Below, piece by piece: positions 1 to 64,000 of a stretch of DNA of 64,000 nt. Under the pieces are notes generated by a model. The model searched no databases and was not told the DNA's origin. It was given only the letters and a program-made list of their open reading frames with translations. Source of the DNA: Octopus sinensis (Eukaryota). The position numbers and the translations under genes are program-made. Each line of letters starts with the position of its first letter. The stretch's first letter is position 1. The stretch lies in contig NC_043013.1 of assembly GCF_006345805.1 (NCBI RefSeq), positions 41,044,001-41,108,000 of the forward strand. Reading direction: 5' to 3'.

Positions 1-11689: not shown

Positions 11690-12230
11690 AACAATGACCC
11701 AGCTTATTCTGTATTTTGTTCAAGTTTTCTACAAATTAAATTCTATGCATCTAGAAATGATATATATTACTTCCGGTTTTCGTAGAAGAAAGACGTGTTT
11801 GCTTTCGCTCTGTAAAAAAAACAAAAAGGTTTGCATAAATCGACGAAATAATCTACTAAAAGTAACAAAATGTAGAACTTGTTAACTCATAAAGTCTACT
11901 AAAATACATTAAAAATATATTAAATAAAAACGTAATATATTTCGCTTGAAGCCAAATATAATACAGTAAAGTTAGTTACGCATGCTAGAATCTTCGCCGA
12001 AAAAGCACGTGGTGGTAAGTCTTTAATTTATCTCCAGCCAAATGTTAGAAGGAAAAAGAATTGTTTTCTTTTCTGTTGTGAAAGAAAACTTCTTCGTACA
12101 AGCACAAAGGTTTGGACTGTACCTTTCAAGATAAGTATCGGTTGCAATTGTTTGTTTATTAATTTTTATTTTCCTTTAATATAAGCTAACATCTCAGTTA
12201 CGATTTACGACACCATCTTTGTTTACATTC
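11690..12230. promoter_or_regulatory. Candidate (possibly bidirectional) promoter region
   Basis: CG dinucleotides rise locally in otherwise CG-poor DNA. ETS-type ACTTCCGG at about 11769, E-box CACGTG at about 12006, and a plus-strand donor-like GTG|GTAAGT at about 12012-12020. Confidence 0.3.
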
Positions 12231-12289
12231 TGAGAACTTTCTTTCAATTTCCGTTTCGCTTTCATATGTTTATTTTCCTGTAATTAGTT

Positions 12290-12900
12290 TAGAATTAAAT
12301 AATTCCTTCATTTCCTCACTTTCTTCTACCTCCTCTCTCCTCCCTTACATATATTCCCCCACTTCCAGCTCCTTTCTCCCTTTATCTCTCTTTACGCTTA
12401 CCCTTTCCCTCTCTCTTACATATCTTACTCTTTTTCTCATCTCCCCTCCTCCCTTTCATATGCCCCTCTTCTCTCATTTCTCTTTCCTTTCCATCTCACA
12501 TCTACCTCTCCTCTCGTCACCTCACCCTCTCTCTCATATACTTTTCATTCGCCCATTCTTCTCACTCCGTCTCTCCCTCACATCCTTCATCCTGTCTCTT
12601 TCACTGTCTCTTGCTATCCTCTCCCTGTTTCTCTTTCCCTCCTCTCCTTCATTCTGCCTATTTCTCTTCCCCTCTTCTCTTTCACTGTCTCTCCTATTTC
12701 CCTCCTCTCCCCCTCCCCTACCCTCCTCTGTCTTAACACACCACGCCCCCTTGCTTTCCTCCTATCACCCTCGTGATTTATTTCATAGCACCTCTCTTTC
12801 CTTCCTATCTCCCTCTCTCTTTCCCTATTTCCCCCCTCTGTGTTTCTTCGTCTACCTCTCTCTATCCATCATTACCTCTCTAGCCTCTACTCCCCCTCTG
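12290..12900. repeat. CT-rich polypyrimidine low-complexity tract (possible LINE 5' region)
   Basis: About 600 bp of almost only C/T on the plus strand. It accounts for the S/L/P/F-rich first 152 aa of ORF 12460-13194. Confidence 0.8.
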
Positions 12901-12915
12901 GACCTCAAAACGAAT

Positions 12916-13830
12916 ATGGCACCAAAGTGGGAAAAGAAAGAGTTAAATCTTCTGCTGAGAGCATGGATGATTGCTAGTGGCAATCCACCGAACAACATCA
13001 TCACGGCTGCACTAAAAAACAATGGATTTCATAGAACCATTGACCAGATAGAGCGGAAGAAAAGTGAGTTTATCCGGTCTTACATGCTTATAAGACCACA
13101 CATCAAAACACTGGATAACATAATTGAAAATTATTGTGGCAAAGCTGATGAGGATGAAGAGGACGAAAAAGAGAAGGAAGCTGGAAGTCTGTGATCCAGG
13201 GGTTCCTCAGGAAAATGGATCACCTACCCCAGTGAACGACCAGGTAGTGAAGGATAGGGGAGCCAAGGAAGCAGAAACCGGAAGACCCCTGTACCAGTGG
13301 TCCTAGGAAGAATTGAAAAATTAGAAAAACAGAAGAAAAAAGGACCGAAAACAAAAATAAGGAGGAAAAAGGCAAAACAACCAAAGCTGAAACCCCAACC
13401 CACCACACAAACAGAGAACCCCATGGAGGATCCAATGCCACCCAGTACACTTCAGGAAAGAAGAAATCTGGAAGGCACCGAAGAACCTGTAAGTTCTACC
13501 TGCAGGGCAAATGTTGGCATGGTGAGGACGGCAAAAACTGCCGGTTCGCCCACCCGACACCCCGCCAGAACTTCAGGGGACTCAAAGAGAAAAACTTTAC
13601 CGAGGGAACACAAGAAATGTCTCCCAGGAAGTGCGCTCCTCAGATGTTCTGCACAACGCAGCAGCTGAGCAAGAGTCTTTTTTATGCATGGCGCAAAGAA
13701 TTGTCCAGCAACTAACCTGGCTACACCAAGCACAGAGAAGGAACCCTGCCCACCACTATGCAAGACCACCACAGTCAACAGACACGGGATGGCCTCCCCT
13801 AACGTCTGCACAGCCGTCACCCCAATACTT
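12916..13830 (+). pseudogene. Disrupted ORF1 region of a CR1/L2-group LINE: Myb/SANT-like N-terminus, acidic/basic linker, CCCH zinc finger
   Basis: ATG 12916 reads MAPKWEKKELNLLLRAW..IITAALKNNGFHRTIDQIERKKSEF..Y. From 13488 another frame reads CKFYLQGKCWHGEDGKNCRFAHP (C-x7-C-x8-C-x3-H). Frameshifts and stops lie between them. Confidence 0.65.
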
Positions 13831-15025
13831 TTACTAAATATTGGGGGCCTGTTGCATCAAAATAGAAACAAAATTTCTTTCCTGAGAGATCTTACTGCAT
13901 GCAATCAAGTCCTATGCATAGCACTTGTGGAAACTCACCTCAACCCTGATATAGAGGACGCAGAAGTACACATATCGAACTATGCCATACTGCAAACAGA
14001 CAGAAGGGAAAGGGGCCATGGTGGAGTTGCTGTATACATCCGAGATGACCTCACACCCCAGGTCTTAATGACATACTCAAATTCGGTATGTGACACTTTA
14101 ATTGTATACATAAGACATAATATAGTCATATGCAATACATATTGCCCACCGGATGCCCCAAATCACATAGGCAATCTTCAAACTTGCCTCACAAGAATTA
14201 AAAATCCTCATGAATCTGGAACACCACGTGACCATATTTCTTATGGGTGATTTCAACTTCCCAACGTCAAATGGCCCGAAGGTCACATACTCTCAGGAAT
14301 GAATCATTGCAAGCAAGAACACGTGGAGTCCCTGCTCAACCTCACCAATGCCTTATTCATGAAGCAAGTTGTACTCAAACCAACTAGGGCGAATAACATT
14401 CTGGATCTCTGCTTCATGAACAATATGGACATCATGATGTGAAAGTGACACCGACATCAGTTTCGGATCATAACATTATAGAGCTGTCTATATTAGGGCC
14501 AAAAGTAACCAGAGACATACAGCCTAAAGGAAGCACCCAAAATCTCTCCAATCTGAACTTCCACAAAGACTGGAAATTGATCCAAAAAGAGATGCTCAGA
14601 GAGGACTGGCCGGAATGTCTCTCCACACCAGACATTGACATGAAACTAGAATGTTTCATGTCTTCTGTGCAAGCCGTATGCCAGAAATATGTTCCAGAGC
14701 ACAAGGCCAAAACAAATAGGAGCAAGATTCCAAGAGACAGGAAGATCTTCATGAGAAAACGGACGAAAGTTGCAAATCGTCTCAACCAACATCCCAAAAG
14801 TAGTGAAACGTCCCGCCTAAAAACAACACTGATGGAGATCGAAAAAAGGCTGCAACAATCCTATGTGAAGGAAAAAGCAGACAAAGAAGCCTGTGTTATA
14901 AAAAACATTAAATCAAACCCAAAGGCATTCTTTCATTATGCGAAAGAAACAGTCTCAGTGCACTACAAGATAGGACTCCTCCTCCAAAAGGATGGCTCCC
15001 TCACAGACAGTCCAACTAAGATCAG
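13820..15025 (+). mobile_element. CR1/L2-group LINE ORF2 5' part (APE endonuclease and linker), truncated before the RT
   Basis: LLNIGGL, IALVETHLNPDIEDAEV, RGHGGVAVYIRDDL, GDFNFP (after a frameshift at about 14247), RANNILDLCF, SVSDHN, IKSNPKAFFHYAK. Homology stops abruptly at about 15025. Confidence 0.92.
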
Positions 15026-16539
15026 ACTCAATATTCTTAATTGTTCAATCAATTACTTACAATCAGTTGCTCCTGTCAACTCAACAGTTCTTTATTTTAT
15101 TGAAATGCTGTCCACTTATCACTTGGGGGTAGTCGGAATCCTTCCACAAGGATAATACAGAAGATATCAAAAAAATATCGCTAAGGCAAGATAGTAAATA
15201 GGAGTTGCTATTTGATATTTCAAAGAATCCAAAATGTACTGGAAATTGACAAACGCAAAACAAAACATGGCATAAAACATCAATCCTTTCACTAGTTTTA
15301 GCCATGACACTTGCAGCACTGCTGGAGCATCTCCAAGTAATTTTTTTTATGGAGATATAGACCCCAGTGCTGTCTGGTACTTATTTCATCATTCTCATAA
15401 GATACGAAATGTAAAGTGGACATTGCCATAAAGAAAATTGAGGTACGAATATCACAGGGAATATCTGTTCAGTTGTAGTCATTCTCTTGATATAAAAATA
15501 CCATATACAGTGAATGATGGATCACTGAAAGGGGAGACTATATGCCCAATCTGAAAAATTTGAAATTAAACCCTTATACTGGATTCCCCCATAACTGAAT
15601 ACCTACAAGGACAGACATACTCCTGGCTAATTCAGAAGCTGAATTACAATAGCCATTTTCCTAATGCTATTCTAATCTTGGCACAAAGCCAGCAGTTTGA
15701 GAGAGCATATTGATAATTCATGTCACCGGTACTTTATGAACCCCAAAGGATGAAGAGTAGAGCTAATCTAAATGGAATTAGAATTCAGTTGACTTTTTCC
15801 CCCCAGCTCTGAATGGTCTAATTATTGTCTGGTACTGTAATGACAGTTTGACACTTTAAATATGAAAGCAAGTTACTTTCTACGTTATCAAATTGAAATT
15901 ACAATGATGAAGATGCATATTAGCCATTGAAAAACAAAATAACTTCTGAAACATTCCTCATTGGTGTCAACATTAATTTAAAAGGGGTGATTTTTAGAAT
16001 ATTCATAGGTTACTCAAACTTCTCCAAAGGTATCTTCAACTTCATCAATTCAATGGATGAAACAAGAGATCGGGTTTCTTTCCAGGTACCCTCGAATCAC
16101 AGGGAATTAATGTCTATTTTAACAAAAATATGTTAAACAGCAAGTCTTCCTTCACTGAGTGAAAATATATCTGCCTATGTTATCAACCAGAAAATACTAT
16201 GTGGAAGATATATATATTAGCCATTCAAAAACACAGATTGTTAGCTACACTTAAACATTTGGTGTTGACATTAATTCCTAAAAGGCGATTTTAGGATATT
16301 CATTTCTTAATCTAAATTTCTCAAAAGCAATCTTCAACTTTATCAGTTTGATGGATCAAACTAGGTCCCTTTACAGGTACCCTTGAAACAGACAGTTGGC
16401 TTAAGACAGGCTTTGCTGGAACCGGTATCAAATATTGATTGCATTACTAATCAATTAGCATATAAATTGAAGGTACCAGTAAACTTAAAAGTTATAAAGC
16501 CAAAAGAAACATTTTGTAATGAAGCTGAAGCACACAAAA

Positions 16540-16880
16540 TGAAACCATTTAGCACAGATTGACCTTGAATTCTGCTGTGCATGCACGCTAAGTTTTAACA
16601 TTCTAGCTCACTTCCACCGTTTACAGCAGTGCTTGGAAGGAAGGTGTGTAGCAAGAGATCATTGTACTAACCATGACAGAGAAAGTTGTCATGGCAATAC
16701 CTGCTCAGGGGTAATCCATGGGTTATCAGAGGATGTGCAGATTAGCTACAGTTCAGTTCATTATCACTGAAGATTTGGGCACAAGACCTGCATCTGCCAA
16801 GTTTGTACCAAAACTTTCAGCTGAACAAGACTCCAGTTTCAGTTGCACAAGATCTTGTGTTGAGATTGATGAAAACTTTG
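16540..16880 (+). mobile_element. Mariner remnant (5' UTR, ATG, internally deleted transposase)
   Basis: accATGacagagaaag at about 16671, then ISYSSVQFIITEDLGTRPASAKFVPKLSAEQ (mariner RRVSAKFVPKLL-type motif). Confidence 0.8.
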
Positions 16881-17130
16881 AAAGCTTTGCGTAGGCTTCT
16901 GAGCAGGTATCACCAAGCTTTTGACAAAATTTGATGCATATTCTCTGCTCAATTTTCTGTCATGGTTAATGCAATGATCATACACTACACACGTTCCTCC
17001 CAAGCACTGCTGTAAATAGAAGTGAGCTAGAACATTAAAGCAGTGCATATGCACAGCAGAGTTCAAGGTTCACTGCATGCTTTAACTTTGTTACTATGGC
17101 AATAGTCTGGATACTTATTGATCAGAACAT
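16870..17130 (-). mobile_element. Mariner 5' end (TIR, 5' UTR, transposase start)
   Basis: Reverse complement has TIR-like gttctgatcaataagtatccagact. ATG at 16963-16961 reads MTE(K)IEQRICIKFCQKLGDTCSEAYAKL with one 1-bp loss. Confidence 0.85.
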
Positions 17131-17359
17131 GTAAAATAAAATTCATTATCTAGATGACTCATTTATGCACAACTAAGGAAACTAAATAAGGGTATATCAG
17201 ATCTACAGAGATATATAACTAATTTAGCGAAAGGACTAATTGAAAGGGCCTTGGTTTATGTATATTCCATTTCAAAAGCAAGAGTTTCTTTGCATGGATG
17301 TCCAATCCAGAAAATATTAGCTTTCTCCAGCCTCTGATAAATTTTGATTTTCTCACAAG

Positions 17360-17585
17360 GCCAGCACTTTTGAGGTATCGCCAAGCTTTTAGCAAAATTT
17401 GATGCATATTCTCTGCTCAATGCAATGATCATACACTACACAAGTTCCTTCCAAGCACTGCTGTAAACAGCAGAAGTGTGCTAGAATGTTAAAACAGTGC
17501 ACATGCATGGCAGAGTTCAAGGTTCACTGCATGCTTTAACTTCATTACTATGGCAATAGTCTGGATATTTATTGATCAGACCATA
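17360..17585 (-). mobile_element. Mariner 5' end, second minus-strand copy
   Basis: Colinear with 16895-17130 (aaaatttgatgcatattctctgctcaat ... ctatggcaatagtctggata.ttattgatcaga). Confidence 0.85.
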
Positions 17586-18749
17586 TAAAATAAAATTCAT
17601 TATCCAGTTCCAGCAAAGCTTGTTTTAAGTCAGCTGTCCGTTTCAAGGGAAACTGTAAAGAGACCTTAGATCTAGTTTGATCCATCAAACTGAAGTTGAA
17701 GGGGAGGGGAAGCTAATTTCATCAACCCTAGTGGTCAACTAGTATTTATTGACCACAAAAGCAAAGTATAGCAAAAATAATTACTTTGTCAGTTCGTAAC
17801 TTAAAAAAAAATGTCAAATGTGCACAACAGACTGATGAGTGGTCCCACACTAATAAATGCATTTACCCCATAATACAATGAAAGTACCACAGTACTTCAC
17901 AAATTTAAGAGTTTCAATCTGCATGTGAATATTCATAGCCAAAGTCACCTTAATTCCAAAAGGTGACTTCTGGCTATTCATTGGTTAATCAAAATTCCTC
18001 AAAAGTAATCTTCGACTTCACCAGTTTGACAGATCAAACAAGAGCTCAGATTTCTTTGTATGCACCCTTGAACCAGACACCCGATTTAATATGCTAGTGG
18101 TGTCAGAACTAGCATATTAATATTGATTACATTGTTAATCAAGTAGTGTCAATTGTTAAAAGGTACCAATAGGCTTAAAAATTATAAAGCAAATATTAAA
18201 GATAAAATAATACAATTTTCATATTTTACATCTCAAACTGCCCATTCCTATTTCCTCCACTCATTTTGAAATTACAAAAATCGAGTAACTGGGATATTAG
18301 ATAATATTCCACCAAGTAGCAAGTGGGCTTCACTTTTTTGTAGAAATATAAAACCAAACCAGATTAGTTCATGCATAACCAACCCCTAATATTGAATTCA
18401 CTTATCACTTGTTAACCAGCATGGAATTTTTCAATTATATTTCAGAGATACATTCGAGTTTAAACTGATGAAGTGAAGCCAGTACCATTAACAAACATTG
18501 GTTTGTTAAAATAGGCCTTAATGTCTTGTGGTACAACAACTGCTGTTTTACAATGTTCAATAAAAAGTAAGCAAGAAGACAGTATATAAAATAAATCCAC
18601 TATCCAGATGACATGTTTGAGCACAACCAAGGAGGAATCAAACTTAAGCAAAGCTATATATGATCAATAGAGATACAGGCATGACTAATTTAGATAAATT
18701 TATTAAACAGTAAGATATTGCTTTACGTATTTATTTTTTTATTTTTAAA

Positions 18750-20352
18750 ATTTTTATCTAGTTTCAGCTCACAAGCTGTGGCCATGCCGGGGCACCGCCA
18801 TTTGGTGTTGCTACATGATTTTACTTCACGAAATGCTTTTTAGCAATTGCCATTTGGTGCATGAGAGAGTTCGATGCAGCTGCCCTCATCTGCACCTCCT
18901 GCCGTGAAGTTGGTTCATCTGGGTCACCTGACAAGAAGAGATCCAGTTTTATTTTAAAGACATCTGCATCCACCCCATGCAGGTCTCTTAGGTTCTTCGG
19001 GAGGATATTGAAGAGCTGTGGGCCTCGGAAGCCCAGGCTATCACAGTATCTCGTCCTACATCTTGATGGCAAATTTGGAGTCCTTGGCACTATGCAGTGG
19101 TGCCCAGTTCTGGCATTTGTGTAACTCTCGATGCCAAAGTTTGGGAGAAGTCCTTCTAGGATCTTCCAGATGTATATTATGGCATATCTTTCTCACTTAC
19201 GCTCTAAGGAATAGAGTCTCAATCTCTTGAGTCTTTCCCAATAGCTTATATGCTGCACAGAGGCTATCTTCTTCGTGTAGCTTCGTTGGATTGCCTCAAG
19301 TTCTGTGATTAACTTGACACTGGATGGTGACCGTAGCTGAGAGCAATAGTCAAAGTGGCTTAGGACAAGTGTCCTCCAGAGGACCATCATGGCTTCCTGG
19401 TCTCTTGTTCTAAAGGTTCTAAGAATCCATCCGGTCAGCCACCTACATTTCATTGCCAATTTAGCAACATGCACATGAAAGGTTGCATCATCACTCATGT
19501 AAATACCCAGGTCTCGCACTGATTGTGCCTCTGGGATTGCAATCCCTCCAAGTCCAGTGTATTTATTGGGTATTGCATTTAGTTTTGCATGCTGATAGCA
19601 TAAAGCTTGAAACTTTTCAGCATTGAACTGCATGCTATTCTTTTCAGCCCACATATATTTTGTCCAGCTCACATTGCAGGTGCTTAGTGTCTTCAGGGTT
19701 CTGTATTGCCTGTGAAACTTTTGCATCATCTGCATAACTTGTGATCGTGGCTGTGTGGCTGAGGGCATGTCTGAGAGGGCCATTATGAACAGTAGTGGTC
19801 CCAAGACAGTGCCTTGTGGAACACCGCTCACTATTTGCATGTTACTGGAAGTGGCCCCATTGGCTACTACCACCTGACTTCTATCCTTCAGAAAGTCATG
19901 AAGCCATTCTCCCAATTTTCTAACTATGCCAAGATCATGCAGTTTGTGACATATCATTCCATGATCGACTTTATCAAAGGCCTTTGCAAAGTCAAGATAT
20001 ATGACTTCCACATTTGAGTGGTTGAGCAGTCGTTTCAGCACCCAGTCAGTGTTGTAGGAGCTGAGTTAAGCAGCTTCTTCCTGGTCGGAAACCATGTTGG
20101 GTGTCAGGCAGTAAGTCATTTTCTTCAAGGAAGGTGATTAGTTTCCTTCTGACTATTCCTTCCATGACCTTGCTGATGTGTGAGGTCAGAGAGATAGGTC
20201 TGTAGTTCTTGGCCTCCGCTCTGCTACCTCCTTTATGAATAGGGCATATTTTACCTTCCTTCAGTTTTCTTGGAAGTTTGCCAGTTGCAAGGAAGCTCTG
20301 AAAGAGGAATTGCAGTGGTCCTGCTAGGACTCTTACATACTTTCAAAAGCAG
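18750..20352 (-). mobile_element. CR1/L2-group LINE ORF2 3' part (RT domain to 3' end)
   Basis: KNYRPISLTSHISKVME, QHGFRPGRSCLTQL, YLDFAKAFDKVDH, SGVPQGTVLGPLLF, RDLGIYMS, SHFDYCSQL, FRGPQLFNILP. 3' tail ggtgccccggcatggccacagc..gctgaaactaga followed by an A-rich run. Confidence 0.95.
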
Positions 20353-21219
20353 ACATTTCTTTAGATCAATGTTCCATTCAAAAAGATTAGGGCTCTTCAG
20401 CCTCTAATAAACGATTCTAAAATAGGCTCAATGCCAGCAATTTAAAAAAAAAAAAAAAAAAAAAGCAGCCTTTGCAAAAACCTTAATCGTTTGAGGCCCT
20501 ACTGAAATATTACTCAGATCAAAGTGAACAAGTAAGATTGAAAAGGTTGGTTGAGCAGGACACCTGGCTAATGCCACAATATGAGGAGTGTTCTCTTAGG
20601 TTTTCCTTTTTCAGAACAGGAATGATTCTGGTCAGCTTGACATCTGATGGAGCTCGACAGATAAGTTACTCGCTGAAACCATCTCAGTAAAGATATCTGA
20701 ATATCAAAGCTATTGACTGTCCACTGGACAGAGAGCAAATGGTATCTGCTCTATCCATGCAAACTGCAAAATTTATTTCTTATGCACCAATGAGGACACC
20801 TAAGCTTCTTTCCTTTCCATTATAGTCACAGACTACGTACTGCAGTATGCTAAGGTATCTGAAGTAGGCATAACTGTCCCCACAAAGTTTCACTAATTTT
20901 GATTTTGCAGGTGGCATCACACTCACAGATGCTCAAATTCCTGACAAACCAGGAGTCACTTCACATTTGTGAAGCATCCAACTTGCTATGAAAAATTTGG
21001 AAAGTATCAAAACTTAATGTAAAACTGTCTGCTTCCTGCTACAGTAGAATCTTTTCTGCTCAACAGTCCTGAATACTGGGCTCTCAGTGGCCCAACAATA
21101 ATTACTAATCAACTGGGCCCCTCTCCCGAAATTTTGAGCCTTGTGCCTAGAGTAGAAAATTACTAGACATCACGTACATTTGACTTCTGCACAAAGCCTT
21201 TACTTTTTATGCTGCCTAC

Positions 21220-21460
21220 ATATCAAGTTACGTGGATCTTGACCACCGGTCAGCCAGATGGCTAAAATTCGCAGGTCACTTTTCGCAAATATCATCCTGT
21301 CATTGTGTACCCAATAGAGACATTTAAGTTGAGTGGTCAGATGCATATCATGTATATCATGTATATCAACTTCTGCAGGACAGGACTGCAGTCTCAGAGT
21401 TGACATGCATAAGGTCATCTTGCAGAGCCTGGAGGGAAATTTGCTCCAGAGTTGAACATC
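21220..21460 (+). mobile_element. Highly decayed RTE-like 3' remnant
   Basis: Fragments WLKFAGH and LLQDR..SEL..WREI resemble the RTE C-terminus. The match is weak. Confidence 0.4.
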
Positions 21461-21959
21461 CACAAGTGATATAGCAAAGACAAATGAAGAAATGGGAAGT
21501 AGATTACATTGATAAAATATGTACCAGTTGTCTACTGGGGTCAATCCCAAAGGGATGAAAGACCTAAGTCAACCTTGGTAACATTTGATGTTAAAACATA
21601 ACCCAAATAAATAGCATTCCTGTATGCTGATTTCACCAATTTTAAATATCAATATGAAGTAGCATTTTACATTTTGATAAGCTTGTAGCCAATAAGGTTT
21701 CATTTTAGGTTCCGTCAGGTCATCTAATAAAGTGGTACGGTGCTATCTTTGGAAAAATTGTCATTCACAAACTTGCTTGATAACAGATCATAGTAAGTCC
21801 TAAAAGGAGAGTGTTCAATAAACTAGAATGGTTAATCAGTGCGACTGATTGACTGAGTCAGCTTTTGCCATCAATTAGTGACAAAATATCAATTTAAAAA
21901 AATGGAGGAAAAAATGAAAGATTTGTATTTCCATTAGGAAACTGCAAAAGCCAACCCAG

Positions 21960-22075
21960 AAGAAGCAGGAAACCACTTTTCCATGCTTGCATGGGTTTGG
22001 ATTTTATTGAGGTAGATTTTCTACAGCCAGGTGCCTTTCCAGTCACCAACCCTCCACTGTGTTTAAATAAAGTCA
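21960..22075 (-). mobile_element. SINE/RTE-type 3' tail fragment
   Basis: ccatgcttgcatgggtttgg..ttttctacagccaggtgcctttccagtcaccaacc is the decayed reverse complement of 52545-52665. Confidence 0.6.
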
Positions 22076-22539
22076 ATATTTCCCCATAACCAGATATTTT
22101 TCCACAGAAGGCTAGAAATGAACATTGACAGTGAGGTTCATTTTTAAGCTTCACATGTCAAGGGTCTACACATACAATGGGCTTCTTTCAGTTTCCATCT
22201 ACCAAATGTACTCAAGACTAGTTGACCTAAGACTATTGTAGAAATCAATTGCCCAAGGTGTCACTACAGAATTTTGTCAATGAACAGGTTGCAGTCTCAA
22301 AGCGCCAAAAATATTGACAAATTAAATTTAAATGTTGAAGTGAATCTAACGGTTTTTGCATGTTTCTTAAATGGCATATAAACACCTTCCATGCTGCAAT
22401 TGTTTTCGTTCCAGCACACGATCACAGATCAGGTCAGGTCACTTGCTATGCAAGTACATTTCCGTAATATATATAATTTTATTTGTTAGGGAATAAAAAT
22501 TCCGGCATAACAGGGGTTCAAATTATTCTCAATGAGGAA

Positions 22540-23347
22540 ATATATATTTTCAGTTAGAGATAGTAGGTCCCTTCATCCCACCATATAAAAGGAATTTTAA
22601 TTTAAATACTACTTTATAACATGGCTACACATGTTTCTTGAGGTATATTTCCCGGTAGTTGAGGTAGTTCGCTGGACCTTGCGATGCCAAGCTGTAATTA
22701 AGACGTAGGAGGACAATGGAGTGAATGGTGATTTGTATATATTCCTTTACGTTACCCTTAAGTTATTTTCACTTTGTAAATTTTTAATTGTTATCATTTG
22801 TGTCATTTGTAAATTTTGCATTTCATCATTCGTACTATGGTTTCTATTTGAAAATATTTGTCATTGCTTCCATTTTTATTTGAATACATTTTTTTTGCCA
22901 TTCCTTTCATTTTATATCATCACAAGTACATTTTTATCCCTATATATTAATTTTATACTTGTAGACATAAGTTATGTAAGAACATAGTTTTTGTAAATTT
23001 TTATTTTCATTTATATTTTTTAATTTTCATCTTTATTTTATAATTTTTTATTTGAATTAAATTATGGCTTGTACAGTAAGGTCCGGCGAGCCTATTTTAC
23101 ACATACTTATTTGTTTAAAAAATTAAAATATAATTCATAGTATCAAACTATGAGAAAGTGATATAGAGGCTTGATGATTGGGGTATATTTTAAGAATGGT
23201 TCCAGTAAAACACAGCGTGGTTAAGGAATCGAGAAATGTGCCTCAAGAAACACGTGTAGCCAAGTTATAAAATAGTAAGTATTTAAACTAAAACTCCTTT
23301 TATATGGTGGGATGAAGGGACCTACTATCTCTAAATGAATATATATC
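22540..23347. mobile_element. Foldback/MITE-like element with long terminal inverted repeats
   Basis: 22540-22641 (ttagagatagtaggtcccttcatcccaccatataaaagga..ggctacacatgtttcttgagg) is the reverse complement of 23240-23347. An inner arm at about 22665-22695 matches 23065-23092. The core is AT-rich and non-coding. Confidence 0.85.
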
Positions 23348-23884
23348 AATAATAAAGTGATTGTTTATCAGGAACAAAATGTTTAATAGGACTGCTATAG
23401 AAGTACTCAAATGAGACATATTAAACTATGGTTCTTTTTTTTGCTTGGACACTGGCTTTTAACAATAGGTTTTCCCTTATCTTGAAAAGTAATTTTTAAT
23501 CGAAAAAAATTTCTAAACGAACTTTTATCTTACCTTATATATTTATATATGTTTCCTATATATATATTTTTGTATTTTTATATCTTTATATATTTCTTTA
23601 TATTTTTATGTATTTATTATTCTAGATGTTATGTTAAATATTTTTTTTAGTCGCTAAAGTATTAATCATTAACTTTTAACCATGATGGACTGTATTCACA
23701 CATCTTATATGCTTGTATTGATGAGTTGTGTTTCATCTTCTGTGATTTTATGCAGGTATATTTTATGTGAAAGAAAAAAAGCATTATGTGATTAAATGTT
23801 CGAGATATGAAATGTTACGTGGATGACCTTATATTTGTTTGTTCTGCAACCATAGTTTAATATATATATATATATATATATTTT

Positions 23885-24170
23885 TTTCTCTAGTTTCAGC
23901 TCAGAGCTGTGGCCATGCTGATGCACCGCCGTTTTGTGCTACACTGTCATTGCGAAGAACCTCGTCTAATATGTGGCACTTGGTGAAGAATGGAGTTTGA
24001 TATAGCTACTCTCATTTGCACCTCTTGCCGTGAGGTAGGTTCATCTGGGACTCTCGACAGGAAGATGTCCAGCTTTGATTTAAAAACCACTACATCTACT
24101 TTGTGCAAGTTCCTCAGGCTCTTTGGGAGAATGTTAAAAAGTTGTGGGCCCTTGAAACCCAGTCTGTTGC
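23885..24170 (-). mobile_element. 5'-truncated 3' end of the CR1-like LINE family
   Basis: Colinear with 18755-19035 (ctagtttcagctc..agctgtggccatgc ... gcacctc.tgccgtga.gt.ggttcatctggg). Confidence 0.85.
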
Positions 24171-26269
24171 GTGCGTGCGTGCGAAATCATACAAATTTGT
24201 ACATCACAATCTAAACCTTAAATTGTGTGAGAAATAACCAATACTGAGAACTCCATGTACATTTCTGTTCATGTACTTTAATCTGAGTTTTAGTATTAGT
24301 TTATATAAAAAAACAAAACCGATTGTATATAAGATATTTAGCAATATCATCTTACTTTATCATAGTTGGTGATATAATTAGTATAACTAGATCACCTCAT
24401 GTTAAAATGTTGGAAAATATGGTGCAACAAAAATTCGCAAGATGATGCAACTAAATCTTGAGAGCGTGGCTTAAGAGCGGAAAAGAAAGTAAACACAAGG
24501 TAAGAGATGAGCCTAGTTATTAGAAAGAGTTATTTCCTCGGTATTAAGTAATGTACATTAGCAACCATACAGATGGTGTTAAGAAAATGGCCCAGGGGGA
24601 AAAAGCAAAGCAAGGATTTAGATTTCCATTTAGTAAATACAAAAAAAAAAGGATTTAGATTTCCATTTAGTAAATACAAAAAAAAAAAATACAAAAAAAA
24701 AAAAAACAATGGCAGTGAACTAAGAAGCAGGTGATCAAAGGAAATAATATAGTAAACAAGACAGAGGCATTAATTTTGTCAATTATTGCAGTTAAAATGT
24801 ACAAAAATGCTTTTAAGAATATGCTACCCTCACCATACAGAACTGTTGCTAATAATTAAAATGGTTTATATCTAGAAACATTAAGTGCAATATTAAGGCA
24901 ATTGATGGTATACTGATCATCTTTTGCGTAATGGTATTATTATAAACCCAAGTAAATCCAGTAAATGCCTTTTTGGGGATTTCTTCATATTTCCTAGGAC
25001 ATATGATAAAGTATTCATCCTATCAATAAAGCCAAATCTATCTTAGTTTCTTCAATGTCAAGAAGAGGAAAATTTGTGATTTCCTATCATTGATTTATTC
25101 CCCAATATGTGGAACTCCAACTACCTCATGAATATCTTATGCATCATTCATACATACATACATACATATAAGAATCATCTTATTACTCTCAATGGTGTAG
25201 AGTGTGCTGCCTTAAAAGAAATTGTCTTAACTGACTACTGTGTTGCTTCATACCAATTCTGATGCTGAACCATGAGTATTTTGTTCAAACATTTGTACCA
25301 CCTTTCTGCTATTAACATTTCAGAAAAGTGTGGCCAGTCCTATACCCGTGGGATGACGTCAGCAGCTGGGGAGCTGACCAGAACTTGGGGCTGACTTGTA
25401 GAGGAAGGAATGATACATGCAGGCAGGGGAGCATTGGTCCTTTTTGATCAGGGTAGCCAACAGAGCTGGTCGTGTGAGCGCTTTGTCAAGGTAAGGGAAA
25501 AGCAGCAGCTATTTTTAGCGTTCAGGTCGGGCCACATAGAAGGGTGCATTACTGCCAGAGAGGTCTGTGTCGACAAAGAGAAGGTAGGCGTCTTTACTTC
25601 AAATCTCCCACATAAACCACAATACCATCCCCTTTACCACTGAAAACAAGCCATCTGTGTGGGTAGTCTAACATTTATAATACAGGCTGCTGAACCCTCA
25701 TGAAATAGATAAAAAAGACTGGACCCTCATGAAACTGACAAGAAGAATCCTTATATAACACACCAAAACTTCAAATGTACAAAATACACATACACCAAGT
25801 AGCAGTGCTGAAACAAATACACAGAAACTTGCGTACATTCACATGTTGGAGTGTTTGAACATGTATGAGTACATTGCTGTCTAAGTGGTAAAAAGCTTGT
25901 TAATTGATGCATCTGATGCAGAGTTTGGTGGCATCCTTCAGCAATGTGCTGATGTGGCAACTTCTCTTTTCTAAGAATCTATCACAAGCTGAAATGAATT
26001 GTTTTTGCAGCATAGCAGTGTTGACCATTTCTTGTACATGTTAGAAGGTTCTATTTTTCTCCATTTATTCACATCATAAACCTTACACATATGCTTTGAA
26101 TTCCTAATCTATCAACCAATCCCAGGAAAGTTTGGTAACTTGGCTTCATATCCTAATAGACAATGGATATTCACCTCTTAAATGTTCTGCTGATCCTGCT
26201 ATTGATACACTGTCCATGTAAATGCACTGCACAGTTTCCATCAATCTGCAGGAATTCACTGCCAATCAA

Positions 26270-26545
26270 AAGCAAGGTGGTATGCAGTGGTATTGAACCC
26301 AAGACCATATAGTTGGGAAGCAAACTTGTCACCATAGAACCACACCTGTGCCTATATATAAATAGGCCACATGAAATAATGGTGGCAAGTAATAAAGAAA
26401 AAATACCAAGTGCTTCTGTATAGTTTCCTTCAATCATATTTAAGGCAATTGTAGAACAGTTGCCAAAGTGTTGTGCAGTGGCATCAAACCCAGAACCACA
26501 TACTTGCAAATCAAACTTCTTAACTACACAACCATGTCTGCATGG
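26270..26545 (-). mobile_element. Two decayed SINE family A head fragments (about 26270-26355 and 26460-26545)
   Basis: caaggtggtatgcagtggtattgaacccaagacc and ccaaagtgttgtgcagtggcatcaaacccagaacc match the minus-strand head. Confidence 0.55.
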
Positions 26546-27384
26546 TAACATTTTTATTACGTCTTGGATATTGTCATTGAAACTACTTTAGCAAACAGTT
26601 CAAGAACAAATTTTAGCTGAAAACATTCAAGTTAAAAACTTGTACCAAAATCTACCATCTCTATAGTGCCAAGACTCAGAGGCATTGATAGAATCATAGG
26701 ATTGATGCAACAATTAATATGAGCAGTAGAAGATAGAAGAATCAGATAGTCACCAGACTTAAAGAGTTGGTGGTTACACATGAGGAGAGGTACAAGTACA
26801 TGAAAAACACAAAACACTGACATTATTGAAATAAAAGTTATAAAACTGAAGCGGCTTATAAATCAGAAACATGCTACCCACCATTTTTCTGGCTTTGCAG
26901 ACAAGTGCTGGTCAGAATAACTGAAGAGTGAGCTTCTGGAGTCACTTGCCCTTAAGAATACCACCTAAAATTCCCCCCCCCCCCGGTTCACATTGCTATT
27001 TAAAAGGAAATGCACATTGGACAATAAGTGGAAAGAAAATGCTCAGGTGGACTTTCTGATTATAGGTTTGCACAATCAAGGCTGACCTAACAAAACCATC
27101 ACCACATGGAATTCAGCAAAAATTCTTCAGTACTGCATACAACAATTGATGAAATTCCATATACATTGTGTTTCGAACTCTTATGGCGTTTATGAAGTTA
27201 TACAATAGCTGTAGGTAAGAGATGAGAGCAATCTTTGCAAAATAGAAGAAACTGAACTACCATTTGAGGTGTATCCATTGCATCATGGACATATCGTCGA
27301 AGAACAAGATGCCAACATAGACACTCCTATCTTGAGCAGGCCTCTCGCCCTAACTAGCTGAGCCTGCATTACCTGAGTGGAGTT

Positions 27385-27735
27385 TATTTTGTTTCAGTCA
27401 TTTGACTGGCTACAATGGAGCATCACCTTTACTCGAACAAATCAACACCCAGGACATTCTTTGAAAGCCTAGTACTTATTTTATTGGCCTCTTTTGCCAA
27501 ACTGCTAAGTTACGGAGACAAACACCAGCATTGGTTGTCAAGCAATGATAGTGGGGAGAAACAAACAAAAACACACACACACGACGGGCTTGTTTCAGCT
27601 TCCGTCTACCAAATCTACTCAAAGCTTTGGTCGATCCAAGGCTAGAGAAGCCACTTGCCCAAGGTGCCATGCAGTGTGACTGAACCCAGAACCATGTGGT
27701 TGGTAAGCAAGCTACTTACCACACGGCCACTCCTA
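27385..27735 (-). mobile_element. tRNA-derived SINE, family A
   Basis: cacttgcccaaggtgccatgcagtgtgactgaacccagaaccatgtggttggtaagcaagctacttaccacac is the reverse complement of the 4493 head. Confidence 0.85.
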
Positions 27736-27959
27736 CACCTACGGTTATGTCCAATATAATTTTTCTTTTACCTTGCATTTCTGCAAGGTTTGCACCAAAT
27801 AAAGCAACAATCAATCACTACTATTCTTTACATTTATGGATTACTTACTCTTATGTACTACAGTTGAAGTCATGCAAGTCAAAATTTGTTGAATGTTGGT
27901 TTCGTGGTTTTTAAACACTGTTTTACATTTTGTTTTACTGTCTTACAGCAGTTTGTTGA

Positions 27960-29190
27960 TGCTTTCTCCTTCTTCGAAGGGGGTAGCACTGTTTCCCCTT
28001 CTTCAAAGGAGGTAGCACTGGTGTCAAGGATGGTACATGAAAACCTCAGCTCCTCAGAACTTACGTCTTCCACGGAGGAGCTACTGAGGGCAGTGAATGC
28101 AATGGAGGAACAAATAGAGGAAAGAAATGTTGCAGCAGTGACCAAGAGCCACAGCAACGAAATTGAATTATCAGGACTAAGCAAATATTAGAACATGCTT
28201 CGTAGGGAAGAGTGCGATGTAAAGGTGCGGTGTAAAGGTGTCCCCTCCCAAAGAAGTTTTAAAAGCAACCTAAGAGAGAACTGTCAGATACAGGACATAA
28301 TCTGTCAAAAAGAAAATACACCACAACGACTGTGTAAGTTGAAAAAGCTTTATTCCTCTGGCAAGGTAAGAAATCCCTTGCCAGATTTTTAAACTTTAGT
28401 ACAGTGGAAGTGCAGTTCCCTGAGGTAGCTACTGCCAGGCTACACTCGGGAATGCCCTTAAAAGATGGAAGTGGTACTTCTACCCATATACCTTGGGAGA
28501 CGTGCTTCCAGGTTTAGATTAGGAGATACACCCACTGAGACTTGTAGCCTGGCTAGTAGCTGCCATACTGCTGGACAACGAAGAAAAGTGTCCGTCCAAA
28601 CTACAAGAATGGCGCACAAGAACTGGTAAGAGCAGAGCTTGGACATGATAATCCAGGTGGCCCCGGAAGACCTCGAAAGCATAGTGGAGACCATCACCAT
28701 AGATGTGACACTCAGGATCAGAGTGGAGGGCAGAATACCGCGATGCTACAAGTGCTACTACATACTGCACACGTAAAAAAAAAAATCATGTCCTTTAGAA
28801 GACAAATGTAGAAGGTTCAACGTCATAAGTTTACTGTTACTAAAATGGCTAACGCATAGAGCGGACTGTCCACCGCCCATAAAGACCAAAGAAATGCCCG
28901 TTAAGCAGGGAAGAAGCCGCACCATCAGTGCCGCCGAAAGACAATATAAGTGCCGAGAAAGAAGGTGAATGAAGGAAATGAATGGGAAAAGGCTGGTAGA
29001 AAAAGAGAAAAAAAAAGAAACCCTGTGAATGTTGACTGCCATCCCACACCTACCCGACTCCCAACCACACCCCACCCTACCCTACAGACACCAACCCTCT
29101 CCACACCCCACCGACACAATGACAAACAAGCACACAGGAGCCCAAAAACTGCCCCTCTCCCACACTAAGAAAAACTGCATTGTTATTTAT
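27960..29190 (+). mobile_element. Degenerate L1/Tx1-like ORF1 (gag-like zinc knuckle), copy A, no ORF2 seen
   Basis: Broken frames LLPIYLGRRASRFR, AWLVAAIL, LDMIIQVAPEDLESIVETITI, RVEGRIPRCYKC..H....CP. Colinear with 29880-30800. Confidence 0.7.
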
Positions 29191-29204
29191 GACAGAACAA
29201 AGGA

Positions 29205-29345
29205 CTATTTACATTTGAGGATATTTGTCATCTTGTTTGTTGTTAACACAACGTTTCGGCTGATATACACTTCCAGCCTTCATCAGGTGTTGTGGGGAAA
29301 TTTCAAACCTGGCTTCTCATTCCTAAGGTATTTTTCGTTATTATT
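29205..29345 (-). mobile_element. Penelope-like terminal repeat fragment with a hammerhead-like core
   Basis: Minus strand reads cctgatgaaggctggaagtgtatatcagccgaaacgttgtgtt, i.e. CUGAUGA, a GGCUG/CAGCC stem and GAAAC. It is followed by a 27-bp direct repeat (29348-29374 and 29387-29413). Confidence 0.55.
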
Positions 29346-29879
29346 CAGGTCACTGCCTGGAATCGAACTTTACCATTAGACACATGGGTCACTGCCTGGA
29401 ATCGAACTTTACCCTTAAATAGACACACGAGACAAGTAAATACGGTAACATTTTCCGATTTAGCATGGCGATACCATTATGTGGCGGCATACTTGGAACA
29501 ACTGTCGAGAAAAAACTACGATAAGGACTGAATACTGGGTCAAGAAAATTGACCCCCAACCAATTACCAAAGTGGAAAGAGCACTGTGATCTTCGCGATG
29601 ATTATAATATAGACATTCTTCAGGAAGATGAAGATTAACCTTGTTTTAAAGTAGTACTAACAAGTTAAATGAAGTCGCTCGGAAGTGGGGGTGGCGAACG
29701 GCTTCATTTCATTTTCCATCCATTATTTTATTCATCCCTTACATTCGTTTTTTGTCCTCACCTTGTATTGTCCCCTCTATGTTGTGGGTAATAAAGAAAG
29801 CTTTACACTTATGAATTACATACTGAGAGTACTGAACGTTTTTGCGTGTTATGACGAAGGTCATTAAGGTTAATTGTCG

Positions 29880-30800
29880 CGTGGTTTCACATCTGTTTTT
29901 GCTGCCTCACGACAGTTTTGATGGTGCGTTACCCCTTGGTACGAATTACCCGAAGCAATTGTTGAGATGGACAAGGAGGAAAGAATGAAATTTGTGGCGG
30001 TGGCCAAAGGCCACAACAAGGAAGTGAGCACAGAAGAGCTGGACAACTCATAGGGAGGAGCACGACGTAAAAGTATCTCCTCCCAGGGGGCCAAGAGCAG
30101 AATGATAACCTACAAAACTTATTCTGTTAAGGCCCAGAGAATTAATGACGAACGGGAAAAATGAAAAGGCAATAAAACCTATCAGGAAATTTCCCACCTG
30201 GCTAGAAAGAGAAAATTCGGAAAGGTAGAGGTGCGGTTCTGGGATGGAACCACAGCCAGGTGACACGTGGCGACCCTCCTGAAAACTGATAAGGTAATTC
30301 TTCTACCCATATACTTTGGAAGGCATGCTTCTAGAGTGAGGGTAGAAGAACCCTAAGATAAATGTGGCCTGGCTGGTGACAGCGATATTGCTGGGCATGG
30401 AGGATAAGATAGCCATCCTCCAAACCACTAGCACTGCTTACAAGAATTGGCAGGGGCAGACCGACCCTGAATATGGTGATTCAGGCAAAGAGATGGTAAA
30501 AACCATAATGGTCGACGATATAACGCTCAGGGTCTAGAGTGGAGGGCAGGACCCTCGTTACAAATGTGACCAAAAATGTCACATTAGCGCCAGTGTCCGT
30601 AAAAAAAAAAAAACTGCACCTCCACCAACGGAAGTACAAAAGGAAACCTAACCAAGAATGGATGGGAAATTAGAAGGAAGAGCAGAAAGGAGGAAGATAC
30701 AAACTGAACGAGGACCCCCATCCCACACCCACCCAAATGCCCGAACCCATTTCGTCCCACTCTTCCCTTGCAGGCACAAAATTTCACCCTGCATCACCTG
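29880..30800 (+). mobile_element. Degenerate L1/Tx1-like ORF1, copy B, no ORF2 seen
   Basis: EAIVEMDKEERMKFVAVAKGHNKEV aligns with copy A RAVNAMEEQIEERNVAAVTKSHSNEI. Also LLPIYFGRHASRVR, NVAWLVTAILLG, VEGR..YKCDQKCHI. Confidence 0.7.
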
Positions 30801-31117
30801 ACATTAACAAAATGAACACAATCATAGTGGAGCCTCAAATTCCCCGGCTACCAAACTGAAGAAAAATAGAGCATAGTGCTTTACAATGCACGAAATGGCA
30901 AATTGTTTAAAAAGGTGAACAGCTGGACGAAACGAATAAAAGTCACAGCAGGCTGTAAAAAGGCGCCCCCACACTGTGTTATAGTGGACAAAATACACAG
31001 TGGGACCGAAAGAATATGGAAGCAATGTGTTGCACTGGCAGAAAAGAATTGACACCAGGTGTCTGCCAACGATGGTGAGTCAAAGACCTTATGAATGATT
31101 ATGATATAGACAATTTT

Positions 31118-34100
31118 TACTTTAGCTGAATACTTTAGCTTTGTTGTCTTTTAAAAAGGACAACATTTATTCTAATATATTCCGGACATCGAAGACATGA
31201 TCATACTACACTCCTTCCTTCCAAGCACTGTTGTAAACAGAAGTGAGCTAGAATGTGAGAACAGAGTTTTAGGGAATCTGTACCACGAGATTTACTCTGC
31301 ATGCTTTAGTTTTGTTGTCTTTTAAAAAGTACAACATTTATTCTAATATATTTTCAGACAACGAGGACGTTACAACGATCATACTACACTCCTTCCTTCC
31401 AAGCACTGTTGTAAACAGAAGTGAGCTAGAATATTAGAACAGAGTTTAAAGGGAATCTGTACCAAGGAGATTTACTCTGCATGCTTTAGTTTTGTTGTCT
31501 TTTAAAAAGGACAACATTTATTCTAATATATTTTCAGACATCGAGGACATTACAACGATCATACAACACTCCTTCCTTCCAAGCACTGTTGTAAACAGAA
31601 GTGAGCTAGAATGTGGGAACAGAGTTTATAGGGAATCTGCACCAAGCAGCTTTACTCTGCATGCTTTAGTTTTGTTGTCTTTCAAAAAGGACAACATTTA
31701 TTCTAATATATTTTCAGACATCGAGGGCATTATAATGATCACACAACACTCCTTCCTTCCAAGCACTGTTGTAAACAGAAGTGAGCTAGAATGTGGGAAC
31801 AGAGTTTATAGGGAATCTGTGCCAAGCAGCTTTACTCTGCATCCTTTAGTTTTGTTGTCTTTTAAAAAGGACAACATTTATTCTAATATATTTTCAGACA
31901 TCGAGGACATTATAATGATCACACAACACTCCTTCCTTCCAAGCACTGTTGTAAACAGAAGTGAGCTAGAATATTAGAACAGAGTTTATAGGGAATCTGT
32001 GCCAAGCAGCTTTACTCTGCATGCTTTAGTTTTGTTGTCTTTTAAAAAGGACAACATTTATTCTAATATATTTTCAGACAACGAGGACATTACAACGATC
32101 ATACTACACTCCTTCCTTCCAAGCACTATTGTAAACAGAAGTGAGCTAGAATGTGAGAACAGAGTTTATAGGGAATCTGTACCAAGCAGATTTACTCTGC
32201 ATGCTTTAGTTTTGTTGTCTTTTAAAAAGGACAACATTTATTCTAATATATTTTCAGACATCGAGGATATTATAATGATCACACAACACTCCTTCCTTCC
32301 AAGCACTGTTGTAAACAGAAGTGAGCTAGAATGTGGGAACAGAGTTTATAGGGAATCTGTGCCAAGCAGCTTTACTCTGCATGCTTTAGTTTTGTTGTCT
32401 TAAAAAGGACAACATTTATTCTAATATATTTTCAGACATCGAGGGCATTATAATGATCACACACCACTCCTTCCTTCCTAGCACTGTTGTAAATAGAAGT
32501 GAGCTAGAATGTTAGAACAGAGTTTATAGGGAATCTGTACCAAGCAGTTTACTCTGCATGCTTTAGCTTTGTTGTCTTTTAAAAAGGACAACATTTATTC
32601 TAATATATTTTCAGACATCGAGGACATTACAACGATCATACTACACTCCTTCCTTCCAAACACTGTTGTAAACAGAAGTAAGCTAGAATATTAGAACAGA
32701 GTTTAAAGGGAATCTGTACCAAGCAGCTTTACTCTGCATGCTTTAGTTTTGTTGTATTTTAAAAAGGACAACATTTATTCTAATATATTTTCAGACATCG
32801 AGGACATTACAACGATCATACTACACTCCTTCCTTCCAAACACTGTTGTAAACAGAAGTAAGCTAGAATATTAGAACAGAGTTTAAAGGGAATCTGTACC
32901 AAGCAGCTTTACTCTGCATGCTTTAGTTTTTTTGTCTTTCAAAAAGGACAACATTTATTCTAATATATTTTCAGACATCGAGGACATTACAACGATCATA
33001 CTACACTCCTTCCTTCCAAGCACTGTTGTAAACAGAAGTGAGCTAGAATATTAGAACAGAGTTTAAAGGGAATCTGTACCAAGCAGCTTTACTCTGCATG
33101 CTTTAGTTTTGTTGTCTTTTAAAAAGGACAACATTTATTCTAATATATTTTCAGACATCGAGGACATTATAATGATCACACAACACTCCTTCCTTCCAAG
33201 CACTGTTGTAAACAGAAGTGAGCTAGAATGTGGGAACAGTTTATAGGGAATCTGTGCCAAGCAGCTTTACTCTGCATGCTTTAGTTTTGTTGTCTTTTAA
33301 AAAGGACAACATTTATTCTAATATATTTTCAGACATCGAGGGCATTATAATGATCACACACCACTCCTTCCTTCCAAGCACTGTTGTAAATAGAAGTGAG
33401 CTAGAATGTTAGAACAGAGTTTATAGGGAATCTGTACCAAGCAGCTTTACTCTGCATGCTTTAGTTTTGTTGTCTTTTACAAAGGACAACATTTATAATG
33501 ATATATTTTCAGACATCGAGGGCATTATAATGATCACACACCACTCCTTCCTTCCAAGCACTGTTGTAAATAGAAGTGAGCTAGAATGTTAGAACAGAGT
33601 TTATAGGGAATCTGTACCAAGCAGCTTTACTCTGCATGCTTTAGTTTTGTTGTCTTTTAAAAAGGACAACATTTATTCTAATATATTTTCAGACATCGAG
33701 GGCATTATAATGATCACACAACTCTCCTTCCTTCCAAGCACTGTTGTAAACAGAAGTGAGCTAGAATGTTAGAACAGAGTTTATAGGGAACCTGTACCAA
33801 GCAGCTTTACTCTGCATGCTTTAGTTTTGTTGTCTTTTAAAAAGGACAACATTTATAATAATATATTTTCAGACATCGAGGGCATTATAATGATCACACG
33901 CCACTCCTTCCTTCCAAGCACTGTTGTAAATAGAAGTGAGCTAGAATGTTAGAACAGAGTTTATAGGGAATCTGTACCAAGCAGCTTTACTCTGCATGCT
34001 TTAGTTTTGTTGTCTTTTAAAAAGGACAACATTTATTCTAATATATTTTCAGACATCGAGGGCATTATAATGATCACACAACTCTCCTTCCTTCCAAGCA

Positions 34101-37100
34101 CTGTTGTAAACAGAAGTGAGCTAGAATGTTAGAACAGAGTTTAGAGGGAATCTGTACCAAGCAGCTTTACTCTGCATGCTTTAGCTTTGTTGTCTTTTAA
34201 AAACGACAACATTTATAATAATATATTTTCAGACATCGAGGGCATTATAATGATCACACAACACTCCTTCCTTCCAAGCACTGTTGTAAATAGAAGTGAG
34301 CTAGAATGTTAGAACAGAGTTTATAGGGAATCTGTGCCAAGCAGCTTTACTCTGCATCTTTAGTTTTGTTGTCTTTTAAAAAGGACAACATTTATTCTAA
34401 TATATTTTCAGACATCGAGGGCATTATAATGATCACACAACACTCCTTCCTTCCAAGCACTGTTGTAAACAGAAGTGAGCTAGAATGTGGGAACAGAGTT
34501 TATAGGGAATCTGTGCCAAGCAGCTTTACTCTGCATGCTTTAGTTTTGTTGTCTTAAAAAGGACAACATTTATTCTAATATATTTTCAGACATCGAGGGC
34601 ATTATAATGATCACACACCACTCCTTCCTTCCAAGCACTGTTGTAAATAGAAGTGAGCTAGAATGTTAGAACAGAGTTTATAGGGAATCTGTACCAAGCA
34701 GCTTTACTCTGCATGCTTTAGTTTTGTTGTCTTTTACAAAGGACAACATTTATAATGATATATTTTCAGACATCGAGGGCATTATAATGATCACACACCA
34801 CTCCTTCCTTCCAAGCACTGTTGTAAATAGAAGTGAGCTAGAATGTTAGAACAGAGTTTATAGGGAATCTGTACCAAGCAGCTTTACTCTGCATGCTTTA
34901 GCTTTGTTGTCTTTTAAAAACGACAACATTTATAATAATATATTTTCAGACATCGAGGGCATTATAATGATCACACAACACTCCTTCCTTCCAAGCACTG
35001 TTGTAAATAGAAGTGAGCTAGAATGTTAGAACAGAGTTTATAGGGAATCTGTGCCAAGCAGCTTTACTCTGCATCCTTTAGTTTTGTTGTCTTTTAAAAA
35101 GGACAACATTTATTCTAATATATTTTCAGACATCGAGGGCATTATAATGATCACACAACACTCCTTCCTTCCAAGCACTGTTGTAAACAGAAGTGAGCTA
35201 GAATGTGGGAACAGAGTTTATAGGGAATCTGTGCCAAGCAGCTTTACTCTGCATGCTTTAGTTTTGTTGTCTTAAAAAGGACAACATTTATTCTAATATA
35301 TTTTCAGACATCGAGGGCATTATAATGATCACACACCACTCCTTCCTTCCAAGCACTGTTGTAAATAGAAGTGAGCTAGAGTATTAGAACAGAGTTTATA
35401 GGGAATCTGTACCAAGCAGCTTTACTCTGCATGCTTTAGCTTTGTTGTCTTTTAAAAAGGACAACATTCTAATATATTTTCAGACATCGAGGACATTACA
35501 ACGATCATACTACACTCCTTCCTTCCAAACACTGTTGTAAACAGAAGTAAGCTAGAATATTAGAACAGAGTTTAAAGGGAATCTGTACCAAGCAGCTTTA
35601 CTCTGCATGCTTTAGTTTTGTTGTATTTTAAAAAGGACAACATTTATTCTAATATATTTTCAGACATCGAGGACATTACAACGATCATACTACACTCCTT
35701 CCTTCCAAGCACTGTTGTAAACAGAAGTGAGCTAGAATATTAGAACAGAGTTTAAAGGGAATCTGTACCAAGGAGATTTACTCTGCATGCTTTAGTTTTG
35801 TTGTCTTTTAAAAAGGACAACATTTATAATAATATATTTTCAGACATCGAGGGCATTATAATGATCACACACCACTCCTTCCTTCCAAGCACTGTTGTAA
35901 ATAGAAGTGAGCTAGAATGTTAGAACAGAGTTTATAGGGAATCTGTACCAAGCAGCTTTACTCTGCATGCTTTAGTTTTGTTGTCTTTTAAAAAGGACAA
36001 CATTTATAATAATATATTTTCAGACATCGAGGGCATTATAATGATCACACAACACTCCTTCCTTCCAAGCACTGTTGTAAACAGAAGTGAGCTAGAATGT
36101 TAGAACAGAGTTTATAGGGAATCTGTACCAAGCCGCTTTACTCTGCATGCTTTAGCTTTGTTGTCTTTTAAAAAGGACAACATTTATAATAATATATTTT
36201 CAGACATCGAGGACATTATAATGATCACACACCACTCCTTCCTTCCAAGCACTGTTGTAAACAGAAGTGAGCTAGAATGTTAGAACAGAGTTTATAGGGA
36301 ATCTGTACCAAGCAGCTTTACTCTGCATGCTTTAGTTTTGTTGTCTTTTACAAAGGACAACATTTATAATAATATATTTTCAGACATCGAGGGCATTATA
36401 ATGATCACACAACACTCCTTCCTTCCAAGCACTGTTGTAAATAGAAGTGAGCTAGAATGTTAGAATAGAGTTTATAGGGAATCTGTACCAAGCAGCTTTA
36501 CTCTGCATGCTTTAGTTTTGTTGTCTTTTAAAAAGGACAACATTTATTCTAATATATTTTCAGACATCGAGGACATTACAACGATCATACTACACTCCTT
36601 CCTTCTAAGCACTGTTGTAAACAGAAGTGAGCTAGAATATTAGAACAGAGTTTAAAGAGAATCTGTACCAAGCAGCTTTACTCTGCATGCTTTAGTTTTG
36701 TTGTCTTTTACAAAGGACAACATTTATAATAATATATTTTCAGACATCGAGGGCATTATAATGATCACACAACACTCCTTCCTTCCAAGCACTGTTGTAA
36801 ACAGAAGTGAGCTAGAATGTGGGAACAGAGTTTATAGGGAATCTGCACCAAGCAGCTTTACTCTGCATGCTTTAGTTTTGTTGTCTTTCAAAAAGGACAA
36901 CATTTATTCTAATATATTTTCAGACATCGAGGGCATTATAATGATCACACAACACTCCTTCCTTCCAAGCACTGTCGTAAACAGAAGTGAGCTAGAATGT
37001 GGGAACAGAGTTTATAGGGAATCTGTGCCAAGCAGCTTTACTCTGCATCCTTTAGTTTTGTTGTCTTTTAAAAAGGACAACATTTATTCTAATATATTTT

Positions 37101-38040
37101 CAGACATTATAATGATCACACAACACTCCTTCCTTCCAAGCACTGTTGTAAACAGAAGTGAGCTAGAATGTTAGAACAGAGTTTAAAGGGAATCTGTACC
37201 AAGCAGCTTTACTCTGCATGCTTTAGTTTTGTTGTCTTTTAAAAAGGACAACATTTATTCTAATATATTTTCAGACATCGAGGGCATTATAATGATCACA
37301 CACCACTCCTTCCTTCCAAGCACTGTTGTAAACAGAATTGAGCTAGAATGTTAGAACAGAGTTTATAGGGAATCTGTGCCAAGCAGCTTTTCACTGCATG
37401 CTTTAGCTTTGTTGTCTTTTAAAAAGGATAACATTTATTCCAATATATTTTCAGACATCGAGTGCATTAGAACGATCATACTACACTCCTTGCTTTCAAG
37501 CACTGTTGCAAACAGAAGTGAGCTAGAATGTTTAAACTGATTTTATGGGGAATCTGTGCCAAGCAGCTTTACTCTGCATGCTTTAGTTTTGTTGTCTTTT
37601 AAAAAGGACAACATTTATTCTAATATATTTTCAAACATCGAGGGCATTATAATGATCACACAACACTCCTTCCTTCCTAGCACTGTTGTAAATAGAAGTG
37701 AGCCAGAATGTGAGAACAGAGTTTATAGGGAATCTGTGCCAAGCAGCTTTACTCTGCATGCTTTAGTTTTGTTGTCTTTTAAAAAGGACAACATTTATTC
37801 TAATATATTTTCAGACATCGAGGACATTACAACGATCATACTACACCCCTTCCTTCCAAGCACTGTTGCAAACAGAAGTGAGCTAGAATGTTAAAACTGA
37901 TTTTATGTGGAATCTGTGCCAAGCAGCCTTTCACTGCATGCTTTAGCTTTGTTGTCTTTTGAAAAGGACAACAGTTATTCTAATATATTTTCAGACATCG
38001 AGAGCATTACAACGATCACACTTCACTCCTTCCTTCCTTT
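31118..38040. repeat. 180-bp tandem satellite, about 38 monomers
   Basis: Monomer: gctttagttttgttgtcttttaaaaaggacaacatttattctaatatattttcagacatcgagggcattataatgatcacacaacactccttccttccaagcactgttgtaaacagaagtgagctagaatgttagaacagagtttatagggaatctgtaccaagcagctttactctgcat. Recurs at 31303, 31483, 31663, 31843 and onward. Edge monomers are more diverged. Confidence 0.98.
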
Positions 38041-38229
38041 CAAGCTTGATAAGCTTGGAATTAGTTACCTTATTCAAATATATTTTCCAAAACCATAGTC
38101 AATACAACGATCACACTACACACTTTCCTTTCAAGCTTGATAAACTTGGAATTAGTTCTGTCGAGATTGCGGCTCTTGATTCGAATATGCGGCAAACCAA
38201 AGGTCAAAGAAAAAGTAAAAATTTGACCA

Positions 38230-38650
38230 CCAAAGCGAAAAAAACTTCCAAGACTTGACCTTGAAACCATCCTTAAAGTTGACGTTAGTACTTGAGTAAT
38301 GCTTAAGCTCAACATAGACGGACGTGGGCAGCAGTTTTTTTAACGGTGTGATGGTAACTCTCAAGAGACTCAACTACAAATTTGGAAAGGTTGCTTCCAT
38401 TGACATTCTATCTGATAGTTTAAACTGTATTTTCCGTCGAAACTGTCAAAGCTGATTAGTTGTCACCTCACCTGGTGTGTTCATCACTTGAGATCAATTT
38501 GTGTTGCATATGCAATTTCTATCCACAAATTACAACGAATAAGCGTCGATGGTGTCGTTGATTTGGGCACCGGCGTTTTCTCCGACACTATGGCTTATGT
38601 GGCCTTGTCCAGAGCTCACAGATCATGTGCGATCCCAGCACTTGGAAAGA
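38230..38650 (+). mobile_element. PIF1-family helicase C-terminal remnant (Helitron-like)
   Basis: 38272: LKVDVST*VMLKLNIDGRGQQFFNG (cf. LxVGARVMLxxNxD..LVNG). 38506-38619: AYAISIHKLQRISVDGVVDLGTGVFSDTMAYVALSRAH (cf. AYAITIHKSQG..VDL...F..G.AYVALSR). Confidence 0.85.
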
Positions 38651-38759
38651 ATATAACTATTTGACAGAGCGCTTTCATTGTGTAACGTGAAGTCAAAAGT
38701 TATTAAACTAGCTAAAATCAAGAGTAAAGCTGCCATTAATATAGACAGTGAAATCAACT

Positions 38760-39440
38760 TGCCGAAATCAGAAAAGGCCAGATTTGACAACACTTGCAAA
38801 GCAATACATTTCCCTGGTCAACGAGAGAAATGCTTGTTTTGGGAACAGCACAATACAGGTTGTGCCAAAGAATGCAGGCCAGTAATGATATTGTCATTCG
38901 TGAAATTGACGATATTACATCATCAGGAACTAAATAGGTAGTCAACTTGAGAACTATCGGCAGCAGGTTTAACGCTGGTACTCAGCAGTGCGTGCATGAT
39001 TTTAGGAAGCGCACTTATTTGCTGACTGAAAATGTTCGTGTTTGAAAAGAATACATTGCTCAGGTGCATTAGAAAACATGAGGCCAATTGCCACCAAGTT
39101 ACACAATAAATGTGATTGTGTATCGACCAACGGCTGATCTGACGTTAACAGTTTAAGAGCTTGCTCAAAAAGGAGGCTTCGTTTTTAAGGAGGTGCAGTG
39201 TGTGGCATTGACACTGGTATAGTGAACCATGTGTTCCCAAACACTATGCATTACCCGGTTGTTTATTTGAACAGATTTGAATATATAAACAATCAGGATT
39301 AATTCGGAGTTGAATTCTCCGAATAAGCAGAACATTTACGGCCTGAAATTCTGATTGATAGGATCAGTGTTGCCCATGTTGGCTATTGCGGACAAGCCAT
39401 TACACCATCGTTCGCAATTTGGCAAATGGGACATCATTGA
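38760..39440 (+). pseudogene. Possible ubiquitin-specific protease (peptidase C19)-like remnant downstream of the helicase
   Basis: Motifs occur in USP order across broken frames: DNTC (38786), GTQQCVHDF (38977), VVYLNRFEY (about 39258), AHVG..SHYTIVR (39372-39415). All are degenerate. Confidence 0.45.
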
Positions 39441-40649
39441 CATTGCCGTCTTTTTCCAAGCAGTATATAGTTTTCTCATCTAAAATTGAATAAAATTGAA
39501 ATGAATTTTCACGACCAATATAAAGCAAGAAGCACTATTTGAATCATTTGCTTGATGGTCAGATGGAAAATGTGACAAAGGTGGAGAGATAAGTATCTCT
39601 ATATAGCTTAAGCACATTTCAGAATTTATTAGGATAATATGAATCTGATCTTGCCATTGAGATATCTCAGTGGTGAATGATTGCAATCTTTTACTTTTGG
39701 GAGGTTGTGGGTTGAGTTTGCAGCTTCTATGGTGATTTGTTATATTGGAAAGTCATGTCGCTCGACCAGGTTCTTGTGACCATTTTGTCACTTAGGTAAA
39801 CTAGCTGCTGCTCAGTATCACTCCGTATGATAAAAAAAAACAAAAAACAATTATCGATTTTATCGTACATTTTTTTGATATTGTGACAGTCACTATTTAA
39901 ATTGGTCAGCGTTTGGATGTCAGTTTATTAGAGGCTGCCACACCATTAGGAGAAATACAGTACGTATATAAAATATTATAACCGTTGCCTTAAAATGTAC
40001 GTAACTAGAATTTAAAAAATGTGCTTGCTCAAAATGGTTAGAAAATGTCAAACCTTAAAGTATGAGACTAGCATTGTTGCACAAAAATATTGAAATCACT
40101 ATGCTGTACATTCTGTGGCATCCTTTTATCAAAAGAAATTTTAGTTCATCGAAAGTAACATTAAAAATTAAATTATCGTATACTCAATTTTAACAAAATT
40201 ATGTACAAATTCTAATGTCATCTTTACGCAATAATTAGATCTATGAATAATTTTTAAAAAATAATTTAGAAAATAATTTAATTCGCATAAATTCCATTAA
40301 TATGTGGATCATAATGAGAATTATTTTTGCTTATGATTTCGGTTTCGTACTTTTGCTGTTATATGGATTCGACTTTGTAGGGAGGCAAGAAAATTGCACC
40401 GAGTACACTAAAGTGAATGGTGCTAGAAAGGATATCAAGCCATAGAAACCAAGCCAAAATAGAAAGTGAGAGGAGGTCTCTCTGACCAACCAAATACAAG
40501 TCACTGATTGGGGCAATTTGTCCAACCCATACCAGCAAAGAAAGATGTAAAATGCAATTATATTAACAAGTACCTTCACTCACTCACTAATAAGCATTAT
40601 GTTGCCATTAAAAAGCTCACAATTACCTCACTTCAAGTTAGTTTCTGAA

Positions 40650-41400
40650 GAAGGTGAAGAGTGGAAACAAGAGCTCATGCAAAACTTACCAGCGGAAGCA
40701 GAGATCGTAGATAGTAAATGAGACATGAAGACTACACTATTACCAAAGTTCCTTCAGGAAAGAATGGCACTATGTGCAAATCTGTGAAAGATCAGGAAGG
40801 CAGAACAACCAGAAGTGAAACAGAACAGAGCAAGTATTGGATGGAGCACGTCTATCTTGAATGGAATACCTGAGGAGGATACGTTGGATATCCCTCCAAC
40901 TGAAGAGTTGTTACCAGGGAACGCGAATCCACTTACAAAAGCTGAGATCAGCAAGGCTATTGCATCTTTCAGGAATTGTAAAGCTCCAGGTCTAGGAATT
41001 ATCCCAATAGAGGCACAGCTGCCTATATGCTGTATCCACTACAACAAAAAGCTTGGCATCAAAAACAAATCCCTCAGAATGGAAGAAGGGATGCCTGCTT
41101 AACCTGAGAAACCATCTACAACAACTGGCAGGGAATCATACTACTGTCAGCCCCAGTAAGGTGTTGGCCAGCTTTATAGTGGAGTAGTTGAAGAGAGCAG
41201 TGGATGAATCGAGGCTTGAGTAAGTAGGATTCTGCCACAATAAATCCTGCACATCATTGATTTTGTTGATTTCAAGAAAAAGGATTTGAAAGTGAAGTTA
41301 TCTGGAGGCTGATACAGAATTATGGTATTCCACCAAAAATCAGCATCATCTAATAGTTTTACTACAGTGGACCTATCCAGGTCATCCACAATGCCAAACT
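40650..41400 (+). mobile_element. RTE-clade LINE remnant (linker and RT N-terminus)
   Basis: VKDQEGRTTRSETEQSKYWMEH, SILNG, PLTKAEISKAIASFRNCKAPG, NWQGIILLSAP, FVDFKK, WRLIQNYGIPPKI. Confidence 0.8.
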
Positions 41401-42329
41401 AATGAACCTTTCCACAGGTCAAAAGTAAAATTTAGATGTAAAATATATTAATGTATATATACACTATAGTTCAAAAGGTCCACATGTTTTGGGCTATTGT
41501 CTTTTCACCTGCTTATTCCTTTCTTAGTCTATGTTCAGAAATTGTTAATCCAGATTGCTAGTCTACTTTCCCCATTTCTGAGGGTACCTGTTTTCATTGA
41601 AATAGTTTAAACAAGTTGTACTCTGAAAAAGAGTAACAATTTGGGTAACCTTTTGAATTTTTGCCCACCATTTGTAACTTATTCAATTTTCACATTAAAT
41701 ATCCAATGTGTCACCAATAAAGGGTCCTCAAGAAAAGAATGACCATCACCTACCAAAGTTTGTACTCTACAGAGATTGGCTGTCATAACAGTGGTCTGCA
41801 CAAGAAGCAGTGTAAAGACATGCTAAAAAGACCTTGAAGGTTTGTAATGCTGACCTGCCCTGCAACCCGTATGTCATATAGGCTGCAATGCTTGGTGCTG
41901 CGCCATCCAGCAGGCCACCAATGCATCTGGGGCAAGCTGTCATGTTGGTCCAAAGAAAACCCAGGTAAAAAGGCTGTATCAGGGTGGTGCCAAGCACAAC
42001 ACAAACATCTTCCTGCAGTCACTGTGGGAGGATCTCCCAATCATGGAGTCACAAGCATGTATGCAGAGTGGGCAAAGTGAACCCAATCATTAGGTATCTA
42101 TATCAAAGTTACTACCATGTGATTATAGTGTGAGGTCACTCACAAGTGCTATATGTAACATGTACAGTATAACCTGTTGCTCATTCAGACTGGTGCCAAC
42201 TAAACTGGCAGCAACACCAAACTGGCTTGGTGAGTAGGGTGACTTTTGGACACTCTGCAGAATGAAAAACAAGACCTGTCAAAGGGAAGATGAACTCACA
42301 AGAGTCAACAGTCATCCAATTACATGATA

Positions 42330-43760
42330 TATGTATCAATGTGTAAGGATTTAGGAATTATGGCTTTGGAGCCCAGAAGAACATTTAGTCTAATAGAGTA
42401 TGTTTACCTCCAAGTCCTGGAAAAGGCAACTAACCCAGAAGTTGGACGAATAGAAAAGTCTGAGCTATATGGTTCAAGTTTGCAGCAAAAATTTATACCA
42501 CTTTTCTGCTATTAAGATTTCAGAAACATGGCACAAAAACTAGTAAACCACCCATTTTATTAACTGAACAAAAAGCTAAGAATGCTTAGTTATCAAAAAA
42601 AAAGGTTTTTATTCAATGAGAGACTTGACTTCCATTGTTTTGGCATTCTGCTACATTACTGAAAATCCTCACAAAGGTATCCTTGGAATAGACAGGATCA
42701 AGAAACTTGAGTTATGGAACATTCCACTAAGTAAAACATAATTGCTAATACAGATATTGAACTTGAGATCCATCAAGTGCTAACGGATTCAATCAAATTT
42801 TTACCTCTTACTTTAGAGCTGGTAAAACCAGAAACATTAAATGAACCTGTTCTACAAGTTATTAAATATAGGTATGGTTGGCCAGAAAAATTCTCTGCAA
42901 TGAAGATATGCAACAATTCTATTTGAAGCATGATTATCTCTGGAATAACAGTACAATTAGCCATCATTAAAGTCATCAGCAACTGTCTCAAAAAGTTGGT
43001 ATTTGACCAATTTTATGCAAATCATCCAAGAACTTCAAGAACGAAGGTTTTAACAAGATGCTACATTTATTGGCCAAGACTTGACAAAGAACTCAGAATT
43101 ACCTATTCATATAAGCACCATGGTCTAGAGCAGTGCCACTCAAAGTGGTGGTCTGTGGACCAGTGCCAGTCCACGAGCCATCAGTGAGTTTCCAGGAAAA
43201 AAACAAAATACTTAGAAAATGCTTATGTAATATTGTATTTGTTTACAAGATAAAAAAATTTGTCAACTTATATTGTTTCCAGTATAAATTAATATTACCA
43301 GTCCCTGGCACATTGGAAAGAAAAAAAAAAACCCTGCTTATATGCCACAGTTTGAGAAATATTGGTCTCAAGTAGATTATGCAGGACCTCATATGGTAAC
43401 TACTTCATTATGGTTGAAGCATTATCTAAATGGCTGAAGGTCTTCATTATGAGTTAAACTACAACTTTAGCCACTTTACAAAAGCTACGTCAACTTTTTC
43501 CAATTTTTAGTATTTGATAATGGTCCACAATTCACTCTAGAATTCACAAAATTTAAGAAAAATGGTATCAATCATAAGAGTTCCATATCGTCCTCTATCC
43601 AATAAGCCAGATTTGTGAATTACCCTTAAGTGTTCATTACTCAAAGTTGAAGGGAGTGATAAGTTATAAGAAAATTTGCAACTAATGAATTACAGAACAT
43701 CAAATGCTGCTGCACCTGGGGCAAATCACCAGCAGAACTGTTTCAGAGAAAAGTTCATAG
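42330..43760 (+). mobile_element. Gypsy-type LTR retrotransposon pol remnant (integrase region)
   Basis: NHPRTSRTKVLTRCYIYWPRLDKEL (H2C2 region, cf. GHPGISRMKALARSYVYWP), VDYAGP, FIMVEALSKWLKV, DNGPQFT, KNGINH. Confidence 0.8.
43125..43310. mobile_element. hAT (Charlie-like) MITE fragment inserted in the Gypsy integrase
   Basis: cagtgccactcaaagtggtggtctgtggaccagtgccagtcc resembles hAT-MITE termini (CAGTGGTTCTCAAAGTGTGGTCC) and interrupts the integrase between WPRLDKEL and VDYAGP. Confidence 0.5.
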
Positions 43761-43869
43761 TATTTTAGATATGAAACCCAGAAATGTTAAACATTTGAAA
43801 TTAACTAAGTATACCAAGGTACAGGTGGGAAGATCCAGTATATGTCCTTGATACTCGACCAGGTCATTC

Positions 43870-44530
43870 CAAGTGGCAAATGATGCTGTGCGTTGAAAGC
43901 AGCCAGGCATGCGGGCAAGACGATGCTGTGCGTTGAAAGCAGCCAGGCATGCGGGCAAGACGATGCTGTGCGTTGAAAGCAGCCAGGCATGCGGGCAAGA
44001 CGATGCTGTGCGTTGAAAGCAGCCAGGCATGCGGGCAAGACGATGCTGTGCGTTGAAAGCAGCCAGGCATGCGGGCAAGACGATGCTGTGCGTTGAAAGC
44101 AGCCAGGCATGCGGGCAAGACGATGCTGTGCGTTGAAAGCAGCCAGGCATGCGGGCAAGACGATGCTGTGCGTTGAAAGCAGCCAGGCATGCAGGCAACA
44201 GGATGCTGTGCGTTGAAAGCAGCCAGACATGTGGGCAGCAAAAAATTGACAACTTCAGTCTGCTCAAACCAACCACAACATGTTTTCTTGGTCAAGAACA
44301 CCCCACTTGTTTGACAGGGTCCCTTCTCTCCCAGCTTGACAATTGTGCGACTTGCCTCTTCTCCAAGCTGAAAGCCATACTGAATGGTGGAAACGATTGG
44401 TCATGAGAAGAAACTCAGAAAAGCAACAGCAGCACTCCATGTCATTCCAGACACATTACCAGCAGTATCACTACTTGTGGAAGAAGTGTAAACTCCAAAG
44501 GGAGTATTTCGAAGGTAATTAGAATTTACG
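43870..44530 (+). mobile_element. Mariner transposase C-terminal remnant
   Basis: DAVR*KQPDMWAAKN*QL (cf. DAVRRKRPEMWAAKNWQL), PFSPSL (YSPDL-like), LFSKLKAILNG, WKKC..SKGEYFEG. Confidence 0.75.
43882..44238. repeat. 40-bp minisatellite, about 9 copies
   Basis: gatgctgtgcgttgaaagcagccaggcatgcgggcaagac at 43882, 43922 and onward to 44202. Internal copies are identical. Confidence 0.98.
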
Positions 44531-44739
44531 AAATATACAAAATTTTTTCTTTACACCCAAATGTCAGATATTTTGAGTGCATTTTGTACAATAATATCAT
44601 TCAAAAAGAAAAGAAAACGGTTTCTGAAGACATTTGTCGCCCATTATAACAATTCAAGTTTGTTAACTTGGTTGTTTATCATTATATATTATTTCTATCA
44701 TTGGACAGTGACTTTGAAAAGTTTAGTATAAAGAAAATT

Positions 44740-45200
44740 AGAACCAGGGTCAATTTAAGTGCTGCCAAACTGCTAAGTTACAGGAACACAAACAAACCAG
44801 CACTACTTATTTCTTTACTACCCACAAGGGGCTAAACACGGAGGAGACAAACAAGGACAGACAAACGGATTACATTGACCCCAGTGCGTGACTGGTACTT
44901 AATTTATTGACCCTGAAAGGATGAAAGGCAAAGTTGACCTCAGAATTTGAAATCAGAATGTAACAGCAGACGAAATACGGCTACGCATTTCACCCGGCAT
45001 GCTAATGTTTCAGCAAGTGACAGTAGTGGTTGGGGGAGACCCACAAAGACAGACAGGCTTCCACAGTTTCTGTCAACTAAATTCAATCTATAAGGTAGTG
45101 GAAGGCCAGAGGCTACAGAGGACACTTGGCCAAAGTACTACACGGTGGGATCAAACCTGAAAGCAAATAGTTACAAGGCAAGCTTCTTAGGTACAGTCAT
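44740..45200 (-). mobile_element. SINE family B (about 44800-45015) nested inside SINE family A
   Basis: The family A body (gccaaactgctaagttacagg..aaaccagcac) is interrupted by a family B copy (ttatttctttactacccacaagggg..gctaatgtttcagc) and resumes at gtggttggggga..gacacttggccaaag. Confidence 0.75.
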
Positions 45201-46409
45201 ATTTCTCAAACAAGAGAAAACAAGATATCATGCGTAGTTCGTTTAGCTAACCTCAATATGTAAATAAATTTCGTGACAAACAGCAACAAACAACACCTTG
45301 CTATTGACTATTCACAAATTGCTTTTCAGTTTCTTATTACAACCTTCTATTCAGCAAAAGCTATAAATAAAAAAAATAGAATTAAGAAATTTCTTCAGCT
45401 TTATGACTATGAGGTGATGGCACTTTAGTTTACTATTGAATTCACACTATGCTCATATCAACAAAGACTCACTGCTTAAATTCATCTTGCTAACAATCCT
45501 AAGACAAATGCAGATTTATCAACTTTAACACATTAACATGGTAACTAGGACTGGTTTTAAGCCAATTATACAGATTTGTTCAAATTTGGCCATGTCAAGA
45601 AAAGGCCCATGTACATGTTTCAGCAGAGGATGCTATGATGAATTTGTAGTGTCATTGTGGAGCCTCAAGTCCTCGATGCTTTTTGGCTGAGACTACATGA
45701 AAGCCCACCTACCATAATGGACTATGAGAGACTAAAAGAGACTAAAAAGAAAAATTCAATTGTAATTTTTGTGAAATTCATTTATGAATAAGGAAAAATT
45801 GTCGAAATGTAACCACTCAACTTCAGGGGTAGAGTAGGCATTGCGCCTCATTTATATCTTTTCATATTTTCATTAGTTTTCTTTAATTTTTTCGTCTTAT
45901 TCATCTTTTTGTATTTTAAGTTCCCAAGTTTATGATTGTCTTGTTTGTCCCATTCTGTGTATAGCCCCTTGTGGATAATTAAAAAAATCAGCTTTTTGGC
46001 TGAGATTGGTGTATTGCATGAAGTATAAAATAACTTCAGCAACCACCTCTTTGCTGGCAATTCTCTAATAGGGCCCCTGCACTTCCTAACACCAACCCTG
46101 CTGATGGTACTGTATTTCTGGTCATTTCATACAGTTTAATTACAAAGAAATTTTTTGCCTTTTTAGTTTTCATATAAATATTTAACACTTATGTTATATA
46201 AATATCTCCAAAACCATGACAAAGATACAAAGTAAAATATTTTCTCTGAAACTGTACCAGTTATGCACATGGCAGCTGTGTGAAGCTCGTGATGAATCAC
46301 CAGTGGTATATGTGGCAGTTAACAGGTTAATATTGTAATAGTTACCCTTCATACTGTAACAGTTACCGATTATATGATGCAGATACAGGAACATTGATGG
46401 AAACTGACA

Positions 46410-46715
46410 AAAAATGCTTTTGAAATATGGACATATAGAAGAATGTTAATATCTTAGTCAAAGCTAAACTAAATACTACACCTAGCAAGATTAGTCAACT
46501 TTTTCAAAACAAACAGCTAAAATATTTTAGTCACATACAAAGACTAATAGGGAAGATAAATGGAAAATTCCCAAGGGGAAGACCTAGAACAAACTGGTTT
46601 GATAACACCAAGGACTGGTCTAAACTACCATGCAGTGAATGTAAGAATGGCAGAGAAAAGACCCAAATGGCAATCCTTGGTAGTCAAGCTGCTGAGAGCA
46701 GGTGACACAAATGAA
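46410..46715 (+). mobile_element. RTE-clade LINE 3' remnant
   Basis: AFEIWTYRRML and LIGKINGKFPRGRPRTNWFDNTKDWS..MAEKRPKWQSLV. Confidence 0.75.
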
Positions 46716-47019
46716 GTTACCCTTGAGTGAATCTTCATTAAACAGCAGAACAATCTTTTGCAGCTTCCAGTTATAGTCATAAAAGGAAAAAAAAAAAATC
46801 AGGTGATATCTTATGTTACAGTCTTACACAGCATTACCAGCCATTATATTGTTCAGGCTGTAACAACCTGTAAGCAATGGAGAGGAACACAAAGAATCGT
46901 CATCAACAAACAAGTATGAATGTATAAGGCTTTCACTGACTGTTTTAGGAGCCTATGTAGTTGTAAGCAGCTTGATTTAGGTGCCTATATAGTAAGCAGT
47001 GTATGTTGGGCTTTCCTTA

Positions 47020-47220
47020 TTTGACCCAGTGGCACATTGAGAATGTGCCGAGTGAAAGGAGAAACAACTGCACCAGCAGTCAGTTGATACTCATTTTTAG
47101 CTGAGAAGACTAGAGGAACATGAAGTGCCTTGTTCAAGAGCACAATGTACTTCCTGGTCTGGGAACTGAATCCATGATGCTAAAGATCATTCATCGAATA
47201 ACAACCTAATTACACAGCAG
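47020..47220 (-). mobile_element. Decayed SINE, third family (related fragment at about 6560-6690)
   Basis: Reverse complement has a tRNA-like ggattcagttcccagacc followed by tgtgctcttgaacaaggcactt. Confidence 0.5.
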
Positions 47221-47869
47221 TGTACCTTCATTAGAGATTCAACTAGTTAAGATATTCTGACCAGATTCCTTGTGAACTCTTCATTGAATTTGTAACAGGA
47301 AATTAAAGTTATCTGGAAGTTAGAGACCTGCAAAAATTCAAGTGATCTTGGCACCCTCTCAATTTCCTGTCTGAAACTGCAGAAAATACTTGTAAACTCT
47401 GTGAGCAATGATCATGATGCTATCGTGAAGAAATCAACCTGCATACAAAGTTGCCAATTTTGTGTTAGCTTCTGGCATGAGTCCTTGCAACAAAGGATGA
47501 AAATGGTAACATTATTTCATGACCGTTAGTTAAAAAAGTCACAACATTTTCATTTACAACTCTTGCTATGATAAAGATCATGAAAAATGCCCTTGCAAAA
47601 GCTATTGTATACTGTTGGCAATTTTCTATTGTCCCTTCTATCTCTTTAGACTTTCCTGTTTCTGATAAAGAGTTATGCTCAAAATGTTAACCTTTCCTTC
47701 ACCAAGCATCAAATATATTTCTTGCACATGTCCTAACATTTGTTTTTTTTTTTTTTTTAATTATTTGAATTGACTATTTACTGCATGCTTACATGGACAA
47801 GCCCAATCCTGTTGGAGTACCTAATTCTTAGATTTCTCTCGCCCATTTGATTACATCACCATTTCATTC

Positions 47870-48110
47870 ATTTGAAGTATACCAGTATGTCACACTTGCC
47901 CTTACCTCTCCAACACCACCCTCCTCACAGGCACCCATCATCGACCCTATCATGTCACAGACTCCTTCACCTGCACTTCTAGCAATGTCATCTACTGCAT
48001 CTCCTGCTCTGTCCTCTATATATTGGTCAAACAGGACACCACTTGGCTGACTGGTTCGCAGAACAGAGAGACTCAGCAACGATACCCTGTCTCACACTAT
48101 TTCTAGGGCA
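47870..48110 (+). mobile_element. Penelope-like GIY-YIG endonuclease remnant
   Basis: 47960: DSFTCTSSNVIYCISCS, then (frameshift) LYIGQTGHHLADWFAE (cf. FTC.S.NVIY.I.C..C..YIGQTGRRL..RF.EH). Confidence 0.85.
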
Positions 48111-48277
48111 TATAAAAACTGTCCCCAGGATCAGAGTAGGGTCTTGGAGCAGTTGGTCAAAGGAGCGTCCCCACCTCATTCAAGAGAGAGATGGAGACAG
48201 CAGAGGAGAAAGCCTCTTTGAAAAAGGGAAGAAAGAAGGTGGGTAACAATAGTTCAGGAAGACCAACTGAGCATCTT

Positions 48278-48575
48278 ATCTCATTTTGCTCATTGGACTG
48301 TGGCCATGCTGGGGCACCACCTTGAAGGGAACTGAACAAAAATCAACCTCACTAATTTTAAACCTGGTGCTATCGATGTCTTGCCAAAATCAGAGATGTA
48401 AACAAAACAGTCCTGAAGAGTTTGGGGACAAACACATACATATACACTTTCAGTTTGCCTACCAAACCCAACCATAAGGTTTCAGGCAGTCCAGGGTTAT
48501 GTACCACAGTAGGGACTGAACCAGAAACCATGCAATTAGGAAGGAAACCTCTTACCACAGAACCATGCATGTACC
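48278..48575 (-). mobile_element. Decayed SINE family A
   Basis: Tail ggactgtggccatgctggggcaccaccttg and head gggactgaaccagaaaccatg..cttaccacag. Confidence 0.7.
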
Positions 48576-48613
48576 TATTTGAACAGCATTTACTTTAATA
48601 TTGGTTTTAAATT

Positions 48614-48802
48614 TTGGCACAAGGCCAGCAATTTCAGAGAAGTTACATTGGTTACATCATCCCCAGAGATCAACGGGTACTTATTTCATTGAGCCCAAAA
48701 GAATGGAAGGCGAAGTCAACCTCAGCAGAATTTGAACTTAGAACAGAAAATGCTGCTGAGCATTTTGCTCAGCATGCTAACAGTTCTGCTAGCTTGCCAC
48801 CC
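48614..48802 (-). mobile_element. SINE family B (CpG-decayed)
   Basis: gaaggcgaagtcaacctcagcagaatttgaactt..cagcatgctaacagttctgctagcttgccacc. Confidence 0.8.
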
Positions 48803-48851
48803 TCTTGTTTGATATTGATCATATGTATTGTTTCAGTATACTATTTTAAAC

Positions 48852-49079
48852 AAAGGTGGTGAGTTGGCTGTGCTGTTAGAATGCCAGGCGAAATGCTTAG
48901 CGGTATTTCATCTGCCACTATGTTCAGAGTTCAAATTCTACTGGGGTCCACTTTGGCTTTCATCCTTTGGGGGGAAGGGGTCGATTAAATAAGTACCAGT
49001 TATGCACTGGGATCGATGTAATCGACTACCCCCTGCTGCCTCCAAATTTCAGACCTTGTGCCTAAAGTGAAAAGGATTA
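48852..49079 (+). mobile_element. SINE family B, head-to-head with the previous copy
   Basis: aaggtggtgagttggc..gcgaaatgcttagcggtatttc..gagttcaaattc..ttcatccttt..aagtaccagtt..gcactgggatcgatgtaatcgact. Confidence 0.85.
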
Positions 49080-52000
49080 TACTATTTAAAATAAAACCTC
49101 TCTGGGTGCAGACAGCTTACTGAATAAAGCCTTGAAGGCTTTCATAAAGCATGGTTAAGTCACAGAGCAAAAGAACAACTGCATGGAGTGAATCTCCTCA
49201 AATGCCAACATTGCAAAATTTCTTAAGTGACAATCAAGCCATGACATTCACCTTAAAGTTTCATTTACTCAACTATCTCCACTTAGGGAGGCATGTAGTT
49301 CTAGTTTGTGCAATTTATTTTTGAAAGAGGTATAAATGCAAGATGCAAATTTGGTGTCTTTTCAGTTAAGACTGAAACTGTCCCCAAATATAAGGGGGCC
49401 AAATTGAATTATTGTAGACGATAGAAAATCTTCACACATTAATCCATAGAGGGGAGAAGCTATATCATGTAAATTAATGATACACAACATTCACACAAAA
49501 ATTCCCAAGAAAAAAAAAAAAGGGAGAAAAATGGGTATCATTGATTTCTGTGATAAATATGGTTTTAATCTCAATGTAGCAAAGCTTAAACTCATCTGAG
49601 TGATGTGATAAAATATTTGACAAAATAACTATGAAATGAGACAGTCAGAAAGAAGTCATTCGTTTTAAACGGTGTGACAAGACTGGTTGTGCGTGACATG
49701 TATGCCTTTTACTCTCAAAGGTTAATTACTTTCTGGAGTGGAACAAACCTTCAAGTTATCTTTGGATTTTAGAAAATAGAATGGAATTTTTTTTTTGAAG
49801 ATTTGTGCACTGATGAAGTTTTTCATGATAATTTTGAAAACTAAACATTTGAGAAATTAAAAATAAAGTGATGATACTTTAGTTACTAAAAATGGTTCAC
49901 CTTGGCTTTGTATGCTACAACATAATGACATTTACTTTTCATGAACGAATTGCCCAGCTCCTATGTACTCACATGACTTGCTAGGAATAACCTAAATGTC
50001 TCTCAAATTACACCTTACAGCTTTTAAAAGGAAAATCCCATTGGACAATGTAGTCTTAGATAAAGGTAAAGATAAATAGGGTTGTGAAGATTAGATCACA
50101 AGTTACTGAAGACCAACCGGTTAGAGGCCCAATTACTGAGCTTTCAAGTCCATCTTTCAATCCAGAATGGCTAACCTTGAATAACTTAAAATATTGTGAT
50201 AACTGAAGCCCACCAAGGTTTTTTTTTTTTATATTTGGAATTATTTGTTGATTAAGTTATTGCAATTTTTCAGAGTTCCTTTTACAGATTCTTATCTCTC
50301 CAATGCTTTGATAACCTAATCTTCTAAAAACTAACGACTGGTTAATGTCAGACTCCCCAAAGACCCATGATCAGGCAGCTTTGCCCAAACAGTTTGCGGG
50401 CCTAAGTTTGCACAAGTGTTCCTCTATCTCTTCCCTCCATCCATGCTTGCTCCCCTTTAGTAGACAACATCCTCTCCAACATGGACGAATTCCAACAGGG
50501 AGATGGATGAAGCTCTGCTACAGTCGAGAGAGCTAAATTTGTCAGTTCCGGTTCAAGATACAGGGGCAGAGATTATGGGACAATCTGCATTCAGGTGCCA
50601 CTTTCAACTCTCCTTGATCAATCCAATCATTTTTCAAAGTGTAACCTTTCTGCTAGTGCAAAATTCTAAGGGGATTGGACTGAAGCCCTGCCTATTGCCA
50701 ACATTGGAGGTCCACTCAGTCTTGATGAGTTCCGCATCTCCATTGCACTGAATGGGAGCTGATGTCTGTAGGGGACAGATGTTGCTGTAATAGGACCCTT
50801 AATCTTGCAACCTAAATGCTAGTCACGCTGAGCTAAACTTAATCATTAAGCTCTATTTTAATGACTGATAACTTATTCTGTATAGGAAATTCATTTCCTA
50901 TTTTCTTTTATAACTTGCTCAGATTGAGCACTTCATACAGAACAAATGGAAAGGCAAATCCTTGGCTTGTCAATAAAAAACATCCCAATTCCATCTAAGA
51001 ATGGCTACACGGTATTATTGCAAAGGATCAGTGAGTTTATTAAAAGGATGAGATGAAGAGCATTCTATTATGACCTGAAAAGGAAGAATGTAGAGAAGAA
51101 TGATGGACTGGATAATTACAATTTGAAATTGTACTGAAACCCTCCCCATAATCCTGCATTAAACTTTGAAAAGGATCAAATCAACACAAAGAAACTGAAA
51201 TTTAATTTGTAAAAACCAAACTATTCAAAAAAGAATTAGACATTATTTCTAAAACTCCCAACCTTCATGCACTATTGGATAAAATGGGAAACTTACTAAT
51301 GGACTCCTAGAACTTTGTCCTGAAAAGAGATCAGCTCTAAATATAAAAGAGAAACTGATAGTAAATTGAATATAAAAACCCCCCCCCAAAAAAAACCAAA
51401 AAAAACATGCTTTAATTAAAGAACCTTGCCTGTTAAAAAAGGTCAGGTCTGAGAAAAACAGTTTAGAAATGTGAAATACCTCAAAAGACCAAGAAAATCT
51501 CAATAGAGTACAATAGATATAGTAGGCATAAAAATTCTTTTACAAACCCAAGCACAAAAAATTCAACAGCACTAGCCAGAGAGATAAAAGTGCAAAATAA
51601 TTTAAACTATAATGGTTAATAATTACTCAAATAACACACTAGAATAAGTAGATTATGCACTGAAAAATCGATAAATATACTTCATATGAGTAGAAGATTT
51701 CAGATGCTCTAAAATTTTGTAAACAGTTATTTTCCTCTTTCTCAAAATATAGCCAACCTATGTTAATAATCGAAACCTAAATTCTGCCCTTTTATCCCCA
51801 ATCTATTTTGGAATAGCTGTAAATGAATCATTGTGTAAGATTTGTTGTTTATTAAACCTCATTTTAAAATATGAACAAATTTTTATCACAACATGGAATA
51901 TATGGTCCAAGTATGAAGTTTTTCTATATATCAAATAATTTTAAACTTTTCCCTGATAAAGGAAATGTATATACTCGAGATGGGTACAAATTCTTCACCG

Positions 52001-52477
52001 ATTCTGAAATAGCTTTCCTGAAACAGCCATAGGATATATTCGAATCCAATCTATGGACTTAGATATTACCTTTCCTAGCTACCCATTCATATTTTAATAT
52101 TTACGATTTTGCAATGCATTGACTGATTTAATATCTGAATTGTTTTTCAGAACGGATTCAGATGATCTCGTATGAATATTTTGTATATTGTTACATATTT
52201 TTATAAATTTTAATATCTATATATTATATTGTATATTTCGTGTGCGGGTTGTGTCTTTCGAGAAATATATTGAGGAAAATGGGTTTTGATTAATATCTCG
52301 AAAGGTGCCTTTTCATTGAAAAAGATTACGTTATATTCTTTTAGCTCTAATGAGCACTAACAAAAGTTTTGCTCTGTATAGAAAATTTCCCATTTTCTAT
52401 TATTTACATTATATATATATATGTGTGTATACCCCCCACCCTTATACCTCCGATATATACATATATCACCATCCGAA

Positions 52478-52686
52478 TGTGGTCGATGCCAGCCCCCTCT
52501 GGTCCCTGTGCCAGTGGAATGCAAAAAACACCCACTACACTCACGGAGAGGTTGGCGTGAGGAAGGGCATCCGGCTGTAGAAGCACTGCCAGATCAAACT
52601 GGAGCCTGGTGCAGCCGCCTGGCTTCCAAAACCCCAGTCGAACTGTCCCACCCAAGTTATCATGGAAAACGGACGTTAAACGAAGA
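52478..52686 (+). mobile_element. SINE/RTE-type 3' half
   Basis: cacggagaggttggcgtgaggaagggcatccggctgtagaa..gaactgtcccaccca..catggaaaacggacgttaaacga. A decayed reverse copy lies at about 22.0 kb. Confidence 0.7.
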
Positions 52687-52699
52687 CACCCTTATACCT

Positions 52700-52702
52700 C
52701 AC

Positions 52703-52741
<39 letters not shown>

Positions 52742-53385
52742 TGTCCATTCTCATATACACACCTTATCTTTGTGTGAATACACATACCTTGTCCATTCCC
52801 ATATTTATATCCCCTTATCTATATACACACACACACACACACACACCTTATCTATCCCTATATATACCTTATCTGTGTGTGTATGTGTATATATATATAC
52901 ACCTTATCTATCCCTATATATACCTTATCTGTGTGTGTATGTGTATATATATATACACCTTATCTATCCCTATATATACCTTATCTGTGTGTGTATGTGT
53001 ATATATATATACACCTTATCTATCCCTATATATACCTTATCTGTGTGTGTATGTGTATATATATATACACCTTATCTATCCCTATATATACCTTCTGTGT
53101 GTGTATGTGTATATATATATACACCTTATCTATTCCTATATATACCTTATCTGTGTGTGTGTATGTATATACACACCTCCCTATATATACCTTATATATA
53201 TATATATATATACATATACCTTATATATATATATATATACATATACCTTATATATATATATATACATATACATACCTTATATATATATATATACATATAC
53301 CTTATATATATATATATACATATACATACCTTATATATATATATATATACATATACCTTATATATATATATATATACATATACCT

Positions 53386-53423
<38 letters not shown>

Positions 53424-53432
53424 CATATACCT

Positions 53433-53480
<48 letters not shown>

Positions 53481-53610
53481 TATACAGACCTTATCTATCC
53501 CTATATATATATATATATATATATATAGCTTATCTATCCCTATATATAAATATGTAGGAATGTATATATATGTTTACATGCATGTATTTATGTATACATG
53601 CATACATACA
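52700..53610. repeat. Compound microsatellite: (CA)n, ~55-bp composite units, then (TA)n-rich units
   Basis: Units accttatctatccctatatataccttatctgtgtgtgtatgtgtatatatatatac (about 5-6 copies, 52845-53170) grade into tacatataccttatatatatatata units. This explains the Y/I ORFs. Confidence 0.97.
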
Positions 53611-54599
53611 CCTTATATCCATGTATATTTTAACTTGCAACTGCTTCGATGGGCATTAAGAGTTACAGGAAATTCCTAACTTATGAAAGAAAAATATTCC
53701 GTTAGACAACAGCAGACATCTGTCACTAATGGTGATAACAGGACACTATCGATAAATGGGAAATATAACAATACCTAGGACTTGCATTAACTGAATGACG
53801 TTTAAAAAACAGTTGTAGTGGTGGGACTAAAACTTTAGCATTATTTATAAATTAAAAGATTAATTCTCCTCGTGGGTAAAAACAAACACCGAGATGGAAG
53901 CTGTGGAACATTAATCGCCAAAGAAAAGTTCAATAGCTTAATTTTAATTTTGTAAATAGCTTAGAGTATAAACGCAATATCTGCGATACTAAGATTTCCG
54001 AATTTGGGGCTAAATGTTAACGAATGAAGTCGACTAAAAAAAGGCTTCACCCACAAGCCACAGGTGGTTGGTGGTGGTTTAAAATTGGGGACGCATGATT
54101 TAATGGTATTTATTTAGCGGTTCACAGAACAAACGCATACAAATACACACAATTCAGATAATTAAAGTTGTAATTTGTCGGAGTTAGGAAATTCAATATG
54201 TAGGAAGGTGGGTGAGAACGTTATTACGGTGGTTGTTTATGTTCCTATAACAGAGAAAATGGTTGTCTTAGACTGCAAGGAAAGTGCTGTCCATTAGTAT
54301 TAATATGTAATTAGAAAATGAATACACAATATATCATAGCTGTCGAGACAAAGGAACCTCGAACAGTCGCTAGAAACTGGAGTTAAATTTCCAATTCCTT
54401 TCACGCGAAATGAAAAAAAAATTCGGTGTTTTAAATATACCTTCGAAAAAGAATACCTTTACTCAGACAACTGACCTAGGGTTAAACAGTGTCAAGCGAA
54501 TGACTAACTTCACAAAAAGTTATAAGAAAAAACACTCGTTTGTAAGACAAGTTAAATAAAATATATACACAGACATGCATGTATGTATGTATAATGTCT

Positions 54600-54960
54600 C
54601 ACCTGCATATGTAGCTGTAGTGGTTTAATAGGCAAGCTGCTATTCACACGTGTTTGTCAGTCAGCAAAATACAGCCATAGTCTCGAGGGAGACCAGACAA
54701 CAATGATAGTTATATATATTAACGGCAGTCTTGCAGCCGCTTCTTAACGACGACTCGGCTTACCTCCACAAGTTTCACTGCTGTTAATGAACAAGTCCCG
54801 TTAGTATAGGTGCTTCTGAAGTGTTGTGTGACCTTGGTGGTTGGCCGGGTGGTGGCCGTTTGAAATGCAGGAGGTAATTCAGAGTGGTGAAAGCGCTGAC
54901 AGTGGTGGCGAGGGCGGTCAGCTGTGTTGGCTTATATTGTTTTTACTTGAGTCATTCACG
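54600..54960 (-). promoter_or_regulatory. Candidate first exon/promoter of a minus-strand transcript
   Basis: GC/CG-rich island. Minus-strand donor GAG|GTAAGC (plus gcttacctc, about 54758-54766). It sits at the transition from CG-poor to CG-rich DNA. Confidence 0.3.
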
Positions 54961-56779
54961 ATAGAAATTGTCACAGATTTAAACCAGTTAACGAAAACAG
55001 GTGAAGACGAAGATGAGTGATGGAAGGTATAAAGTAGTCTAGTTAGATAAGGAAGCTATGACAAAGTCGTGAGTTGAAGATCTAAAAGTACTGAAATATT
55101 TTTAAATAATGAAAACAAATGTGAAAATACTAAGAAAGTGTGAAAAAGAAAGGACGAAATGAGTTCGGTAGGCATAGGTTTCCGTAGAAACGGACGACAT
55201 TTGTCATTGTCTGCTGTGTTAAAAGGAATGCAGACGACAGACGTATGTTGTGACGGGATTTTCATTGTTCACTTAAAAAAAAAAAAAAAAGAAATTGAAT
55301 AAACATTTCACTGAAAATAGCAACGAACTATTGCTTTAATATTTCCCTATCCCCGGTTTGCAACTACCCGGTAAGTGTTCCCTTCCCTTACGAGGAAGGA
55401 GCAAATAAGAATGTAAAAGTTTTAAGCGATCACGTTTGTATTATTTAACTCCCGGTCTGTTCAGGTGTTTGTTGATAAGAAACCATGACAACTAATCAAT
55501 ATCAGTAAACATGTTATGCGTCAGCTAGACACTATCCACCGAGCCTACAATGTTGATAAGTTTCGGTCACCTGAGCACTAAAATCGAACTTGTTAGATAT
55601 ATCGGAAATGAAGTGGTTCATTACTTTAAGGGTCTGTGTCGCAGGCCCAAATGAGCTTAGCATCTATCGTTCATAGAATCTGTACCGGCATATGTGAGAG
55701 ACTGATACGTAGCGGACTTAAGCAAAACTTCAGAGACTGCCATGATAATATGCAAGGCTCTTTACTCGACAGAAACTTAACTTTGAAGCAAGCCTAAACC
55801 AAAAAATTCCTTTATTCCTGGAACCTGTAGGATTCCTTAAAAAAGCCCGATATGAATACTTTGCTTCTGGGATAGAAATAGGTATCGTTTAGAGGGCTAC
55901 AGCAAGTGATTCTTCACATTCTAAATGCTGCGGTGAAGCTGGCTACAGCATCCGTGACAGAAATATCGCCAATTGACAGCATTTCTCAAGTCACGGAATT
56001 TGAGACGTTCGTAAGGGTTGATCCCTTACCGTGATTTTAATTTCTTCGGCGTTTCCCCTGAGCGAAATGTCAAATCAGAAATGCAAAGACGCATGAGGGG
56101 TACTCCGGCGTCCTTACGACTGTTTGAGGTAATGCTCAGAGTGTCGGATTCGAAATAAGATTCTTAAATACCCTATATGCTGGTGCATAATATACGACTG
56201 TGTGTACAAGACGGCCACCAAGATTTCCATTTAAAAAGTGGGTTTTGAGCTATATTTGTATAAGACAACCCCAAATTTTCGTGGAAAATAGCTCGAGCTC
56301 CGAAGACACGGGGTGTTATGTGTAGTTTCGTTCTCGATGGATGATAGACAACTCAAATGAAGGCATTGTTATTGTTTTACGTGTTGATTTGCTTTACATG
56401 TTACACGAACTATCAACATTCAGTGTAGTATTACATATATACTTTAGACAGTTCGTACTGTTTACTAACAAAATAGTGCCAAAAGTGGGGATGTATTCTA
56501 CACACGTATACCTACGTATACACATAGATATGAATATGTAACACGGGGTTTCCTAGCTAAAAGGCTTGGGTAACCTGTAGCTTCCCCATCGACCCCTGAA
56601 GCCTCCACATTTGTGTTTCAATAGCATTTTACCTATGCTTCAATCAGTAAACTTTGCATGCAACAATTCTGCATTGTTTGTTTAAAACTTCTCCAGTTCT
56701 TTAAAATAATTTATTAACAAAAAAGCCAAATATTGTAAATTACCTACTATAATATACATCAAACGTGCCTGACTGGTAT

Positions 56780-57310
56780 AAACACTACCATAGTGACGTC
56801 ACTGTTCCTGCAAAATAACCGACGACTGACCTGGTGTCAAATATACCATAACATGAAATGGATTTAGAGATTTACTTTCAGTATTTATAGTATATTGTAA
56901 TGTATTAGAAATGTTATGAAGTATGCTGCAAGTACTTTAATTTGTAAATTTTGTCTTCCTTCATGAGACTGTAGCGATGTCAGTATGTGACGACCTACAA
57001 TTTTACACTTGCATGCGAGAAAGAGGGGTCGCCATCTTGTTCGTAAAACAAGAAAAATAAGAACTTGTCAGACGTTCATAAGTCATAGCGTTTATTACTG
57101 GATGTAATACGTTAACATAAGAGTGATTTGTAAGAAACGGCTTGTAACATTACATGAACATACTTTGCAACCACGTCTCAAAGCGAATGAGACGAATATG
57201 CGCGCGTGCGAATGTGTGCAAGTGGCGTGGCTCAATACGTGTGCCTAGGAACCGACAGGCAAAAGGCGCGCGAAATCACCGACGAACAGGCTTGTGAACG
57301 AAGTCCTTAA
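56780..57310. promoter_or_regulatory. Candidate promoter-like CG-rich segment
   Basis: TGACGTCA (CRE-type) at about 56794, CGCCATCTT (YY1-type) at about 57030, and gcgcgcg runs at about 57200 and 57267. Confidence 0.25.
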
Positions 57311-57379
57311 GAGGAACCCTCAAGGTCAACTACAGATTAGATGTTCCAAGATGAACTGGCACCAGACAATCAATAGGAA

Positions 57380-59240
57380 CCTTAGTGATCCTTACATGGA
57401 TTCTACTTAAATTCTCATGATCCACTTTGCCCAATAAAATGGAAAGCAGAGAAAGAACGACCTCAAAATCCCACACCTGATGACTTTTCTAAAAGGCAAA
57501 GGGAATTTCAATTGGGTTTTGATCAACTCGAGCCGAAATGATTTCGGATAACATTTCAGACGGTGACTAGAGCACGCAGATAAATTCGTGGCACCATTTA
57601 CGCTACAGTATTACATCTGGTCAGTGTAGACCTTTTGTGAGCACGGTGGTAAGAAACGACCGAGAGCTGAACTGCAAAAACAATTCGTAGAAGAAACCCT
57701 GTTCAGGCATCTCGGCCCTTAACTTCTAAGGGGCTAGGCCGCATTCAGGTCATGACTCCTGGGTGTCCTGTTGATACTTTTAGCCACTTGGTAATCGGAG
57801 ACTTGTGTATTTTAATTGCCTAGAGATTTCGTATAGTTATAACTTCTCTCCGTTGACTCAGCTGATGACAGATACTGCTGGAGTAAATATTAAAAAAAGA
57901 CATCGGAAGCAAGAATATTCCCGTTCTGCCTCTATGCCTCATTGTCCTGCTGCAGAATCGAAACTGGATCGCTAAACAGCAGTTTAGTCACGGCTGACAA
58001 AACATCGAACTATCATGCCATTCGACCTTTTTGAAACTAACGAGGCTTATAAATTTGCGGTGCTAATTTCAGAATGTTGAAGCTGTTACAGTGATGACTC
58101 CATTTTTATTCACCAGCCGTGGGCAGATACAGAATGTCGAACAGCTTCAATAACTCCATATTCCTGTTTCCATTCTCCAGTCGAGAAGATTTGCCGTCAT
58201 GAATTTAGCACATTTCTCCAGGTGTGACAGCGTAGATACGGAGCTATAAGTATCGACTATTTTGTCAGACTACAGAGTTTGTTTCCCCACTGCGTGTATA
58301 TAATTGGTTACACTCTCCGTTGAAAAACTAACACAGAACATACGATGTGCAGTGGTAAAGTTTGTTAGTTGTTCATTTATACACAGCCAACAGCCTCTGT
58401 AGATGAACAACCTTCCATACGACAGTTTTAAACCAAATAGAACATCCGTAGATAGTTATGTAATCAGTTGATATCGAAGTTGACTTGGCTCAGGGCTTGT
58501 GGGTTCCAGAACAGCTGTACACTTTAAACGGTGACTATGTAGACCACACATTAATGACATCACATTGAAGACATTCAAACCTAGTCTGATTTTTACAAAG
58601 AGTACTTAAATTCTTGTGGGATTTTGAAATCGTTCTCTCTCTAACTTCCATTTTATTAGGCGAAATCAAGCACATCTGATGACATAAAAGACAATTGGTT
58701 TTTGATCAACTCTAGTCAATTACGAAATGATTTCAGATGACATTTCAGACGGTAACAAGATCACGCAGATAAATTCGTTGCACCATTGGAGTTACATCAC
58801 AACTGATCCGTATAGACATGAGTACTGTAAGAAACTAAAAAGATGAACATCAAAATGTCTCCATAGACGAAACCTCACTCAGGCAAGTGCTTCGGCTCTA
58901 AGGGGCCAGGCCGCATTCAGGTCATGACTCCTGGATCACCTAAAAGGGCAGGCCACATTCAGGTCATGACTCCTGGATCACCTAAGGGGCCAAGCCACAT
59001 TCAGGTCTTGACTCCTGGATCACCTAAGGGGCCAGGCCACATTCAGGTCATGACTCCTGGATCACCTAAGGGGCCAGGCCACATTCAGGTCATGAATCCT
59101 GGATCACTTAAGGGGCCAGGCCACATTCAGGTCATGAGTCCTGGAGGTCCTGACACTTAACCACTTGGTTATCGGAGACTTGTGCATTTAGGCCGCCTGG
59201 AGATTATGTTGATGAAAACCCTTTCCATTGACTCAGCTTT
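57380..59240. repeat. Diverged direct duplication (57380-57865 vs 58590-59240)
   Basis: Shared blocks ttttgatcaactc, gaaatgatttc, acatttcagacggt, cacgcagataaattcgt, ggccgcattcaggtcatgactcctgg, ccacttggt.atcggagacttgtg, ttgactcagct. Confidence 0.85.
58899..59145. repeat. 42-bp minisatellite, about 6 copies
   Basis: taaggggccaggccacattcaggtcatgactcctggatcacc at 58899, 58941, 58983, 59025, 59067 and 59109. Confidence 0.97.
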
Positions 59241-59989
59241 CAAAGAAAGCATTAACACGTTGGTTGCCATAGTAGCAGGGAAACGTCAACGCTATTACAA
59301 TGACCCTGTGTTATTTAGCATTAAAACAAATTCTGCCTTGAAACGGTCACACGTGTTGTCTTGTGACTTTCTACCATCTGACCTCAAGTAATTGGAAAAC
59401 TGTGCAGATTTAGGATTGACTACTGAACACCGGAATGACGATCGAGTGAAACATTTTTGTAGAATGTTGGACTGGCTTTTCTACCTAAAGACAAAGTGGC
59501 CAGTGGGATGGGTTATCTGATGGAAACTATAACCAATATTGAAAGACTGAAAGAGATTATTTCAGCAACTGCTACGAATTCGATACTTACCGTAACATCC
59601 AGCCACCAGCTCTTCCTTATGGCATGTAGTTATTTTTAGAGCCCATTTTCAGGCCTGACCACAACAGAATTTTTCGGGAGAGTGAGAGATCCTGTGTGGG
59701 AATTATACCTTATCGACATCGAAAAAGCAAGGTTGACTTCGGTGGGATTTGAACTCAGGGTGTAGATAACCAGAACGATTATCGCAAAGCAAACCAAACC
59801 AACGCTTTAACGACTGCCTCGTGGCCGCCCGTTATTGATATCACGTTATGATCAAGTAGGGACAAATGTTCGATAAATTATTGGATGATCGGTATTTAAG
59901 GATTGGAAACGGAAATACGAAAAACTGTTCAATAGTATACTTTATTCAAACAAAGATTAATAGAAACTCCCCCAGAATCTGATTCTGTC

Positions 59990-60300
59990 AGCAGATGGTC
60001 TTGCGCTAATGTTGAGCAGACATGCATCAAATAAATTCAAACAGTTGGACGGTTGTTATACAAGGATGCTTAGAATGGCGCCCAATACCTCCTGGAAGAG
60101 TCATACAGCTAACGCAGACTTATACCAGGGACAACAAAAAGTAACATTGAAGATACAGCATAGGAGGAGGCTAGCAGGACACTGCATCAGACATACCGAT
60201 GAAATTGCTAACAGGTTAGTGCTCTGGCAACCAACAGAAGAACCAGGAGAGTCAGACGACCTATATCGACAATAGGCTTTAGAGCAAGCAATGAGAGGCC
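59990..60300 (+). mobile_element. RTE-like LINE 3' remnant
   Basis: QLDGCYTRMLRMAPNTSWKSH..LY..KIQHRRRLAGHCIRHTDEIANRLVLWQPTE. Confidence 0.8.
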
Positions 60301-60470
60301 CTCTAGAGAACTAGACACCAAATCCTCGTCGCCAGATGAAACGTCTTTACTGGTAGGATCGGATTCACGTTAAAAAGTAATGACCTACTCGACTGCCACC
60401 CTGGGAATATAGTCCGTTGATGAAAGCATACCAAAATGGATGTTGCGTATAAATGTCCTAATTCTTATGT

Positions 60471-60698
60471 TTCTTTATTACCCACAAGGGGCTAAACATA
60501 GAGGGGACAAACAAGGACAGACAAACGAATTAAGTCGATTACATCGACCCCAGTGCGTAACTGGTACTTAATTTATCGACTCCGAAAGGATGAAAGGCAA
60601 AGTCAACCTCGGCGGAATTTGAACTCAGAACGTAACGGCAGACGAAATACGGCTACGGATTTTGCCCGGCGTGCTAACGGTTCTGCCAGCTCGCCGCC
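60471..60698 (-). mobile_element. Young SINE family B copy with a perfect 21-bp target-site duplication
   Basis: taaatgtcctaattcttatgt at 60450-60470 and 60699-60719 flanks a CpG-intact family B copy. Confidence 0.95.
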
Positions 60699-61349
60699 TA
60701 AATGTCCTAATTCTTATGTATCACAAAGAACCTCACGGTATGAAAGATTTCTCCAAGGACTCCAAGATAACCACTATTTTATCCTCCGCAAGTTCCTTTC
60801 ATGCGCTATTAACGTCCTGCAATGACATCTGTAACATTACATTTGCGGTTGTTGAGCTAAAAAGGCGTCGTTAAAACAACTATAGGACGAAGAGAAAATA
60901 GAATTGAGGAACTTATACGTGATGTGACGACTACGCAATGTAACCGACATACCCAGTACTTGGAACTAAATATTAGAGGAAAGTCAGGTGGTTACTAATC
61001 TGTTTAAATGAAAGAATTCAGAAACAATTTGAATTGGAAAAAATGTGTACATCAAGATATACTCAACTTAGAGAAAAGAATGCGCGATGAACTTGAAGCA
61101 CTAAGCACAAGTTTAATGATATCATCGAGAATCAAGATGGTGAAAATATAAAGCTGCGCCTTTAACATCCAGAATTACAATATCAGCAAATTGAAGCTAC
61201 AAGAATTCTAAGAATTAGATTAGAATTCACCGGAATAAAAATATATCTCACATTGCACAGTTTAAGACCTTACAACTATTACAACCAAATAAAATTTTAA
61301 GTTTTATGTAATCCATTATTTAACATTAATGAATCGAATTCAAGCCGTC

Positions 61350-61545
61350 AGTTTTTGTATATAAAATGCACGCAATGTGAGAAATAAAACTCGACGCATC
61401 AGAAAACATGAATTTGACGTTGATATTATAACCGTGAAAGAATCCTGGCTCAGAGCAAATGCCAATGTAAAAGTAGCTGAACTTAAGGCAAATAGCTACG
61501 AGATTAAAGATGGCAAGAAATTGATACAAGAGGTGGAATAGCAGC
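61350..61545 (+). mobile_element. APE endonuclease remnant of a CR1/L2-like LINE
   Basis: NARNVRNK..IRKHEFDVDIITVKESWLR..VAEL..SY..RGGIAA. Confidence 0.65.
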
Positions 61546-62619
61546 CAAACACGAAGCTAAGTCGAAGTTATAGGTTATTTAATATAGAATAAACAGAAGT
61601 ATTTCACCGTTCACTGACATGCCAACTGCATATTCAAAACTTAAAACTGCAGAAGAAATATTACCGCAAGTTTAAAGATACTTTAAAAAGATTAAAAAGA
61701 AATCACCCGGCATATTAAATCACAGCTATAGTATCAGTACTGATAAATATGATAAAAACAAAGTATTGCCTAAGACGTAGTGGTAAAGGAAAATTTCAAA
61801 GTATCTGAGGAAGAACCCATCTTGTCTGTGATGATATAAAGGAAAGGAAAAAACAAAGATGTCTTTTTTGTTCGCTAAACTTTTCTATGAACTATTAGCG
61901 TTCTACTTCAAATATAGCAAAGGAAAAAAGCAGGCGATCAATAAGCTTTCTAAAGCCATTAGAGATCTCATCAATTGAAGACAAACGTTTCCACTCCAAC
62001 ATGATTAAAAGCCTCTCGTAGGATCAGTGAAGGATGTCGAGCGTTGCGATGAATCGACAACAGCTACGATGCAGGTCGTGCTGGTTGCTTGTACTATTCA
62101 CGAATCACCTGGTTTAAACTGTCTACCCTTAGGAGCTATTTGTATACGTGCCAGATTTATTTGCCGGTGTCTTGGTAGATGTCCACTGCAACTAGCAGCA
62201 GAACAGATGCACCCTCAAGTTCTTTCAACTGAGTAATAGCGTTGCTAAGAAAGGACTAAGGTAGCGAATACATTTGTCGTTCTTATTACTCTCTAACCAT
62301 CGTCTGGAACAGGTTGAAATGTGTGCTTTTGTGGAAAGGACGCGTTCCACATGTCGGGTAGCCCCATTTGTCAAAATGAAACGGCTGGGTATGCCGGGAC
62401 TGTGAATGTGCCGAATTTCTTAAACTGAGCAGGTGAGGGTGTCTTTGCGATCACGCCTTTCCGCTTCTCATTTTCTTCAGAGCTGAAGTTCTAGATCAAG
62501 CAAATACCAAAACCGAGTGGCTGGCATCTGGAATGTTGCCAGGCTCTCACAGCACCCTTCCAGTCTGGTTATGCGATCGGCAGAACTAGCGTGTCAACGT
62601 TATGTGAAAGAATAGCGAT

Positions 62620-62930
62620 GAAGGATGACGACTATCTCGGGAAAACTATTGGCGCCGACGAATAAACTGATAGACCTATACCAGAAAACATAGAAATACT
62701 AGTTCCAGAAATCTCTGGTTTAGCCCATTGATACCGAGAGGAGTAGGGACAATCCCCGTTCGAGGTAAATAAAAGCATGGGAGTGCTATCAGCGACGTCT
62801 GTGCGAGATGCAAGGAGTAACGTATCTTACGCCACCCAAGATACAAACTTTGTGAGTTTTGTCTAACAGATGGGTCCGTCCTATTCGTGACAACAGCTAT
62901 CGTTTAAAATGTCTTCCTACACGCCGTTTA
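62620..62930 (+). mobile_element. L1/Tx1-like ORF2 C-terminal zinc-finger remnant
   Basis: FQKSL and IPVRGK*KHGSAISDVCARC resemble the C-terminal CCHC region of L1/Tx1 ORF2. Degenerate. Confidence 0.45.
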
Positions 62931-63354
62931 TGGTTGAGAATGACTGTTTTTCTCTGCATGGCAGAAGCTGAACGGACAGAAGAGACACTTTACTCTTTGG
63001 TCAAGTCCTCGATTCTTTAAATTTCACTTAGTGAAAAGGAAGGCATGGAAGGAGGTGATACTCCCAGTAAATTCTTTAAAAGGTGGGTAGAAGTAACAAA
63101 AGTACACCCTTATATGTAGCAGTACCTCAACTTTTTATTTACTGGCTCTAAGAGTTGTGAAAAGAGGGCTTTGGAGACATTTTCCCGGTTTGAAACTTCA
63201 GCACATTACTATATTTGATAGTGATACAGTTAAAGGTTGATATTCTCTTATTGCTCCAGCATATCGGTTAAGAAGCCGCGGATTAAAATGAGATGTGATG
63301 TTTATGCCGTCCGTAATTTAATATACGTATGTTAAAGGGGAGCAATTTTTAGAG

Positions 63355-63560
63355 GAGTGCGGCAGGTCGATTACATCGACCCTAGTACTAGCATGGTGAT
63401 TTATTTTATTGATCCCAAAAGCATGAAAGGCAAATGTGATATCTTGCGGTATTTTAATTCAGAACAAAAATCCAAAACAAACGCCTCTGGGAATTTCGTC
63501 CGGCACTCGAACGATTGTTTCGGCTTGCCACTTTATGCTTTCCCTAATAGTTTTGAAATG
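63355..63560 (-). mobile_element. Decayed SINE family B
   Basis: gtcgattacatcgaccctagt..ttattgatcccaaaagcatgaaaggcaaa..gaatttcgtccggcac. Confidence 0.65.
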
Positions 63561-63659
63561 GTTATAAAAGGTATTTTTCTAATTGGAGATGGTTTAACTG
63601 GTGTAGTCAGTTCAAGATAACCATTTTCTCACTCACAAAAATATTTCATTCAAAGTGCC

Positions 63660-63809
63660 AGGTATCGTCTAATAGTGTGGAAGCACTCCGTCGGTTACGA
63701 CGACGAGGGTTCCGGTTGATCCGATCAACGGAACAGCCTGCTCGTGAAATTAACGTGTAAGTGGCTGAGCAATCCACTGGGCCATTGCGCCTCCACAAGG
63801 TATCGTCTA
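63660..63809. mobile_element. Short composite repeat insert flanked by a 12-bp direct repeat
   Basis: aggtatcgtcta at 63660-63671 and 63798-63809. The interior is a structured fragment (63675-63777) plus an inverted SINE-like head (ctgggccattgcgcctccaca). Confidence 0.5.
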
Positions 63810-64000
63810 TAATAAACTGCTAAATCATGTTTGTATAAAATGTAAAGTGAAATATATTTTTCATCGAGGGTGAAGATAATGTTTCGATGCAGAGATTGAC
63901 AGATCGATTTCATGCAATATATTTCATTAATCCTGGAATAATGAACGCAAAATTGACGAGATTTTAACTCAAAAGTACGAGACCAATGACAGTCCAACTC

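What the first reader, a model, noticed from the sequence alone, without database searches (positions are those of the whole stretch)
31118..38040. 180-bp satellite built from the left end of a mariner transposon
Seen: the monomer aligns with the mariner 5' ends at 16975-17130 and 17425-17585 (aatgatc..cac..ttccttccaagcactg(c/t)tgtaaa..agaagtg(a/t)gctagaatgtta(a/g)aacag, then ctgcatgcttta..tt..tt, then a weaker tatt..tcagac match to the TIR). Edge monomers (about 37388 and 37928) keep the ancestral ttcactgcatgcttta, while interior monomers have the derived ttactctgcatg. Established: satellites can arise from transposon fragments, and ~180 bp is near nucleosome repeat length. Inference: a satellite caught with its progenitor, with homogenised centre and ancestral edges. 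It may retain transposase-binding TIR remnants in tandem.
Basis: partly seen in the sequence, partly recalled or inferred. Interest (0 to 1): 0.75.

Follow-up and report, generated by a model that had tools for sequence, protein, structure and literature searches.

The report
Satellite built from mariner 5' UTR
A 6.9-kb array of about 39 copies of a 180-bp unit is real, and three quarters of each unit descends from the untranslated leader of a mariner transposon; this is a clear new example of a known way satellites arise, but it carries no transposon end repeats.

Summary
The tandem array is confirmed: 31126-38037, period 180, 38.6 copies, 94% matches. A degenerate extra unit extends it to about 38160.

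I built a profile only from mariner 5' leaders found in two unrelated public samples. In the window it hits exactly 41 places: three decayed mariner 5' fragments at 16.5-17.6 kb, and 38 satellite monomers (E 1e-12 to 1e-18).

133 of the 180 bp align collinearly with the mariner segment between the terminal inverted repeat (TIR) and the transposase ATG. The direction transposon-to-satellite is favoured for two reasons:
- The leader is single-copy and contiguous with the ORF in independent elements.
- The satellite has an 18-bp deletion that no mariner copy has.

- The monomer contains no TIR. Its remaining 47 bp are unassigned.
- The nearby copies are not the progenitor. Two of them lack 21 bp that the satellite keeps.
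- Edge monomers are more diverged from the array consensus but are not closer to mariner overall.

Transposon-derived satellites are well documented, so this is a new member of a known kind. Interest is moderate to low.

The parts
31112..38037 (-). Satellite array: 39 head-to-tail units of 180 bp (38 full or near-full, the last truncated). The mariner 5'->3' direction runs on the minus strand.
   Evidence: TRF. Monomer cutting and alignment. All 38 profile hits lie on the minus strand.
38038..38160 (-). Degenerate terminal units: a ~93-bp variant repeat (37975-38066 against 38070-38157). It keeps monomer positions ~42-108 at 74-79% identity, and the rest is replaced.
   Evidence: Sequence read; blastn of the right flank.
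33520..33652 (-). Example of the mariner-derived part of one repeat period (133 bp). It corresponds to consensus positions 69-180 plus 1-21 of the next unit, and to mariner leader profile positions 43-198, from just inside the TIR to just before the ATG.
   Evidence: nhmmer five-copy profile against the satellite trimer: 78 bits, E 5e-26. The external-only profile hit at 33654-33530 has E 1.6e-16.
33473..33519 (.). Example of the unassigned 47 bp of a monomer (consensus positions 22-68, TCTTTTAAAAAGGACAACATTTATTCTAATATATTTTCAGACATCGA). Its 5' part, together with the mariner-derived TGTTGTC, forms a short dyad: TGTTGTC-N10-GACAACA.
   Evidence: No significant match in the window or in 45 fetched loci. 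TIR-side alignment p 0.5-0.8; CDS-side alignment to copy B only, z 3.1, p 0.0015. Hairpin seen in the fold, though the whole monomer is not unusually structured.
16504..16890 (+). Mariner fragment A: 5'-truncated (no TIR), leader, ATG at 16674, decayed N-terminal coding sequence to about residue 130. It keeps the 21-bp segment that B and C lack.
   Evidence: profile hit 16515-16652, E 1e-27; tblastn 16625-16879.
16891..17131 (-). Mariner fragment B: 5' TIR (17104-17131, flanked by TA), leader, ATG about 16968, first ~30-55 codons. It lies head-to-head with A.
   Evidence: 17133-16984, E 3e-21; 16959-16789.
17335..17585 (-). Mariner fragment C: 5' TIR (17558-17585, flanked by TA), leader, first ~35 codons with the ATG region deleted. 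It shares 21 bp of flank beyond the TIR with B, so B and C are old segmental duplicates (84.5% identical).
   Evidence: (17586-17435, E 1e-20).

Best explanation
This is a satellite-type tandem array whose 180-bp unit was made from an internal piece of a mariner transposon. The piece is the 5' untranslated leader, from about 14 bp inside the 5' terminal inverted repeat up to the transposase start codon. An 18-bp deletion reduced it to 133 bp, and it is joined to 47 bp of unassigned sequence.

Shown: the array, the collinear homology, the absence of the TIR and of the ORF, the derived deletion, and recent block duplications inside the array.

Inferred: one copy of the element suffered a local tandem duplication of this segment, by replication slippage or by faulty gap repair after excision. 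Unequal exchange then amplified and partly homogenised it to about 39 units, while the edges decayed.

Having no TIR, the array cannot be bound or moved by transposase in the usual way. It is most likely selectively neutral repetitive DNA. Any chromatin, centromere or small-RNA role is untested.
For: Array.

Mariner identity of the dispersed copies: a composite N-terminus hits 33 proteins carrying PF17906 (HTH_48) and PF01359; tblastn.

Family TIR defined from complete ~1.3-kb relatives: L005 has a perfect 31-nt inverted repeat at 4-34 / 1310-1340, L004 has 147-178 / 1462-1493. These are homologous to the termini of B, C and L002, all flanked by TA.

Independent test: a profile built only from the leaders of L001 (JGI soil metagenome) and L002 (Logan SRR8281669) finds A, B, C and 38 monomers and nothing else in 64 kb, with monomer E-values of 1e-12 to 1e-18. 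L002 alone gives the same 41 hits.

Extent: profile positions 43-198, which is 133 of 180 bp.

Polarity: all five mariner copies carry 18 bp (about GCAGTGCATATGCACAGC in copy B) that every monomer lacks. The monomers keep 21 bp (GAATCTGTRCCAAGCAGCTTTA) present in A, L001 and L002 but deleted in B and C.

Ongoing array dynamics: mean pairwise identity is 93%. Monomers 14 and 21 are 100% identical, as are 18 and 22. Blocks m13-14 / m20-21 and m18-19 / m22-23 are duplicated. There is no regular higher-order period.

Edges: m1, m36, m38 and m39 are the most diverged, and a degenerate unit lies beyond the array.
Against: No full-length mariner of this lineage from the same genome was available, so the species' own consensus could not be aligned.

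The 47-bp remainder is unexplained. It could be diverged start-of-ORF sequence (collinear match to copy B only, p 0.0015, not reproduced with L001 or L002), a piece of the element's unknown 3' end, or flank.

Only one array in one 64-kb window was seen. Copy number in the genome, chromosomal position and presence in related species are unknown.

The tandemisation mechanism is inferred; no intermediate (a mariner copy with 2-3 leader repeats) was found.

The satellite is not measurably closer to the window's own mariner relics than to L002.
Confidence: 0.88

Rival explanations
1. The reverse direction: a pre-existing satellite monomer was captured into the leader of this mariner lineage, which then carried it around.
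For: Similarity alone does not give direction. Satellite capture by a Tc1/mariner MITE has been proposed for miDNA4 in Xenopus (reviewed in PMC12628747).
Against: The segment is single-copy, at the same place between TIR and ATG, in four independent elements from at least three sources: A, B/C, L001 from soil, and L002 from another run. All monomers share an 18-bp deletion relative to every mariner copy. The 47-bp remainder of the monomer is absent from all mariner copies.
Confidence: 0.04
2. The array is not a free satellite but the expanded internal repeat core of a non-autonomous element, such as a tandem-repeat-bearing MITE of the DTC84 / miDNA4 type or a Helitron-like carrier. It would then be dispersed by transposition.
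For: Such composite elements are common in molluscs and frogs (PMC3879986; PMC9659126). The best named relative of a LINE in the window is from a cephalopod.
Against: The flanks share no inverted or direct repeats (best match 12 bp, E 0.86), show no TA-flanked TIR, and are not repeated elsewhere in the window. The family TIR motif is absent near the array. Thirty-nine units is far more than the handful typical of MITE cores. Helitron termini were not specifically searched for.
Confidence: 0.06
3. One reading: the monomer is the whole left end including TIR remnants, so the array presents tandem transposase-binding sites.
For: An eye-level resemblance: ATTTATT ... TCAGAC in the monomer against ATTTATTGATCAGACC in copy C.
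Against: The collinear semi-global alignment of the 55-bp remainder to the TIR side of B, C and L002 scores no better than shuffles (p 0.78, 0.49, 0.67). Local alignment gives z <= 0. Profile hits to monomers start at position ~44, whereas hits to B and C start at 5. The 22-nt TIR core with up to 3 mismatches is found only at B and C.
Confidence: 0.05
4. Chance or low-complexity resemblance, with no common descent.
For: None beyond the modest identity (70-74% over the aligned part).
Against: E 1e-12 to 1e-18 per monomer with a profile that contains no window sequence, and no other hit in 128 kb of searched strand.
Confidence: 0.01

Closest known systems
ENSAT1 satellite of Arabidopsis thaliana, derived from the 5' UTR of the En/Spm-like transposon Atenspm (listed in the table of PMC9659126)
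   Same: A satellite whose monomer comes from the 5' untranslated region of an autonomous class II transposon.
   Different: A different superfamily (CACTA, not mariner) and a plant host. I did not compare sequences or array structure.
miDNA4, a Tc1/mariner MITE of Xenopus tropicalis carrying a satellite (PMC12628747, PMC9659126)
   Same: A Tc1/mariner-superfamily element linked to a tandem repeat that occurs as one to many copies.
   Different: There the repeat sits inside a MITE bounded by TIRs, and the authors propose capture of a pre-existing repeat. Here no TIRs bound the array, and the repeat is the element's own leader.
Bari1 heterochromatic cluster of Drosophila melanogaster (Tc1-mariner; PMC9659126)
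   Same: Tandem amplification of Tc1/mariner-superfamily DNA to tens of copies.
   Different: The Bari1 repeat unit is the whole transposon. Here it is a 180-bp internal piece lacking both TIR and ORF.
Xstir satellite from the TIR of the Xmix MITE in Xenopus laevis (PMC9659126 table)
   Same: A satellite derived from part of a class II element.
   Different: Xstir comes from the TIR. This monomer specifically excludes the TIR.
Chenopodium major satellite derived from the tnp2 domain of a CACTA transposon (PMC7320549, abstract seen)
   Same: An internal transposon segment turned into a satellite via deletion derivatives.
   Different: That one has a coding-domain origin, in a plant CACTA element.
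Mboumar mariner within the satellite DNA of Messor ants (PMC2581405)
   Same: Mariner and satellite DNA are physically associated.
   Different: There the mariner is inserted into an unrelated satellite. Here the satellite is made of mariner sequence.

Membership tests
Satellite DNA | Head-to-tail tandem monomers of uniform length | tested here: met
   Period 180, 38.6 copies, 94% matches. Spacing is mostly 180 bp, with some units at 171-178.
Satellite DNA | Kilobase-scale array with intra-array homogenisation and decayed edges | tested here: met
   6.9 kb; mean pairwise identity 93%; identical monomer pairs; edge monomers at 88-90% to the consensus; a degenerate unit beyond the array.
Satellite DNA | High genomic abundance, multiple arrays, heterochromatic or centromeric location | not testable with these tools
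   Only one 64-kb window is available. Pattern scans of metagenome, prokaryote-genome and viral collections found nothing.
mariner (Tc1/mariner superfamily), for copies A, B and C | Transposase with a Mos1-type N-terminal HTH (PF17906) | tested here: met
   The composite N-terminus hits 33 proteins, nearly all PF17906 and some PF01359. tblastn places the pieces at 16625-16879, 16789-16959 and 17335-17427.
mariner (Tc1/mariner superfamily), for copies A, B and C | Catalytic domain (PF01359) present | tested here: not met
   No match beyond about residue 190 anywhere in the window, so the copies are 5' fragments. Relative L001 has a PF01359 gene call.
mariner (Tc1/mariner superfamily), for copies A, B and C | About 28-31-bp terminal inverted repeats flanked by TA | tested here: inconclusive
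   The 5' termini of B and C are homologous to the proven TIRs of complete relatives L004 and L005 and are preceded by TA. No 3' TIR is present in the window. A lacks the TIR.
Transposon-derived satellite | Monomer significantly and collinearly homologous to a defined segment of the element | tested here: met
   78 bits, 133 of 180 bp, profile positions 43-198. The external-only profile hits 38 monomers at E 1e-12 to 1e-18.
Transposon-derived satellite | The segment is an intrinsic, single-copy part of independent element copies | tested here: met
   Present between TIR and ATG in B, C and L002, and directly upstream of the ATG in A and L001, which lack the TIR.
Transposon-derived satellite | Derived character state in the satellite, giving polarity | tested here: met
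   An 18-bp deletion is shared by all monomers and absent from all five mariner copies.
MITE with internal tandem repeats (DTC84 / miDNA4 type) | Array bounded by TIRs and a target-site duplication | tested here: not met
   No inverted or direct repeat between the flanks. No family TIR near the array.
Tandem cluster of whole transposons (Bari1 type) | Repeat unit equals the complete element with TIRs and ORF | tested here: not met
   The unit is 180 bp and lacks profile positions 1-42 (TIR) and everything past the ATG.

The most novel reading that the evidence does not exclude
The array is a tandem stack of about 39 copies of the mariner promoter/leader region. It could be transcribed and processed into small RNAs that silence the cognate mariner family in trans, acting as a satellite-shaped 'trap' locus. 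Alternatively it could have been recruited as a centromeric or heterochromatin-nucleating repeat in this (possibly cephalopod or mollusc) genome. Nothing in the sequence excludes either idea, and nothing supports them.
Probability: 0.08. Interest if true: 0.6.

Novelty: new member of a known kind. Interest (0 to 1): 0.35.

Why it matters
This is a clean, datable example of how a satellite is born from a DNA transposon. The breakpoints are mapped, from about 14 bp inside the TIR to the start codon. Polarity rests on indels and is checked against mariner relatives from other genomes.

Most documented transposon-to-satellite cases involve retrotransposon LTRs or UTRs, MITEs or Helitrons. I did not find a satellite made of an autonomous mariner's leader in the two reviews I consulted (PMC9659126, PMC12628747).

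If genome-wide data showed this repeat to be abundant or centromeric, it would become more interesting.

Tried and rejected
- **Satellite ORF search.** The 161-aa ORF that runs through the monomers (180 bp = 60 codons) had no homologues among 5.8 billion proteins. It is an accidental open frame.
- **Pattern scans.** Exact-pattern scans for the conserved core found nothing in metagenome contigs, prokaryotic genomes or viral contigs.
- **Source genome look-up.** Exact-product look-ups of two window ORFs found nothing on record.
- **Rfam.** No hit at gathering thresholds over the whole window.
- **TIR-remnant hypothesis.** Local and collinear semi-global alignments against shuffles were not significant.
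- **Start-of-ORF origin for the 47-bp remainder.** Significant only against copy B (p 0.0015), not against L001 or L002, and not with the degenerate flank unit. I left it as a suggestion. The flank unit does carry TGACTATG, identical to L002's sequence at its ATG, so homology probably reaches the start codon.
- **47-bp remainder against other sequence.** Nothing found in the rest of the window or in 45 fetched loci.
- **Single-strand folding of the monomer.** Not unusual (z -0.19); there is only a short local dyad.
- **Closer mariner relatives L004 and L005** (67-70% protein identity to P0001). They share the TIR but not the leader, so the leader type is restricted to the P0001/P0002-like lineage.
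- **Higher-order repeat.** None found.
- **Is the satellite closer to in-window or external mariner copies?** Not resolved.
- **Literature search for run SRR8281669.** Nothing found. One search was rejected for syntax.
Full report
**1. The observation**

Tandem Repeats Finder reports one dominant array at 31126-38037, with period 180, 38.6 copies, 94% matches and score 11864. I cut the array at the anchor CTGCATGCTTTAG. This gave 39 units spaced mostly 180 bp apart, with a few at 171-178, and a 180-nt consensus. GC content is about 36%, similar to the surrounding sequence.

Blastn of a consensus dimer against the rest of the window finds only three places:
- 16592-16666 on the minus strand
- 16973-17043 on the plus strand
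- 17424-17497 on the plus strand

Each match is about 83% over 71-75 bp, E about 1e-15. For two right-edge units the match extends to about 125 bp. This includes the 16-mer TTCACTGCATGCTTTA, which occurs only at 17069, 17523, 37390 and 37930. The interior form TTACTCTGCATGCTTTA occurs 32 times.

**2. What the dispersed copies are**

Reading and translating 16.5-17.6 kb shows three decayed mariner 5' fragments.

| Copy | Coordinates | Strand | Content |
|---|---|---|---|
| A | 16504-16890 | + | No TIR; leader; ATG at 16674; broken N-terminal coding sequence to about residue 130 |
| B | 16891-17131 | - | Terminal repeat, leader, first codons; abuts A head-to-head |
| C | 17335-17585 | - | Terminal repeat, leader, first codons |

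A composite of their N-terminal peptides hits 33 proteins, nearly all with Pfam PF17906 (Mos1 transposase HTH) and some with PF01359. The closest are P0001 and P0002, which share EQRICIKFCQKLGDTC. tblastn with all 33 proteins finds mariner coding remnants only at 16625-16879, 16789-16959 and 17335-17427. It finds no catalytic domain anywhere in the window.

B and C are 84.5% identical and share 21 bp beyond the element end. They are therefore old segmental duplicates rather than independent insertions.

**3. Evidence from elsewhere**

The contigs encoding P0001 (L001, JGI soil metagenome 3300003321) and P0002 (L002, Logan assembly of SRR8281669) carry the transposase ORF preceded by a leader. 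That leader is homologous to those of A, B and C. For L002 it is also directly homologous to the satellite: 70% over 132 bp, E 1e-13.

A protein-guided scan of metagenome contigs gave 41 more mariner loci. The two complete ~1.3-kb relatives, L004 and L005, define the family TIR:
- L005 has a perfect 31-nt inverted repeat at 4-34 / 1310-1340.
- L004 has 147-178 / 1462-1493.

The motif ...TGATCAAAAAGTATCAAGAC aligns with the termini of B, C and L002, all preceded by TA. L004 and L005 share the TIR but not the leader.

**4. The decisive test**

I built a profile from the leaders of L001 and L002 only, with no window sequence in it. Searched against both strands of the window, it finds exactly 41 hits:
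- A, E 1e-27
- B, E 3e-21
- C, E 1e-20
- 38 satellite units, E 1e-12 to 1e-18, all on the minus strand

B and C match from profile position 5-6 and so include the TIR. Every satellite unit matches only from about position 44 to 181-185. L002 alone as the query gives the same 41 hits.

A five-copy profile against a satellite trimer gives 78 bits over profile positions 43-198, which is 133 of the 180 bp. Three quarters of the unit is therefore mariner leader. It starts about 14 bp inside the TIR and ends at the start codon. In the degenerate flank unit the string TGACTATG is identical to L002's sequence at its ATG.

**5. Direction of descent and relationship to the neighbours**

The multiple alignments show two informative indels:
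- All monomers lack 18 bp that all five mariner copies have. This is a derived state of the satellite.
- All monomers keep 21 bp (GAATCTGTRCCAAGCAGCTTTA) that A, L001 and L002 have and that B and C have lost.

The leader is single-copy and contiguous with the ORF in four independent elements. Together these facts favour transposon-to-satellite and argue against capture of a satellite by the transposon. They also mean B and C cannot be the source copy.

Identity of the satellite consensus to each reference:

| Reference | Identity |
|---|---|
| B | 73% |
| C | 74% |
| A | 70% |
| L002 | 74% |
| L001 | 64% |

Site-pattern counts do not place the satellite with the window copies rather than the external ones. 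'Caught with its progenitor' is therefore not supported. What lies 14 kb away are relics of the same family.

**6. The rest of the monomer**

Consensus positions 22-68 (47 bp) are unassigned.
- They have no significant match elsewhere in the window or in the fetched loci.
- The TIR core with up to three mismatches occurs only at B and C.
- A collinear continuation into the first ~45 nt of the ORF scores z 3.1 (p 0.0015) against copy B, but not against L001 or L002, and not when the degenerate flank unit is used. I treat this as a suggestion only.

The junction between the mariner-derived and unassigned parts forms a short dyad, TGTTGTC-N10-GACAACA. The monomer as a whole is not unusually structured.

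**7. Array anatomy**

- Mean pairwise identity is 93%.
- At least three monomer subtypes are interspersed, with no regular higher-order period.
- Blocks m13-14 / m20-21 and m18-19 / m22-23 are duplicated. Monomers 14 and 21 are 100% identical, as are 18 and 22, which indicates recent unequal exchange.
- The first unit and the last four are the most diverged.
- Beyond 38037 lies a ~93-bp degenerate variant unit, 38070-38157, at 74-79% to monomer positions ~42-108.
- Edge units are not closer to the mariner references than interior ones: 73-78 of 105 against 73-79 of 105.
- For the edge 16-mer, polarity is ambiguous. B, C and perhaps L001 agree with the edge form, while L002 agrees with the interior form. 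The difference is a CT slippage in CACTCTG, which is prone to recurrence.
- The flanks share no inverted or direct repeats and are not repeated elsewhere in the window, so there is no sign of a MITE-like carrier.

**8. How it most likely works**

Shown: a non-coding tandem array made of transposon leader. It lacks the TIRs and the ORF, and it is still undergoing block duplication.

Inferred: the first duplication arose within one mariner copy, by slippage or by faulty repair of an excision gap. Amplification followed by unequal exchange.

Without TIRs it should not bind or respond to transposase. The most likely present state is neutral repetitive DNA. Roles in chromatin or small-RNA production are possible but untested.

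**9. Comparison with known cases**

Reviews list many satellites derived from transposon parts:
- ENSAT1, from the Atenspm 5' UTR
- Xstir, from a MITE TIR
- miDNA4, a satellite-bearing Tc1/mariner MITE
- the Bari1 whole-element cluster
- the Chenopodium CACTA-derived satellite
- Mboumar, a mariner inserted into an unrelated ant satellite

The present case works like ENSAT1 (leader-derived) but in a mariner. It fails the defining features of a MITE core and of a whole-element cluster. I did not find a satellite derived from a mariner leader in the two reviews I consulted, so it is a new member of a known kind.

**10. Host**

The source organism is unknown. A LINE reverse-transcriptase ORF at 19193-20041 (minus strand) has its best named relative in the cephalopod Argonauta hians, at 54% identity. 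This is a weak hint towards a mollusc-like invertebrate and nothing more.

Noticed in passing
window 16504-17153: Mariner fragments A (+) and B (-) lie head-to-head and form a ~650-bp quasi-palindrome of two 5' ends (leader plus N-terminal coding sequence, arms ~80% complementary). This could be a fold-back rearrangement or a nested insertion.
   Followed up: partly
window 15880-16099, 16175-16503, 17947-18193; inverted piece 17604-17701: An unclassified ~300-bp dispersed or tandem-ish repeat ('X'), with copies 70-74% identical, surrounds the mariner fragments. C appears to be inserted in an inverted X copy, and B carries 21 bp of the same flank.
   Followed up: partly
window 13684-15155 (+) and 19193-20041 (-): Fragments of non-LTR retrotransposon ORFs. 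The RT ORF hits PF00078 (E 5e-12). Its best named relative is a hypothetical protein of the cephalopod Argonauta hians (54% identity), and its best overall hit is an ENA metagenome contig at 67%.
   Followed up: partly
window 43875-44237: A 40-bp minisatellite, 9.1 copies, 97% matches (GGCAAGACGATGCTGTGCGTTGAAAGCAGCCAGGCATGCG). It is open in three minus-strand frames, probably by accident of periodicity.
   Followed up: no
window 58898-59145: A 42-bp tandem repeat, 5.9 copies, 93% matches.
   Followed up: no
window 52708-53603: A compound low-complexity block: (AC)n, a 56/112-bp repeat (5.9 / 3.5 copies), a 27-bp repeat and a long impure (TA)n.
   Followed up: no
window 24612-24687: A perfect 37-bp tandem duplication ending in a poly-A run. 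It may be the tail of a retroposed element.
   Followed up: no
L001 725-1195: The soil-metagenome mariner contig contains an internal inverted duplication of part of its catalytic region: a PF01359 gene is called on the opposite strand and overlaps the HTH gene. This relative is therefore itself rearranged.
   Followed up: no
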